This document shows, piece after piece, positions 1 to 64,000 of a stretch of DNA of 64,000 nt (position 1 is its first letter; the number at the start of each line of letters is the position of its first letter). Position numbers and translations under genes: made by a program. The stretch is from Candidatus Kapaibacterium sp. (GTDB taxonomy: Bacteria; Bacteroidota; Ignavibacteria; Kapaibacteriales; UBA2268). Location of the stretch: contig OY762428.1 of the NCBI GenBank assembly GCA_963665665.1, positions 960,001-1,024,000 on the forward strand, in the 5' to 3' direction. Below the pieces are notes generated by a model. That model was given only the letters and a program-made list of their open reading frames with translations, was not told where the DNA came from and made no database searches.

Positions 1-35
1 ATTAGGATATTATATTCTGATAAGATTGATAACGG

Positions 36-776
36 CTATTCTGCCGGAACGGGAACAGAATGCAGCATATATCGGGGAGCAGCTATGCCGGTTCCGTTAA
101 AGTAGCCTTTTGCCGTCATGGTATAAAGCCTGCCTTTTTCTAGGATTGCCTCGGTGCTTGTTAGCAGGCTGTCATTTGAAGAATTAATAATATCAATAGT
201 GAAAATACCCGGATCAAGCTCATCGAATGAGGAAAAGGATGTATATTTCAATCTGCTATGTTCCGGAGTATCACTATGCAATACAAAAAGTAGTGGCGGT
301 GATTCATCCGGGAAATTTGTCATAACGTGGAGAAACCGCAAATAGGTCTTTTCCTGTTTATATCCGTTATCAGGATCATCAAGCATTAGCATCCTGATCT
401 TCCGCCCGCTTCCGGGGCCATACCCGATAAGTGTGTAATATTTATCCTTTTCAAAATTTGAAAGAAGGTTGAAAAAAGGATAATCTGCATCAGGTAATTG
501 AAAACGAACATTATTATCACCGGCAGCAATCCTGTGATATAATCCTTCCCGGCCTGTATAACCCTGGTTCTCAATTGTTACCACATCAGTTACAAGGTTG
601 ATCTGATCAATATCAGGCATAGCGTTGATAAATGTTACATTGGAAGCATCATCCGGATCAAATTCTTTATCAGTGTCAATTCCCGGAATACATTCACAAG
701 CCGCTGACGCTATTAATATTAAAGCGCCAACGGCTAATTGTTTCCCCAATAAAATTATTTTACTGCCAATTTTCAT
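36..776 (-). CDS. DUF4397-like lipoprotein
   Basis: Lipobox-like ASAAC after a hydrophobic stretch; two internal repeats (VTFINAMPD...YTLIGYG / LRFLHVM...YTMTAKG) typical of DUF4397; last gene of the ECF operon. Confidence 0.7.
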   Translation of the reverse strand: MKIGSKIILLGKQLAVGALILIASAACECIPGIDTDKEFDPDDASNVTFINAMPDIDQINLVTDVVTIENQGYTGREGLYHRIAAGDNNVRFQLPDADYPFFNLLSNFEKDKYYTLIGYGPGSGRKIRMLMLDDPDNGYKQEKTYLRFLHVMTNFPDESPPLLFVLHSDTPEHSRLKYTSFSSFDELDPGIFTIDIINSSNDSLLTSTEAILEKGRLYTMTAKGYFNGTGIAAPRYMLHSVPVPAE

Positions 777-796
777 GGCTGAAATTCTTTTTCAAA

Positions 797-2176
797 TTAA
801 AAATGATAATTAAATCCGTAAGTTATTCCTGATTTCCTTGTGTTATAAATATTTCCGTCAACATTGTACAGCAAGGTTGAAAGCTCGTAGCCAAGGCTGA
901 ACGAAATACCCCTGTATCTCATTGATAGTCCTGCCTGCCCCCTGAATACCGGCCCAAGTGAGGAATATGCCGCGAACACCTGCGAGTATGGTTTCAGCAT
1001 AAGCCAGTTTGTCAATCCAAGGTCATCCATTGTATATCGAACACCTGTACCAAGCCAGAATCTTTCGGGGCTTTGCTGCTGAAGGCCTGTACGGCCGTCA
1101 ATAACAGAAGTAAATTCCATCGGGAAGGCTTCATTTCCTGTTTCAAGCATCACTGCCCAATTATTGTTCAGCCTGTAAAAAGCTCCAATCGCAAAGTTTT
1201 TGCTGATAGCATTTTGCCCCGCTCCGGAATTGAAATCAACATTCGAATTCATTGAGAACCCGCGAACCTGAAGGAACATTTTTGTATTGTCAATATAAGG
1301 GTTATAATTAAGTGCACCGGGTGTATCGAAATAACTACCTGCCCCAGGCCCGTTAACATTTACAGGAACGGCTAATTCATTCGAAGCGTTGTTTCTGGAG
1401 ATCAAACCACCATTTTCGAGATGATTTGCAGATGCAATAAGTTCTTCACTATTATGAGTAGGAGTAATTATCGATATTGTATTCCCGTATTTTGTGTCGG
1501 ATGAATTTGTGATGTCATTATCGGCAAATCTATTATCGTTAGCAGGTTGATTCGATCTGTCCGTAATTCCGGAATTCGAATTAATTCCGTTTATATTATT
1601 CCGATAATTATTATCGGAACGGGAGTTTGAATTAGAATATTTCTTAGCAGCTGTAAATGAAAATTCATCGAAAGCTACCAGATTGTTTGCTGATATTGCA
1701 TCATCACTCCTGGTGTTAACATTATTTTCATCTTCATAAGAGCTTACAACAGGAATGGAATTTCTGCCTGAATTTTCCGCAAAATTCATATCCGTGGTAT
1801 TGTCCGGCCCTGTATAGAAAAGGGAGAATAATAGTGCTGTTACAGCCGAGGCCAGAAATGCGGCACCAAGAAGCGGATAATGCTTTTTGATCAGTGCCAG
1901 AGCGGCGGCATATTTCCCATTCCCCGATGGAACTTCTTCCATTGCTACATCGCCGGACGGTATAGAAAAACCGAGGGATGAAAACAGGGCGTTTGTTGTC
2001 TCGAGTGGTGGAGATATGGAATTCATATCCATTCTGGCGATATTATTAATACTCACCTGACGGTCGAATTCCTGCCTTATCTCCGGGTTTGCGGCAAGCT
2101 CGGAAAAAAGAGCCTCCTTCCGGGCTTCTTCAAGCCCCCCGTCGAGATATTCATGTATCAGTTTCGAATAAGACAT
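797..2176 (-). CDS. Putative dual-membrane-spanning anti-sigma factor (N-terminal anti-sigma domain, TM helix, Asn/Ser-rich linker, C-terminal OM beta-barrel)
   Basis: N-term LIHEYLDGGL..E..ALFSELA resembles zf-HC2-type anti-sigma domains; TM at about aa100-120; alternating beta-strands ending in YGFNYHF; starts 21 bp downstream of the ECF sigma. Confidence 0.7.
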   Translation of the reverse strand: MSYSKLIHEYLDGGLEEARKEALFSELAANPEIRQEFDRQVSINNIARMDMNSISPPLETTNALFSSLGFSIPSGDVAMEEVPSGNGKYAAALALIKKHYPLLGAAFLASAVTALLFSLFYTGPDNTTDMNFAENSGRNSIPVVSSYEDENNVNTRSDDAISANNLVAFDEFSFTAAKKYSNSNSRSDNNYRNNINGINSNSGITDRSNQPANDNRFADNDITNSSDTKYGNTISIITPTHNSEELIASANHLENGGLISRNNASNELAVPVNVNGPGAGSYFDTPGALNYNPYIDNTKMFLQVRGFSMNSNVDFNSGAGQNAISKNFAIGAFYRLNNNWAVMLETGNEAFPMEFTSVIDGRTGLQQQSPERFWLGTGVRYTMDDLGLTNWLMLKPYSQVFAAYSSLGPVFRGQAGLSMRYRGISFSLGYELSTLLYNVDGNIYNTRKSGITYGFNYHF

Positions 2177-2197
2177 TATAATTAACCTGCTATATAT

Positions 2198-2758
2198 TTA
2201 TTTCGACAAATCCTGCATATATGGTTCAAGTATATCCTTGATCTTTTCCTTTGCTCTCCAAACCCGGTTTTTCACTGCTGTAATGGAATCACCGGTGATT
2301 TTTGAGATTTCCTTGTAGCTCATTCCCTGGTATTGCCGGAGAATAAAAGCCTCGCGGTATTCGAAGTCAAGCAATTCAAGAGCCCTGGCTATCAATTCAA
2401 GCAATTCTTTTTGTTCATACCCGGTGTCAGTCGAGAAAACATTGTAGTCTTCAATATTGACGCTGATTTTCAAGTTACGCTTATAATTAATACACTGGTT
2501 TCTTGCAATTGTTATCAGGTATCCCGGAATATTTTCAAGGCGCTCTTTATTTTTTGAAGAATTATAGAAATTTGTAAATGTTTCCTGGAATATATCCCTC
2601 GCATCATCCTGGCTTCCCGTAACTCTTAGGCAGTAGGCATAAATCCTTTGTGAGTAGCGTGAATACAACTCGGCAAAAGCTGTTTCCGCTTCTTTCTTAC
2701 TACCCCGGAGCTTCGAGTAAAGCTCGGAATCGGAATATTTTCCTACAGGTTTTTCCAT
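2198..2758 (-). CDS. ECF RNA polymerase sigma-70 factor
   Basis: Region 2 AFAELYSRY...DARDIFQETF; region 4 REAFILRQYQGMSYKEIS...AVKNRVWRAK. Confidence 0.95.
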   Translation of the reverse strand: MEKPVGKYSDSELYSKLRGSKKEAETAFAELYSRYSQRIYAYCLRVTGSQDDARDIFQETFTNFYNSSKNKERLENIPGYLITIARNQCINYKRNLKISVNIEDYNVFSTDTGYEQKELLELIARALELLDFEYREAFILRQYQGMSYKEISKITGDSITAVKNRVWRAKEKIKDILEPYMQDLSK

Positions 2759-2807
2759 TTACACAATTCTCCAAAGTATCTAAAGGAGAAATTCAAAATT
2801 TCGATGC

Positions 2808-3953
2808 TTAGTACCAGTATCCTCTTATTACATTGTTGCCTATCACCATCTGAGATACAGTCTTATCGTCTTCATCCAGCCTGATAAGTATCAAAGTAGC
2901 GCCATTATATTCATTGTCCAGTATAAAACGGCTATTATAGAGAATCATTTCACCGTTTGCCGACCATTGAGGATATAAATTGCTTTCAGTAGAGTCTCTT
3001 TCGGTTAACAACCTGAAATCGGGGTCACCGTTTTCTAGTTTCATCGACCAGATATCACCGTTTCGGGAACTGAAACTAACCCTGTTTTTAACTGTCGGAG
3101 ACAGGTCAGGATTAATTGGCCCGAGATTATCAAGAAGAAATTCTTCGTAAGTCTTCCCAATAATATCATCAAGATAAATCACACCTGATTTCTCGGTTGT
3201 AATTCCGAAAGCAACAGAGCTGTTATCTCCGGACCAGTCAATTGACGGCGGCGCAATAAGTGCATCCTGCAAGATATCAATTTCCCTGCGATAAACCTCG
3301 TTCCTGATATTCTCTGTTTCTATCACCCTCAGAATCAGCTTGTTTTTTTCAGTATTGGATTCAAAAAAAGCAAGCATACTTCCGTCCGGAGAAAATGCCG
3401 GAAGAGTATTACCGGCGAGAACACTTGTCGGCCTGTCCGCAGAGCTACCGCTTATCGTCACCGTCCAGAGCTCGTTATTACCACCTGTGAAAGCTATAAG
3501 TTTGCCATTCGGAGATATAATTGGAGTGGAGATAATAGTTCCCACAAGCAGAGAGTTTATCACAGTTCGCGGATTATCTCCATTAATCCCGGCTACAATA
3601 ATCGAATCGTTACCAACAGGATCATCCCTGAGAAAAGCAAGCAAGCCGTTTTCAGAGGGCGGCGAATAAATCGAGCCGTTCTCAATCAACTGCATCAGCC
3701 TGCTTCCTTTCGGTGATATCCTGAATACTGATGGTATCTCTCCGTTGATGGGCCTGGCAGTGAAATAGATGTCTCCTTTCGAACCTCCCGCGCCGGAACC
3801 GCTTCCCGAACAGGGGTCATAACATCCCCAGGCTAACTGGCAAAGCATTAAAATTCCAAAGAACAATCCCTTAAATCCGGGTTTAGCATAGGCCATGGTT
3901 TTAAAATCAATTAATTTCCAAATATCATTATTTTTATACCCGGCCGCAGCCAT
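2808..3953 (-). CDS. TolB-like (PD40) beta-propeller lipoprotein
   Basis: Repeats PIISPNGKLIAF, PAFSPDGSMLAF, PQWSANGEMILY; lipobox-like LAWGC. Start moved to ATG 3953 (preceded by AGAAAGGT) because the ORF-track start at 3986 lies inside the promoter motif; ATG 3896 is an alternative. Confidence 0.75.
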   Translation of the reverse strand: MAAAGYKNNDIWKLIDFKTMAYAKPGFKGLFFGILMLCQLAWGCYDPCSGSGSGAGGSKGDIYFTARPINGEIPSVFRISPKGSRLMQLIENGSIYSPPSENGLLAFLRDDPVGNDSIIVAGINGDNPRTVINSLLVGTIISTPIISPNGKLIAFTGGNNELWTVTISGSSADRPTSVLAGNTLPAFSPDGSMLAFFESNTEKNKLILRVIETENIRNEVYRREIDILQDALIAPPSIDWSGDNSSVAFGITTEKSGVIYLDDIIGKTYEEFLLDNLGPINPDLSPTVKNRVSFSSRNGDIWSMKLENGDPDFRLLTERDSTESNLYPQWSANGEMILYNSRFILDNEYNGATLILIRLDEDDKTVSQMVIGNNVIRGYWY

Positions 3954-3974
3954 AATTACCTTTCTTCTAATTAC

Positions 3975-4003
3975 AATGACACACAAACATCAAAAAGGTC
4001 TCA
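3975..4003 (-). promoter_or_regulatory. Putative ECF sigma promoter TGAGAC-N15-GTGTCATT (copy 1)
   Basis: Same motif and spacing at 15232-15260 and 23691-23719; lies upstream of the operon containing the ECF sigma. Confidence 0.7.
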
Positions 4004-4168
4004 GGAAATTATAATTTTTTTTTCAAAACCAGTAATTTTTTTTAATATTTTCAGAAAAAAGCTTAAAAATGGTAAATTGATATCAGTTGCCCGATGCATC
4101 TTAGCTATCTGACATTCTGAATAATACAAAAAAATATGCAAGAGCGTTAAAGGTATAATAAAAAAAAA

Positions 4169-4270
4169 GCGGCGTAGCCGCGACATTTTTGTAGAAAGGC
4201 AAACCCTGGAGAAATAAAAGCCCCGTCGGGGCGACATAAACAGAAACTGGTGTCGCTCCTACGGAGCTTT
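4169..4270. repeat. REP/BIME-like three-hairpin element (family A)
   Basis: Hairpins gcggcgtagccgc, gccccgtcggggc, gctcctacggagc; inverted copy at 38817-38917, including a 29-nt exact reverse-complement match. Confidence 0.8.
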
Positions 4271-4376
4271 TGTCTTTTTCATTTTTTAGTTTATAAAAAG
4301 GAGTCCGCTTGCACTTAAAAGAAAAATGAAGAATAATAAGTTGACCCCATCAGGGAAAATCAGTTTTGATTTTTAC

Positions 4377-5222
4377 CTACAAAATCCCTTTCATTGCCAA
4401 AGCTATCACTGCAATACCAAGAATAATCCTGTAAACAATGAACAGGAGCGTGGACCTGGTTCTTAGAAACTTCAACAGGAAAGCTATTGAAGCGTAGCCG
4501 CTGACCGCGGATACCAGAGTTGCAATAAGCAAGTTTAGCCCCTGAGAAGCGGTAAGGTAATCCAAACTTTGGTAAAATTCAAGCAGGCCGCTTCCCAAAA
4601 CAGCCGGAATGCTTAGCAGGAATGAAAACCTGGCTGCCGTTTCACGTTTCATACCAAGGAAAAGCCCCGCCGTAATAGTAGTGCCTGAACGCGACGAACC
4701 CGGGATAAGAGCCACGCACTGAGCCAACCCTACGCCAAGGGCATCTTTCCAGCCAATATCTTTAGCTTGCTTTGTGAATTTTGCCGTCAGTTCGGCCAGC
4801 CCGAGTATCAGGGCAAGGCCGATCAGGCTCCCGCCGATGATGTAGGGATCTTTAGTCAGTGAGCCTTCAATAATTTTTTTCAGGCCCAGGCCTATAAAAA
4901 CAATGGGAAGCGAACCAATAATTATATACCAGCCCATTCTGGACTGCTGCGACTGCTCCCCGAATTTCTTCCTTGAGCCGCCAATATTCTCTTTGAGGAA
5001 AGCAGTCGGTATCTCGCGAATTTCTTTCATGAAATAAAGCAGTACGGCAATCAGCGTACCCAGTTGAATTACGGCGATAAAGGCCGTCCATTGCTCGGGA
5101 TTCTCCGGGTTGGTAAGACCCATTAGCTTGCCGGCAATAGTAAGGTGGGCCGTGCTGCTGATTGGTATAAATTCGGACAAGCCCTGTATAATTCCAAGTA
5201 TTATAGCTTCAAAAATTGTCAT
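4377..5222 (-). CDS. uppP: Undecaprenyl-diphosphatase
   Basis: GIIQGLSEFIPISSTAH and ALIPGSSRSGTT motifs; AARFSFLLSIP. Confidence 0.97.
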   Translation of the reverse strand: MTIFEAIILGIIQGLSEFIPISSTAHLTIAGKLMGLTNPENPEQWTAFIAVIQLGTLIAVLLYFMKEIREIPTAFLKENIGGSRKKFGEQSQQSRMGWYIIIGSLPIVFIGLGLKKIIEGSLTKDPYIIGGSLIGLALILGLAELTAKFTKQAKDIGWKDALGVGLAQCVALIPGSSRSGTTITAGLFLGMKRETAARFSFLLSIPAVLGSGLLEFYQSLDYLTASQGLNLLIATLVSAVSGYASIAFLLKFLRTRSTLLFIVYRIILGIAVIALAMKGIL

Positions 5223-5564
5223 TTTCCGTTCCTGTACTTCATTTTGTCTTTTATCAATTCCTCAAAATTACGATTTAAAATAGTTTTCTATAGCTAAAAA
5301 AATCCGGTATTATTAAAAGAGGTATAAAAACTCCTGTGCAGTTATTCCGGTGAAGAATCAGATACCTGATTAAATTCTGATATCAAGATGATATAAATAG
5401 TGAGTACAGTTGCATTAGACGCTGTCTGATGAATTACGATTAAATATTGATCAGCCCAAATTCGAATGAAATACCTGGCTATTTGTTGAATTTTACACTT
5501 GCAGATTCAATTATTAATCACTATTTTGATTTAATTGATATTACTCATTAATACCCTGATCATT

Positions 5565-7649
5565 ATGAAAACTTTTATTACATTGATAGCCTTTTTCGTA
5601 GCAAACTCCCTTTTGTCCCAAACACCGGAATGGGATAATATCCAGTTCAATAACGATGTTTTTCACATTGACAAAAAGGACAGTATAGTATGGGCAGTAA
5701 CTTCTGCTGGTATAGTTAAATTAAATGCTAATACTGATGAAAACCGGCTTTATAACCGTGCCAATACTCCGCTGTCGGGCAACTGGCAGGACATTTCCGC
5801 AATAGCTATTGATTCCTCCGGCAATTTCTGGGCAGGCTACAGCGATTTTAAAGTTGACAGAATCATCGGCGACGAATGCGAGAGTTTTGATTTGATTGAA
5901 TTATTGAATCTATCAGATGTTCCTAATTTTACAACATATAGAACTGAAATAACTAATATACGAACAAGCCCAAATGGTGATGTTAATTTTTGGCTGCAAA
6001 CAGGCGGATTAGCCATTTATAATAGCGGGGAATGGTCACACCATTATATTGATCAGGATTTTTATAATTGTAATGATTTCGAAGTCGGTTTGAACAATGA
6101 GTTGTATCTTCTACACAGTCATAGTTTGAGTATTTTTTATAATGCTGATTCAGTAGAAAAAGTTTCTTTACCAATAGAAAATATTTTGTATTCAATTGCA
6201 ACACGGGGCGATGAAATTTTTATTGGCGATTCAAAGGGAAGGTTAAGTCTCTTTAAAAACGATTCTCTTAAAACAATTTTAGATGAAAACTCCATAACCA
6301 GCGGTAGGCAAATTGATGATATAATATATCAGCAAAATGTTAATAATTTTTATATTAATGCCGGGAACAGATATTTTGTACTTGGCGGAAATAATTTTGA
6401 AGAAGTGGAAAAAATTGAAAATTCTCTTCAACAAGATATACTGATAAACTGTATGATACCCGATATCTTTGGCAATATCTGGTTTGGAACTAATAAGGGA
6501 ATTTTTGAAGGAGAGGAAAATAAATACTTTGCCGAATCAAGAATATCTGATAACTTTATCTATGATTTATTCCCCGATGGGAAAGATGTTTATATAGCTA
6601 CAGAAAATGAAATTAAACGTTTCAATAGTGGAGAATGGATACTAATTACTGATGATGAAAAATATCTTGGTAGAAAATCAAATTTTGTGAAGTATAGGGA
6701 TGGGATCGTAATTTCAACTCTTAAAAACTTACTTTTTATTAAAAATGACAATATTGTTGCCTTTAGTTATCCTCTGAATTATGAAGCCACCTTTACACAT
6801 AAAATCTGTACCGATGATGAATATGTTTATATACCAGGATCGGATAATTTTTTTATGTTTGACTCTTATAACATAATTAGCTTATCCTATGAGGACGGCA
6901 AATCAAGATCAACATTTGATAACTATATGAAGTCCTGTTTTCTTGATGAAGATGGAAATGTATGGATTTGTACAAAAGATAAAATATTTAAATATGACAA
7001 ATATTCTTTGGAAGAAATTTTTGGAGAAGAAACCCAACCCGCCAAGCCGTTTATAAATGCTGATTTTATTGATAACAATTTTTGGATATTTAATTCCGAA
7101 GGAGCTTTCAAAGAGGAAGATGGCAATTTTATAAAATATGATTTTGGGCTGGATTATGGTACATGGCGTGAAAATATTATGGATATTATTCCAGCAGAAG
7201 ATGGAAATATGTGGGTAATTGCCAACAAACCCAGGCTATGGGACGGAGAGAAGTTTATTGACAGCGTTGATTATTCAAATTCCGGCATCCACTACGAAAA
7301 TATTGAGGGAATGCGTAAAGATAAATACGGAAATCTTTGGTTCTTTGATAGTAACAAGGGAATTAGTATGTATCGCAAGGGCGGTATAAACAGTGTTGAG
7401 GATTTGCCTGTTTATAACCCGGAAGTTTATATTTACCCTAACCCTGCAAACGGAAAGATCAACTTCGAATTACCAGAAGAGTTTAATGCTATCGAAGCCC
7501 GGATATATAATATAGAAGGAAAATTGGTATTGGAAGAAGAGCTGACAGGAAACGAAATAAATTTGAACAGTTTGACTTGCGGCTCGTATATAATCGAATT
7601 TTCGGATAAGAAAACAAGAATAAGTAAAAAGGTTGAGATTGTAAAGTAG
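5565..7649 (+). CDS. Secreted beta-propeller (Reg_prop-like) protein with T9SS C-terminal domain, paralog 1
   Basis: Signal peptide MKTFITLIAFFVANSLLS; D..GN.W repeats; CTD IYPNPA...GSYIIEF...KKVEIVK. Confidence 0.85.
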   Translation: MKTFITLIAFFVANSLLSQTPEWDNIQFNNDVFHIDKKDSIVWAVTSAGIVKLNANTDENRLYNRANTPLSGNWQDISAIAIDSSGNFWAGYSDFKVDRIIGDECESFDLIELLNLSDVPNFTTYRTEITNIRTSPNGDVNFWLQTGGLAIYNSGEWSHHYIDQDFYNCNDFEVGLNNELYLLHSHSLSIFYNADSVEKVSLPIENILYSIATRGDEIFIGDSKGRLSLFKNDSLKTILDENSITSGRQIDDIIYQQNVNNFYINAGNRYFVLGGNNFEEVEKIENSLQQDILINCMIPDIFGNIWFGTNKGIFEGEENKYFAESRISDNFIYDLFPDGKDVYIATENEIKRFNSGEWILITDDEKYLGRKSNFVKYRDGIVISTLKNLLFIKNDNIVAFSYPLNYEATFTHKICTDDEYVYIPGSDNFFMFDSYNIISLSYEDGKSRSTFDNYMKSCFLDEDGNVWICTKDKIFKYDKYSLEEIFGEETQPAKPFINADFIDNNFWIFNSEGAFKEEDGNFIKYDFGLDYGTWRENIMDIIPAEDGNMWVIANKPRLWDGEKFIDSVDYSNSGIHYENIEGMRKDKYGNLWFFDSNKGISMYRKGGINSVEDLPVYNPEVYIYPNPANGKINFELPEEFNAIEARIYNIEGKLVLEEELTGNEINLNSLTCGSYIIEFSDKKTRISKKVEIVK

Positions 7650-7756
7650 ATACAACAATATCTGTAAATATAATTTTATGTATTAATATTTTGTTATTTT
7701 ATAAAAATATTATAAGTTACAATAAGTTATTATTAATAATTATCTGCCAGATCATT

Positions 7757-9859
7757 ATGAAAACTTTTATTACACTGATTACCTTCTTAGTAGCAAATTC
7801 CCTTTTGTCCCAAACACCGGAATGGGATAATATCCAGTTCAATAACGACGTTTGCCATATTGATAAAAAAGACAGTATCGTATGGGCAGTAACTTCTGCT
7901 GGTATAGTTAAATTAAATGCAAATACTAATAAAAGCCGGCTGTATAACCGTGCCAATACTCCGCTGTCGGGCAACTGGCAGGATATATCTGCCATAGCAA
8001 TAGATTCCTACGGAAATTTCTGGGCGGGCTACAGTGATTTTAAAGTTGACAGAATCACAGAAAACGGTTGTGAAAATTATAATCTTATAGAAATTTTAGA
8101 TCTGTATAATGTTTCTTCGTTTAGAACATATTTGAATTCCATATCAGAAATCATTGTCAACAGGGACGGCAGGGTTAATTTTTGGATAAATTCCGCGGGG
8201 TTTGCAACTTATGAAAACGGAAACTGGCACCATCACTTGAACGACGAATTAAATTACAATTACTGCTTTGATTTTGATCTTGGAAAAGATGACAAATTAG
8301 TTAGTTTGCATGGAGCCGAGTATCTAATTTATCATAGCGAAGATTCTGTTGAAATTGTAAATGTACCTGGTTATGACGGCCTGCTGAACGTTCTGTATTC
8401 AATTGAAGTTTGTGACAGTACAGTTCTTTTGGGCGATGACAGCGGCCGATTAAAAAGTTTCGACGGCGATACTACGATACTTTTAGAACACTTTAAATCT
8501 AACGGGCCGGCAATGAAGGTTTATGAAATAGATTATAATCAAAAATTAAACATTTTTTATATTGAGCTTTTTGGAGACGTTTTAGTATTATATGACGGAG
8601 AGAAATTTTGGGAACCGCCTTTCGTGAACGAATTAGCAAGATTTGCAATTTTTGCGGAATGTTTCTATCCTGACACAGATGGTATAATATGGATGGGATC
8701 AAACAATGGTATATTTTCAGAAAATATAGAGAGATATTCTAAAGAATCCCGGATTCCGGATAATGCTATCTACGATGTTTTTCCAAATGGAAAGGATGTA
8801 TATGTGGCTACAGCAAGCGAGATTAAACGCTTCAACAGCGGAGAATGGTTTGTTATTTCAGCCGACAAAGATCATTATGGCAGGAAATCCAATTTTGTGA
8901 AATATAAGGATGGCGTTGCCGTTTCGACTCAGAATAGCATTCTTTTTATAAAAAATGACGAAGTTATAACATACGATTATCCCTGGAATTACAAAGCAAC
9001 ATTTACTCATAAAATTTGTGCTGATGAGGAAAATATTTATATAGCCGGTACAGATAAATTTTTCATTTTTGACGGCACAAATATATCCACTATCGATTAC
9101 GATGATGGAAAAAATAGTTCTTATAAAGATAATTATATGAAATCGTGTTTTGTTGCTAAAGATGGAAATGTATGGATATGCTGTGCACAAAAAATTTTCA
9201 GGTATAACGGATTTAATATTGACGAAAAAGTTTTTAGTGGAACAGAACCTGAAGCGCCATACATTAATGTCGGATTAATTGACGGTTGTTTGTGGATGTT
9301 AACTTATGAAGGAGCTTACAAAGAAGAAGATGGCAATTTTATAAAATATGATTTTGGCCTGGATTATGGTACCTGGCATGAAAATATTATGGATATTATT
9401 CCGGCAGAAGATGGAAATATGTGGGTAATTGCCAACAAACCCAGGCTATGGGACGGAGAGAAGTTTATTGACAGCGTTGATTATTCAAATTCCGGCATCC
9501 ACTACGAAAATATTGAGGGAATGCGTAAAGATAAATACGGAAATCTTTGGTTCTTTGATAGTAACAAGGGAATTAGTATGTATCGCAAGGGCGGTATAAA
9601 CAGTGTTGAGGATTTGCCTTTTTATAACCCGGAAGTTTATATTTACCCAAACCCTGCCAGCGGAAAGATCAACTTCGAATTACCAGAAGAGTTTAATGCT
9701 AAAGAGGCCCGGATATTTGATATTGAGGGAAGAATTGTATTTGAAACAGAGTTGTCAGGAAACGAATTGAACCTCAACACACTGCCTTGCGGTTCGTATA
9801 TAATCGAATTTTCGGATAAGAAAACAATAATAAGTAAAAAGGTTGAGATTGTAAGGTAG
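7757..9859 (+). CDS. Secreted beta-propeller protein with T9SS C-terminal domain, paralog 2
   Basis: Tandem paralog of 5565..7649; near-identical N-terminal and C-proximal blocks. Confidence 0.85.
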   Translation: MKTFITLITFLVANSLLSQTPEWDNIQFNNDVCHIDKKDSIVWAVTSAGIVKLNANTNKSRLYNRANTPLSGNWQDISAIAIDSYGNFWAGYSDFKVDRITENGCENYNLIEILDLYNVSSFRTYLNSISEIIVNRDGRVNFWINSAGFATYENGNWHHHLNDELNYNYCFDFDLGKDDKLVSLHGAEYLIYHSEDSVEIVNVPGYDGLLNVLYSIEVCDSTVLLGDDSGRLKSFDGDTTILLEHFKSNGPAMKVYEIDYNQKLNIFYIELFGDVLVLYDGEKFWEPPFVNELARFAIFAECFYPDTDGIIWMGSNNGIFSENIERYSKESRIPDNAIYDVFPNGKDVYVATASEIKRFNSGEWFVISADKDHYGRKSNFVKYKDGVAVSTQNSILFIKNDEVITYDYPWNYKATFTHKICADEENIYIAGTDKFFIFDGTNISTIDYDDGKNSSYKDNYMKSCFVAKDGNVWICCAQKIFRYNGFNIDEKVFSGTEPEAPYINVGLIDGCLWMLTYEGAYKEEDGNFIKYDFGLDYGTWHENIMDIIPAEDGNMWVIANKPRLWDGEKFIDSVDYSNSGIHYENIEGMRKDKYGNLWFFDSNKGISMYRKGGINSVEDLPFYNPEVYIYPNPASGKINFELPEEFNAKEARIFDIEGRIVFETELSGNELNLNTLPCGSYIIEFSDKKTIISKKVEIVR

Positions 9860-9903
9860 AAAGCATATTTTTAAAATGAGGCTGTCCAATAAGCTTACAA
9901 TGT

Positions 9904-9974
9904 TGTCACTTAAACAAAGTGAAGAGTCCATAACCTGCATGAATACTAGATTCTTCACTTCGTTCAGAATGACA
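9904..9974. repeat. REP-like inverted doublet (family B)
   Basis: tgtcacttaaacaaagtgaagagtc ... gattcttcacttcgttcagaatgaca; related copy at 36079-36169; lies between convergent genes. Confidence 0.7.
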
Positions 9975-10028
9975 AATTGAATAAATTAAGAATAAAAAGA
10001 CATCGCCATTATTATTTTTTAGCATTGT

Positions 10029-10835
10029 TTATTGTTCTATTTTTGTGTAATCAATTTCAGATCCTAAAACGCTGTGTGGTATAAGATAAACTGCCAGGAG
10101 GCCTATAGCAGCAATAATAGCCCACCATTTGTGAGCAGGGTTCTTCTTTATCCTCCATAAGGCAACAATCCAGAGAATAAATGCAGCAAGGGTTTTATTG
10201 TCTGTCAGGTCGTGTCCCCAGGGCCAGCCGGTCCAGAATTCCCCAAAAGCATATTTTTGAATTACAGGGCCAAGTATCATTCCCCCAAGGATCAATAAAA
10301 AAACGGTATATTTTGCCAGCTTAAGGGTATTTTCACCCTTAAATATTGCTTCCATACCTGTACGCATAGAAAACCACATTGCCGTAAACATAAATAATAC
10401 ATGCGGTATCAGAAAGTATAAAGGTACATAGCCTTTAAAACGAATGATAACTAATTCGTCAGAAAGCTTATAATCAGCCCCGTCTTTATTAAGAACGATA
10501 TCGTAAATCACTTTTCCTGCGGGTGGCTGATGTGGGATTTCAGTTTTAAGAATATTTCCTTTCCTTACCAAATCAATTGTGGTCCATTCATCGTGGCTTT
10601 TAAATCTCTTGTAAGTCATTTTCCCGTTGATAGTTTTATCAGCAGCCTCTATTTCAATTTCCTGGCCGCCATCTCCGCCATGAGAGCGTGGTAATTTGAA
10701 ATGGATATCAGAATTTTCAATTTTTATACATCCTTTTACAGGATAAGTCGGGCCTGTCATACGCTGGTAAATAGCAATAGACATCATTACTATCAGAGAT
10801 ATTATCCACAAGCTTATACTTTTACCCTTACTCAT
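10029..10835 (-). CDS. Conserved membrane protein of unknown function
   Basis: N-terminal TM, soluble domain, about 4 C-terminal TMs with WTGWPWGHDLTDNKT. Confidence 0.75.
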   Translation of the reverse strand: MSKGKSISLWIISLIVMMSIAIYQRMTGPTYPVKGCIKIENSDIHFKLPRSHGGDGGQEIEIEAADKTINGKMTYKRFKSHDEWTTIDLVRKGNILKTEIPHQPPAGKVIYDIVLNKDGADYKLSDELVIIRFKGYVPLYFLIPHVLFMFTAMWFSMRTGMEAIFKGENTLKLAKYTVFLLILGGMILGPVIQKYAFGEFWTGWPWGHDLTDNKTLAAFILWIVALWRIKKNPAHKWWAIIAAIGLLAVYLIPHSVLGSEIDYTKIEQ

Positions 10836-10960
10836 AACTAATCTTTAATTTAGTTTGCAATAATATTTATCACCATGAGGAAATAAACATGGTTTTATTT
10901 TATAATTTAATCATAATTCCGGGAAAGTAAAAAAAGGAATGATTTTATTTTTCAAATCAC

Positions 10961-10982
10961 CCGACAGCATAATGCCGTCGGA
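10961..10982 (-). terminator. Possible terminator hairpin after the IgGFc-domain gene
   Basis: ccgacagcat-aa-tgccgtcgg stem just past the stop; weak U tract. Confidence 0.35.
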
Positions 10983-10994
10983 TGAATTTACTAA

Positions 10995-13900
10995 CTACTT
11001 TGCAATTACAAGTTTTCGGACAGCAGAAAAAGGCCCGGATTTCATTTCAACCAGGTAAACTCCTGATCTTAATTCATCAATTGGCAGAGAGGCGGTATAT
11101 TTACCGGGCCTAAGATTCTGATCAATAATATTTGCTGCTAATTGTCCGTTAGAACAAAAAATATCTATTGTTGTTCGAGCTTCAAGCCCAACACTGTAAT
11201 TAATATCTGTTCCCATATTACCCACGGGGTTAGGGCTGATTTCCTCCAAAGAATAGTTTTCTGCTGAAAACAAAAGTTTCCTAATCTCATCGGCACAAAC
11301 AGGCTGCATAGCAATCCTGGCGCTTCTGGATTCAAATTCGGCACATAAAGTTCCAACAGGCACCACCGAATGAGTTATTAAAGCCACATTGTTCGTGTCG
11401 GTTGGAAGATAAGTTTCAAACTCAAAATCAATCAGATTACCACTACCATCAAGATAATTTCCGGCAATGCTTACAAGTGATAATGTGAAAGATCCTCCAT
11501 TTTCATTGATTTCGGGAGTACTCTCAAACATGAATAAACCATCAGCCATTTCTCCGGGAACAATAGATTCAGGAATTATCCTGATAAAAGAATTATCATA
11601 TTCCACCATGACATCAAGGCGATCGATACCGGCCCTGCTAAAATCTTCACCCGGATCAATATACACCGACATTTTAACTTTTTCGCCAATTTCTGCTTTC
11701 CTCGTGGCGGGAGTTATTGATGATAGTTTATCAATAATTATCCCTTTCCCTTTTATTTCCGACATTATTCTCGGTTTCAACGGTAAGGATGTTTCTGCAA
11801 CAAGATCAACAGACTTATCAACATCACCAACCGGTTCAAATATTAATTCAACTTCCTTTGACTCCCCGGAAGCTAAGCTGAAACCCGATGGTATCATATC
11901 GTCTGCAAAATAGAAATCCCTTTCAGGAGGATCTATTGATAATGAACGTACATCAACTTCAGAAGAACCGAAATTCTTGATCTTACAGATAATTGTATCT
12001 TTAAGGCCGAAACAAATTTCCGATGAATCAGCTAATATTTCAATACCGTTTACCAATCCCCTGCCCTGCCAGTTTGATACAATTTCGGACTCTGCATCTG
12101 ATAAAATTTTTAGCTGAGTGCTAACATCGTCGGAAACAACTGCTTTGAAAGACGCATTAACCTGAAGGGCGGTTCCGGGAGCTAACAAATTAAAATCAAA
12201 CAGGTTAGTATCGAGACGGAAGCCCTTGTTAAGGCTGAAATCCGGACTAAATGATATATCACCAATATTAATGTTTTCAAAATCAATTAATTTCAAAGTG
12301 TCACAAAACTCCCATTCATCCATACCAAGGTTTTTTATTATCAATTTTTTATTCGAAATACTGTAAACATCATCAATTACAGTTGCATCGAAAGTAATAT
12401 CATTTACCGTGATAATCGGAACTACGCCAATTCCTTCGATAATGGTTCTTGTTTTGCTGTTACCGTCGTTATAATATTCAATAACCAGCCGGTGATATCC
12501 CGCTTCAAGGGGTTTAAAAGAAACAGGCAAATAAAATTTATCGTTTACATTGATCGTACGGTTCACTAAAAGGGAACTATCTATTTTAAAAGCACTGCCT
12601 TTATCATTTTCAATAATCGAATAGCCGGACAATTTAACGGGGGCAGAACCTTTATTTTCCAGGATAATTCCTCCGCCTTCACCCGGAAAATCATAAGGCC
12701 CGGCAGGAAATAAATCCCTGTGTATCCTTTTTCTGCCAAAATTACAAGATGTTGCTACCAGCCCGGGCTTAAGCCCTTTTCCGTCAAGATATGCAATACT
12801 GTCTATTCTAACAGCATTGCTGAAAAATACTATTGAATCCCGATAAGTTACCTCGTTGTCAGGAGAAAATTGAACATTAAATGAAACGTCAGGAGCTCCG
12901 CTTTTAATAATAAAAGGCACAGAGGGAGAACAATTTCTAAGACCATTGGGCATAATTGCTGTAAATTCACTACTGAAAGGGCCTTCATAACCAGTAATCA
13001 GCAAATCGGCTTTACCGGCATTGCTGATAATTACTTCTCCGTTCTGATTATCTGATATCAGGATATCGCCATACTGGATATCGCTAACATATATTTCCGG
13101 CCCGCCAATTTCTGCCTTTACTTTCGATTTAGGATAGTAAATGCAGGTATCCCCCAATCCTATAGAATCAACAAAGACCCCGTCCTTATCAGACATGAAT
13201 GAAATTTCAATATTTTTAGTTCCCAGTGGGGGAAGAAGAAACGGAAGATCATCTGATTCAATGCTGAATCCCTGGTCATCTGTTTTGAATCCTATCCTGG
13301 TGATAATTGCCTCGGATGTTGAAGAAAGATTCCTTACGGTGATATTGCTTTTAACTTTCTGATTTGGAGAAACAAAACCAAAATCAATATAATCAGGTTC
13401 AATATCAAGTTTTACTGCTTTATATTCAATAGTAACAGTCGAATCATTCCCGGCCTGGTCGGTAAATCTCAGAGTTGCAACAGCATCTCGGCTTCGGTCG
13501 CCAACATTAAGTTTCCACCAGGTAGATCTTGTCCTGCCGGGTTCGAACTCTCCGTGGCTAAAATCAAAATTATCATTGTCGTCAAGGAAATTGAATATTG
13601 TAGCAAGGTTTGATCTGAAATTTTCATCCTCAGGCATATCTGTTACAAATCCCTCTACTGTTCCGTTACAATTCACGGTCCATGTTGGCACGGGTGCTTC
13701 AGTATCTGTTATCTCAATATTATTAACATTCGCGCTGGCAGGATAACCAAACGACCCATAGTTGGAAAATCCATAAACATATACAGCAAAAGGACTGTCG
13801 TTCTTTAATTTGTAAACACCCTTTTCGCTGATAGGCAGGATAAGAGAAGCATATTTATGGCCGCTAAGATCGAAAGCAAATTTATTAACATCTTCAACCT

Positions 13901-15194
13901 GCGGCTGATAGGCTACTTTACGCCAATAAAGAGGGCCATTTGTAACCTTAGCTATTTGCAGGCTGTCGGAAGGGTATCCGTCAAATCCGCATTGATAAAT
14001 AATAACGATATACTGGTCATAATATGATTCCTGAGATTTTATTTCCGGTAAGGCAAAAGTAAGCTCTTTTTGGAATTGCTCTTCAGGAACTAAAGCCATT
14101 TGGAACGGGTCGCTCTTGGGTTTGGGGTCATCATCCTCTTCTTCGCCGGTATTATAAACCGTTACTCCGATATCATTGTCGCTCCAGAAAACAGCATTAC
14201 CGGGCACTGAATCAGGTGTAACTCTGGCTTCGTAAAATCCCGGTTCTTCCAACGTGGCTAATTCAAAATGATCACGATATATGATAGTATTTGGCTCGCG
14301 CGTAAAAATTCTTACTATTGAACTATATTTCCTGCCCCTGACACTAATAGCCGGATAATTCTTACCCCAGGAATGAGCGGGAAATTCCATCTCGGCAATA
14401 TAATCGCAATAATCATTTCCAATAGGAATACTTGCACATTGATTCCCGGATATTACGGCCACAGGTTTTGTTGAAAATATAAGGCTCCCGGAAAGATCTT
14501 TATCCGGGCCGCCGGAAGAAAACAACCAGACATCACCGCTATTCAATACTTTGGTTAAAGTATCTCCTGCTATCAAGCCACCCGTACTACTGTTTGTGCT
14601 GTCCCCGTGAAGAACAAAACTTACCTCGCTGTTGTCATAAGGAGCCACTACACCGGAAAGGCTGGGAAGCCTCAGCCCCGGATGAGACCCGCTTCCATCG
14701 CCATAAGAAGAAACATAATACCTGTTTCCAAGGGCTGAAACCGGCAGAGCCAGGAAGCCCTCTGTTACATAACGGTAATTAACCATAACATAAACCAGAA
14801 TTGGCACCGAAGAATAAACATGAACAGCCTGTTTCATGGCAATGGCATTGCTTATTTCAGAAACATAACCATAACGTGTATAAATCTGTGCTTCCTCGGG
14901 AGTAAGAATAAATTCAGATACCTCGTAGGGTAGTGCATTTATTGTCGAAATTCTGTTCGGAAGCTCAAGTGTTACCTTTGCTGGTTGAGACGAAACAACA
15001 AAAACCTTTACAACATCTCTCAGGTCATAATCAAGCTGGAAAGCCGGAGGTACCGAAAACCAGTAATCCCTTCCTATATTGGTAATCCCCAGCATAGAAG
15101 GTAAATCTTCTTTTTGAATAATATCTTTCTCCTTGGCATTCATTACCAATGAAGAAATTATGACAATAAGAATAAGGTTTACAATTGTTTTCAT
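10995..15194 (-). CDS. Large secreted protein: IgGFc-binding N-terminal domain, multiple Ig-like (choice-of-anchor D) repeats, cohesin-like domain, T9SS CTD
   Basis: EGFLALPVSALG..Y, DLSGSLIFSTKPVAVISGNQC, WGKNY motifs; repeated IDFG...ITVRN units; CTD ISPNP...SGVYLVEM...KLVIAK. Confidence 0.8.
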   Translation of the reverse strand: MKTIVNLILIVIISSLVMNAKEKDIIQKEDLPSMLGITNIGRDYWFSVPPAFQLDYDLRDVVKVFVVSSQPAKVTLELPNRISTINALPYEVSEFILTPEEAQIYTRYGYVSEISNAIAMKQAVHVYSSVPILVYVMVNYRYVTEGFLALPVSALGNRYYVSSYGDGSGSHPGLRLPSLSGVVAPYDNSEVSFVLHGDSTNSSTGGLIAGDTLTKVLNSGDVWLFSSGGPDKDLSGSLIFSTKPVAVISGNQCASIPIGNDYCDYIAEMEFPAHSWGKNYPAISVRGRKYSSIVRIFTREPNTIIYRDHFELATLEEPGFYEARVTPDSVPGNAVFWSDNDIGVTVYNTGEEEDDDPKPKSDPFQMALVPEEQFQKELTFALPEIKSQESYYDQYIVIIYQCGFDGYPSDSLQIAKVTNGPLYWRKVAYQPQVEDVNKFAFDLSGHKYASLILPISEKGVYKLKNDSPFAVYVYGFSNYGSFGYPASANVNNIEITDTEAPVPTWTVNCNGTVEGFVTDMPEDENFRSNLATIFNFLDDNDNFDFSHGEFEPGRTRSTWWKLNVGDRSRDAVATLRFTDQAGNDSTVTIEYKAVKLDIEPDYIDFGFVSPNQKVKSNITVRNLSSTSEAIITRIGFKTDDQGFSIESDDLPFLLPPLGTKNIEISFMSDKDGVFVDSIGLGDTCIYYPKSKVKAEIGGPEIYVSDIQYGDILISDNQNGEVIISNAGKADLLITGYEGPFSSEFTAIMPNGLRNCSPSVPFIIKSGAPDVSFNVQFSPDNEVTYRDSIVFFSNAVRIDSIAYLDGKGLKPGLVATSCNFGRKRIHRDLFPAGPYDFPGEGGGIILENKGSAPVKLSGYSIIENDKGSAFKIDSSLLVNRTINVNDKFYLPVSFKPLEAGYHRLVIEYYNDGNSKTRTIIEGIGVVPIITVNDITFDATVIDDVYSISNKKLIIKNLGMDEWEFCDTLKLIDFENINIGDISFSPDFSLNKGFRLDTNLFDFNLLAPGTALQVNASFKAVVSDDVSTQLKILSDAESEIVSNWQGRGLVNGIEILADSSEICFGLKDTIICKIKNFGSSEVDVRSLSIDPPERDFYFADDMIPSGFSLASGESKEVELIFEPVGDVDKSVDLVAETSLPLKPRIMSEIKGKGIIIDKLSSITPATRKAEIGEKVKMSVYIDPGEDFSRAGIDRLDVMVEYDNSFIRIIPESIVPGEMADGLFMFESTPEINENGGSFTLSLVSIAGNYLDGSGNLIDFEFETYLPTDTNNVALITHSVVPVGTLCAEFESRSARIAMQPVCADEIRKLLFSAENYSLEEISPNPVGNMGTDINYSVGLEARTTIDIFCSNGQLAANIIDQNLRPGKYTASLPIDELRSGVYLVEMKSGPFSAVRKLVIAK

Positions 15195-15231
15195 ATCTTT
15201 ATTTAATTATTATTTCAATCTTACTAATATT

Positions 15232-15260
15232 AATGACACATGAATGGCAAAAAAGTCTCA
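15232..15260 (-). promoter_or_regulatory. Putative ECF sigma promoter TGAGAC-N15-GTGTCATT (copy 2)
   Basis: Same motif and spacing as 3975-4003; 37 bp upstream of the ATG at 15194. Confidence 0.7.
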
Positions 15261-15493
15261 GAAAAAATTAAAAAAAATATAATTTCCTGATAATATGTGC
15301 TAATTATTTTTGAAATTCAGTACAGAATACAAATTTGGTAAATCCTGCCTCAGGAATGAAAATGAACAAGTCGGTGGAATATTCGCAGGTTATCACCCCA
15401 AAGTAAACCTTGAAACGGTAACGCATAAAGCTTCAGGATGTTTGCATACCTCTCGATCAGGATCGTTCCCCTATCCAATTCCGAATTTTTTAA

Positions 15494-17392
15494 TTATTTT
15501 ATTCTGTCTATCCAGCTTTGAGTGAAACCATATTTTTTTGCTGCTGCTTTAGCCTTTTCTTTAGTATCAAATTTACCAAACCGCACACGATACCATACCT
15601 GATCCCGTATTTTCTGGCTGCTGATACGAGAGTCGCTGATATTCATATTCTTTATCCTGGCAAGCCATTCCAGGGCATCTTTCTTCGAAGGTGAAGAATA
15701 CACCTGCACGGTAAAAATACCAGTCGAAGCAGGTTTCTCCGGTAATGGCAAATCCTTGTCTTTATAAGTTGTTTTTCGCGGTTTCGTTTTTCTCTGAACT
15801 TTCTTTGTAGTCTGAGCAGGCTTTGGAGTATGTTTAACAGTTTTTTGCGCTGTCTCCGGTTTGGGTTTTTCCAGAGGAATCACTGATTCTTCTTTTTGCT
15901 CTTCCTCAGGCTGGGTGTGAGAGGAATCTTCCGCAACTTCCTGATGTTCAGGCTGTTCTTCAACAATAGGCTCTTCTTTCTTCTCTTCATGTTTGGGTTC
16001 AGCATGATGTTCGGGGCCAACGGCATGGCTATCAACCGGGTGAATATCTTCAACCAAAGTGGAATCACTGCCACCAATTATACCTGCCTTTTCCAATTCC
16101 GGTTTGAAAAGATAGAAATAAGATAATATAATAACCGACAGAATTGCAATACTTCCCGCAGAAACAACACCGATCTTCATCCAGGGCAAAGGTTTACGAT
16201 TCTTTCTCTTCTTTTTGCTATCCCCCTTCTTTACAGCAGGCTTATGAGCGGGCTGCGACATTTTAAAATCTTCTTTTTTCTCCTCATCAAAAGTTGAGGG
16301 ATGCTCAGCTTCAATATCACTTATATCAATTACTTCCGATTCTTTGTCATCAATAGGGGCAAATTCTTCTTCAGTTTCATCTTCCGGACTATCTTCAATA
16401 TCATCTGATTCAGTTTCTTTCTTTTCTTTCCTTTTCTTCGACCTTTCAAGTTCACCCTCTATCAGGTTCATCAGGTCATTATCAACTTCAGTATCATCTG
16501 AAATTTCATTTTCAGTGTCATCTGATTCAGTTTCAGTATCGTCAGAAAATGATACAGATTCATCCATAATTTCTTCTTCGGCTTCAGGTGCGGGGGCTTC
16601 ATCTTCAATTTCGGTTTCTTCTTCCTCAAAACCAACAAAATCATCCTCCTCTGCAATTTCCTCTGCAACGGCTGAATCTTCTTCTTCAACAACAGATTCA
16701 TCATCCAGATTCTGGCTGCCGTCTTCCTCTTCTTCAAATAAGTCCCAGACCGAACCGCCTTCCTTAGGAACATCAATCTGTCCAGCCATACTTACTTCAT
16801 CACCATCTATATCGGAGTCCGCAATCCCTTCAGCAGCCTCATCACTGTCGATTCCGGATTTTTCATATTCTCCTGTATCATCTGTTTCAACTCCCGATTT
16901 TTCAGGAGTTCCAAGATCATCGTCATCATCAAATAAATCTTTTTCTGCATCGCCAATAGGTTCATCTTCATCTGCAATAGCAGCATCATCCTGATCATTT
17001 TCATTATCGGCAGCACCCGTAAATTGAGCTGCAAGGGCAAGCAAGTCATCATCTCCGTCCATGCTTCGATTATCAGCAGCATCTGGCGAACCTTCATCGG
17101 ACTCTTTTTTGTTAGCCGTATTGCTGTCATCTTTATCAGCAAACATACTGATTATATCATCCGTATCAGCATCTTCAGCAATATCATCATCTAATTCAGT
17201 AATACCGTCCAATTCATTATCATCAAAAGAATCATTGCCGGCCGAATCTTCGCTAACGAAGCCCATATCAGGCTGGTCACCCGGATAGAAGCCGGTTTCT
17301 TCAACAAGAAAAGACTCATCATTTTCTTCCCCGGCATCAAAACCCGATAGTTTCTCTTCTTCTTTTAATTCTTCGTTGTCGAATGACGACAT
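15494..17392 (-). CDS. SPOR-domain membrane protein with long acidic N-terminus
   Basis: About 370 aa D/E-rich region, basic patch plus one TM, Pro/Lys linker, C-terminal SPOR (FTVQVYSS...WYRVRFGKF..KEKA). Confidence 0.85.
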   Translation of the reverse strand: MSSFDNEELKEEEKLSGFDAGEENDESFLVEETGFYPGDQPDMGFVSEDSAGNDSFDDNELDGITELDDDIAEDADTDDIISMFADKDDSNTANKKESDEGSPDAADNRSMDGDDDLLALAAQFTGAADNENDQDDAAIADEDEPIGDAEKDLFDDDDDLGTPEKSGVETDDTGEYEKSGIDSDEAAEGIADSDIDGDEVSMAGQIDVPKEGGSVWDLFEEEEDGSQNLDDESVVEEEDSAVAEEIAEEDDFVGFEEEETEIEDEAPAPEAEEEIMDESVSFSDDTETESDDTENEISDDTEVDNDLMNLIEGELERSKKRKEKKETESDDIEDSPEDETEEEFAPIDDKESEVIDISDIEAEHPSTFDEEKKEDFKMSQPAHKPAVKKGDSKKKRKNRKPLPWMKIGVVSAGSIAILSVIILSYFYLFKPELEKAGIIGGSDSTLVEDIHPVDSHAVGPEHHAEPKHEEKKEEPIVEEQPEHQEVAEDSSHTQPEEEQKEESVIPLEKPKPETAQKTVKHTPKPAQTTKKVQRKTKPRKTTYKDKDLPLPEKPASTGIFTVQVYSSPSKKDALEWLARIKNMNISDSRISSQKIRDQVWYRVRFGKFDTKEKAKAAAKKYGFTQSWIDRIK

Positions 17393-17411
17393 GATTTTTC
17401 CTTTTACTGAT

Positions 17412-19043
17412 TTAGAACTTCAACACGGCGCCTGCTTTGGCAAACAAATTCCGGCCCTTGTAATTCTGCCAGATAAATTTATCGGAATTCAGCAAGTTCT
17501 CCAGGCTTAAAAATACACAGAAATTGCCGCTTACCCAATAATCAGAGTAAATTCCAATATCCGGAACAGCATCCAGCTCTACCTTATTATCAATATCGGC
17601 ATATCTGCTGCCAAAATAAAGTATTTCAATTTCCGTGCCAAAGTCAGAAGTCCATAAGTGCCTGTATTTCAAGTATATATCCAATGCTGGCATATATGGC
17701 AACTGATTATTATTATCCATATTTGTAATATTGAAACTTAATCCGCCGGATAATTTGTTCTTATCGTCCACTTGCCAAAAACCACTGCCGGATATTTTTA
17801 AAATATCAGCATCAGGATAAATCAGACTAAAGGTTCCGGTATCGGCTAAAGCAAAAACCGGCTGACGCTCGGACATCTTGTAGGTAAGCCCGGTATAAAA
17901 CCCCTTCTTATCATCGGGATGATAATTATAAAAAAGGCTGATATCTGCCAGGTTATATGCAAAATCGATAATTGCCGAATCAGAAATATAGGGATTCCGC
18001 CTGTACATTTCGGAAAAGCTGTTTATATCAGTTCCCGATGAAATATTGCCATCAATTGTAGATCTTTCATTAAGCTTAATTTCGATATCGGCATCAAGCA
18101 ACAATCCGCTTCTGTTTATATCAATTGAATTGCTTGCTGTACGGAAACCGGCCTGAAGGCTTATCATAAAGTTATCGTTCCTATATGCCCCAAAAGCACT
18201 TCCTTCAAGAAAATTCATTCCTGTTCCGTTATATGAACGCAGATCGATATTAATTTTCCCACCCATGGAGAATTTATTAACCATATTTCTTATCGAAAGG
18301 TAACCGTTCAGCCCGTTATCAGAAGCATCTGCACTCTTGCCGCTAAGCGACAGTGATTCAAAAAAAGCACCTGTACTGAACTGATAGCCTTCATATTCAC
18401 CCTCTGAATCAACACCTGCTTTGATATCCATTGCATTTCTGTCCGGAGCATTTTCCAGTGCATAAAGATTGTAAGCATCATTTTTCAGATTTAAAAATAT
18501 GCGGGTTTTACTTCCTCCGAATATCCAGTATTTATCCGGAGCTATATAATCTGATTTAGCATTCAGGAATATCTTATTATAATCGGCATTATCAATATGC
18601 CCCTTGCTTATCTCAAGCCCTCCGTTCATAAAGAATTTATATCCATTCAAATCAAAACCATAGCCGCCTTCAAATTCAGGTGTGGAAAAGCGTCCGAATG
18701 ATCCTTTCAGATATCCTGCCTTTACAGGTTTTTCTTCCAGCCCGTCTGGTAGTGGCTCTGGCGGCAGAAGCAGTGACTGGAGTTTTTCCAGTGAATTCAG
18801 CGAATCAAGATCCCGGCCTGACATAGACTGAGGCTTATCAGGAAACTGCTTTATACCCGAACGGATGTCGATATTGGCTTTGCCAACAATTATCATCTCA
18901 GGCATCGGAAGCGGCTCGCTATTGGATTCTCTTTCCTGGGCAAAAGCCTGTCCAATTGCAATAATCGCTGTTATCAATATTACAGGAAAATATCTCATTC
19001 TGTTTTCGAGTATTATTTTTTCTTTTATTTTCATAATAATCAT
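17412..19043 (-). CDS. Outer-membrane beta-barrel protein (TonB-dependent-receptor-like C-terminus)
   Basis: Signal peptide (likely start 18998 MRYFP); C-term ENLLN..YKGRNLFAKAGAVLKF; amphipathic strands. Confidence 0.7.
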   Translation of the reverse strand: MIIMKIKEKIILENRMRYFPVILITAIIAIGQAFAQERESNSEPLPMPEMIIVGKANIDIRSGIKQFPDKPQSMSGRDLDSLNSLEKLQSLLLPPEPLPDGLEEKPVKAGYLKGSFGRFSTPEFEGGYGFDLNGYKFFMNGGLEISKGHIDNADYNKIFLNAKSDYIAPDKYWIFGGSKTRIFLNLKNDAYNLYALENAPDRNAMDIKAGVDSEGEYEGYQFSTGAFFESLSLSGKSADASDNGLNGYLSIRNMVNKFSMGGKINIDLRSYNGTGMNFLEGSAFGAYRNDNFMISLQAGFRTASNSIDINRSGLLLDADIEIKLNERSTIDGNISSGTDINSFSEMYRRNPYISDSAIIDFAYNLADISLFYNYHPDDKKGFYTGLTYKMSERQPVFALADTGTFSLIYPDADILKISGSGFWQVDDKNKLSGGLSFNITNMDNNNQLPYMPALDIYLKYRHLWTSDFGTEIEILYFGSRYADIDNKVELDAVPDIGIYSDYWVSGNFCVFLSLENLLNSDKFIWQNYKGRNLFAKAGAVLKF

Positions 19044-19053
19044 TTACAATCAA

Positions 19054-22000
19054 TTATAATTTCTTTTTCAATCGTTTAATTCTTCTATTGGCTGTTTTGC
19101 CAAAATCACTTTCCGGGTCAAGGGCTTCAAGGCTCTGATAAGTTTCAATAGCAGTATTGTAGTCCTCAATTTTTTCATAGCATTCGCCAAGATTCATCAG
19201 CGACAGGGAATACCACTCTGTAAATTCCTGGAAGTTATCACAATATTTTCTGAAAGCGAAAATTGCTTTGTCGTACTCTTCCTCTCGGAAATGAAGTTCT
19301 CCAATCCTGTATTGTGCCTCGGCAGCAATTTCAAGATTATATTTATTATCAGCCAGGATTTCAAATTCCATGCGAGCGGAATCATTCATTCTTTTCGACC
19401 TTAGATACATGGCAATTTTCCACCTGCTCTGCAACCCGTGGTCAAGATTTGGATAAGTATCGGCAATTGTTCGGTATATATTCATTGCCGCAACGGTATC
19501 GCCAATGGAGTATTTGATAACAGCTCTTTCAAATCCAGCCTGTGCTGCATTCTGATCTTTCGGGTATTCCCTTTGCAATATTGTAAAAATTGAATCTGCA
19601 CGATCAATTTCACCTATACTTTTTCGCATCAATGCAAGCTCAAGCATACCGGCAGGCACATATTCGCTATCGGGAAATTTTCTTTTCAGACTATTGAATA
19701 CTTCAGCCGCCTTATCATTTTCATTCATAGAAATATAACTTTTCTCCATCCAGTAAAGAGCTTCGGCAGTTTTTTCTCCTGAAGGATATTTCCTGACAAA
19801 TTCATCAAATTCCTTGATTGCATCAGTATATTTTCTGCCGGAATAAAACATATTTCCCTTTTTGAATTTGAATTCTTCAGCAAAAGGAGAATCCGGATTG
19901 ATAGCAATATAATTTTCAGCAATGGCAATTGCCTGCTCCGTCATATCCAGTAGCTCATAAGCCTGCTGTATATTTTTCAAAGCCTCGGGGGCCAGCGGAT
20001 TGGATGGGTAGGAATCAATTATTATTTTGTAAAATTCGATAGCCTTCTCATAATTTTCCATATTATAATAAGAATCGGCAATTGAATAATAGGCTTTTGC
20101 TACCAGTTCACTCTGTGGATATGCCTGGATGAGGTAGTTGAAATCTGCTATTGCTTCGTTATATTTACCCTGCTGAAAACGAATCCAGCCTATCAGGTAA
20201 AGAGAATATGGTGCAAATTGGGAAGAAGGGTAAACCCTTACGAAGTCTATCAAAGAACTGATCGATTTCTCGTATGCGCCCTTTCGATAATAAACAAACC
20301 CAAGCTGATAGGCAGCATATTGCCCCTCGTTAGTATTCGGTGCCATCCTTTTTGCCTGCTCGTAAGCTGCCGCAGCCCTGCTGTAACTCCTGACATAAAA
20401 GTAACCATCCCCCTGCCGGGCAAGAACTTCTATTTTAAATTTTGTTTCCGGAAAATCTTTAATAAGCTGGTCAAAAGCCTTAGAGGATTTTGAAAATTCC
20501 TGAAGACGGAACCGGCTCCAGCCAAGGCCGTACAAGGATTCTTCCTTCCTCGGGCTGGCAGGATATTTCTTAAGTAAATTGGCATAGGTAAGCGCTGCAT
20601 TTTTTAGCATCTCGCTGCGGAAATATGCCTCTGCAAGCCAGAACATTGCCTCATCTTCCTTTGATTTATGGCCTTTTTCTCCAATATATGACAAAAGAAC
20701 CGGTATAGCCTCGCCACTTCTGTGATTTTTCACCAGTGCAATACCTCTTTTCAGCCTTGCCTCGGCAATATACCAGTCTCTTTGCGGCATTAGAATCTTA
20801 CTGCTTTTAAGTGCTATCTGTTCAGCATTATAATACTGTGTTTCTGCTTTGGACCAACGGCCAATTTCCATGTAACTTGCACCAAGAAGTAAATTTATCC
20901 TGACCATTGCCATTGCATCAAGCGCCTCCCTGTTAGCTCTTTCAAGTGTTCTTCTTGCCTGCTCGTAATCTCCTTCCTCGTAATATATCTGGCCAAGTTC
21001 AAGCAATACAAGCCCGAGATAGAGATAGTTCGGCTGAACAGAAAGTGCAGACAATTCATTTCGTGCGGTATTTTTTTCGCCGGTACGGGACAAAGCTATT
21101 GTTCTGTATAATTTTGAAATATCTCTTATTCGTGACAGGTCATCATCCTTCAGGTCATATATAATTTCATCATAATAGTTCAAAGCCTGCCCGTATTGGC
21201 CCTGGTTCATGTGTGCCCATCCAAGTCCAAGGCGAACGTAATTTTTCAATGGTGATTCGTAGAAGGTATTCAGGAATACTTCAAAGTTGCTTATTGCCAG
21301 CTTAAAATTAGCAGAAAGGTTATAAGCCTCACCCTTAAGATACTGGATATCCTCGAAAGGATGCGAAATATAGGTTTGTTTTTCGTAGAGAAGGCCTGTT
21401 GAATCCTTATCCGCAATATGTCGGTAGGCTATTTCAGCTTCCTTCAACAACACGAGTGCATGGTTCGGATCCCTGAGCGACAGACGGTTATTAGCTTCCC
21501 TGATAAGTGAAGCAATAAAAGAATTTGATTTTTTATAATTCCTTGATATTGTTGAGAAATGCTCTATGGCATTTTCATATTTCCTGTTTATCTCGGCGCT
21601 TTGCCCGAGAGCAAAAATCGCATCATCAGAATATTGGCCGCCGGGATAAACCTGGCTGCAATTGTCAAAAACCGGAACGGCATCCTGATATTTCCCCTGC
21701 TGAACCATTGATATTCCCTGCCAGTACCTGGCGGCATGCATCATTGTTCTGTAATTGGTATCATTCCTTTTTTTAAACTCTTCGCTGTTAACAAGAAAAG
21801 CTGATGCAAAATTAATTTCAGAATTCTTATAATCTTTTGCCTGAAGAGAGATATAACCTTTCAAAAGTGCAGCGTAGCCCCTCAGTGGAGAATTAGTCCT
21901 TTGTTTAATAAAATTTGCCAGATTTGCCTGTGCAATTTTATTATTGCCCTGCTTTTTATCAATAAGAGCCTGGAGTATGATCGATCTGTCAGAATTAAGT

Positions 22001-22197
22001 GTGGTTTTGTAATTATCCAGATCCGATAGCAACTCCATCTCAGCCAGGTTAATCAGCCCCTCGTCATATAATATTTGAGATTCATCAACAGTCCCGTATT
22101 CGGCAGGTATAAGAATACTACCGAATTCGGCATGAACCGGAATGGTGTAGAGAAATACAAGTGTTGTAAAAATCAGATACTTCATTCGCATTATCAT
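19054..22197 (-). CDS. Large exported TPR protein
   Basis: Signal peptide; many TPRs with YP.S...A.Y..G linkers (CpoB/BamD-like repeats). Confidence 0.9.
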   Translation of the reverse strand: MIMRMKYLIFTTLVFLYTIPVHAEFGSILIPAEYGTVDESQILYDEGLINLAEMELLSDLDNYKTTLNSDRSIILQALIDKKQGNNKIAQANLANFIKQRTNSPLRGYAALLKGYISLQAKDYKNSEINFASAFLVNSEEFKKRNDTNYRTMMHAARYWQGISMVQQGKYQDAVPVFDNCSQVYPGGQYSDDAIFALGQSAEINRKYENAIEHFSTISRNYKKSNSFIASLIREANNRLSLRDPNHALVLLKEAEIAYRHIADKDSTGLLYEKQTYISHPFEDIQYLKGEAYNLSANFKLAISNFEVFLNTFYESPLKNYVRLGLGWAHMNQGQYGQALNYYDEIIYDLKDDDLSRIRDISKLYRTIALSRTGEKNTARNELSALSVQPNYLYLGLVLLELGQIYYEEGDYEQARRTLERANREALDAMAMVRINLLLGASYMEIGRWSKAETQYYNAEQIALKSSKILMPQRDWYIAEARLKRGIALVKNHRSGEAIPVLLSYIGEKGHKSKEDEAMFWLAEAYFRSEMLKNAALTYANLLKKYPASPRKEESLYGLGWSRFRLQEFSKSSKAFDQLIKDFPETKFKIEVLARQGDGYFYVRSYSRAAAAYEQAKRMAPNTNEGQYAAYQLGFVYYRKGAYEKSISSLIDFVRVYPSSQFAPYSLYLIGWIRFQQGKYNEAIADFNYLIQAYPQSELVAKAYYSIADSYYNMENYEKAIEFYKIIIDSYPSNPLAPEALKNIQQAYELLDMTEQAIAIAENYIAINPDSPFAEEFKFKKGNMFYSGRKYTDAIKEFDEFVRKYPSGEKTAEALYWMEKSYISMNENDKAAEVFNSLKRKFPDSEYVPAGMLELALMRKSIGEIDRADSIFTILQREYPKDQNAAQAGFERAVIKYSIGDTVAAMNIYRTIADTYPNLDHGLQSRWKIAMYLRSKRMNDSARMEFEILADNKYNLEIAAEAQYRIGELHFREEEYDKAIFAFRKYCDNFQEFTEWYSLSLMNLGECYEKIEDYNTAIETYQSLEALDPESDFGKTANRRIKRLKKKL

Positions 22198-22490
22198 GTC
22201 CGCATTATCATAAAAATATAAAGATAAGTCTGACTGTATATAATATTTATATCAATCAAGACATTATGCTGCGTTTAAAATTAAGAAATATTTATTTCAA
22301 ATGCTAAATATTAATGATGCTGTAGAAGATTTTATACACGGTATAGCGTGGTTATTTCTTATACCCACGGTATACTGCGGATAGTTAGGTGGTGGAGCTA
22401 ATTCTAATAGAACAATATGTTTAAAAAATAACAACTATATAGCCGAACAGTAATTTTGCTTATATGATTAATTTTTCATTTCCAGTAATT

Positions 22491-22868
22491 TTATTTTTCG
22501 GGGGATTCAAAGCCACAGGATTTGGCTAAAATATCGCATAGCTCCCGCTTTTGACGGGAAGAAAGTTCTTCGGCGCATGATGAACCAGTGCTTTCCACGG
22601 TATTCCGTTGAACAATTTTATTTTTCGATCCACTTGCTGCCATTTTGTCAGTACATTTTTTATTCCCAAAATTTATCCCGAAAAATATAACATATACAAA
22701 TGCTACAATTCCGGCGGATTCAAGAAATCCGGGAGGCCTGACATCAAGGTATTCACTTAGAAGCAATTCAAAACCATACGAGATAATAAATGACAGAACA
22801 CAAAGAAGCCCGGCCGTGAAAAGTATAAATATCACTGACCGGGCTGCATTATTTAAAAATGTGTTCAT
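22491..22868 (-). CDS. Small 2-TM membrane protein, candidate anti-sigma partner of the adjacent ECF
   Basis: Two hydrophobic helices; directly downstream of the ECF sigma on the same strand. Confidence 0.55.
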   Translation of the reverse strand: MNTFLNNAARSVIFILFTAGLLCVLSFIISYGFELLLSEYLDVRPPGFLESAGIVAFVYVIFFGINFGNKKCTDKMAASGSKNKIVQRNTVESTGSSCAEELSSRQKRELCDILAKSCGFESPEK

Positions 22869-22950
22869 ATCTTCCGTCTTTAATACTGATTCATCAACTA
22901 AATGAACTGACGAAGTTCAATTAATAATATTGACGGAAAACTGCAAAAGC

Positions 22951-23562
22951 CTAATTTTCGCTCAAAGACTCGTACAAATCTTTCAGGCGTTTGCGCAAAT
23001 GAAGCACTGCATAACGTTTACGTGCAAGCAGAGTGTTAATATTAACGCCTGTTTCTTCGCTCATTTCCCTGAAAGAAACACCTTCAAATTCATTACGTAC
23101 AAACACTTCTCTTTGCTCGTCGGGAAGTTCTGCAAGGCCTTCCTGAACTGATTCCCAGATTGTCTTCCTTACCAGGTCGCTTTCAGGATCAGCTCCTACA
23201 TCGCTGAGAAAATTCTCGAAAGTATCAACGCCGTCTTCAGCCTGGCCCGGAGTCTGCATATCCGAGAAGGTTTCTGCGCGTTTTTTTCTGTATGAGTCAA
23301 TAATTCTGTTTCTTACCGCTGTGAATACCCAGGAAGCAATATTTTCAATTGGTTTCTGTACATTCTGGGATGCGGCAAGAACGTTTGTGAATACGTCCTG
23401 CAGAATATCTTCTGCTTCTTCCTGGCTTCTTACTCTCTGGCGAATAAAACCAAGGAATTTCTTGCGGTCTGTTTTGAACAGGTTTTCTATTTGCAAGGTT
23501 AAATCCATAACACCCCTCCTGTCTGAGATTTCATTTTGACAATTATTTTTAAGTTCGGCCAT
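22951..23562 (-). CDS. ECF RNA polymerase sigma-70 factor
   Basis: EEAEDILQDVF, WVFTAVRNRIIDSYRK, LPDEQREVF...SFREMSEETGVNINTLLARKRYAV. Confidence 0.95.
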   Translation of the reverse strand: MAELKNNCQNEISDRRGVMDLTLQIENLFKTDRKKFLGFIRQRVRSQEEAEDILQDVFTNVLAASQNVQKPIENIASWVFTAVRNRIIDSYRKKRAETFSDMQTPGQAEDGVDTFENFLSDVGADPESDLVRKTIWESVQEGLAELPDEQREVFVRNEFEGVSFREMSEETGVNINTLLARKRYAVLHLRKRLKDLYESLSEN

Positions 23563-23690
23563 ACCTTATTTTCACCCTGCTTTGCCGTGGCAAAGCTTCT
23601 TGTTACCGTTAATTAATTCTGTATAAAAAATATCATCCGACCTCTTTTTTATGTCAACGAAACCTGGTTTTAAAATAGGTGTCTCATAAT

Positions 23691-23719
23691 AATGACACAT
23701 ATTTAATCAAAAAGTTTCA
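23691..23719 (-). promoter_or_regulatory. Putative ECF sigma promoter TGAAAC-N15-GTGTCATT (copy 3)
   Basis: Same spacing as the other two copies; upstream of the second ECF sigma gene. Confidence 0.7.
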
Positions 23720-23754
23720 AAAAGAATAATAAATTTTTTTAATTTTTCAAATAC

Positions 23755-23769
23755 ATGACAAACTGTCAT
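23755..23769. promoter_or_regulatory. Palindromic operator-like site ATGACA-N3-TGTCAT
   Basis: Perfect 6-bp inverted repeat about 35 bp upstream of the ECF promoter -35. Confidence 0.35.
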
Positions 23770-24060
23770 ATCAAAACTACTCTACAGTAATACATGAAAT
23801 TATTGTGCCAATTTTCTCTTTGTTGATAACTACCTGCTTCGTCCAAATATAATATTTAACATTAGAATTCAATTTATTTTAATAAATTGAACCAAAACCC
23901 TTTAAAATTGTCAAAAAACAACAATTTACAAGTGTAAAATTAAGATATTTTCATAAAAAAACAAAAAGAACATGAAAAATTTATAAAATCATGTTCTTCG
24001 CATTTACTTATTTGAATTTCCGCTACGCATAAGATTGCCAAAATGTCCTGACAATTTTTC

Positions 24061-25404
24061 CTATACTTTTTTAATAAATCTGCCGAAAAGGTCGTAGTAA
24101 TCAGCTTCCTCAATTTCAGCAATAATAAAATCGCCGGCATTCAGCTCATCATCAGAACGAATATAAACTCCGTTATCCACCTCCGGGGCATCCCATTGCG
24201 TTCTGCCAACATAATAATCTTCAGATTCGCCGTCAATAACGATCTTTAATTGTTTTCCTACAAGAGCTTCATTCTTTTTTAGTGATATTTCAGATTGAAG
24301 CTTCATAATTATATCAAGTCGTTCAGCTTTTCTGCTTTCTCTGACACTATCACCCAGTTCAAAAGCAGGAGTATTTTCTTCCTGCGAATATGTAAAGACT
24401 CCTACCCTTTCAAGTTCAATATCAGCAACAAAATCTTTCAGCTCTTCAAATTCTTCCCGGCCTTCATTCGGATAGCCAACAATGAAAGCTGTTCGTATCA
24501 TTACATCATTAATTCTGTTTCTTATCTCTGCGATTAGATTTCGTATCCCTTCGCCATCAATTCCCCGAAGCATTGAGCGGAGCACTTTATCGGAAATATG
24601 CTGCAAAGGTATATCAACATACTTGCAAATATTATCTTTCTCGTTGATCACATCAAGAACATCCATTGGAAATTTGGTTGGATAGGTGTACATAAGCCTT
24701 ATCCATTCCACGCCCGGGATTTCCGACAGGTCTGCCAGGAGTTCGGCAAGTGCAGGCTTGCCGTATATATCGCGCCCGTAGTAGGTTGTATCCTGGGCAA
24801 CAATACAAAATTCTTTAGTACCGTTTTCTGCAAGGAGGCTTACTTCTTTAATAATTCTTTCCCTTGGTATTGACCGGTGTTTGCCCCTTATATGGGGAAT
24901 AGCACAGAAAGAACAGGGGTGATCGCATCCTTCGGATATTTTTATATATGCATAATGCCTTGGTGTAAGCTCTCGTTGATTACCAATATGATCATATTTA
25001 TAAACTCCTGCAAGTTCAGTTACAATATCCTCTGTGCTGTCAACCCCGAAAAATCTGTCAACCTCAGGCAATTGCGCTTCAAGCTCTTTTTTATATCTTT
25101 GGGAAAGACAGCCGGTAACGTATACTCTTTTCAAAATGCCCTGCTTTTTCATTTCGCAGGCTTCCAGTATCATACTGATATTTTCTTCTTTTGCGGGCTT
25201 GATAAAACCGCATGTATTGATAATAATTGCATCAGCATTGTGAAATTCCTGTGTATATTTTATCCCGTTTATTTTCAATTGAGAAATAAATTCTTCAGAA
25301 TCAACCACATTCTTGCTGCACCCGAGAGTTAAAACGGCCACATTTTCTACTCTGTCTTTTTCCTTAATTTTATTTTTAGCCATTTGATCACCATTCCAAA
25401 TCAT
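24061..25404 (-). CDS. rimO: Ribosomal protein S12 methylthiotransferase
   Basis: TLGCSKNVVDSE, INTCGFI, GCL, radical SAM GCDHPCSFC, C-terminal TRAM (DAPEVDN); likely start 25383. Confidence 0.95.
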   Translation of the reverse strand: MIWNGDQMAKNKIKEKDRVENVAVLTLGCSKNVVDSEEFISQLKINGIKYTQEFHNADAIIINTCGFIKPAKEENISMILEACEMKKQGILKRVYVTGCLSQRYKKELEAQLPEVDRFFGVDSTEDIVTELAGVYKYDHIGNQRELTPRHYAYIKISEGCDHPCSFCAIPHIRGKHRSIPRERIIKEVSLLAENGTKEFCIVAQDTTYYGRDIYGKPALAELLADLSEIPGVEWIRLMYTYPTKFPMDVLDVINEKDNICKYVDIPLQHISDKVLRSMLRGIDGEGIRNLIAEIRNRINDVMIRTAFIVGYPNEGREEFEELKDFVADIELERVGVFTYSQEENTPAFELGDSVRESRKAERLDIIMKLQSEISLKKNEALVGKQLKIVIDGESEDYYVGRTQWDAPEVDNGVYIRSDDELNAGDFIIAEIEEADYYDLFGRFIKKV

Positions 25405-25470
25405 TACACAAACAATGCCATTAAAACAACCCTATTCTTCATTCATCCATTTATGTAAATATAATAAATT

Positions 25471-26109
25471 TTATTCAGTTATAGTAATAAATTCACTAAC
25501 ATTATCATAACCTGCACCAGCCCTTATCAATTCAAATTCCCCGGATGTCATGTCTATCACAGTAGATGGGCCGGTAAATGAATATTCGTCAGAACTTACA
25601 ACAAGATCAACACGTTTTTTAAAAATATCGATTACTTCATCCGGATCGTTAATATATTCATCATTATGCTTTGCTGAAATTGAGATCATAGGAGCATCAA
25701 GTTCTTTCAATATAAGTTGATTAAGAACTGAATCAGGAACCCTGATCCCCGCAGTTTTTCTTTTTGGGTTCTGTGCAAAGTTTGGAACATTCCTCGAAGC
25801 CGGCAGAATAAATGTGTAAGGCCCCGGTATCAGGGCTTTTATTGTTTTATAGGCATCATCATTTACTTTTGCAAATTCGGAAATATTCGAAAGCGAACTA
25901 CAAAGAAAGGTCAACTGATTTTTTAATGTCAATTTCCTGAGCTGACGGATACGGTTGATCGCATTTTTATTCGAGAGCCTGCAACCGAGAGCAAAACCTG
26001 TATCGCTGGGATATAATATTACCGCGCCTTCTCTCAGCTCATCGGCAACTTTTTTTATTTTTCTTATTTCCGGAGTTTGGCTGTGAATATTGAGTAACAA
26101 AGCTTCCAT
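25471..26109 (-). CDS. L-threonylcarbamoyladenylate synthase family (YciO/TsaC/Sua5)
   Basis: YPSDTGFALGC, PGPYTFIL, KRKTAGIRVP, PSTVIDM; YciO-like subtype. Confidence 0.9.
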   Translation of the reverse strand: MEALLLNIHSQTPEIRKIKKVADELREGAVILYPSDTGFALGCRLSNKNAINRIRQLRKLTLKNQLTFLCSSLSNISEFAKVNDDAYKTIKALIPGPYTFILPASRNVPNFAQNPKRKTAGIRVPDSVLNQLILKELDAPMISISAKHNDEYINDPDEVIDIFKKRVDLVVSSDEYSFTGPSTVIDMTSGEFELIRAGAGYDNVSEFITITE

Positions 26110-26355
26110 GACATCCTCGACAATCAACTTTTTATAATTTATCCAAATAATGGAAAGCAAATTACAAAAAAAACAGACATACAGTTTTATCTGTAATTCC
26201 TAAAATACTTTGGCATGGCTTGTAAATATTATGCAGTTAAGCAAAACTGCCAGGCATAAAAGTTAAATACAGGAAAGACTTCAGGTAAATCTGTCATAAA
26301 ATTTATTTCAGGCCCTATGATCAAGGTATCATAAAACGATATGAAAAACTGGTTC

Positions 26356-26805
26356 TTAGAATGTTATTATATTAATCACCAATTTTTTTTCTTTTTCATT
26401 TAATTCAAAAGAAGCATCCTCGAATGAAGGTGGCCCGAAATTACCTTTTGCATCATTCGATGTTCCAAGCCCCTCATTAGGAATACCGATCCAGTTAGTA
26501 TCTATCTCGCCGTCATTGTCCTCATCGTGATGAACACTGATAGCATATTTTCCATAAGGAATATTTTTTAAGATAAAAACTGCTTTCTTGTTTTTTATAT
26601 CTATTACTACTCTTTTCAAGGCATCATTCTGTTCACCGGGGAAAGAATCATCTTTATCGGGAGTAAAAAGAAGAAGCCTTGCCTTACCGCTATTATTCTC
26701 AAATCCTTTCACTACCACTTTCAAAGTACCTGTTTTATCCCCGGCAAAACTACTAACCGACGGGATTATAAGTATTATTAGAAGAAAAATGGGCATTAAT
26801 TTCAT
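26356..26805 (-). CDS. DUF2141 family exported protein
   Basis: GKYAISVHHDEDNDGEIDTNWIGIPNEGLGTSND...GPPSFEDA. Confidence 0.9.
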   Translation of the reverse strand: MKLMPIFLLIILIIPSVSSFAGDKTGTLKVVVKGFENNSGKARLLLFTPDKDDSFPGEQNDALKRVVIDIKNKKAVFILKNIPYGKYAISVHHDEDNDGEIDTNWIGIPNEGLGTSNDAKGNFGPPSFEDASFELNEKEKKLVINIITF

Positions 26806-26979
26806 AATGAACCACCGCTAAATGTTTTCAAATTTTTTTAGTAGAACGAATTACAATATTAAATATGATATTTTTGCGGCTATTTTTCAGCTATATTTAG
26901 CTGATAAACAAAAAATGCTTAAATTTGTAGCTTGTATTAATTATAATTTTGTTTACCGGACAAATTACGGGCAAATATA

Positions 26980-27723
26980 ATGGGCAGGTTACGAATTAAA
27001 AACGTCAGCATAGCGTTCGGAGAAAGAAAGGTTCTTAATAACCTTAGCCTTGACGTGTGGGACGGACATATACACGCTATTGTAGGGCCAAACGGAGCCG
27101 GAAAATCCACTCTTGCATCAATTATTATGGGCAGGGAAGGATTTGGAAACTTCACCGGCGAAGTATTCTGGGAAGGCGAATGTATCAACGACTTAAAGAT
27201 AGATGAAAGAGCCAGAAGGGGTATTACATATACCTGGCAGGAACCGGCAAGGTTCGAAGGTCTTTCAATTGAAGCATTTATTAAAGCTTCAGCAAAAGAT
27301 AAATCCAAAGAAAACATCAGGAAAGCCCTTGAAACCGTAGGGCTCGATCCGGATAAGTACATGACAAGAGCCGTTGATAAAACTCTCAGCGGCGGTGAAA
27401 GAAAAAAAGCCGAGCTGGCTTCCATTCTTGTTATGGAACCCAAGCTTGTTCTCCTGGACGAGCCGGATTCAGGTATTGATGTGGCTTCTTTAAACAAAAT
27501 TTTTGATGTTATTAAAATATTAAAAGACAAAGGCGCTACGATCATAATGATAACTCACAGCGAAACAGTTCTTGAACAGGCTGAACATGCTTTCCTGCTT
27601 TGCAACGGGAAACTGGTCAGCAAGGGAGTTACAGATCAGATTTCATCCTTTTATCTTGATATGTGCAACCTTTGCGACCATAAAAACGAACCTATGTACG
27701 AAATCAACACGGAGATACAATGA
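26980..27723 (+). CDS. sufC: SufC-like Fe-S assembly ABC ATPase (SmsC type)
   Basis: Walker A GPNGAGKST, ERARRGI...WQEPARFEG, LSGGERKK, LDEPDSGID, C-terminal CNLC. Confidence 0.9.
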   Translation: MGRLRIKNVSIAFGERKVLNNLSLDVWDGHIHAIVGPNGAGKSTLASIIMGREGFGNFTGEVFWEGECINDLKIDERARRGITYTWQEPARFEGLSIEAFIKASAKDKSKENIRKALETVGLDPDKYMTRAVDKTLSGGERKKAELASILVMEPKLVLLDEPDSGIDVASLNKIFDVIKILKDKGATIIMITHSETVLEQAEHAFLLCNGKLVSKGVTDQISSFYLDMCNLCDHKNEPMYEINTEIQ

Positions 27724-28649
27724 TAGACCTGACAGATAAAATCATGCAGGAAGCTCATGTTTCACCGCATGTTGCCAAAGATCCGGATACTGCATACTTA
27801 TCAATCCACCTGAACAAAGTTACCGGGGCGAATCTTGTACCCGGTCTACATGTGGATACTGAAGAACTTGAAGACGGAGTAAGAGTTCATATCAACCTGG
27901 ATGAAGGCGTAAAGATTGAAAAAAAAGTACACATGTGTTTCGGAATTATTCCGGAAACAGGCGTACAGAGGATTGAAATGAAAGTTGACCTGAAAAAAGA
28001 CTCAAAGATTTCAGTTCTTGCACACTGTGTTTTTCCTAATGCCGTTGATATTCAGCACATAATGAATGCTGAAATTAACGTTGGTGAAAACGCCGATTAC
28101 ACATATCACGAAACTCATGTACACGGTAATACAGGCGGAATTAAAGTTATCCCGAAAGCTGTAATAAATCTTGAAGAAAATGCCCGTTTCAAAACCGATT
28201 TTGAACTTCTGGAAGGGCGTGTCGGATATATTGATATTGATTATCACATAAACAGCAAGGCAAATAGCGTTCTGGAAATGAATGCAAAAATATTCGGAAA
28301 GAAAGATGATATTATAAAGATAATGGAATCTGGAGCACTCAACGGCGAATATGCCAGGGGCGCTTTAACTTCCTATATTGCACTTAAAGACGACGCGAGA
28401 GCCGAGATAAACAGCAAACTTATCGCTAATGCTCCTTATGCACGCGGACACGTTGACTGTAAAGAGATAATTAAGGACAGGGCAATTGCTAATGCTGTTC
28501 CTATTGTTGAAGTAAGGGATCCGAGAGCTCATATTACTCACGAGGCAGCAATAGGAGCTGTGGACAGCAAACAACTTGAAACCCTGATGAGTCGCGGACT
28601 TGATGAAGATGAGGCTACTGACCTGATCATCAGCGGATTATTAAGCTAA
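27720..28649 (+). CDS. SufB/SufD-family Fe-S scaffold (SmsB type)
   Basis: VHMCFG, ARGHVDCKEI, ANAVPIVEV..P.AHITHEAAIG.VD..QLETLMSRGL; ATGA overlap with the sufC-like gene; short (309 aa). Confidence 0.9.
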   Translation: MIDLTDKIMQEAHVSPHVAKDPDTAYLSIHLNKVTGANLVPGLHVDTEELEDGVRVHINLDEGVKIEKKVHMCFGIIPETGVQRIEMKVDLKKDSKISVLAHCVFPNAVDIQHIMNAEINVGENADYTYHETHVHGNTGGIKVIPKAVINLEENARFKTDFELLEGRVGYIDIDYHINSKANSVLEMNAKIFGKKDDIIKIMESGALNGEYARGALTSYIALKDDARAEINSKLIANAPYARGHVDCKEIIKDRAIANAVPIVEVRDPRAHITHEAAIGAVDSKQLETLMSRGLDEDEATDLIISGLLS

Positions 28650-28674
28650 AATACGATATAATCAATTTATAAAT

Positions 28675-28703
28675 CAGCCGATATGAATGTATCGGCTGTT
28701 TTT
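28675..28703 (+). terminator. Intrinsic terminator
   Basis: cagccgata-tgaatg-tatcggctg followed by a T tract. Confidence 0.8.
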
Positions 28704-28852
28704 ATAATTTGTGATAATTATATTCAGAATTCCTTACTTCGGAAAAAATCAACGAGTTATAAGAGTAATGTCGTAAAATAATAAGTTGCCAATATTAATA
28801 ATTGATTACTACACTAATATAAATATATGAACTATAAATTATCGTCTTGCTT

Positions 28853-28962
28853 GGCCTCACCAAAAACCTTCGTAGGAGGGGCTTACTGCAAAGCCCTACC
28901 CTTTGGGGAAGTGCGGCCCCTTACGAGGGTTCCACACTGTGTGTGTTGGGAGGTGTCGGGGA
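28853..28962. repeat. Degenerate GC-rich REP-like element (family D-like)
   Basis: GC-rich patch in an AT-rich intergenic region; cctcacc..gaggggctt...aagccctacccttt resembles the ccctccc..gggagggct elements at 37102/38484/38561. Confidence 0.45.
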
Positions 28963-29228
28963 CTAAATTAGAATAATCAATAGCTGCGACTTTATAAATT
29001 GAGTAGATTCCGGATTGCTGATATTATAAAAGAATTTTCCTTGTCCCGAATATCAGCAGTAAAGCTCCAAATACAATTGCCACCCACTCTGAAACAATAT
29101 CACATATCGGCACTAAAATTGACGTTGGAAAATTCCCAGGAAGCAAGATGAGATAAATTTGCACCCTCATAAGCCGGATTATCAGGTTTAGATATTCGAT
29201 ATTATTTTCTAAAGTAATTGGGCTCACG

Positions 29229-29264
29229 AAAAAAAAAGCCTGGCAATAAAGTTACTACCAGGCT
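29229..29264 (-). terminator. Intrinsic terminator after rpoZ
   Basis: agcctgg...ccaggct stem followed by T9 on the minus strand. Confidence 0.75.
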
Positions 29265-29286
29265 GAAATTCTTTTAAAAATGATAC

Positions 29287-29598
29287 TTACTCAGCTTCGC
29301 CGTCCGGCATCTGTGTGTAAGCCCATTTAATCTTATCGTCTTTCATTTCTTTCATTGCAAGGAAAGTAGGCTTAGGGTATTTGTCAAATTCCCTGCTGAT
29401 TGATATCTGGTCAAAATTTGCACCTTCGGATTCATCCGTGGTTGGAGTAATATCAGCCATTCTGTTGCCCAATTCTTCCTTAATATCGTCATTGATCTGC
29501 CTTGCACGAAATCCCATGGCAATTATTGACTGATAAACAGTTCCCTTCTCCGACTCTTTCATGCGAACCTGTACCGGATTTACAATATATTTTTCCAA
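29287..29598 (-). CDS. rpoZ: DNA-directed RNA polymerase subunit omega (Bacteroidota type)
   Basis: GTVYQSIIAMGFRARQINDDIKEEL...QISISREFDKYPKPTFLAMKE; TTG start at 29598 preceded by GAGGT. Confidence 0.8.
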   Translation of the reverse strand: MEKYIVNPVQVRMKESEKGTVYQSIIAMGFRARQINDDIKEELGNRMADITPTTDESEGANFDQISISREFDKYPKPTFLAMKEMKDDKIKWAYTQMPDGEAE

Positions 29599-29755
29599 AG
29601 ATACCTCAATTAAAATTTCCAACAAGTAGAATTAGCAAATTTACGAAAATTTTTTTTATAATCAATAGAAATATATAGAAACAATTCCTTATATTTCGAT
29701 TATTGTGATAATTACGATTGAAATTGTAAATTCTTGAATATTTTTGATTCAACCC

Positions 29756-30175
29756 ATGCAAAAACTATATTATTCTATTAGTGAAATAAGTAAATTAATT
29801 GACGAAGAGCAACATATTCTCCGTTATTGGGAAAAAGAATTTGAACATCTTAAACCGAGAAAGAACCGTGCAGGCAACAGAATTTATTCCGACCGCGATT
29901 TCTCGCTGATTAAATTTATTAAAAAACTTTTACGTGACGACAAACTGGCGCTGAAGGATGCAAAGGAAGAGATAAATAAAGCAATAGACAAAGCCGGAGG
30001 AATTGATTTACTATTCGAAGAAAATTCACATGATTTGAATTTATTCACAAAAGAAATAAAATCAGATCATACCGATGAAAAAGCAGGAACAATTGCTTCT
30101 TTAAATCCTGAAAATATCACTATTATCAGGCAAAATCTGAAAGAGGCTTTGGACATTATCAGAAAACCTCTGTAG
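29756..30175 (+). CDS. MerR-family HTH regulator
   Basis: KLYYSISEIS...HILRYWEKEF..LKPRKNRAGNRIY. Confidence 0.9.
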   Translation: MQKLYYSISEISKLIDEEQHILRYWEKEFEHLKPRKNRAGNRIYSDRDFSLIKFIKKLLRDDKLALKDAKEEINKAIDKAGGIDLLFEENSHDLNLFTKEIKSDHTDEKAGTIASLNPENITIIRQNLKEALDIIRKPL

Positions 30176-30225
30176 AAATTTTTTTTTATAAAACACATTG
30201 TTACATTCATCCGGGGAGAGAGCCT

Positions 30226-31227
30226 ATGCGAGCATTCAGAAAGATTCAGCTTTTGCTGATTTTAATGCTTTTTTCCACCAACTTTTCAGCCTATTCACAA
30301 GACTACAATTACGATATGAAAACTATCGGGAATCATGCCGATGAAGTTCTTGGCGTTTTTGTGAATGAGGACGACACAAAAGTGGCCACCTGCAGTCTTG
30401 ACGAAACGATCAAAATCTGGAGTTTGCCGGAAGGTAAAGAACTTATGCACCTGAAAGGCCATTTGGGACAGGTAAACAATATCTCATTCTCAGGCAATGA
30501 CAAATATCTTGCCAGCGGTTCCAGCGACAGAACTGTAAGGGTTTGGAATGTTGAAACAGGCGAACAGCTTTCAGTTCTGAAAGGCCATACCGATCAGGTA
30601 ATAGGCGTTTATTTCAGCCAGGACGACAGCAGTACATTTATTGCCAGCACAAGTTTTGATAAAACTGTAAAGCTCTGGGATACAAGGCTTGGCACTGAAG
30701 TTAAAACACTTCGCGACCACAGGATGCCCACAAATAATGTAGCATATAGCTACGACGGTAAATATCTTGCATCCTGTAGTGATGACAAAATGATCAAGAT
30801 TTGGACAACCAACCTTGAGGACAAAGAACCCATAATGACATTACTGGGCCATGATGCACCAGTTCTTACAGTACTTTATAGTTTCGACAGCAAGCGCCTG
30901 ATCTCATCAGATCAGCAGGGTGTAATTAATGTTTGGGAAATGCCAGGCGGAAAACTCCTGAAAACAATTAAAGCTCACGACGAGCTGATACAGGATGTTT
31001 CTTTTGCTACTGATAATAATACGATTGTAAGCGCCAGCCTGGACAAAAAAGTAAAATTATGGGATGCAACTACAGGCGAAAACCTTATGGATTTCGATGC
31101 CGGTGTTGAAATCTGGTCTGTTGACCTTGTTTCAGATGCAAGTATAATAATTATTGGCTGCGCTGACGGAACAGTTCGCTACCTGACAAAAAAAGAGAGT
31201 AAAAAATCGAAAAGGAGAAGAAGATGA
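30226..31227 (+). CDS. Exported WD40-repeat protein
   Basis: Signal peptide; about 7 canonical GH...S.D.T(V/I)K.WD repeats. Confidence 0.9.
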   Translation: MRAFRKIQLLLILMLFSTNFSAYSQDYNYDMKTIGNHADEVLGVFVNEDDTKVATCSLDETIKIWSLPEGKELMHLKGHLGQVNNISFSGNDKYLASGSSDRTVRVWNVETGEQLSVLKGHTDQVIGVYFSQDDSSTFIASTSFDKTVKLWDTRLGTEVKTLRDHRMPTNNVAYSYDGKYLASCSDDKMIKIWTTNLEDKEPIMTLLGHDAPVLTVLYSFDSKRLISSDQQGVINVWEMPGGKLLKTIKAHDELIQDVSFATDNNTIVSASLDKKVKLWDATTGENLMDFDAGVEIWSVDLVSDASIIIIGCADGTVRYLTKKESKKSKRRRR

Positions 31228-31964
31228 AATCAAAATTAATTCTCACATCGATTTTACTTCTAATGGTATTCTCCGGATTGAAGGCTCAAATTGGCGGTAT
31301 TGGTCCGGTTGTTGCATTAACAGGTAATGTCATCAATGAATTATCCAAAGAGCCAGAATCTGTATTCATGATGGTGCTTAATGAAAAAGGGAAAAGAGTA
31401 AACGCTACAAGAAGCAACAAGACCGATAACGGCTATTATTATCTTACGGGATTGAAACCCGGAAAAACCTACCAGATAGTCATTCGTCAGAAGGGATTCA
31501 TGAAAGAATTGATAGAAATGACAATTCCAAAAACCAAGAAGTATCTGGAAATATCTCATGATTTCCTGGTAAAACCTCTGGAAATGGATGCCAAATTTAA
31601 GCTACCTGTAGCTCCTTTTGAACTGAATAAATCCAAAATCAGATTTGGCGCTGATTTCCTTTTGGAGGAACTTGTTTCAACTCTGAAAAACAACGAAAAT
31701 GTCAATTTCCAAATTGTTTCATACCCTGATAATAACGATACTCCGGAAGAGAATTCCAAATTAACTGCTGAAAGAGCGGACGCATTGAAGAATTTCTTCA
31801 AAGAGCAGGGAATAGATGAAACAAGGATGACAACTAAAGGACATAACTCAACTGATCCTGATAATCCGCCACCTACAAAGAAAAGAGCTAAGGGTAAAAG
31901 GTATGTAGGATATAGTTATATAGTTATAACAGAGATCAAGCAGATTGAAAAGGATACAGAATAA
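31224..31964 (+). CDS. Carboxypeptidase-regulatory-like domain plus OmpA-like peptidoglycan-binding protein
   Basis: Signal peptide; TDNGYYYLTGLKPGKTY; FELNKS...YPDNNDTPEENSKLTAERADALK; ATGA overlap with the WD40 gene. Confidence 0.8.
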   Translation: MKSKLILTSILLLMVFSGLKAQIGGIGPVVALTGNVINELSKEPESVFMMVLNEKGKRVNATRSNKTDNGYYYLTGLKPGKTYQIVIRQKGFMKELIEMTIPKTKKYLEISHDFLVKPLEMDAKFKLPVAPFELNKSKIRFGADFLLEELVSTLKNNENVNFQIVSYPDNNDTPEENSKLTAERADALKNFFKEQGIDETRMTTKGHNSTDPDNPPPTKKRAKGKRYVGYSYIVITEIKQIEKDTE

Positions 31965-31984
31965 TTATTTTTTTATTTCATGCA

Positions 31985-32012
31985 GGGGCGTTATTATACG
32001 CCCTTTTTTTTT
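31985..32012 (+). terminator. Intrinsic terminator
   Basis: gggcgt-tattat-acgccc followed by T9. Confidence 0.8.
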
Positions 32013-32057
32013 GCAGTTCAGAAAAAAAAATATAATTTGCATGAAACTTTTATTTTT

Positions 32058-32074
32058 GTTGAACGTTTGGTTAA
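32058..32074. promoter_or_regulatory. Putative TetR operator 1 (gttgaacgtttggttaa)
   Basis: 14/17 match to the reverse complement of 32730-32746; 16 bp upstream of the tetR ATG. Confidence 0.55.
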
Positions 32075-32090
32075 TAAAAAAGGTGCTACG

Positions 32091-32702
32091 ATGCCAAAAA
32101 CAGATGGCTATAAAACAAGGGATAAAATTTTGACAGCAGCAGAAAAAATATTTTCAGAAAAAGGCTTTGCAGGTACAAGTATCAGCATGATCAGCAGGGA
32201 GGCATCAGTCAATAAAGCCCTGATTTATTACCATTTTGAAAATAAAAATGATATTATCGTTTCTTTGATTCGCAACATAATCGATGAAGTTAATGAAAAG
32301 GTAAGTAAATCTTTCAGTATGAGAAATACATTCGAAAATTTACCACCGAAAGAAAAACTACGGCAGGAAATGAAATTCATGTTCGACAGAAAAAAGATAT
32401 TGTCCATAATGTTGATGGAATCATTAAAAGCTGATGACCAGGATAATTTTTTATTCCAATGTGCCGATCTGATAATGAATTCTACAGGCAGAATGGAAGC
32501 CGATAGTACAAATGAAAAAAAAATGGAAATTGATAAATTCAAAGTCTATGAATTTTTCACTGGCATTTTGCCAATGCTATTATTTTCAATATTGAATAAA
32601 AAATGGAGCAATTATCATGAAATTAGCGAAGATCGATTGCTTGAGCTATTCACTGACGTTATGGTAGAAACACATTTAAAGGATCATCCTGTGCCTGAAT
32701 AA
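32091..32702 (+). CDS. TetR/AcrR family regulator
   Basis: TRDKILTAAEKIFSEKGFAGTSISMISREASVNKALIYYHFENKNDI. Confidence 0.93.
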   Translation: MPKTDGYKTRDKILTAAEKIFSEKGFAGTSISMISREASVNKALIYYHFENKNDIIVSLIRNIIDEVNEKVSKSFSMRNTFENLPPKEKLRQEMKFMFDRKKILSIMLMESLKADDQDNFLFQCADLIMNSTGRMEADSTNEKKMEIDKFKVYEFFTGILPMLLFSILNKKWSNYHEISEDRLLELFTDVMVETHLKDHPVPE

Positions 32703-32729
32703 TATTTTGAAATTTTTTTACTTATTTTT

Positions 32730-32746
32730 TTAACCGGTCGTTCAAC
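32730..32746. promoter_or_regulatory. Putative TetR operator 2 (ttaaccggtcgttcaac)
   Basis: Quasi-palindrome matching operator 1; 18 bp upstream of the methyltransferase ATG. Confidence 0.55.
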
Positions 32747-32764
32747 TAATTCTGGAGTTTTATC

Positions 32765-33208
32765 ATGAAAAAGCTTTTACCCCCACAATTACTTTATATA
32801 AGCATGGCATTAGGAATTGCAGGAAACTGGCTTTTCCCGATAATTGATATAATTTATTTCCCCTATAATTTATTTGGAATTGTTCCTCTAATATTTGGTT
32901 TACTTATATCTATAGCAGGCTCAAACCTGTTTGAAAAGATTGGAACAAACATCAAAACATTTAACAAACCTGACAAACTGGTAACAGAAGGCCCCTTTAA
33001 ATACAGCAGAAATCCTATGTACCTCGGTTTCGTAATATTCTTATTCGGAATTTCAACTCTCCTCGGTTCTCTTCTCCCGTTTATAATAACAATTATTTAT
33101 TTTATAATCTCCAACTTATGGTATATACCATTCGAGGAAAAAGCAATGGCACTTGAGTTTGGTGATTTATATTTAAGTTATAAAGATAAAACCGGAAGGT
33201 GGATATAA
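32765..33208 (+). CDS. Isoprenylcysteine carboxylmethyltransferase/PEMT family membrane protein
   Basis: LVTEGPFKYSRNPMYLG ... EEKAM...FG..Y..YK..TGRWI. Confidence 0.9.
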   Translation: MKKLLPPQLLYISMALGIAGNWLFPIIDIIYFPYNLFGIVPLIFGLLISIAGSNLFEKIGTNIKTFNKPDKLVTEGPFKYSRNPMYLGFVIFLFGISTLLGSLLPFIITIIYFIISNLWYIPFEEKAMALEFGDLYLSYKDKTGRWI

Positions 33209-33247
33209 AATAATCAGAAAATTTACTGCCTCAACCATCCCAAAACC

Positions 33248-33275
33248 AAAACCCCGGGCTTTGCCCGGGGTTTTT
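33248..33275. terminator. Bidirectional intrinsic terminator
   Basis: aaaaccccgggc-ttt-gcccggggttttt between convergent genes. Confidence 0.85.
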
Positions 33276-33482
33276 ATAATTATTTAGCAGATCAAAGCAA
33301 AATTGTTTACTATAAGATAAAAAGCCTTAAGAAATCATCAGTTATATAATTACAGGCTTTATTAAAGAATAAATTTAATCATTGCATTTTCTAATAACTC
33401 AGATTTTCGAGTTAAAAAAAACAATAGAATTGCCCGTGATACATGGCCTGAGTTCTTAAATAATTGATTAGATTTTATTAAA

Positions 33483-34712
33483 CTAATACAAAGCAAAACT
33501 TGCAAACGAAACAGCCGAATCCGTTGGCCGGTCATCCCACTGACGATATTCAAGAAATTCAATATCTACCGTATCGACAAGATTCATTATTGAATAAATT
33601 GGCGCAACGCCACAAACATTCCAGAAGTTGTTTGTACTTTTAATCTCTTGAAAAAAAGATGCAGAATCATAATACCTGATTCTTTCAATTAAAGATCGAT
33701 CAGACTTTTTCAGGTCTTCAAGTTTATCAACAGCATTGAATCCGTGACCGAATCGCCGGCCTATGTGCCCAAAATCCACACTTGCGATATATAATACATT
33801 TTTTCCGGAATCATTCAGTACTTCCGTCAATCCCAGGATTGTTTTTTTATACTTTTCATTTTCAATTGGTTCATTTTCGCTGAGTGAACTGCCCTCGACA
33901 GATCCGCAAAGAACAGGCAGTATCTTTACTTTATCGCCGAAAAGTTTCTTAACCAAAACAGCCTGTAACTCAACCGAATGCTCCTTGAAGTGTGCCATCT
34001 CACTAATGGTAATTTCTTCTCCGAGTTTTTCCTTCAATTTATTAATGATATCTCTATCAGTTTCAATTGCACCAAAAGGGGTATTATAGTTTTTCTCTGT
34101 AAACATAAAGAAGCCGTCACTTACAAAATGAGCTGTCCCAAGAATTACAACCAAATCAGGCCGTGAATCTCTTATTGCAGCATAGCCCGTGGCGTAAGTC
34201 TGCTCTGAATCCTTACCAACCAGAAAATCGATATGAGGAACAATAATGGCTTTTGCTCCTGTTTTTATTTTTTCTTTATCAACAGAATCAAGAAGCTTTG
34301 ATAAATATTCACCGGCTTCAACAGGTTCGGCAGGATATGAATTTCCGGCACAAACAGGCTGCCTTACATCTGAATTCTGATAAATATCAAGATTTTCCTT
34401 GTATTTTTTATAATCAGCTGTTTCCATATATCCCATTGAATCAATCTGAAGAACGATATCAAGCACCGGTTCAATATCAACAGGATTACCTTTTTCATCC
34501 CTCAATAAATTTCTCAGATCACCTACTTTTATCTGCCCGTTAAACAAATTTAACAATGGTGTCAGTTGCTCAGGAAAGCCCATCGGCTGCGAAGCATAGC
34601 CCGTAGGGTCAGACAAAACAAGTATCTTTTCTCCATTTTGTTCGATAGTATCAACGCTAATATCTTTTCTCAGGGCAGGAATTAATAGTTGGTCGCGGTT
34701 CAATTCTTCCAT
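33483..34712 (-). CDS. amrB: AmmeMemoRadiSam system protein B (MEMO1 family) with N-terminal extension
   Basis: RQPVCAGNSYP, IVPHID, LGTAH, HFKEHSVELQ, IASVDFGHIG.RFG, NVCG. Confidence 0.88.
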   Translation of the reverse strand: MEELNRDQLLIPALRKDISVDTIEQNGEKILVLSDPTGYASQPMGFPEQLTPLLNLFNGQIKVGDLRNLLRDEKGNPVDIEPVLDIVLQIDSMGYMETADYKKYKENLDIYQNSDVRQPVCAGNSYPAEPVEAGEYLSKLLDSVDKEKIKTGAKAIIVPHIDFLVGKDSEQTYATGYAAIRDSRPDLVVILGTAHFVSDGFFMFTEKNYNTPFGAIETDRDIINKLKEKLGEEITISEMAHFKEHSVELQAVLVKKLFGDKVKILPVLCGSVEGSSLSENEPIENEKYKKTILGLTEVLNDSGKNVLYIASVDFGHIGRRFGHGFNAVDKLEDLKKSDRSLIERIRYYDSASFFQEIKSTNNFWNVCGVAPIYSIMNLVDTVDIEFLEYRQWDDRPTDSAVSFASFALY

Positions 34713-34807
34713 ATCAGTATATTATTATTAGTCAAAACATTTATTATAAATATAAAAAAATTACTAAATTGTAAAACAGATATTTCAAAAATAATCTTGG
34801 AAAGTCT

Positions 34808-35665
34808 ATGAAAAAGCTACTTATCCTAATGATCTTATCGATTGCATTTTACGCTTGCGAGCCACAAAAGTCCGATACTGAACCCGTTGACGAAACTTTG
34901 TCAATTGAAAATGAATTCAACATGATAAGGGATTCTCTGCTTAGTGAAAACGCCAAAGCAATGGTTCTTATCAATGAAATTGACGATTCAATCTCTGCGG
35001 CCGCGCCTATGCCTGAAACCGACCCGGAACTTGACCGTGGTAGAAAAATCTTCGTTAAGATAGACCAATTGAAAAACATGCTCGAAGATGCGAACAAAAA
35101 AATTAAAGTATATGAATCCAAAATCAGAAAATATAAATCTGAAAATACTGATTTTTCCAAACGTGTAGAAACACTGGAAACAATGATCAGGGAAAAGGAC
35201 GAAATAATTCAAAAGCAGGAACTAAGGATCAGCAAACTGGAAACAGAATTGCAGATGACACGGGAAGAACTCAGCAGTGCAAACGAGCAAATTGTTCAGA
35301 TCACCGACCGTGCAGATCAATTGCAGGTAAAAGCCAACACAGCATATTACGTTTTCGGTACCAAGGACGAACTTGAAGAAAAAGGGATTATTATAATTGA
35401 AGGTGAAACCCTTGGATTATTTGGCGGGAAATGGATTCCAAATCCCGAAGCAGACCAGACACTTTTCACAAAGATAGATATTGTTAAAGATGTCTCCCTG
35501 GATTTTCCTAACGGATGGGTTATTGATGAAATTGTATCTGCCCACGAACGCCGCCTGCTGGAATTGGAACCTCCGGGAGCCGGTTCCGCCAAACTAACGA
35601 TATACGATCCTGAAGTTTTCTGGAAAAACGACAAGAGATTGATAATTATTATTGAAGAAGAATAA
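34808..35665 (+). CDS. Coiled-coil lipoprotein (Cbp1-like)
   Basis: Lipobox FYAC; long coiled coil; NTAYYVFGTKDELEEKGII; C-term IYDPEVFW. Confidence 0.7.
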   Translation: MKKLLILMILSIAFYACEPQKSDTEPVDETLSIENEFNMIRDSLLSENAKAMVLINEIDDSISAAAPMPETDPELDRGRKIFVKIDQLKNMLEDANKKIKVYESKIRKYKSENTDFSKRVETLETMIREKDEIIQKQELRISKLETELQMTREELSSANEQIVQITDRADQLQVKANTAYYVFGTKDELEEKGIIIIEGETLGLFGGKWIPNPEADQTLFTKIDIVKDVSLDFPNGWVIDEIVSAHERRLLELEPPGAGSAKLTIYDPEVFWKNDKRLIIIIEEE

Positions 35666-35927
35666 CAGCTCCTTTTCTGAACTTACCGAAATATTTTACG
35701 GTATTTTAGTAAAACTATGATTCTTAAAAAATTTTTATCCTGTCCCGGATTATCCCGGGGCAGGATATTTTCTTTCAGTTTTTTCCCATTTCGGAAACAT
35801 CTGTCAGAGTAGAGAGCTTGAGCAGTTCTCCAGGAAATTTGAGGAAAGTCATGCCAATAACCAGAATGCCCTGCTTCAATTACTCGGATGAGTTGCAAAT
35901 TACGGCCGTGGGTGGATTTCCGGAAAA

Positions 35928-35990
35928 TTCCCCTCGTTGAGGGGTGGCGAGCGCAGCGAGTTCCCGACAAGTCGGGACAGGCTGGGGTGG
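35928..35990. repeat. REP-like element (family C) with a nested hairpin insert
   Basis: Reverse complement of 61000-61040 except for an inserted ttcccgacaagtcgggacagg module. Confidence 0.75.
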
Positions 35991-36078
35991 ATTCTTTTTC
36001 TTAGTCTTCGGGACGTTGCGTCTTTATCCACGAGCTAAAGCACGTGGCTATTGATTTTGACGATTATAAGGCTGGAAG

Positions 36079-36169
36079 GTCATTCTGAGCACCAGCGAAG
36101 AATCCATTCTTCACACACTATCTGCGAACAAAGATGGATTCTTCGGACGCTTCGCTCCGTCAGAATGAC
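36079..36169. repeat. REP-like inverted doublet (family B)
   Basis: gtcattctgagc..gcgaagaatcc ... ggattcttcg...cagaatgac. Confidence 0.75.
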
Positions 36170-36363
36170 AACATAACACCTCATTCTTTTGCTCTGTTTA
36201 CCCGTTTTTCCACCCCAATGAACCGACCGCCAGCCTTAATTCCCCAACCTGTGGTTTCAATGAACCGGATAATTTCCTTATTTCAATACTGTTTTGAACC
36301 AGAATTCTGATGTATGGTCTAATTGCTTTGTTAGCAGGGTTTTATACTGCCTTTACCCGAAGT

Positions 36364-36707
36364 ATTGAACTACTGTTTGGCCTTATTGTAGTGAAATTTG
36401 GCCTTATTGAGGACTTGTTTAGCCTTATTGAGGTCTTGTTTGGCCTTATTGAGGACTTGTTTAGCCTTATTGAGGTCTTGTTTGGCCTTACTGAGGTCTT
36501 GTTTGGCCTTATTGAACACTTGGTTGGCTTTACTGAACACTTGGTTGATCTTACTGAACACTTGGTTGACTTTACTGAACACTTGGTTGACCTTACTGAA
36601 CACTTGGTTGACCTTACTGAGGTCTTGTTTGGCCTTATTGAACACTTGGTTGGCTTTACTGAACACTTGGTTGATCTTACTGAACACTTGGTTGACCTTA
36701 CTGAACA
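36364..36707. repeat. 21-bp tandem repeat array, left arm (16 full units plus a partial)
   Basis: Units such as attgaggtcttgtttggcctt and actgaacacttggttgacctt in exact 21-bp register. Confidence 0.95.
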
Positions 36708-37102
36708 TGTTCTTTGCCTCCGACCAAGAGTTCAATGCCTTCAAACAAGGCAGCAATGAAGCAAAACATTGCTGCAATAGCTTCAACCAAGAGTTCATTA
36801 TCTTCAAACATCGGTGCATCGATTTGGAACAAGGCATCAATAAAGCAAAACATTGCTGCAATGGCTTAGAACATCGGTGCAATGACTCCGACCAAGGCGT
36901 CAATGACTTCAACCAAGGCAGCAATGAAGCAAAATATTGCTGCATCGAATTGGAACAAGGCAGCAATGAAGCAAAATATTGCTGCATCGAATTGGAACAA
37001 GGCAGCAATAAAGCAAAACATTGCTGCATCGAATTGGAACAAGGCAGCAATAAAGCAAAACATTGCTGCAATAGGTGCAAACAAGACCTCAATGACTCCG
37101 AC
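36708..37102. repeat. 21/42-bp tandem repeat array, right arm (about 18 units), inverted relative to the left arm
   Basis: Units such as ttggaacaaggcagcaatgaa and gcaaaacattgctgcatcgaa; aaacaagacctcaat is the exact reverse complement of left-arm attgaggtcttgttt. Confidence 0.9.
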
Positions 37103-37127
37103 CCCTCCCAAACCCTCCCCGAAGGGG

Positions 37128-38483
37128 CATAAGCGCTAACTTAGTGTTTGATTTTTATATATAATTTTTTTATATTTGTAAATGGAAAAGTACAACAAGC
37201 ATATAGAAGAATGGGATGTAGTTACAACCTTACTTCCTTTGGGATGGGAATTAAAGGCTAAAGAACTCCAGGCTTTCCAACGTCGCAGGGCATTTGATTC
37301 ACCTTCTGAGCAACTTCGAGCAATACTTATGCATGTAGCAACGGGGCATTCTATGAGGGTGGTTGCTACTAAGCTTAAATATGAAAGAAATATAGATATA
37401 TCAGATGTTGCGTTATTAAAAAAAATGAGGACGTCTGCTGATTGGCTTCGCTGGATTGCATTAGGATTGATTCATAATAGGGGGATATCATTAGATTCCC
37501 CAGAATGGCTGTCGGATTTCAATGTAAGATGTATCGATGCGTCTGTTGTTACTGAGCCGGGGTCAACAGGTACTGACTGGAGACTTCATTACAGCCATAA
37601 TCTGTTCAACCTCAAGTGTGACGAATTTATTATTACCAGCCCAAAAGTCGGTGAGTCTATATCTAATTTCAAAATTAACTCTTCTGATCTTTTTTTAATT
37701 GACAGAGCATATTGCAGTTATAAGGGTATTTCAGAAATTCTCGGAAAGAAAGCAAATTTTGTTGTCAGATATAAGCATAAAGGTTTTACACTATATAATA
37801 GTAAAAATGATAAAGTTGATATTATTAAAGAATTAAAAAGTTTAAAGTTAGATCAAATATTTGACAAAATATTTTATATTTCCTCCTCCTCCTCAAAAAA
37901 TAAAAAGATTCCTGTACGTATATGTGCTATCAAAAAAAGCAAGGAGCAAGCTGAGTTATCCAGAAAGAAAGCAAAAAAGAATTTTGCTAGAAAACAACAG
38001 ACAATCAGTTCTACAGCTTTAGGACTTAATGATTATATTGTTTTGGTGACTTCTTTGATTAATGATATATCTTCTAATAATATCTTAGAATTATATAGAA
38101 TGAGATGGCAGGTTGAAATTTCATTTAAAAAACTAAAAAGTCAATTTGGCTTGGGGCATTTACCAAAAAAAGATAAAAACTCTGCACGAGCGTGGCTTTA
38201 TGCTAAGATGATCACAGCTCTCCTTACTCAGGCTATTATCGATGAAGGTGAGCGTTTTTCCCCCTGGGGCTACAGGTTTAATAAAAGAGAATGATAAAAG
38301 GAGTACATCACAATGGCGTGAAAATGTATTTGTTAAAGATATTTTATTGAAAATCATCAGTCCCGGTATTACTTTGTATCAATGTATTAACAACTGGGAT
38401 GATGTTTCTAATTGCCTAAAAGAAGGACATCGAAAAAGGCAAAGTAGTATGAATTACTTATTTTCACTAAGTTAGCGCATATG
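37128..38483 (+). mobile_element. IS4-family insertion sequence (IS186-like), complete, 1356 bp
   Basis: 19-bp terminal IRs cataagcgctaacttagtg / cactaagttagcgcatatg (1 mismatch); 11-bp flanking direct repeat ccccgaagggg at 37117-37127 and 38484-38494. Confidence 0.95.
37182..38294 (+). CDS. IS4-family DDE transposase
   Basis: IDAS, DRAY, and the IS4 YREK signature LYRMRWQVEISFKKLKS; SDVALLKK...WL and WRLH as in IS186. Confidence 0.95.
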   Translation: MEKYNKHIEEWDVVTTLLPLGWELKAKELQAFQRRRAFDSPSEQLRAILMHVATGHSMRVVATKLKYERNIDISDVALLKKMRTSADWLRWIALGLIHNRGISLDSPEWLSDFNVRCIDASVVTEPGSTGTDWRLHYSHNLFNLKCDEFIITSPKVGESISNFKINSSDLFLIDRAYCSYKGISEILGKKANFVVRYKHKGFTLYNSKNDKVDIIKELKSLKLDQIFDKIFYISSSSSKNKKIPVRICAIKKSKEQAELSRKKAKKNFARKQQTISSTALGLNDYIVLVTSLINDISSNNILELYRMRWQVEISFKKLKSQFGLGHLPKKDKNSARAWLYAKMITALLTQAIIDEGERFSPWGYRFNKRE

Positions 38484-38560
38484 CCCCGAAGGGGAGGGCT
38501 TTGAAGAAGAATAGTGCGCCAATATCCCAAACAATCGGTTCTTTGCTTTCGATCCTTCCT

Positions 38561-38762
38561 ACCTCCCCCCGACCCCCTCCTTCAGAAGGAGGGGGAGTTA
38601 ATCTTATGATATTTAACTTCTTATCCCCTCCTAATGTAGGAGGGGATTATAGGGGAGGTTTTCTTGCTTTGATTTGGACCAAGGCAGCAATGACTTCGAA
38701 TATCGGTGCTTTGCTTTCAACCCTTCCTACCTACCCCCGGCCAGATCCTTCGGAAGAAGGGA
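38561..38762. repeat. Cluster of ccctcc/ggaggg REP-like hairpins (family D) interleaved with two 21-bp array units
   Basis: cccctccttc-a-gaaggagggg, cccctccta..taggagggg; array-type ttggaccaaggcagcaatgac around 38674. Confidence 0.7.
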
Positions 38763-38763
38763 A

Positions 38764-38917
38764 AAAGCTCCGTAGGAGCGGAATTTTTGTAGATAATATT
38801 GGCATAACGAATATTCAAAGCTCCGTAGGAGCGACATCTGATATATAAATGCCGCCCCGACGGGGCTGTTGTTCATCCCGGGATCGATTTTCTACAAAAA
38901 TGTCGCGGCTACGCCGC
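38764..38917. repeat. REP/BIME-like four-hairpin element (family A)
   Basis: Two gctccgtaggagc hairpins, then gccccgacggggc and gcggctacgccgc; inverted copy of 4169-4270. Confidence 0.8.
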
Positions 38918-39109
38918 TGTCGATTTTGTCAGATATTGGGGAAAGGAATTCCTGTTTGCTGAGAAGATTCCAACCACGACATCCTCAGGCAATCGGGGTG
39001 GATTCTTTTTCTTTGCCTTCCTTATCCACGAGCTATAGCACCTAACTATTGAATTTGACGAGGGCCACCACCTCCAACGGCAGACAATCCTTTTCATCCT
39101 CACTAATAC

Positions 39110-40504
39110 TTATTGCTTTTGGAAAAGACTCCTGAAAAAATGCCGGTCTGGCTTAATTCCTTTTTGTTGATAATTTTTAGGAACAGGATAGAATCTATCC
39201 GGAATTTTAAATGGAGCCAGTTTGCCTTGCAGCAGATTTTTAAATTCCTCTCGTGATGGAATTTCCATATCTGTTTTGATATATGCTATTGGCCGCTTGC
39301 CAAATTCATCGTCGGCAACCGGAATTACAACAGCAAAATCAACAAATTCAAGGCTTGTTAGTGCTTTTTCAATTTCTTCGGGATGAATATTTTCTCCTCC
39401 TGAAATGAACATATTATCAATCCTGCCAGTCACTATCAGGCGTTTATTACTGTCGAAATATCCACAATCGCCGGTATGATACCAGCCCTCATTATCAATA
39501 TTCTTAATAATTTTTCCTTCGGAAATATATCCCCTGAAAAGTGTTTGCCCCTTTACCAGTATTTCCCTGGAGTCATCAATTTCAATTTCCCTGTATTTCA
39601 GAACCCGGCCGGAGGTTTTCAATTCTTCAATATTATAAGTGCTTGTAGTGCATATTTGCGAAGCCATTTCAGTTGAACCATAACTGGTATGAAGTTTCAA
39701 ACCATTTTCAATCGATGCTTTAATCAATGAACCGGAAACAGGCCCGCCACCAACAAGAATATGCTTTAACTGTTTTAATGCAGATATTCCTTTTTCAGTT
39801 TCAAGCAACCTTTTTAATTGGGTTTCGACAAGTGAAATATGAGTTATTCCATTATCGATGATAGTTTCTTCAAGTCTTCCATTTTTTGCAGGAAAAAATA
39901 CCGAAGCACCGGATATCAGGCAGCGAATCAGGATAGCAAAACCACCTACGTGATATAGGGGAAGGCTGAGAAGATATCTGTCTGCAATTTCAAGGGGAAT
40001 ATTTTCATTTGCTCCGGCTGCGCTTTTAATATGCTGGCCCCATTCATGAAAAACCGCTTTTGCCCTGCCACTACTGCCGGATGTAAAGAAAATTGTTCCG
40101 CCCGGCCTTGTACCAATTTCCGGCTGAATATCCTTAGGAAGTTCAGAACACTTGGGAATGCTGATTAAATCCGCAATATTTACAACCTTAATTCCCGGTA
40201 AAGAAAAGTCCTTTCTGTCAGTTATCATTATATCACAGCCAACATTATTTAGCTGCTCTGAAATGCTCGTTTCTCCTTCACGTATGTTCAGCATTGCTGC
40301 TCTACTTCCGGAATGAATTATTGCCAGTATGAGCAATGCACTTTCGGGTGAATTATCACAAAGCACAGCAATATTTTTGTTCTCTTCTTCCAGTTTTAAA
40401 GCAGTACTATAAATTATCGAAAATACTTCCTGATAGCTCAATGAATAGTCATTACTAATAAATATCGGCGGGAGCGTTGTATTATCAAAGGCTTCGGGAA
40501 TCAT
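39110..40504 (-). CDS. menE: O-succinylbenzoate-CoA ligase
   Basis: FTSGSSGRAK, LSLPLYHVGG, SYGSTEMASQI, WYHTGD.G, GRIDNMFISGGENIHPEEIE; ATGA overlap with menC. Confidence 0.9.
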   Translation of the reverse strand: MIPEAFDNTTLPPIFISNDYSLSYQEVFSIIYSTALKLEEENKNIAVLCDNSPESALLILAIIHSGSRAAMLNIREGETSISEQLNNVGCDIMITDRKDFSLPGIKVVNIADLISIPKCSELPKDIQPEIGTRPGGTIFFTSGSSGRAKAVFHEWGQHIKSAAGANENIPLEIADRYLLSLPLYHVGGFAILIRCLISGASVFFPAKNGRLEETIIDNGITHISLVETQLKRLLETEKGISALKQLKHILVGGGPVSGSLIKASIENGLKLHTSYGSTEMASQICTTSTYNIEELKTSGRVLKYREIEIDDSREILVKGQTLFRGYISEGKIIKNIDNEGWYHTGDCGYFDSNKRLIVTGRIDNMFISGGENIHPEEIEKALTSLEFVDFAVVIPVADDEFGKRPIAYIKTDMEIPSREEFKNLLQGKLAPFKIPDRFYPVPKNYQQKGIKPDRHFFRSLFQKQ

Positions 40505-41595
40505 ACAATTCTCCTGCAATTACTGTTAAGTTTTGGGAATACTGTTTTATCAATTTTATCTGTCTCAATCATTGAATGATTAATATCCAACTTTTCTTCA
40601 AATACATCATTTCTGATAAATTTATATGTATCAAATCCGTGAGCTTCCGGATATAAACACAATCCGGACGCAAGGTTCAGAAGGGAAATCATTCCTATTC
40701 CGCTTTCATAAGCTGAACTTAAAATAATTCTTTTTTTGTTTGCATCAGCATATTGTTTTAATTCAAATACTGTTTTCAGGCTTCCGGTTATTGATGGTTT
40801 GATAATAAAAACATCAGCCTGGGATTTTAAATATTCATCATTAGGATTTTCTGCCAGGCTTTCGTCTATTGCAATTTTAAGCCCGGTTTCCTTTTTAATT
40901 TTCTCAATATATTTATGTGGTTCGGTTACCGGCTCTTCAACATAATCAATCATATCGGTTGGAAGCTTTTTCAGAAATTTTACTGACTGATGAAACTCAG
41001 TCCTTCTGTTCAAATCAAGCCGTATCTTCAAATTATTTAATTTGCTATCTATTTGCAGCTGCTGAAGAAAGGATATCTCCTTTTCTTCTCCTGATACTTT
41101 TAGTTTTATCGCTCTGTAGCCTGTTTCATACAATTTATTTATCTTCTGAATGCTCACATCATTAAGTTCCGGTACAAGTGCATTCAATGCTATAGCTTTG
41201 TCCGGTGAATCATTCAGAAATCCGGCAGGTGTTTTCCCGGATGCCGCTGCGAAGAGATTCCACAAAGCACATTCCAAACCAAAAACTGCTGCCGGATACA
41301 GATTATATTTCTCGATAATACTATAATTAGATATCAAACCATTCAAATCAGGATTGTCATCTATTGATATTAGATTAACTATATAAGTTAAATCGGATAT
41401 TAAAATTTTTTCGTCAGGAATTGCTCCGGGAAGGAATGCCATATCACCAAACCCTGCATATCTATCCTGATATAATTTAATGATATAGCCTTTTCGGCTA
41501 TCGGCGAATCTGTTGAAAAACCAGGCCGGCTTTTTAAAATCTATATTATATGAGTAAAGTTCGAATTTCAAGTTAGTTCTCAGTTTATTTATCAT
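40501..41595 (-). CDS. menC: O-succinylbenzoate synthase
   Basis: Enolase superfamily KLK, RLDLN, YVEEP, IAIDES, IIKPS, LSSAYESGIG; adjacent to menE. Confidence 0.85.
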   Translation of the reverse strand: MINKLRTNLKFELYSYNIDFKKPAWFFNRFADSRKGYIIKLYQDRYAGFGDMAFLPGAIPDEKILISDLTYIVNLISIDDNPDLNGLISNYSIIEKYNLYPAAVFGLECALWNLFAAASGKTPAGFLNDSPDKAIALNALVPELNDVSIQKINKLYETGYRAIKLKVSGEEKEISFLQQLQIDSKLNNLKIRLDLNRRTEFHQSVKFLKKLPTDMIDYVEEPVTEPHKYIEKIKKETGLKIAIDESLAENPNDEYLKSQADVFIIKPSITGSLKTVFELKQYADANKKRIILSSAYESGIGMISLLNLASGLCLYPEAHGFDTYKFIRNDVFEEKLDINHSMIETDKIDKTVFPKLNSNCRRIV

Positions 41596-41852
41596 CGTTA
41601 TTCAAGATCAACAGGTATGATTAACTTTTCCAATTGCAATAATTCAAAGTCCGCTATTACAACTCAAAATACTTAATTTACAAACTATCGCCAAGCCCGG
41701 TAATGGAAAATGTCATTTTTTTTCGATTTGTCCTTTTAAATGCTTTTGATTATATTGTTCAGGAAATTTGAATTCAAAGAATTGTAATTCTAAGAATCAA
41801 AATTCTCTTTCGGGCCGGCAACAATAATTATTGAATTATATGGGAAAAACTC

Positions 41853-43400
41853 ATGAAAATGTATTCCCGGCTAAAATCCGCGTCAGTTTACGGTATTGAT
41901 GCTTTTATTGTTGAAATAGAAACCCATCTGGATAACCAGGTTCCGGCTTTTACTATTGTTGGGCTGCCGGATTCTGCCGTTAAAGAATCACGAGACAGAG
42001 TTTCTGCTGCCATAAAAAATTCCGGTTTCATATTTCCGAATAAAAAAATTACTGTCAATCTTGCCCCGGCAGATGTGAAAAAAGAAGGCAGCGCTTTTGA
42101 TCTGCCAATTGCTCTTGGTATTCTTGCCGCTCTTAATAATATACCACCTGATATACTTGATAATACCCTTACTCTTGGCGAACTTGCCCTGGAAGGATTT
42201 CTGAGACCGGTTCACGGCAGCCTGTCGATAGCAGTGGAAGCACTAAAGCAGGGTTTCACCAGGATAATACTGCCAAAGGAAAATGCCGAGGAAGCTGCAC
42301 TTGTTGAAGGGCTTGATGTTATTCCTGCCGATTCCTTATACCAGGTAGTACAATACCTGAATGGCGATATGGAAATTGAAACCCTGAAAGTTGATATTAA
42401 ATCAATTTTCGAGCAGGGGCATCATGACTTTTCGATGGATATGTCTGATGTGAAAGGTCAGGAAAATGTGAAAAGAGCTTTGGAAGTAGCGGCTGCCGGA
42501 GGCCACAATATGCTGATGATAGGGCCTCCCGGATCCGGGAAAACCATGCTGGCCAAGCGTATTCCGGGGATACTTCCTTCACTTGACCTTGGGGAAGCCC
42601 TGGAAACAACAAAAATACATTCGGTGGCAGGTATACTGGCCGGCGGTATTTCATTACTGACGGAAAGGCCTTTCCGTTCGCCACATCATACCATTTCCGA
42701 TGCAGCCCTGGTGGGTGGCGGAATGGGCAAGATAAGGCCCGGAGAGATTTCTCTTGCCCATCATGGAGTATTATTTCTCGATGAATTGCCCGAATTCGCA
42801 AGGAATGTATTGGAAGTTCTCCGCCAGCCGCTTGAAGAAAAAAACATCACAATTTCCAGGACAAAAATGACAGTTGAATATCCTGCGAACTTCATGCTGG
42901 TATGTTCAATGAATCCCTGCCCCTGCGGTAATTTCGGCAGCCCCACCCAGGAGTGTACATGCACACCCATGCAGATACAGCGCTACAGCGGAAAGATAAG
43001 CGGCCCGCTGCTGGACAGAATAGATATTCATACCGAAGTGCCCGTAGTTAAATACCAGGAACTTAGCTCGGCAAGGCTGGGGGAACCATCCGAAAAAGTA
43101 AGGGAAAGAGTAGTAAAAGCCCGTGAAATGCAGTCCGAAAGATTCTCCCAAATACCGGGAATATATAAGAATGCCGATATGAATTCCAAGGCTATTAGGG
43201 AGTTTTGCCCTCCGGATGAAGCGTCGAAAGAATTGCTGAAAATGGCAATGAATAAACTTGGATTGTCTGCCCGGGCTTACGACAGGATTTTAAAAGTATC
43301 ACGTACAATAGCAGACCTGGCAGGCAGTGCAGATATAAAACCTGAACATGTTAGCGAAGCAATACAATACCGAAGCCTGGACAGGGAATACTGGAGGTAG
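41853..43400 (+). CDS. comM: YifB/ComM Mg-chelatase-like AAA+ ATPase
   Basis: VGLPDSAVKESRDRV, GPPGSGKT, RPFRSPHHT, GEISLAHHGVLFLDE, NPCPCG, LSARAYDRILKVSRTIAD. Confidence 0.95.
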   Translation: MKMYSRLKSASVYGIDAFIVEIETHLDNQVPAFTIVGLPDSAVKESRDRVSAAIKNSGFIFPNKKITVNLAPADVKKEGSAFDLPIALGILAALNNIPPDILDNTLTLGELALEGFLRPVHGSLSIAVEALKQGFTRIILPKENAEEAALVEGLDVIPADSLYQVVQYLNGDMEIETLKVDIKSIFEQGHHDFSMDMSDVKGQENVKRALEVAAAGGHNMLMIGPPGSGKTMLAKRIPGILPSLDLGEALETTKIHSVAGILAGGISLLTERPFRSPHHTISDAALVGGGMGKIRPGEISLAHHGVLFLDELPEFARNVLEVLRQPLEEKNITISRTKMTVEYPANFMLVCSMNPCPCGNFGSPTQECTCTPMQIQRYSGKISGPLLDRIDIHTEVPVVKYQELSSARLGEPSEKVRERVVKAREMQSERFSQIPGIYKNADMNSKAIREFCPPDEASKELLKMAMNKLGLSARAYDRILKVSRTIADLAGSADIKPEHVSEAIQYRSLDREYWR

Positions 43401-43415
43401 AATATCGATAGAATT

Positions 43416-44012
43416 TCAGTCAAAATTTCTTTTTAGTTCAATTGCTTCGGCAAGCATACCAAGATAGAGCCCTTTGGGAATTTCAACAGCACCGAGATTT
43501 TCCGTGTGACGGTTCAGGTATTGTGAATCCAACAGTAAATAATTTCTTGCCTTCAATCTTTCAACCAGGAAATAGAATGCTGCTTTTGACGCGTCATTCA
43601 GAGTCGTGAACATTGATTCCCCGAAGAAGGCTCCCCCGATAGCAACTCCATAAAGCCCGCCTACCAACTTACCGTCGCATCTTGTTTCCACAGAATGTGC
43701 ATACCCTAACTTATGAAGTTCACAGTAGAGATCAATCACAACATCGGATATCCATGTATCTTCTCGGTCTGAACATGCCAAAATAACGTCAGAAAAATCT
43801 TTGTTAACTGTGAAAGAATAGTCGTACTTTCTGATGGATTGCTTTACCGAGCGTGGTATCTTTAATGCTTTGAAAGGAAAAACAGCTCTTGGGTCGGGGC
43901 TGTGCCAGTAAATATCTCCGTCCTTCGATTCTGCCATTGGGAAGAATCCTATCTTGTATGCGTATATCAGTTCGTCAATAGTAATAGTATCGTTCAAATT
44001 GCCCGCCATCAT
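43416..44012 (-). CDS. aat: Leucyl/phenylalanyl-tRNA--protein transferase
   Basis: AY..GFFPM, SPDPRAV, TWI, GYAHSVE, LVGGLYGV.IGGAFFGESMF, LLDSQ. Confidence 0.95.
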   Translation of the reverse strand: MMAGNLNDTITIDELIYAYKIGFFPMAESKDGDIYWHSPDPRAVFPFKALKIPRSVKQSIRKYDYSFTVNKDFSDVILACSDREDTWISDVVIDLYCELHKLGYAHSVETRCDGKLVGGLYGVAIGGAFFGESMFTTLNDASKAAFYFLVERLKARNYLLLDSQYLNRHTENLGAVEIPKGLYLGMLAEAIELKRNFD

Positions 44013-44176
44013 TCTTCACTTCTAATGAAAGATAACATTCTTTTCGATTATTAAAAATATTTTTTTCATTTTGTATATACAAGTTGGATTAATTAATTCT
44101 GATAGTCCGTTTTTTTATTTAAACTTTTCTTATGTAATTTGAATGAAATAATTACAAAGTAATTGGAAGATATTAT

Positions 44177-44905
44177 TTGTATCAAGAAATAAAAAAAGCA
44201 TTGAAGAAACTTATTCCGGGTTCAGCTATTTATAAAGCAGAACCATTTCTTAGGTATTGGCATTACCTATATCTAAAAGGCAATAAATACGAATGCAATA
44301 TCTGTGGCTCAGGATTGAAAACATTTATACCCCAGGGAAATCACCTTATTTGCCCGCGCTGCGGCAGCATTGGCAGAACCCGGAGGCTTTGGAATATCCT
44401 GAATAATTATTTGTACGGAAATAAAAAAATCTTGGATTTTTCTCCTTCACGCAGCCTGTACAGGAAAATGAAGGATATGAGCCTCGATTATACCGGTTCA
44501 GACCTGTCAGGTGATTTTCTGTCAGATGTTTCGTATGATATATGCAATATTGATAGCAACAAGGAAACTTATGATCTGATAATATGCTATCATATTCTTG
44601 AGCATATTCCTGATGATAAAATGGCAATGCAGGAGTTATTTCGGGTTCTAAAGTCGGGCGGGTTGTGCATTATTCAGACTCCGTTCAAAGATGGTGATAT
44701 ATACGAGGATGAATCAATCCAAAATCCAGATGACAGGAAAAAGCACTTCGGCCAGGAGGATCATGTCAGGATATATTCCGTGTCAGGACTGAGGGACAGA
44801 CTAAGAAACTCCGGGTTTGAAGTTGATGTAAGGGAATATTCAGAATCAGACGGTAATAAATTTTGTTTCGATCCGGAACATATTGTTCTTATATGCAGGA
44901 AATAG
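44177..44905 (+). CDS. Class I SAM-dependent methyltransferase with N-terminal CxxC..CxxC
   Basis: CNIC...CPRCGS..R.R; YDLIICYHILEHI.DD..AMQELFRVLK.GG; FGQEDHVRIY. Confidence 0.85.
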   Translation: MYQEIKKALKKLIPGSAIYKAEPFLRYWHYLYLKGNKYECNICGSGLKTFIPQGNHLICPRCGSIGRTRRLWNILNNYLYGNKKILDFSPSRSLYRKMKDMSLDYTGSDLSGDFLSDVSYDICNIDSNKETYDLIICYHILEHIPDDKMAMQELFRVLKSGGLCIIQTPFKDGDIYEDESIQNPDDRKKHFGQEDHVRIYSVSGLRDRLRNSGFEVDVREYSESDGNKFCFDPEHIVLICRK

Positions 44906-45074
44906 TAAATTGTACATTGATCTTATAGAGAATTGCTTTTTCCTGTCGGAAACATATTATTTATTTGGAAACCAAAGCGTAATACATTTTTTCATAAAGC
45001 AGATTGAACAATAAATTCAATGTAATTTTGTATATTAATAATAATTGAAAAAACACTGAATTGCGGAGATAAAA

Positions 45075-46127
45075 ATGAAAAAACTGATAATTTTACTAAT
45101 ATTAATCCCATTTATGATTCAAAATTCTGCTGCAGATGAACTCAGGGCTTTTAAAATTTATAATAGCGACGGCGATGAAGTTAGTTTTGAAGAAATGGCG
45201 GAAGAATCCGGAGATGCAGATATTATTTTCTTTGGTGAGCTGCATAACAACACCATTTCTCACTGGCTTCAGCTGCAGATTACAAAAGCTATTTATGATG
45301 AGTACAAAGAAAAACTGCTTATCGGGGCAGAAATGTTCGAATCTGATGACCAGGTAAAAGTTGACGAATATTTTTCAGATGTAATCACTCAAAGCAGTTT
45401 CGAGAAGGAAGCAAGGCTATGGCCTAATTATAAAACCGATTATAAACCCATACTGGAATATGCTAAAAGAAACCAGTTGAAATTTGTTGCAACAAACATA
45501 CCCCGCAGGTATGCATCGCTTGTTTCAAAAAGGGGAATAGACAAACTTGATGAACTAAGCCCTGAAGCAAAAAAGTTCATCCCGCCACTGCCAGTGGAAA
45601 TGGATCTTGAGTTGCCCGGTTATAAAAAAATGGAAGAAATGTTCGGTGGAAACCATGGCCTGATGGGCAAATCTTCTAAAATGAAAACTAATGATAATAA
45701 AAAAGAAGAAAAACCCAGGATTCCAAAGAAAAATAAAATGGCTATAACACCTGATCCGGAAAAAGCCATATATTTGGAAACCAATCAGAAAAAAGGCCCT
45801 ATGGAGAAAAAAATGACTCCACAGAAAAAAGTCAGGAACCAGGTGATAGAAAATCTTAAAGCCGCTCAGGCTATCAAAGATGCAACTATGGCTCATTTCA
45901 TACTTGAAAATTATAAGAGCGGAGATAAATTCCTTCATCTGAACGGATCTTTCCACTCAAACAATCACGAGGGTATTTGCTGGTTTGTAAAAAAGGACAG
46001 GCCGGACTTAAAAATCATAACAATTAATACAGAGTCTGTTAAAGATATCGATGAAATAACTGATGAGCAAAAGAAATCTGCTGATTTCATTATCCTTGTT
46101 CCTTATGACATGACAACAACATATTAA
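45075..46127 (+). CDS. ChaN-family (haem-uptake-like) exported protein
   Basis: DIIFFGELHNN..SHWLQ, IGAEMFESD, WPNYKTDYKP, ATNIPRRYA, AQAIKDATMA, HLNGSFHS. Confidence 0.85.
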   Translation: MKKLIILLILIPFMIQNSAADELRAFKIYNSDGDEVSFEEMAEESGDADIIFFGELHNNTISHWLQLQITKAIYDEYKEKLLIGAEMFESDDQVKVDEYFSDVITQSSFEKEARLWPNYKTDYKPILEYAKRNQLKFVATNIPRRYASLVSKRGIDKLDELSPEAKKFIPPLPVEMDLELPGYKKMEEMFGGNHGLMGKSSKMKTNDNKKEEKPRIPKKNKMAITPDPEKAIYLETNQKKGPMEKKMTPQKKVRNQVIENLKAAQAIKDATMAHFILENYKSGDKFLHLNGSFHSNNHEGICWFVKKDRPDLKIITINTESVKDIDEITDEQKKSADFIILVPYDMTTTY

Positions 46128-46146
46128 TTATTTTTCTGGGGAAAAA

Positions 46147-46974
46147 ATGTTGAATTATAGAATGATATTTAAAACCGGAATCGTTTCGCTAATTATGATC
46201 TTTGCCATCTCTTGCGAAACGTTGAAGGAGATAAACCTGTATTCTCCGTCAGATGACGCTAAACTTGGCAAACAACTAAATGAGGAAATAAAGAAAAATC
46301 CAAAGGAATATCCCGTTTACAGGAATACCTATGCTACAAATTATGTACAAAATATGCTTAACGAAATTGTTAAATCTCCTCTTATTAAATATCGGAAGCA
46401 ATTTGCATATAAAGTTACTTTGATAGACAACGATAAAGTTGTTAATGCATTTGCTACTCCGGGAGGTTATATTTATGTTTATACCGGATTGCTTAAACTG
46501 CTTGATAACGAGGCAACCCTGGCTGCAATAATTGCCCACGAGATAGCACACGCGGAACGCCGCCACAGTACCAAACGCATGACAAAAGCTTATGGGCTGC
46601 AGATGGCAGCCGATATTGCACTTGGAAAAGAGTCAGGGAAAACAGCCGAAGTAGCTGCAAATCTTTTTTCGGGACTGGCATTGCTGGAAAACAGCCGTGA
46701 TGATGAATATGAGGCTGACGAGTATTCATTTAAATATTTAAAATCAACAGGTAAATGGTATCCGGGTGGAATTGTATATTTCTTTGATAAAGTCAGCAGT
46801 GGTTCGAAAGGCGGAGGATCCGATGCTTTTAAAACTCTGCTTTCCACTCATCCGCTGGGCCCCGACAGGGTGAAGGCCGTTAATGAACTTATGAAAAAAA
46901 ATAATGTTCCTCCGCCGACGGAAAAAAATCTAAAAAGGCGTCCCTACCTGGAATTCAAGAAAAGATTGGATTGA
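46147..46974 (+). CDS. M48 family zinc metallopeptidase lipoprotein
   Basis: Lipobox AISC; VNAFATPGGYIYVYTGL; HEIAH; SRDDEYEAD; LSTHP. Confidence 0.92.
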   Translation: MLNYRMIFKTGIVSLIMIFAISCETLKEINLYSPSDDAKLGKQLNEEIKKNPKEYPVYRNTYATNYVQNMLNEIVKSPLIKYRKQFAYKVTLIDNDKVVNAFATPGGYIYVYTGLLKLLDNEATLAAIIAHEIAHAERRHSTKRMTKAYGLQMAADIALGKESGKTAEVAANLFSGLALLENSRDDEYEADEYSFKYLKSTGKWYPGGIVYFFDKVSSGSKGGGSDAFKTLLSTHPLGPDRVKAVNELMKKNNVPPPTEKNLKRRPYLEFKKRLD

Positions 46975-47240
46975 TTGTTTTTGGAAATATTTTAACTACT
47001 TTCAAAAACTAAGTCTGCAATGGGCGGACAAAGTACAACTTACAGGAACATAAACATTGTCCAGCACTTGCAAGGGGCATATAATCGTATAAAATTTTGA
47101 TTCTATTTGGAAGTAATTTTCGAAAGATAGAAGTTGGGCAAGTTCTTTCACTGCATTACGTCGGGATTCGAAAATCGTGGCAATCAGTTTCAGAACAACG
47201 TCCCTCCTATCAATCTATGAAAACCGTGTGACAAAAAAAA

Positions 47241-48773
47241 TTAATCGGCAACAATGAATTTTTCAACAATCTGACTACCCTGAACAGAAATTCTAAAAAT
47301 ATATAATCCATTTGCCAATTGGCTGATATCAATAATTCTGTTCCGGATGGATTCACTTATAAACATGTCCCGGCTGACAACAGTCCGGCCTGTCAGATCA
47401 ATAATATTTATATGAGCATTAGCGGGAATTTCAGATCCAATGCTATAACTTAGAGTTTCAGAAGCAATTTTCTTATGAAGAACGAAATGCAATCCGTTTT
47501 CAAATTTTTCTTCAACGTTGGTAGGCCTTGGAATCAGCGGTATACGGCAGGCATTTAGTACTTCTCTTTGTTTGAATTCTCCTTTCCTGACCAGCGCTAC
47601 AATAATTTCGATCCTCGTGGGATCAATAGGGACGACATCGTAATCCAGGCCCTCGTTTCCATATACAGGCAGTGTGAAAGATGTCAGGTCAGACACCTTA
47701 TCACCGGGATCAATTTCATCAGGGAAAACATCTTCTTTTCCGAAAAATCCGTCCGGCTGATATTTACAAACATAATTGTGGGGATATTCAGGAATGGCAG
47801 ACCAGTACCCAAACAGTTCTTTCCAGTTATACCCGTATTCAGTCGCCTTCAGGCCGGGACATGCCTGTGCATAAGATGTATGGGAAGATGTACCGTCCGG
47901 GCCGATTACGGTATCCTGTGTCAGCACAATATAAAATCCCAGATCACCGGATGCATAGTCAGTAAATTCGGCCTGATAATCAATATCTACTTTTCTGGTC
48001 AGGGTATCGAAATTTACCGAAGCGGATATTGAAGCCGGCACATAATCTGTTTCTAACCTCTTGTTAATAGTAATATTAGCATCCTCGCAGACTTCGCTAA
48101 CCCCACCTCCGGCTTCAGCCTGATTTTCCGTATCCATAAACCTGTCAACGATAACACCGGATTGGTATAAAACATTAAAAATTGAATGAAAATTGCTGTA
48201 GGGATTATCTTTTTGCCATTCGCCAACTCCAACCGGCGCCTTGTTATAAACTACAACTGCAACATCATTCCTGTGCTCGTAAGCCAGGTTATGAATCTCC
48301 TCAATATGGTCAATACATCCACTGCATAGCACTCCACAGGCCATTTCGAGCAAAACCATTTTTTTCGAGGTTCCACCTATAGCCGTTCTTATTTTATATT
48401 CAGAGCGTGTTAATTCGCTGCCTTCGGTGTTTTCAATTTTAAGCAAAAGTATATGATTGCTGCCTGCGCCGCCAAAATTGTGTTCCAGTTCAATCTTACC
48501 GGTTTGTTCCTGGAGGGAATTTATCTCGCTGATAGTTTTTTTTATTTTCTGTTCGCTATCAATACTTATAGTCATCATATAATCTGCATCCCAGTTTGAA
48601 AGCAATTCCTGGGCAAATTCTATTTCTGTACTGTTTTCTCCTTCAATAACCCAGTTGTTTATTATGTAGCTTCCGGCCAGGTAATCATTGTTAACTTTAG
48701 CACTATTATTTCCAGCTATTAAATAAGGTATGGAAATTAAAAATACGATAAAAAAAGTATATAAAAATTTCAT
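47241..48773 (-). CDS. Omp28-like thioredoxin-fold secreted protein with T9SS CTD
   Basis: VLLEMACGVLCSGC; later YIVLTQD, HNYV, REVLNA; CTD LANGLYIFRI...EKFIV. Confidence 0.7.
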   Translation of the reverse strand: MKFLYTFFIVFLISIPYLIAGNNSAKVNNDYLAGSYIINNWVIEGENSTEIEFAQELLSNWDADYMMTISIDSEQKIKKTISEINSLQEQTGKIELEHNFGGAGSNHILLLKIENTEGSELTRSEYKIRTAIGGTSKKMVLLEMACGVLCSGCIDHIEEIHNLAYEHRNDVAVVVYNKAPVGVGEWQKDNPYSNFHSIFNVLYQSGVIVDRFMDTENQAEAGGGVSEVCEDANITINKRLETDYVPASISASVNFDTLTRKVDIDYQAEFTDYASGDLGFYIVLTQDTVIGPDGTSSHTSYAQACPGLKATEYGYNWKELFGYWSAIPEYPHNYVCKYQPDGFFGKEDVFPDEIDPGDKVSDLTSFTLPVYGNEGLDYDVVPIDPTRIEIIVALVRKGEFKQREVLNACRIPLIPRPTNVEEKFENGLHFVLHKKIASETLSYSIGSEIPANAHINIIDLTGRTVVSRDMFISESIRNRIIDISQLANGLYIFRISVQGSQIVEKFIVAD

Positions 48774-48925
48774 AATCAACTCCACCCTATTTGAAATTTG
48801 TACCTAATTATTAAATATAACAGATGAAAATAAAATTAGGTACAAAAAAATATTTTTACTGCTTGCATTGATGAATCCAATTATTTATATTATTTTTTTT
48901 AATCATAATATTATTTAAGGTTGAT

Positions 48926-51900
48926 ATGAGAAATTCCATACTGCTGGTTCTCCTGGCAATTTTTGTATCCTGCGGCGGAAACGAGTTGAAGATTGTTAAC
49001 ACAAATCTTCCTGAAAACGGTGAAATAAGTATTCGACAGAATATCGAGATTGAGTTTAATAAAGAATTAGCAAATGACTCTCTTTTTTTGAATTCTGACA
49101 GCATTGACTACTTCAGATTTACTCCGGACCTCCCCGGAACATATAGCTGGCTGGACAATAAAACTTTGTCCTTTTCACCATACGAGGGTTTCGCCCCGAA
49201 TACAAAATACAAGATGGAAATCACTGAAAAAATATTAAGCCATTCAAAGGAAAAAATCGACCTCCCCGAAAAAAGGGTATTTGAATTCCATACGCCGCCG
49301 CTGAAATTGATTCACGCATCGGCAAAATGGGTTATGCCCGACAGCACTAATGGTATGCCTGCGCTGCTTGTTAACCTGCAATTCAACCATAAAATCAACC
49401 AGGCTGATTTAGATTCTCTGATGGAAATAACAATTAACGGCCAGGAACATTATTTTTCCACTCAGGATCCCGGCATTGGCAAAACTGCCAATGTTCTGCT
49501 GCGGGAGGACAACTACAGTGCAATTACCGACAAACCTATGGTGATAAAAATTGAAAAAGGGATGGAAATTATTAACGCCAATGATAAAATGGCAGAAGAT
49601 ATTATTTATGAGACTTCGGTTCCGGGGATTCATAAACTGGAAATAACCGGTTTGCAAACAAGTAAAGACATTTCAGAACTAACAGTTCAGCTGTTTACAA
49701 ACCAGAGTATATCAAGAAATCAGAAACTGAAAAATTTCATTAAGATAAAACCATCGGTAAAAATTGAATTTGAACAAAATGAATTCGGATTGCTCTTAAA
49801 AGGAGGATTTAACCCGGAAACGGTTTATGAAATTAAGGTTTCAAAAACTCTGAAAGGAGTATTTGGGAAAGAACTTGGCGAGGATTATCATGGATTTGCA
49901 GCTTTTAATGATGTACAGCCATTGGTAGAATTTACGGAAGCCAAAGCCATGTACCTTTCATCAAAATCAACAAAAAATGTTGGTATAAGGATTTATGGAG
50001 TGAAGGAATTTGAAGTTCAGGTAGTAAAAATATTTGAAAATAATATTCTTGGGTTTTCAAGGCGCGGTAAATCTTGGGGCTACAGTTATGACGAAGAAGA
50101 TAACTGGAATGAATTCAGATACTACCGGACGGGAAATTTCGGAGATGAGATTTATAAAGAAAAATTCCTGGCCAAAGACCTGCCGACAAAGTCCGGAATA
50201 AGCCTGCTGAAACTTGATTTTGAGGATATTATTAAAAAATACAAGGGTATCTATGTTGTAAAAGTTAAATCAACTGACAGCGAATGGCTCCAGGATTCGA
50301 AGATAATTTCCATTTCGGACGTAGGGCTGATAGTAAAGCGTGTTGAAGATCAGATTTTAGTATTTGCCAATTCAATAAAAACTGCCGAGCCTCTTGGCGG
50401 ATGCGATATTAAGATTTTCAGTACAACAAACCAGATGTATGCATCGCAAAAGACCAACTCGGATGGGATTGCAATATTTCAGGATTTTAACAACACGGGA
50501 GTGGAATTTGAACCGGGAATGATTTCCGGCGATTATAACGGAGATGTAAACTATCTGCTGCTGGATTACAAAAGCGAAGTAGATAAAACCCGCTTTGAAG
50601 GTACGGATGGAATCGACGGCAAGGGATACAAGACATTTATATATTCCAGCCGCAACCTATACAGGCCGGACGATACGCTTGTTATTGCCGGAATAATCAG
50701 GGATGAAGACTGGGGGACGGTAAAGGATATGCCCGTTAAAGCAGAACTGCTTTTGCCGAATTCAAAAGTTTATAAGGAAATGAAATTGAACCTGAATGCT
50801 CAGGGCGGTTTTGAAACTCAGGTTTACCTTCCCCGCACACTTGTTACGGGAATATATAATATTCGTGTTTCCCTGATGAACGGAACCGTTTTGAAAAGCT
50901 ATCCTGTGAGCATCGAGGATTTCGTGCCCGACAGGATAAAAGTTGAAATGGAATCAGACAAAAAAGAATATATAGCTCCTGATAAAATTATGATCAGCGC
51001 CAGGGTCAATAATTTATTCGGCCCGCCGGCAGCTAACAGGAAATATGAAATGAACTTTTCTTTCAGGAAGTCTGATTTCAGGCCGAAGGGATTCAGAAAA
51101 TATTCATTTGCTATCCATTCAGGAAGCGACCGCTTGCTGGATAATCAATTCACGACCGGAAAAACAGACGAGAAAGGGCTGGTTGAAGAAAACGCTTATA
51201 TTGACAGTGCACTTTCAGGTATGGGGCTGATAAAATGTAATGCAAATCTTACGGTTTTCGATGAGACCAACCGTACTGTTGACCGAAGCTTAGCTTTAAA
51301 TATATATACACAGGATGCCTTCAATGGTATTGGAGATTTTGATTACTGGGTTGAAACAAGAAAGAAAATCAAAATTCCGGTAGTAGCCGTGGATAAAAAT
51401 GGTAAAGCACTTAATAATCATAAGGCTACTGTAAAAATTTATAAATACGACTGGGAAACAGTTCTCCGCAGAAACCATAACGGCAGCTATTACTTTGAAT
51501 CCCAGAAGATTGAAAAACTGGTTATGGACAGGAAATTAAAAATATCAGGCAAAAACTATTTCTTTGCATATAGTCCGCAATTTTCAGGCAGATACCAGGT
51601 AAGGATTTACAACGAAGGATCTAATAATTATGTAAGCCGGAATTTCTATTCTTATTCCTGGGGAACAACAAGCAATAAATCCTTCGCAGTCGATCCCGAA
51701 GGTAAAATTGATATTACCTGCGATAAGGAAAAATATAATATCGGGGATAAGGCAAAAATACTATTCAAAACTCCCTTCCGCGGTAAATTGCTGGTAACGG
51801 TTGAAAGAGATAAAATACTGGATCACTTTATTATTGAAACCGATAAAAATGCCGCATCTTTAACTCTTGATATCAAAGAAGAACACCTGCCAAATATTTT

Positions 51901-54364
51901 CATTTCGGCAACACTTATAAAGCCGCTTGCATCAGATGCCGTACCACTGACAATTGCTTATGGTTACCTGCCGGTTATAGTTGAAAAGAAATCAAACATA
52001 ATTCCGGTTGAAATAATTGCAAATGAAAAAGTAAGGTCAAAATCTAAACAGAAAATCAAAATTAAAACTCTGCCTAAAAAAGATATTCACCTGACAGTGG
52101 CCGTTGTTGACGAGGGTATTCTCCAGGTTAAGAATTTCCAGACTCCCGACCCATATAAATTTTTCTACCAAAAAATTGCAATGGGCGTAAATTCATATTC
52201 CCTTTATCCATATCTTTTCCCTGAACTGAAGGCTGGGAAATACAGGTATGGAGCCGGAGATGCTTTTGGCAATCTCGAAAAAAGATTGAATCCCCTGACA
52301 AAGAAAAGAGTGAATCTGGTCAGCTTCTGGAGCGGGCTGCTAAAAACGAATTCAAAAGGGGAGGCAAGCTATGAAATTGATATACCGGAATTTTCGGGAT
52401 CGCTCAGGGTAATGGCTTGCGCATACATAGATAAGGCATTCGGATCGGCAGAAATGAATATGACTGTTGCCGATCCTCTGGTGCTGAGTACAGCCCTGCC
52501 CAGATTCTTAAGTCCCTCGGATGAATTTGATATGCCGGTAACAATTACCAATACAACGGCCAAAACAGCAAAAGTTGATGTTGATCTTTCACTGAAAGGG
52601 GCTGTACAAAATATGGGTTCTGATGAGTCAGGCATTTCCATTCCTCCTAACAGTGAAAAACAGATTGTTTATAAAATGAAGGCGAGAAACCAGATAGGCG
52701 ATGCTCAGGTAAAAGTAATAGCAAAAGCATTCGGCGAAAAGTTTACAAGTACAACCGATCTGACAGTCAGGCCTCCGGCATCATTGCAGAAGATTACAAA
52801 GTCAGGCAAGCTTGATGCTGGAAAGAACATTGTTATTGAAACAAATGACAAGTTTTTTGAAGAGAGTATTGATTCAAGGGTAATTGTAGCCCGTACTCCC
52901 CTGATTCAGTTCACGAAGGATGTTGAATACCTGATCGGTTATCCTTACGGATGTATTGAGCAGACTGTTTCGAAAGCCTTCCCGCAGCTTGCTATGAAAG
53001 ACCTGCTGAAAGTGATAAATTCAGGCAACAGCGGCTACCTGGCAGAAGAAGCCGACCGCAACGTACAGCTTGCAATTGACAAGGTACAATCCATGCAGCA
53101 GTATTCAGGCGCAATGAGTTTCTGGCAGGGCGGTTACAATACATCATGGTGGGGCACCGCTTATGCTGTCCACTTCCTGATTGAATGCCGCAAAGCCGGA
53201 TATAGCGTCAATCCCGGTATAATTGACAAAGGATTAAAATATCTTTCGGAACGGGCTTCCAAGGGAGAGAAACGTCTTTATTATTACTGGGAGGATGGCA
53301 AATATGCTTATAAAGAAAAATTTAAAAAGGAAAACGTTTACTCCTTGTTTGTCCTGGCATTGGCAGGCAGACCCAATGTAAGCCTGATGAATTTCTATAG
53401 AAGTAAATCCTCCGAACTGACTGCTGATTCAAAATCTTTGCTTGCTGCGGGCTTCGCACTTTCCGGGGACAAAAGGAATATAAGCGAGCTTACTTCAGGT
53501 GTTAACATGAAGAAATCCAAGAATGAAACAGGCGGAAGCTTCTCATCGCCAACCCGAGACCTTGCCATAACTTTATATACTCTTTCGATAGCAGATCCGA
53601 AAAACAAGAAAATATTTGAAATGGCAAGAAACCTAACTAATACGCTGAAACATACAAGATATTTATCCACTCAGGACAGGTCATTCGGACTTTTGGCGCT
53701 GGCAGCAATTAGCAGAGCTTCGGATGCAAAGAAAGCCAAAGCAAAGATTTTTATTGACAATAAAGAAGCTGCTGAACTTAACACCAGCAAGCCATTTATA
53801 TCAGAAAATTACAAGGACGGAAAACTGAAAATTTCCAATAACGGTGGCTCACCGGTTTATTATTTCAGCGAAACCGAAGGGATTACAAAGGACGGTTCCT
53901 ACACCGAGGAGGACAGCTACCTGAAAGTCAGGCGTACATTCTATACCCGCGATGGCAAAGAGATCAGCAATAATAAATTCAGGCAGGGCGACCTGGTGGT
54001 TGTTAAGATCACACTCAGTACAACTTATGATGAATATATTAAAAATATTGTTGTAACGGATATTCTTCCGGCAGGACTGGAAATTGAAAATCCCCGCCTG
54101 AATAAAGGCCGAGATTTTGAATGGATTAAAAAGCAGAGTTACCCCGAGCATTTCGATTACCGCGACGACAGGATTAATATCTTCTGCACAATCGGGGATT
54201 CCGGCGATTATAGCAGCAACAACAGCAAAGAAAAGAATTTCTACTACATGGTTCGAGCCGTAACCAATGGCAGTTTTACTATGGGGCCGGTCAGCGCTGA
54301 TGCCATGTACGACGGTGTTTACCATTCCTACCACGGTGGCGGAACGGTGGTTGTGGAACCGTAA
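48926..54364 (+). CDS. Bacterial alpha-2-macroglobulin (YfhM-like lipoprotein)
   Basis: Lipobox FVSC; RNLYRP, EDFVPDR, AVVDEGIL, FSGSLRVMA, LPRFL; thioester motif YPYGCIEQ; D.LPAGLEIENP. Confidence 0.95.
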   Translation: MRNSILLVLLAIFVSCGGNELKIVNTNLPENGEISIRQNIEIEFNKELANDSLFLNSDSIDYFRFTPDLPGTYSWLDNKTLSFSPYEGFAPNTKYKMEITEKILSHSKEKIDLPEKRVFEFHTPPLKLIHASAKWVMPDSTNGMPALLVNLQFNHKINQADLDSLMEITINGQEHYFSTQDPGIGKTANVLLREDNYSAITDKPMVIKIEKGMEIINANDKMAEDIIYETSVPGIHKLEITGLQTSKDISELTVQLFTNQSISRNQKLKNFIKIKPSVKIEFEQNEFGLLLKGGFNPETVYEIKVSKTLKGVFGKELGEDYHGFAAFNDVQPLVEFTEAKAMYLSSKSTKNVGIRIYGVKEFEVQVVKIFENNILGFSRRGKSWGYSYDEEDNWNEFRYYRTGNFGDEIYKEKFLAKDLPTKSGISLLKLDFEDIIKKYKGIYVVKVKSTDSEWLQDSKIISISDVGLIVKRVEDQILVFANSIKTAEPLGGCDIKIFSTTNQMYASQKTNSDGIAIFQDFNNTGVEFEPGMISGDYNGDVNYLLLDYKSEVDKTRFEGTDGIDGKGYKTFIYSSRNLYRPDDTLVIAGIIRDEDWGTVKDMPVKAELLLPNSKVYKEMKLNLNAQGGFETQVYLPRTLVTGIYNIRVSLMNGTVLKSYPVSIEDFVPDRIKVEMESDKKEYIAPDKIMISARVNNLFGPPAANRKYEMNFSFRKSDFRPKGFRKYSFAIHSGSDRLLDNQFTTGKTDEKGLVEENAYIDSALSGMGLIKCNANLTVFDETNRTVDRSLALNIYTQDAFNGIGDFDYWVETRKKIKIPVVAVDKNGKALNNHKATVKIYKYDWETVLRRNHNGSYYFESQKIEKLVMDRKLKISGKNYFFAYSPQFSGRYQVRIYNEGSNNYVSRNFYSYSWGTTSNKSFAVDPEGKIDITCDKEKYNIGDKAKILFKTPFRGKLLVTVERDKILDHFIIETDKNAASLTLDIKEEHLPNIFISATLIKPLASDAVPLTIAYGYLPVIVEKKSNIIPVEIIANEKVRSKSKQKIKIKTLPKKDIHLTVAVVDEGILQVKNFQTPDPYKFFYQKIAMGVNSYSLYPYLFPELKAGKYRYGAGDAFGNLEKRLNPLTKKRVNLVSFWSGLLKTNSKGEASYEIDIPEFSGSLRVMACAYIDKAFGSAEMNMTVADPLVLSTALPRFLSPSDEFDMPVTITNTTAKTAKVDVDLSLKGAVQNMGSDESGISIPPNSEKQIVYKMKARNQIGDAQVKVIAKAFGEKFTSTTDLTVRPPASLQKITKSGKLDAGKNIVIETNDKFFEESIDSRVIVARTPLIQFTKDVEYLIGYPYGCIEQTVSKAFPQLAMKDLLKVINSGNSGYLAEEADRNVQLAIDKVQSMQQYSGAMSFWQGGYNTSWWGTAYAVHFLIECRKAGYSVNPGIIDKGLKYLSERASKGEKRLYYYWEDGKYAYKEKFKKENVYSLFVLALAGRPNVSLMNFYRSKSSELTADSKSLLAAGFALSGDKRNISELTSGVNMKKSKNETGGSFSSPTRDLAITLYTLSIADPKNKKIFEMARNLTNTLKHTRYLSTQDRSFGLLALAAISRASDAKKAKAKIFIDNKEAAELNTSKPFISENYKDGKLKISNNGGSPVYYFSETEGITKDGSYTEEDSYLKVRRTFYTRDGKEISNNKFRQGDLVVVKITLSTTYDEYIKNIVVTDILPAGLEIENPRLNKGRDFEWIKKQSYPEHFDYRDDRINIFCTIGDSGDYSSNNSKEKNFYYMVRAVTNGSFTMGPVSADAMYDGVYHSYHGGGTVVVEP

Positions 54365-54384
54365 ATAACAGACAATGGACAACC

Positions 54385-54412
54385 GTAGGGAACAGGCAAG
54401 CCTGTTCCCTGC
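54385..54412. repeat. GTAG-type REP hairpin
   Basis: gtagggaacaggc-aa-gcctgttccctgc, 20 bp after the A2M stop. Confidence 0.65.
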
Positions 54413-54561
54413 ATACATCTGAAATAATAAAATTGATTGATTTTACACAATGATTATTCATATGAGTAATAAAAAAATAAAATTTTTAATAATACTATTA
54501 AGATGACAAACAGTTACCTTATCAATATTCGAACATTGATTAATTATTTAAAGAGGAAAAT

Positions 54562-55824
54562 ATGAAATTTGTAGCTTTAGTTTTTGTGCTGATTACTTTT
54601 TCATTTGGAAAAATGATTGCCATTGAATCAGATACTTTATGGACTCGATCAATAAGATATAGTGATGGAATATTCTTCCTTCCCGGAGATAGTCTGATTT
54701 TAACAAATTCCTGGGGAAGATTTATAAAGCTGAATGCCAGAACAGGAGAAAAGTTAAATGAAACAAAATTGATCACAAATGATTTTAAATCTATTTTCTA
54801 TAATGATGGTAATTTTGCATTAGCGATATCTCTTGATGCAGATGAAATTTATATTCTTAATGTCAACAATTTTACTTCATATAGATGCCTATCACTTTCA
54901 AAAAAAGATAGTGCAAAGTATTCGACTATCGAATTTATTGACAACGATACAATAGCTGTTTTAATAAAAAGGTCTGACGGCAGGTCAACTATTAAAATAT
55001 ACAATATTAAAAATTGGAAAATTGAGAATGAAATCGATTTACAAAATAGAGATGTTTGTTATTTTAGGTTTTCACCTGAAAGGAAATATTTAGGAATTGT
55101 AAGCTTAGGAGATTTTTCTCCACCTAAAGAATATAATGATAAATTTCTGTTAGAATTATTTAACGAAAATACTTCGGAATATCTTCTCATTGATAGTACT
55201 AAATATCATGAAGACAAGTTTGAAGTAATTAGCGATGTAAGATTTAGCAGTGACAATAAATATTTAATTCAGACAATGTGGGAATCTAAAAGCAAGATAT
55301 GGGATTTGCAAAATCATACAGTGTTTAAAGAATTGGATATAAATCATGCCCTTCAAATGAAAATAACCGAAGATCAAAAATATATAATTTTAGCTGATTG
55401 TAGATTGAAAATTGCTGAATATGCTTCCGGAATGATAATTCAAGAATACAACGACATCCCCTGTGTTAGATTTGATGTCAGTTTAAATGATAATTCTATT
55501 GTAACTTATGGTAATGAACAAATATCTATGGTAATACCATTTTGGAAAATCAATAATATTGAATTCGAAAACTGTATTTCATTAAATACTGTAAAATATA
55601 TAAACAACAATCTATTCATTAACATATCATCAAATTCGTTTGAAAATTATAAAATATGTGTTTATGACTTTACTGGCAATCTTGTCACAAATTTAATAAC
55701 AGGAATGACGCAGGCTGGATCAAATCATATCAAAAAAAGAATCCAATTACAGACTGGTGTCTATTTCGTACAATTACAAATTGGTAATAATATGTTTTTT
55801 AAAAAATTTGGTGTTGTTAATTGA
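54562..55824 (+). CDS. Secreted beta-propeller protein with T9SS CTD
   Basis: Signal peptide; FSPERKYL, FSSDNKYL..SKIWDL; CTD VYDFTGNLV...TGVYFVQLQIG..KKF. Confidence 0.8.
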   Translation: MKFVALVFVLITFSFGKMIAIESDTLWTRSIRYSDGIFFLPGDSLILTNSWGRFIKLNARTGEKLNETKLITNDFKSIFYNDGNFALAISLDADEIYILNVNNFTSYRCLSLSKKDSAKYSTIEFIDNDTIAVLIKRSDGRSTIKIYNIKNWKIENEIDLQNRDVCYFRFSPERKYLGIVSLGDFSPPKEYNDKFLLELFNENTSEYLLIDSTKYHEDKFEVISDVRFSSDNKYLIQTMWESKSKIWDLQNHTVFKELDINHALQMKITEDQKYIILADCRLKIAEYASGMIIQEYNDIPCVRFDVSLNDNSIVTYGNEQISMVIPFWKINNIEFENCISLNTVKYINNNLFINISSNSFENYKICVYDFTGNLVTNLITGMTQAGSNHIKKRIQLQTGVYFVQLQIGNNMFFKKFGVVN

Positions 55825-55952
55825 TAATGATTGTATTACGAACCATAGCAATTCAATTATTCGGCATTATCTTTCCAATCCTGTTATTAATCAATAATTT
55901 TTAAAATTGAAAATAAAATAGCAGATAAATATCTTCGCATCAGGGAAGTGTA

Positions 55953-58262
55953 ATGAAAAACACATTGAAAAAATCGGTAAAAAGAATATTGTCAGTTGTT
56001 GCAGCGGCAGCTCTTTTATTCCTTTTGCTTGACCTCGTTTTTCCTGTGGATACAGGTATTGATTTTTCGGGAACTCTAACCGACAGGGACAATAATGTTA
56101 TTGCCGCAACTCTGAACAGCAGTGACAAATGGCGATTCCGGGCTGAATTGGAGGAACTTTCCCCTAAGCTGACAGATGTGACTATTTTCAAAGAGGACAG
56201 GTACTTTTATTATCATCCCGGTATAAATATTTTCTCGCTTGCGAGGGCATTTTTCTCAAATCTGTTCTTCGGCGAAAGAACGCTCGGAGCCTCGACGATC
56301 ACAATGCAGACAGTCCGGATGCTTAAACCAAAGGAGCGCTCATACCTGAATAAATTTATTGAAATGTTCCGCGCCCTGCAATTGGAGCTGCATTACTCCA
56401 AGGATGAAATACTCGAAATGTATTTCAACCTGCTGCCCTACGGCGGGAATATAGAAGGAGCGAAAACCGCGTCAATATTATATCTCGGGATCAATCCGGC
56501 AGGTATGAGCCTTTCGCAGGCTGCTGCGCTTTCGGTTATTCCCCAGAATCCGAATAAATACCGTATTGGCAGGTATAATAGCGCTATTGAAAAAAAGAAG
56601 AACCTGATATTGAACACGCTCGCCGGCAGTTCTGTCTTTCCCCAAAAAGAGATATCAGGAGCGCTGGCCGAACCCTTTCATTCATCGAGAAAAGAAATCC
56701 CGAATTATGCCCCTCACCTGCTGAACAGACTGGCTGGCGAGTATCCCCTTAAAAATGCTATTCATTCCAAGATTGATTCACGCATACAGATCGAGGCATC
56801 TTCAATAATAAAAAACTATATTGATAATCAGAAGCTAAATGGTATTTATAATGCTGCGGCAATCGTCATTGACAATAAAACTCTGGACGTGCTGGCTTAT
56901 GTCGGGTCGAATAATTTTTACGACAGCCGGCATTCCGGGCAGGTGGACGGCATCAGGGCTGTCAGGTCGCCGGGCAGCGCGTTGAAGCCACTCGTCTATG
57001 CAATGGGTTTTGACGATGGAATGATAACCCCGAGGCGGGTAATCCTTGACGTTCCGATAAACAGCAGCGAGTACAGCCCGGATAATTATTCCGGTTCTTT
57101 CCGGGGCGAGGTAACGGTGGAACAATCTCTTATCCATTCGCTGAATGTCCCCGCAGTAAGGGTTGCGATGGATATAGGCTGCGACAATTTCATCGACCGC
57201 TTATGCAAAGCCGGATTCAAAACCGTTGAGAAAAAGAAAAAAGGGCTCGGCCTGTCCGTTGTTCTCGGGGGCTGCGGGGTTACTCTCGAAGAACTGGCAG
57301 GGATGTATTCAGGCTTTGGCAATAAGGGAAAGATCAGAAATTTACGCTATACCGGTGATAAAAAATATGACACAAACACCGTTGCTGTATGCAGCCCGGA
57401 AGCAGCCTATATGATATCGGATATATTGATGAAATCCGCAAGGCCGGATGTTCTTTACGGCTATCTTTCAGGTAAGGATATGCCAATTATTGCATGGAAA
57501 ACTGGAACCTCCTACGGCAGGCGCGATGCCTGGAGTATTGGGTATAATCCCCGATATACTGTTGGGGTTTGGGCCGGGAATTTCAGCGGGGCAGCATCGT
57601 CGGAACTTACCGGGGCAAAAACAGCCACTCCCCTGATGTTCGAAATTTTCAGGATTCTCGGATCAGCCGGCAATGATAAGTTTATAAAACCCGACGGCCT
57701 TTATACCCGGCAGGTAGATCAGGAAACAGGGCTTCTGCCGGGAGAATATACCACGCACACAGTGGACGATCTTTATATTCCTCTGGTTTCTTCGTCTGAA
57801 ATTTCAAACAACTATTCAAAAATATTCGTATCAATGGATGAAACTGTTTCCTACTGTTCTGACTGCCTGCCCGAGGGCAATTACAAGGAAAAAGTATATA
57901 AGAGAATCCCCCCGGACCTGGCATCCTATTACGAAAAATACTCGCTGAATTATGAAAAGATTCCTGCGCACAATCAGGAATGCCCGAGAATTTTTTCAGG
58001 CAAACCGCCCGTTATCTCCTATCCGGTGGCAGGGCAGGAGTACCTGCTGCAAAAATCAGGGGACAGCCGGATAATGCTGCAATGCTTCACAGCCAATGAC
58101 GTACAGGACGTTTACTGGTATATTAATGATAAATTCTACACTAAAGCACGCAACGACGAGAAAATATTCTTCCGCCCCAATAATAAAGGAAAAATTAAAA
58201 TCTCCTGCTCGGACGATATGGGGCGCAACAGCGATATTGAAATAAATGTTAGTTTTTATTAA
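55953..58262 (+). CDS. pbpC: Penicillin-binding protein 1C
   Basis: Transglycosylase EDRYFYYHPG, GASTITMQ; transpeptidase RSPGSALKP, SLN, KTGTS; C-terminal PBP1C domain; near A2M. Confidence 0.95.
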   Translation: MKNTLKKSVKRILSVVAAAALLFLLLDLVFPVDTGIDFSGTLTDRDNNVIAATLNSSDKWRFRAELEELSPKLTDVTIFKEDRYFYYHPGINIFSLARAFFSNLFFGERTLGASTITMQTVRMLKPKERSYLNKFIEMFRALQLELHYSKDEILEMYFNLLPYGGNIEGAKTASILYLGINPAGMSLSQAAALSVIPQNPNKYRIGRYNSAIEKKKNLILNTLAGSSVFPQKEISGALAEPFHSSRKEIPNYAPHLLNRLAGEYPLKNAIHSKIDSRIQIEASSIIKNYIDNQKLNGIYNAAAIVIDNKTLDVLAYVGSNNFYDSRHSGQVDGIRAVRSPGSALKPLVYAMGFDDGMITPRRVILDVPINSSEYSPDNYSGSFRGEVTVEQSLIHSLNVPAVRVAMDIGCDNFIDRLCKAGFKTVEKKKKGLGLSVVLGGCGVTLEELAGMYSGFGNKGKIRNLRYTGDKKYDTNTVAVCSPEAAYMISDILMKSARPDVLYGYLSGKDMPIIAWKTGTSYGRRDAWSIGYNPRYTVGVWAGNFSGAASSELTGAKTATPLMFEIFRILGSAGNDKFIKPDGLYTRQVDQETGLLPGEYTTHTVDDLYIPLVSSSEISNNYSKIFVSMDETVSYCSDCLPEGNYKEKVYKRIPPDLASYYEKYSLNYEKIPAHNQECPRIFSGKPPVISYPVAGQEYLLQKSGDSRIMLQCFTANDVQDVYWYINDKFYTKARNDEKIFFRPNNKGKIKISCSDDMGRNSDIEINVSFY

Positions 58263-58281
58263 CCGGGCCTTGAGTCCTATC

Positions 58282-59577
58282 TTACTCCAAATTTATCATA
58301 TGAACAATAGATTTAGCAATTGCTTCATTGTTTACAATTATTTTTATAACGAAACCTTGAATACTTCTCATATCAAGTTGATAATATTTTTTTATAACTT
58401 GTATGTCATAGTATTGTTTCATACCCTTCTTCTTATATAATAAAATCCTGGCAGAGTCAGATTGCATCAAATCAGGAAACTCAATATTGAGCATCCCTTC
58501 TATTTCTCCTCTTGATAAAATCACAGAACTGTTCTTAAATGAAAACTTTGTTGAATCCGCAACACCATCTGCTAAAACTTTAAATTCGCTGACATAGTCT
58601 TCTTGTTCCTCTCTTATCTTACGCTTTCTGTTTTCTTCGATATTATCAATATAGTGTATTGTATTAGGATTAGCAAAGATATCTATGTAAAGATGATTTA
58701 AATAATTTTCAAAATCTGTATTTAAAAAGTTGTTTTTTGGATCAATTATAAAACAATAGTTTATGTTTTCACAGAAATGTTTCAGATCGTCATCGCCAGT
58801 TGTAATCAATGTGAAAAGATTGGGAAGTTCGTTAAACCTTTTTGGATAATAATCAATTTCTTTACTAATAAAAACCAGTGTTTGAAGAGCTTTTAAATTG
58901 AAAATTGTTTCGGGGAATTTATCACATTTGGCATATACTATTGCCATATCAAAGATATTATTCCTTTTTTCGAATTTCTTTAACTCCTGATCCAGATCAA
59001 AACCAGAAAAATCAACAGGGAACTCTAAAGAAAGCCTGATATAAGATTTTAGATTCTCAATCCCATCCGGAAGTTTTTTTATCCTGCAATTATAGAATTT
59101 AACCGCAAAAATCCGTGCAGTCGTATTGAAATCAGTAAAAGAACTAATACTATCACACTTGAAAAAGTTTAAAGTTACTATATTCTTACAAAAATTTAGT
59201 GATTTTGGAATATTTTTTATCGAGCTATTGGTTATTGTAATACTAATAATTCTGTATGAAAGTTTTTTACTGTTAATCTGACAGATTGCGCTGTCGATTT
59301 GATTTTCATTCATATTGTTAAAATTAATATCAATGAAAAAGGGATTTGTTTTTAGAATATCAGAATAATCTTCTGAAAAAGTATTATAAAAGGAAGTATA
59401 CCTTTTAGCAAATTGGTAAATTGTATCCAATTCAGCTACCGAATTTATTTCAAAATTACACGATAGATAATATCTTGCAGGTGGAATGAAACTATAAATG
59501 TTTCCTTTTGTCAATCCATTTACTGTTGATACAAAAAAAAGAATCGATACGAGCCATATAAGTTTTTTGATTTTCAT
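58282..59577 (-). CDS. Exported leucine-rich-repeat-like protein, paralog 1
   Basis: Signal peptide; IKNIPKSL, IKKLPDGIENL, FPETIFNLKALQTL. Confidence 0.7.
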   Translation of the reverse strand: MKIKKLIWLVSILFFVSTVNGLTKGNIYSFIPPARYYLSCNFEINSVAELDTIYQFAKRYTSFYNTFSEDYSDILKTNPFFIDINFNNMNENQIDSAICQINSKKLSYRIISITITNSSIKNIPKSLNFCKNIVTLNFFKCDSISSFTDFNTTARIFAVKFYNCRIKKLPDGIENLKSYIRLSLEFPVDFSGFDLDQELKKFEKRNNIFDMAIVYAKCDKFPETIFNLKALQTLVFISKEIDYYPKRFNELPNLFTLITTGDDDLKHFCENINYCFIIDPKNNFLNTDFENYLNHLYIDIFANPNTIHYIDNIEENRKRKIREEQEDYVSEFKVLADGVADSTKFSFKNSSVILSRGEIEGMLNIEFPDLMQSDSARILLYKKKGMKQYYDIQVIKKYYQLDMRSIQGFVIKIIVNNEAIAKSIVHMINLE

Positions 59578-59592
59578 CTTTAACCACCACAA

Positions 59593-60846
59593 TCATATTT
59601 TCTGATGAAATAATTTATTGATTTTTTCGCCGTTAATTTCAATTTCCAGAAAGCATGTTTCAATATCTCTTAAATCGATTAAGTATTCATCTTGAACAAC
59701 CTTAATCTCAAATAATGAAGGTTTAAATTCATCTATAAATATCTTTATTTGCGCAGAATCTTCGTCTTTTAAATCAGGAAATTTAATATTTATAAATCCT
59801 TCTCTTTCATTCCTGGATACTATTGCAACCCGTTTTTGAAATATAAAAGAAACAGAATCAATTTCCGATTGATTAAATAAAATCGTATTGTTTGATAAAT
59901 AATCTTTTTCTGCAATTTTGTTTGAGGGATGAAGAAAAAAATTTGAATTATCGTAAATAAATTTATAAAATCCTACGGGAAATCCGTCCTGTTCCCATAG
60001 GAAACTATTTTCTTCTGTATTTATGATTTTGAAAGCACAAATTTCTTCGTTGATACTTTCAATCTTACTTCTGGCAGATAAATACAGGCCTGTTAAATTT
60101 TGCAAACTATCAAAGCGATCCGGATAATCTTCAATTCCTTTACTAATAAAAATCAGTGTTTGAAGAGCTTTTAAATTGAAAATTGTTTCGGGGAATTTAT
60201 CGCATTTGGCATATACTATTGCCATATCAAAGATATTATTCCTTTTTTCGAATTTCTTTAACTCCTGATCCAGATCAAAACCGGAAAAATCAACCGGAAA
60301 TCCTAACGAAAGCCTTACATAAGATAACAGGTTTTCAATCCCATCCGGAAGTTTTTTTATCCTGCAATTATCAAAAGTTACCGCAAAAATCCGCGCCGTT
60401 GTGTTGAAATCCGTAAAAGAACTAATACTGTCGCATTTGATAAAATTTATACCATACAAATTATCACATAATTTAAAGGATTCCGGAATTTTCTTTATAG
60501 GACTGTTTTTAATATTTATTCCATTAATACTTTGAGAATAAGAATTTCTGTATAAAATCCGAATTGAGCTGTCTATCTGAGATTCGCTCATTGAATCAAA
60601 GGTTATTATTATATCTGGGACACCAAAAGTAATAATCCCAATATCTGTATCTTCAAGGCTGTTTGTGAAACTACGATACCTTTCATTGAATTTATCAATG
60701 GTATCCAACTCGGAAACTGATTTGACAGTATAGCTTTTATAATATAGAGAGTCCAGAGAGCCGTAAAATTCAACTAACGACCCAGCTGCAAACATTCTAT
60801 TAGCCTGAAATAAAATAAATAAGATAATAATGATAGTTTTTTTCAT
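59593..60846 (-). CDS. Exported leucine-rich-repeat-like protein, paralog 2
   Basis: Signal peptide MKKTIIIILFILFQA; shares a near-identical central block of about 100 aa with paralog 1. Confidence 0.7.
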   Translation of the reverse strand: MKKTIIIILFILFQANRMFAAGSLVEFYGSLDSLYYKSYTVKSVSELDTIDKFNERYRSFTNSLEDTDIGIITFGVPDIIITFDSMSESQIDSSIRILYRNSYSQSINGINIKNSPIKKIPESFKLCDNLYGINFIKCDSISSFTDFNTTARIFAVTFDNCRIKKLPDGIENLLSYVRLSLGFPVDFSGFDLDQELKKFEKRNNIFDMAIVYAKCDKFPETIFNLKALQTLIFISKGIEDYPDRFDSLQNLTGLYLSARSKIESINEEICAFKIINTEENSFLWEQDGFPVGFYKFIYDNSNFFLHPSNKIAEKDYLSNNTILFNQSEIDSVSFIFQKRVAIVSRNEREGFINIKFPDLKDEDSAQIKIFIDEFKPSLFEIKVVQDEYLIDLRDIETCFLEIEINGEKINKLFHQKI

Positions 60847-60883
60847 TGTCTGACTCAGTAAATGAAAGAACCCCTGTTTATTT

Positions 60884-60913
60884 GTTGACACGCTATGTAA
60901 TCAAAAGGTGACA
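60884..60913 (-). promoter_or_regulatory. Possible variant ECF promoter TGTCAC-N16-GTGTCAAC
   Basis: Similar layout, including the T-tract after -35; 37 bp upstream of ATG 60846; spacer one base longer than the three main copies. Confidence 0.4.
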
Positions 60914-60999
60914 GCAGTAAAGAAAATTTTTATGCGCTCAAAATTCATTAGAGATGCCTTTTTTGTTAAGCTTATGTAATTATTATAGATATTAAAAGT

Positions 61000-61040
61000 C
61001 CACCCCGTCTCGCTGCGCTCGCCACCCCTCAAGAGGGGAA
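61000..61040. repeat. REP-like element (family C)
   Basis: ccaccccgtctcgctgcgctcgccacccctcaagaggggaa; inverted copy at 35928-35990. Confidence 0.75.
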
Positions 61041-61154
61041 CCTATATATTTACAACAACTTGCGTGTAAGATATATGTCCTGCTGAGCAATCATGGTAAA
61101 AAATGAATATCCCGGATGAAATTTTATAATAGAGATTTGACTCCACCCCCAAAT

Positions 61155-61188
61155 AAAAAAAGCGGGGTTAGCCGCAACCAATCCCGCT
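61155..61188 (-). terminator. Intrinsic terminator after bfr
   Basis: agcggg...cccgct stem followed by a T tract on the minus strand. Confidence 0.7.
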
Positions 61189-61217
61189 GAATGGATACTG
61201 TTTTTCAATCTGAAATA

Positions 61218-61715
61218 TTATGCCTGCGCCGGGCCTGCCGAATTTGTCTTGCTGCGTTCAATCGATTGCAGGGCAAGATAGTTATCGCCGAAGCGGGACA
61301 GGTTGTCAAGTTCAGTGTCGTACTGGTCGAAGTGGCGTTCCTCGTCGTCCACCAGCGCTTCGAATATTTTCTTTGAAGCCGAATCGGCGTTTTTCGAACA
61401 TTCGTTTGCCCATTCGTTATAATCTTTCACGCTGCTTTCTTCCATTTCAGAGGCAAGTTCAAGCATCTGTTTCACATCGTGAATTTTCTTAACTTCAGCC
61501 GAAGCTTTCAGTTCTACTTCGCCCTTCAGGAAAAGTATTCTTTCGGACAGGGTTTCAATATGCAACATTTCTTCGATGGCTGTACGCTTGAAAAGGTTAG
61601 CGATAAGGTCGTAACCCAGGTCGTCGCATCTGAAGTGGAAATACATGTACTGGTGTACAGCAGATAATTCATCTGCAACCGCTTTGTTCAGCAGTTCGAT
61701 ACTTTTTGTTTTCAT
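61218..61715 (-). CDS. bfr: Bacterioferritin
   Basis: LLNKAVADELSAVHQYMYFH; EEMLH (ferroxidase residues plus haem Met); ERILFL; DEERH. Confidence 0.9.
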   Translation of the reverse strand: MKTKSIELLNKAVADELSAVHQYMYFHFRCDDLGYDLIANLFKRTAIEEMLHIETLSERILFLKGEVELKASAEVKKIHDVKQMLELASEMEESSVKDYNEWANECSKNADSASKKIFEALVDDEERHFDQYDTELDNLSRFGDNYLALQSIERSKTNSAGPAQA

Positions 61716-61792
61716 CTTCGCCTCAATAGTAATTATCTAACACTATACAAATTCAAATTCAATTCGAGATTTAAATAAAAACCCGGAATTTA

Positions 61793-63208
61793 TCAAACCC
61801 TTGATATTTTTACCATATTCTCGGGTGTGAGTTTCTCGGATGCAAGGCCGGCAACAAAGACAAGATAGTTGCCGTCATTGATGAAGTCCAGATCCTTAAC
61901 GAATGCTCCGAGGCTGACAAAAACATCTTCCGGAGATTCTTTCTCGGGAACTGAAATTGGCATTACACCCCAGCAAAGCGAAAGTTCGCGGAGTACTTCA
62001 ATCATATCGGTTAGCGCAAGGATTGGCTTACCCGGACGATACTTTGAAATATTTTTGGCAGTGTAACCTGAATGAGTAAGTGCTACTATTGCTGCGGCAT
62101 CAATCTGCTCGGCAATTATGCATGAAGCCTTGCCAAGTGCATCGTCAATATTCGGGATTTCATGTCCCTGGGAGGCTCGCTTCTCAAATACAGAGGAATA
62201 TTTACCCTCGATACTGCGGATTATTCTGTCCATGTATCCCACTGTTTCAAAGGGATACCTGCCGATACTTGTCTCGCCGCTTAGCATAACGCAATCGCTG
62301 CCGTCAAGTACTGCATTTGCAACATCGCTGGCTTCGGCCCGGGTAGGTATCGGATTGTTAATCATAGATTCAAGCATCTGCGTTGCAGTGATAACATATT
62401 TCCCTGCTCGGTTGCACTTGCGTATAATTTCTTTCTGCAGAACAGGTACTTCCTCGGCGGGCATTTCCAGCCCCAGGTCGCCCCTGGCAACCATAATACC
62501 GTCTGCTTCATCAACAATATCATCGAGGTCTGTATAGCCTTCGAAGCGTTCAATTTTTGCAATAACGGGAATAGACCTGCCGAAAATTTTCATAGTTGTT
62601 TTCAGTTCGATAATATCGCGCTCGGAGCGAACAAAGGACAGAGCCACAATATCAACTCCGTTTGCAAGCCCGAATTTAAGGTCCTCGATATCTTTCTCGC
62701 TGATTGCGGGAGCAGAAATAGTTATTCCCGGTGCAATAATACCCTTGTTGTTTTTCAGCATTCCGCCTTTAACAACTGTAGTATGAATGTTTTTCCCATC
62801 AATATTTTTAACTTTCAGGATAATATAGCCGTCATCAAGAAGAAGTATTTTGCCGGGCATTACATCCCTGTATAGATCCGGGTAGGTTGTGCCAACCTTA
62901 TCGGAATTCCCAAGTTCATGATCTTCGCATGTTATAATAAAATCAGCTTCGTCTTCCAGCATTGCAGCATTATTTTCCATTCTACCAGTTCTGATCTTCG
63001 GCCCCTGGAGGTCCTGGATGATAGGCAGCGGTTTACCCGTAATTTTTTCTGCCTCGCGAAGCTGCTGAATAACTTTCAGGTGGTCTTGGTGGGTTCCGTG
63101 CGAAAAGTTAAGCCTGGCGGCATCCATTCCGCTTTCAATCAGTTTTACAAGGTTATCCGTTCCTGATGTTGCAGGCCCGATCGTACAGATTATTTTTGTT
63201 CTTCTCAA
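61793..63208 (-). CDS. pyk: Pyruvate kinase
   Basis: RTKIICTIGPA, RLNFSHG, DLQGPKIRTG, IAKIE, MVARGDLG, ATQMLESM, PTRAEASDVANAVLDG. Confidence 0.98.
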   Translation of the reverse strand: MRRTKIICTIGPATSGTDNLVKLIESGMDAARLNFSHGTHQDHLKVIQQLREAEKITGKPLPIIQDLQGPKIRTGRMENNAAMLEDEADFIITCEDHELGNSDKVGTTYPDLYRDVMPGKILLLDDGYIILKVKNIDGKNIHTTVVKGGMLKNNKGIIAPGITISAPAISEKDIEDLKFGLANGVDIVALSFVRSERDIIELKTTMKIFGRSIPVIAKIERFEGYTDLDDIVDEADGIMVARGDLGLEMPAEEVPVLQKEIIRKCNRAGKYVITATQMLESMINNPIPTRAEASDVANAVLDGSDCVMLSGETSIGRYPFETVGYMDRIIRSIEGKYSSVFEKRASQGHEIPNIDDALGKASCIIAEQIDAAAIVALTHSGYTAKNISKYRPGKPILALTDMIEVLRELSLCWGVMPISVPEKESPEDVFVSLGAFVKDLDFINDGNYLVFVAGLASEKLTPENMVKISRV

Positions 63209-63550
63209 TTTCTAATCCTGAAAAAGTAAATTGCAAATTCTTACTATTGCAATTTACCAAAAAATTATTGAATTATCTGTTTAGGAATGATCAATTCGGA
63301 ATGAATATTTCGACAGCCGGTTTAATATTGAAGAATAGAAACATTAACAGAATCAGGGCATTAAATAATTACTGAATCATTGGTTATTAATATAAAATCT
63401 ATTTTTTTGGATTTTCAATAATTTTGTATATTGGAATAGTTGTTTACGGAATCAGAAAATGCAGGAGATTTATAATTTTCCGGGTATTATTCAGATTAAT
63501 TACAAATTATACATTTTCTTTATGCTTTGTTTAAATTGGGGGATATTTAT

Positions 63551-64000
63551 ATGAAAACAATTGCTCAAATAATTGTACTATTTTTTATTGCCATTAATGT
63601 TTTCTCACAGGATGCAATTTGGGAAAGTTCGTTTGAAATAGACCGTGTAATAGCTAAAGGTAAATTTATTGAAACAACGGACAGTTGTTATGTATTTACC
63701 GGAATGCCTTCATACCGGGATGCAACAGCGCTTATCACGGTAAAAGTAGATAAATATGGCAAAAAGTTATGGGAAGTTCCTTATTATCCCGATAGGGGAA
63801 TGTGGAACAGAGCATTAGTGGAACTTGAGCCTGATGTTTATACGGCAGTTTCTTTATATTCAAACGGTTATTTTGATATGCAGGAATATTCCAAAGACGG
63901 AGAAACTTTAAGGTCTTTTTATCAGGATGCAATATTTTCAAAATTTGGATCACACATAACATTTATTAATGATAAATTTTATCAGACAACATATTTGAGA
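63551..64000 (+). CDS. Exported protein, truncated by the window end (not in the ORF track)
   Basis: Open frame MKTIAQIIVLFFIAINVFSQDAIWE... with no stop to 64000; signal peptide; propeller-like KVDKYGKKLWE. Confidence 0.75.
   Translation, partial: MKTIAQIIVLFFIAINVFSQDAIWESSFEIDRVIAKGKFIETTDSCYVFTGMPSYRDATALITVKVDKYGKKLWEVPYYPDRGMWNRALVELEPDVYTAVSLYSNGYFDMQEYSKDGETLRSFYQDAIFSKFGSHITFINDKFYQTTYLR

Follow-up and report, generated by a model that had tools for sequence, protein, structure and literature searches.

Within the window (the whole 64,000-nt stretch that was analysed, bases 960001-1024000 of a T9SS-bearing, Bacteroidota-like genome that forms a single 5.46-Mb contig of 38.6% G+C), two opposed arrays of abutting, spacer-less 21-bp units meet at the palindrome gaacatgttc, with a conserved leader (the head) and two further repeat modules upstream, and with GC-rich hairpins, more units and a tail, split by an insertion sequence (IS), downstream (Table 1). 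Tandem Repeats Finder delimited the left array at 36397-36707 (period 21, 14.8 copies, 87% matches, 0% indels) and the right array at 36740-37070 (period 42, equal to two 21-mers, 7.9 copies, 73-78% matches). These arrays accord with the original prediction, made from the letters of the sequence, of 16 full units (36364-36699) running into the palindrome and about 18 beyond it, and higher-order periods of 63 and 168 nt fit its remark that unit variants are shuffled in blocks. Between the two arms, a repeat search recovered 11 inverted pairs (each 18-56 nt and 71-89% complementary), as expected if the arms are reverse-complement relatives, and the outermost units of the left and right arms also mirror each other. 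No gene lies between the arms at this locus, as had been noted, and the locus is not a CRISPR array, as had also been noted, given that its units abut with no unique spacers; a true CRISPR with a cas1-like open reading frame (ORF) is present elsewhere in the genome.

Table 1. Parts of the repeat element and of the island around it, in positions of the window (matches are genome-wide blastn matches of at least 50 nt).
Feature	Position	Strand	Description
Module G	35972..36068	+	Repeat block found on both sides of islands; 82 matches
Module M	36078..36172	+	~95-nt long-hairpin (MITE-like) repeat adjoining the head upstream; 149 matches
Head (leader)	36173..36397	+	Conserved ~225-nt non-coding block, a decayed 21-bp array; 53 copies
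Left 21-bp array	36398..36706	+	~15-16 units
Junction palindrome	36703..36712	.	Commonest junction type; every type is a short palindrome
Right array	36707..37096	+	~18-19 units; local hairpins with 8-9-bp stems every 42 bp
GC-hairpin module (42 nt), first half	37097..37127	+	Ends in the left target-duplication copy (37117-37127)
Insertion sequence	37128..38483	+	1356 bp; foreign to the repeat element
GC-hairpin second half, more 21-bp units and tail module T	38484..38760	+	Begins with the right target-duplication copy (38484-38494)
Tail module T	38596-38668	+	84 matches
Cluster of small GC-rich hairpins with 5-bp stems (REP-like)	38767..38920	.	Closes the island
G-like second copy	~38985-39065		Position from sequence

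The IS lies within the first GC hairpin, where it is bounded by an 11-bp target duplication, and its ORF (37182-38294) encodes a 370-amino-acid DDE transposase (Pfam DDE_Tnp_1, E = 1.5e-14). Seven copies of it occur in the genome, six of them at similar CTCCC-plus-C-rich sites and five of those six within islands of the repeat family described below; one contig covers exactly the IS at ~7 times the depth of its flanks. The uninterrupted version of the sequence that the IS splits is found at genome position 5180135, and the window element extends to ~38760. The two additional units that had been reported near 38674, beyond the IS, are thus the same element resuming on its 3' side, and they appear to be extra because the IS splits one continuous element.

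To place the locus in its genome, both arms were searched against the entire contig, yielding 55 matches for the left arm and 118 for the right. In total, 931 blastn matches clustered into 55 loci, with the left arm followed by the right arm in constant relative order, and we place the family at ~53-55 copies (55 blastn clusters; 53 heads, each a blastn match of at least 50 nt). The arms thus recur together, a possibility raised with the original description, and the window locus is not singular. Among 42 canonical copies taken for alignment and context, the head (~225 nt) aligned almost gap-free and the modules were collinear in every copy (42 of 42), in the order G, M, head, arrays, T, G and M; on the right side, the 42-nt GC-hairpin module is followed by additional units and then by additional hairpins. 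At its right end, M is adjoined by the head, by other modules or by unique DNA. All 42 copies are intergenic, lying between long ORFs, and the 41 islands that were measured total ~82 kb, or ~1.5% of the genome. We conclude that the window locus is one IS-interrupted copy of a modular, non-coding, intergenic repeat that consists of a leader, tandem repeats and a tail, with a dyad-symmetric core built of 21-bp units.

Copies of this repeat differ in length by whole 21-bp steps, with 6-20 units in the left arm, 7-84 in the right and unequal arm lengths within copies, and phase is nevertheless retained across the element. Specifically, the distance from head to junction was 13 modulo 21 in all 26 copies with the junction type of the window (42 copies searched), and the distance from head to GC hairpin was 12 modulo 21 in 31 of the 32 copies in which the hairpin was located. 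The 53 heads were grouped according to the three bases that open the first row of the right arm, which gave an ATG junction (the window type, with a 10-bp palindrome) for 26, a TTA junction (an imperfect palindrome) for 6, an ATA junction (a perfect palindrome of 12-16 bp) for 4, a TTG junction for 2 and an unclear junction for 1; the remaining 14 belong to a long form. In long forms, which were recognized at 16 loci, the arms are separated by a core of ~580 nt with 18.5% G+C, and these cores are 82-100% alike and contain nested inverted repeats around a roughly common centre.

The relationship between the two arms was evaluated by comparing the reverse complement of the left arm with the right arm, and identity was 0.586 in register versus 0.17-0.37 when shifted (30 copies). 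In addition, RNA folding of positions 36364-37102 returned z-scores of −10.2 (+ strand) and −9.1 (− strand) relative to 20 dinucleotide shuffles, such that cross-arm complementarity, the property on which the first description of the locus depended, exceeds both the out-of-register values and the shuffled controls. Such folds could indicate long structured RNAs, in which transcription would proceed from the head through both arms to the GC hairpins and generate a fold-back RNA of ~0.7-1.5 kb, and the fixed order and orientation of the modules and the terminator-like appearance of the tail hairpins on the + strand are consistent with this idea. By analogy, two other modular repeats, BrickBuilt and BOX, are transcribed, according to the reports that describe them (PMC4596501, PMC3049150). 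However, arms of the same copy were no closer to one another than arms taken from different copies that share a junction type (0.586 vs 0.584), a result that rejects within-copy coevolution and indicates that pairing is not upheld by compensatory change; the arms are therefore old mirror relatives, rather than partners held complementary. Also arguing against a structured RNA are the unequal arms, the lack of an identified promoter and the results from Rfam 15, which had no match at E values up to 1 in the window stretch and, for two long-form loci, three sub-threshold matches to microRNA families (E 0.09-0.66, far under the gathering scores). We consider long structured RNAs distinctly unlikely as the explanation of the family.

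A 21-nt period is not confined to the arms. The periodicity that had been seen to decay leftward from the left array is carried by the conserved head, whose autocorrelation was 0.391 at lag 21 and 0.387 at lag 42 (median 0.26), and the core of the long forms was similarly periodic (0.517, 0.48, 0.487 and 0.465 at lags 21, 42, 63 and 84, vs ~0.37 elsewhere). Neither segment can code: the head consensus is closed in all six frames, and the 16 cores together contain 219-321 stops in each frame, with longest open runs of 33-55 codons. The period therefore spans four compositionally different segments, two of them unable to code, and because the stop-filled core and the head share it, we attribute it to the DNA itself and not to heptad coding. 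One helical turn of DNA is 10.5 bp, and 21 bp correspond to two turns.

This distinction matters for the arms, since in almost all of the 42 copies two of the six frames stay free of stops across the two arms. Translated outward from the junction, each arm yields a clean heptad (x-hydrophobic-x-Q-x-hydrophobic-N/S, with the hydrophobic residues at a/d-like positions), array ORFs had weak, generic matches to Pfam coiled-coil families (best E = 2.9e-6), and, in the ATG junction type, a GGAGG motif precedes the minus-strand ATG by 8 nt. One could accordingly envisage coiled-coil heptad genes, either as a single ORF across both arms or as two genes that diverge from the junction ATG, which is readable on both strands. 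Several lines of evidence speak against such genes. First, no homologue of either long array ORF was found among 8000 candidates scored, and none of 10 array ORFs of the locus was present in an annotation-derived protein collection in which 3 of 4 ordinary window genes were recovered, from this same contig. Second, codon log-odds per codon were −0.09 and −0.27 for the array frames, compared with +0.22 for long genes, and array codon usage was poorer than that of off-frames of real genes. Third, 62 recent single-base variants were distributed 26/16/20 over codon positions 1/2/3, with no third-position excess (the two open frames have their third codon positions in common), and stop-creating changes showed no depletion, with 2 of 62 and 3 of 61 cases observed versus 3.2 and 4.0 expected, in a test of low power; variability of the head by codon phase (0.063/0.092/0.057) likewise had no coding pattern. 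Fourth, the other junction types are without the double ATG, and in long forms no start codon lies close to the inner arm ends (in 11 of 13 long forms, the outward minus-strand ORF in the heptad frame had no start in its first 10 codons, and in the other 2 it had just a TTG at codon 10; 2 of 4 plus-strand ORFs in the right-arm heptad frame had no listed start codon at all).

What looks like protein in these frames can instead be traced to DNA. The cysteine pairs read from the right arm correspond to the return strand of the 8-9-bp-stem DNA hairpins, the same period runs through the stop-filled segments, and a sub-period of 10.5 nt matches one helical turn as well as the mean spacing of a and d residues in a heptad, which accounts for the protein-like appearance. 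Large BOX arrays also create open frames (PMC3049150). A heptad protein under purifying selection, put forward with the original prediction as the finding that could explain the periodicity away, was thus unsupported by homologues, codon usage, position-wise variation or start codons. No coding test supported a gene; we regard the array family as non-coding, and genes for coiled-coil proteins are a very improbable reading. More generally, clean heptad-like open frames can arise from a 21-bp period at the DNA level, so that such arrays can mislead gene callers as well as anyone who reads the sequence by eye.

We also considered the possibility, one of the first suggestions for this locus, that the arms are the paired ends of a cassette or mobile element that is here empty of cargo. 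In its transposon version, subterminal arrays with multiple binding sites at the two ends of a cargo-carrying element would have become abutted through cargo loss; the arms are mutually inverted, as transposon ends are, their outermost units are mirrored and 16 copies carry an insert between them. The part of this suggestion that stood is that the arms recur elsewhere and always together. The part that did not is the cargo: no gene was enclosed in any of the 42 canonical or 16 long-form copies, and the sole insert, in 16 of 16 copies, was the AT-rich, gene-free core, of identical type throughout, instead of variable cargo genes. Moreover, the tail is not an inverted copy of the head, and we know of no transposase-binding array with anything near 6-84 sites per arm, numbers that far exceed those of the arrays known to us. 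Nor was there a linked enzyme, a recombinase or nuclease having been proposed as a companion: among the families of flanking genes, no transposase, recombinase, regulator, nuclease or rep gene recurred beside copies, and DUF559, which forms one triplet of neighbours, has 5 matches in the genome and fails to track the elements. Of all the readings weighed here, abutted transposon ends are the least credible.

Signs of mobility were sought at the element as a whole, whose ends lie within other repeat modules. Neither variant of the head start had an inverted copy near the opposite end, no empty sites or target duplications of the element were found and none of 65 right ends of M was an empty M-to-tail joint; without terminal inverted repeats, target duplications or empty sites, mobility is unsupported. 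A tree of heads mixes forms and junction types, requiring 8 changes for the long form and 15 for the ATG type (starred branches force at least 7 each), which indicates that modules have been exchanged among copies and rules out an origin of the junction types as three clonal deletion lineages.

With respect to genomic context, the genes flanking the 42 copies were convergent in 19 cases, tandem in 18 and divergent in 5, and gene 3' ends accordingly made up 56 of the 84 flanks, a preference for gene 3' ends. Neighbouring families included T9SS cargo, PAS kinases, glycosyltransferases and the DUF559 triplet; at least 150 T9SS sorting domains occur in the genome. Orientation of the short forms was also structured along the chromosome, with 18 plus and 3 minus between 0 and 2.85 Mb and 4 plus and 14 minus beyond. 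The best two-break split fitted 32 of the 39 short forms and was reached in 25 of 5000 permutations. Replication was rejected as the cause of these domains, which do not coincide with the origin (~1.9 Mb) and terminus (~5.0 Mb) deduced from GC skew and gene strand, and 13 of the 39 short forms run head to tail in the direction of fork movement.

These orientation domains, together with the phasing of the element, bring in a further alternative, namely a phased protein-binding platform. Here, a single DNA-binding protein, with each 21-bp unit as a site, would coat the arms head-to-head around the dyad, and the ~53 platforms would serve to organize the chromosome, to silence or to insulate converging genes from each other. 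In its favour, the 21-nt phase is kept across head, arms and core, the conserved positions of the left unit fall into two blocks spaced by 10 nt, both arms share a conserved 9-10-nt core in mirror orientation and each junction type places a short palindrome at the dyad, perfect except in the TTA type. However, 12-14 of the 21 positions in a unit are variable and arms carry anywhere from 6 to 84 units, tandem arrays hold phase even without selection, no candidate protein was found (nor, as noted above, a regulator or nuclease gene recurring beside copies) and the family was absent from the other genomes of the family and order that were searched (see below). A protein-binding platform is, in our estimate, unlikely. 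Slightly less probable still is a more elaborate proposal in which phase, dyad and orientation domains would all be functional, either as ~53 docking platforms from whose palindromes a protein polymerizes, structuring or insulating, or as palindromic mobile DNA that copies itself by folding back. If phase and symmetry were functional, the family would be a tractable Bacteroidota example of phased DNA platforms dispersed through a genome.

The reading that we prefer, and to which we assign a probability of roughly 60%, combines inverted duplication of an array, change of arms by whole units, loss of the centre, exchange of parts and selfish or neutral persistence at gene 3' ends. Under this joint mechanism, the domain would have arisen when a tandem array of 21-bp units underwent inverted duplication, after which slippage or unequal exchange may have lengthened and shortened the arms in whole units. 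The AT-rich centre would then have been lost from most copies, possibly via hairpin or cruciform processing, leaving a symmetric palindromic joint, while gene conversion probably swapped parts between copies. The elements would persist as selfish or neutral DNA where they are least harmful, at the 3' ends of genes, with possible side effects on transcription, given that their GC hairpins resemble terminators. Several observations sit uneasily with this mechanism: 'junk' predicts neither an exact two-turn period over four differing segments nor the non-random orientation of the short forms along the chromosome; two frames run open through both arms, with clean heptads and weak coiled-coil matches; and the signs of mobility listed above were not found.

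The family can be set beside known repeats, of which the closest appear to be BrickBuilt (in Porphyromonas), BOX and the bacterial interspersed mosaic elements (BIMEs), with BrickBuilt apparently the nearest; these comparisons concern design. BIMEs and clusters of REP sequences are mosaics of small modules in a fixed grammar, with GC-rich hairpins, located at gene 3' ends and targeted by IS elements. The present family resembles them in its module mosaic and grammar, its GC-rich hairpins, its position at gene 3' ends and the IS insertion described here, whereas its 21-bp arrays are not REP hairpins. The genome has a single full match to the Y1 transposase family (Y1_Tnp), of the kind (RAYT) associated with REP sequences, flanked by small hairpins with stems that match or are near those of the window tail; the hairpin doublet beside this gene has 5 near-full copies, with 0 within 3.5 kb of the 53 heads. 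Iteron-type origins of plasmids and phages, in which direct repeats of 17-22 bp lie beside an AT-rich region, offer a second parallel in unit length (~21-22 bp), two-turn spacing, an adjoining AT-rich stretch and arrays in both orientations; they differ from the present family, which has ~53 chromosomal copies, no rep gene nearby and no plasmid or phage match.

BrickBuilt, from P. gingivalis, is a MITE that carries a minisatellite of 23-nt units between a non-repetitive leader and a tail (Klein et al. 2015, PMC4596501). Its 19 copies of 1 to ~23 units each, always intergenic and limited to one species group, cover 0.44% of the genome, no IS insertions into them were seen there and annotation pipelines sometimes call hypothetical ORFs in them (PMC4596501). 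The present family is similar in occurring in Bacteroidota, in joining a conserved leader, a spacer-less array of ~20-nt units and a tail (a likeness of architecture, not of sequence), in being dispersed in tens of copies, always intergenic, in one species group and, judging from Table 1 of that report, in having many T9SS cargo genes as neighbours. It differs in having two opposed arrays with dyad symmetry rather than a single direct array, a period of 21 rather than 23 nt, long forms with an AT-rich periodic core, ~53 copies rather than 19, ~1.5% rather than 0.44% of the genome and IS insertions, and in that terminal inverted repeats such as the IS5-like ones reported for BrickBuilt were not found here. 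The pneumococcal BOX element, with the structure boxA-(boxB)n-boxC, is likewise modular, its size being set by a variable number of inner modules, and its description adds that it is predicted to form a stem-loop, that it clusters with other small repeats and that open reading frames arise where its arrays are large (Croucher et al. 2011, PMC3049150). These features have counterparts here (a modular composite repeat, variable tandem inner modules, predicted folding, open frames in large arrays and clusters of small repeats). However, BOX has a single kind of inner module, in direct orientation, and its boxA and boxC ends complete the stem-loop, whereas the inner arrays of the present family are themselves mirrored, its head bears no relation to its tail and it belongs to another phylum. 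Relative to all of these systems, the present family differs in its mirrored arrays, dyad symmetry, periodic AT-rich centre, whole-element phase and lack of detectable terminal inverted repeats. A seemingly unique and enigmatic locus thereby becomes a member of a family with a defined anatomy, and together with BrickBuilt it suggests that minisatellite elements with a period of ~21-23 bp recur in Bacteroidota.

Finally, we asked how widely the repeat is distributed. At the family level, a search of 129 other genomes gave no true match to the repeat; the sole match was to a BatC-like TPR protein, whose low-complexity KDKQDQN repeats resemble the query by chance, and the BatC-like gene of this genome itself did not match the arms. 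At the order level, 253 other genomes contained no true relative, and five matches of 41-167 nt all fell inside the AT-rich core of the query. Among 72,556 plasmid and 50,697 phage records, no similarity to the element was found, and scans of metagenome contigs with peptide patterns recovered no relative (one match, to a YhgE/Pip-like membrane protein with a coiled coil, was unrelated). A scan with a head pattern gave 0 matches in a collection of genome contigs that may omit the window's own genome, and in the literature we found no description of this element. As judged by these similarity searches, the repeat family is apparently lineage-specific. Contigs matching the locus break at the repeats, and contig depths alone suggest that many copies are also carried under a second organism label that is ~99.5% identical and in a marine relative that is ~87-88% identical.

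Six of the seven copies of the 1,356-bp insertion sequence (IS) that interrupts the window's element (see table) lie at sites consisting of CTCCC plus a C-rich stretch or a hairpin, each with a duplication of approximately 11 bp, and five of these six are hosted by islands of the mirrored-array repeat family. On the basis of these insertion points, the GC-hairpin modules appear to be a preferred target of this IS, suggestive of target specificity. Small GC hairpins also occur as a doublet on each side of the only full Y1-transposase match, with stems the same as, or close to, those at window positions 38767-38920; the exact flanking doublet has only five near-full copies in the genome.

Along the chromosome, the orientation of the short forms, in which the two arms meet at a short palindrome, varied by domain: 18 were on the plus strand versus 3 on the minus strand within 0-2.85 Mb, compared with 4 plus versus 14 minus beyond 2.85 Mb (a permutation test equalled this arrangement in 25 of 5,000 permutations). 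Across the whole genome, these domains did not coincide with the positions to which GC skew and gene strand point for the origin and terminus. At one site, the whole element has been duplicated in tandem; at another, three DUF559 genes stand in tandem with a period of approximately 848 nt, each set apart from the next by clustered T and G modules, and the genome contains only five DUF559 matches in all.

Coordinates of the features discussed (G000:C1, the single contig of the window's own genome; L033, a locus on it; L022, a locus in the related genome G022)
Feature	Location	Details
IS, DDE_Tnp_1	window 37128-38483	1356 bp; 7 genome copies
Y1-transposase (RAYT/IS200-like)	G000:C1:1821817-1822161	only full match in genome
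Two complete elements, direct tandem	G000:C1:1774599-1777842	spacing 1396 nt; heads identical
Three DUF559 (Vsr-like endonuclease) genes, tandem	G000:C1:1354485-1356566	133 aa each, identical
BatC-like TPR protein ORF	L022 (G022:C3:108817-111933), 1342-2115	minus strand
True CRISPR array	L033, G000:C1:117500-128000	~30-nt repeats; period ~66 nt; span ~3 kb

The genome's secreted-cargo complement is unusually large, its C-terminal sorting domains of the T9SS numbering at least 150 (375 candidates), and several islands adjoin the 3' ends of sorting-domain genes. Copies of BrickBuilt, a minisatellite-bearing MITE of Porphyromonas gingivalis, likewise lie next to the 3' ends of such genes (Table 1 of PMC4596501).

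The left arm had a single cross-genome DNA match, 117 nt long at 76%, and this fell in the BatC-like ORF, where a 21/42-bp DNA repeat encodes a run of KDKQDQN heptads; we rejected this stretch as a relative of the arm, the likeness being a chance one of low complexity. Elsewhere in the window's genome, the CRISPR array is bordered by a Cas1-like ORF on one side and an IS3-type transposase ORF on the other.
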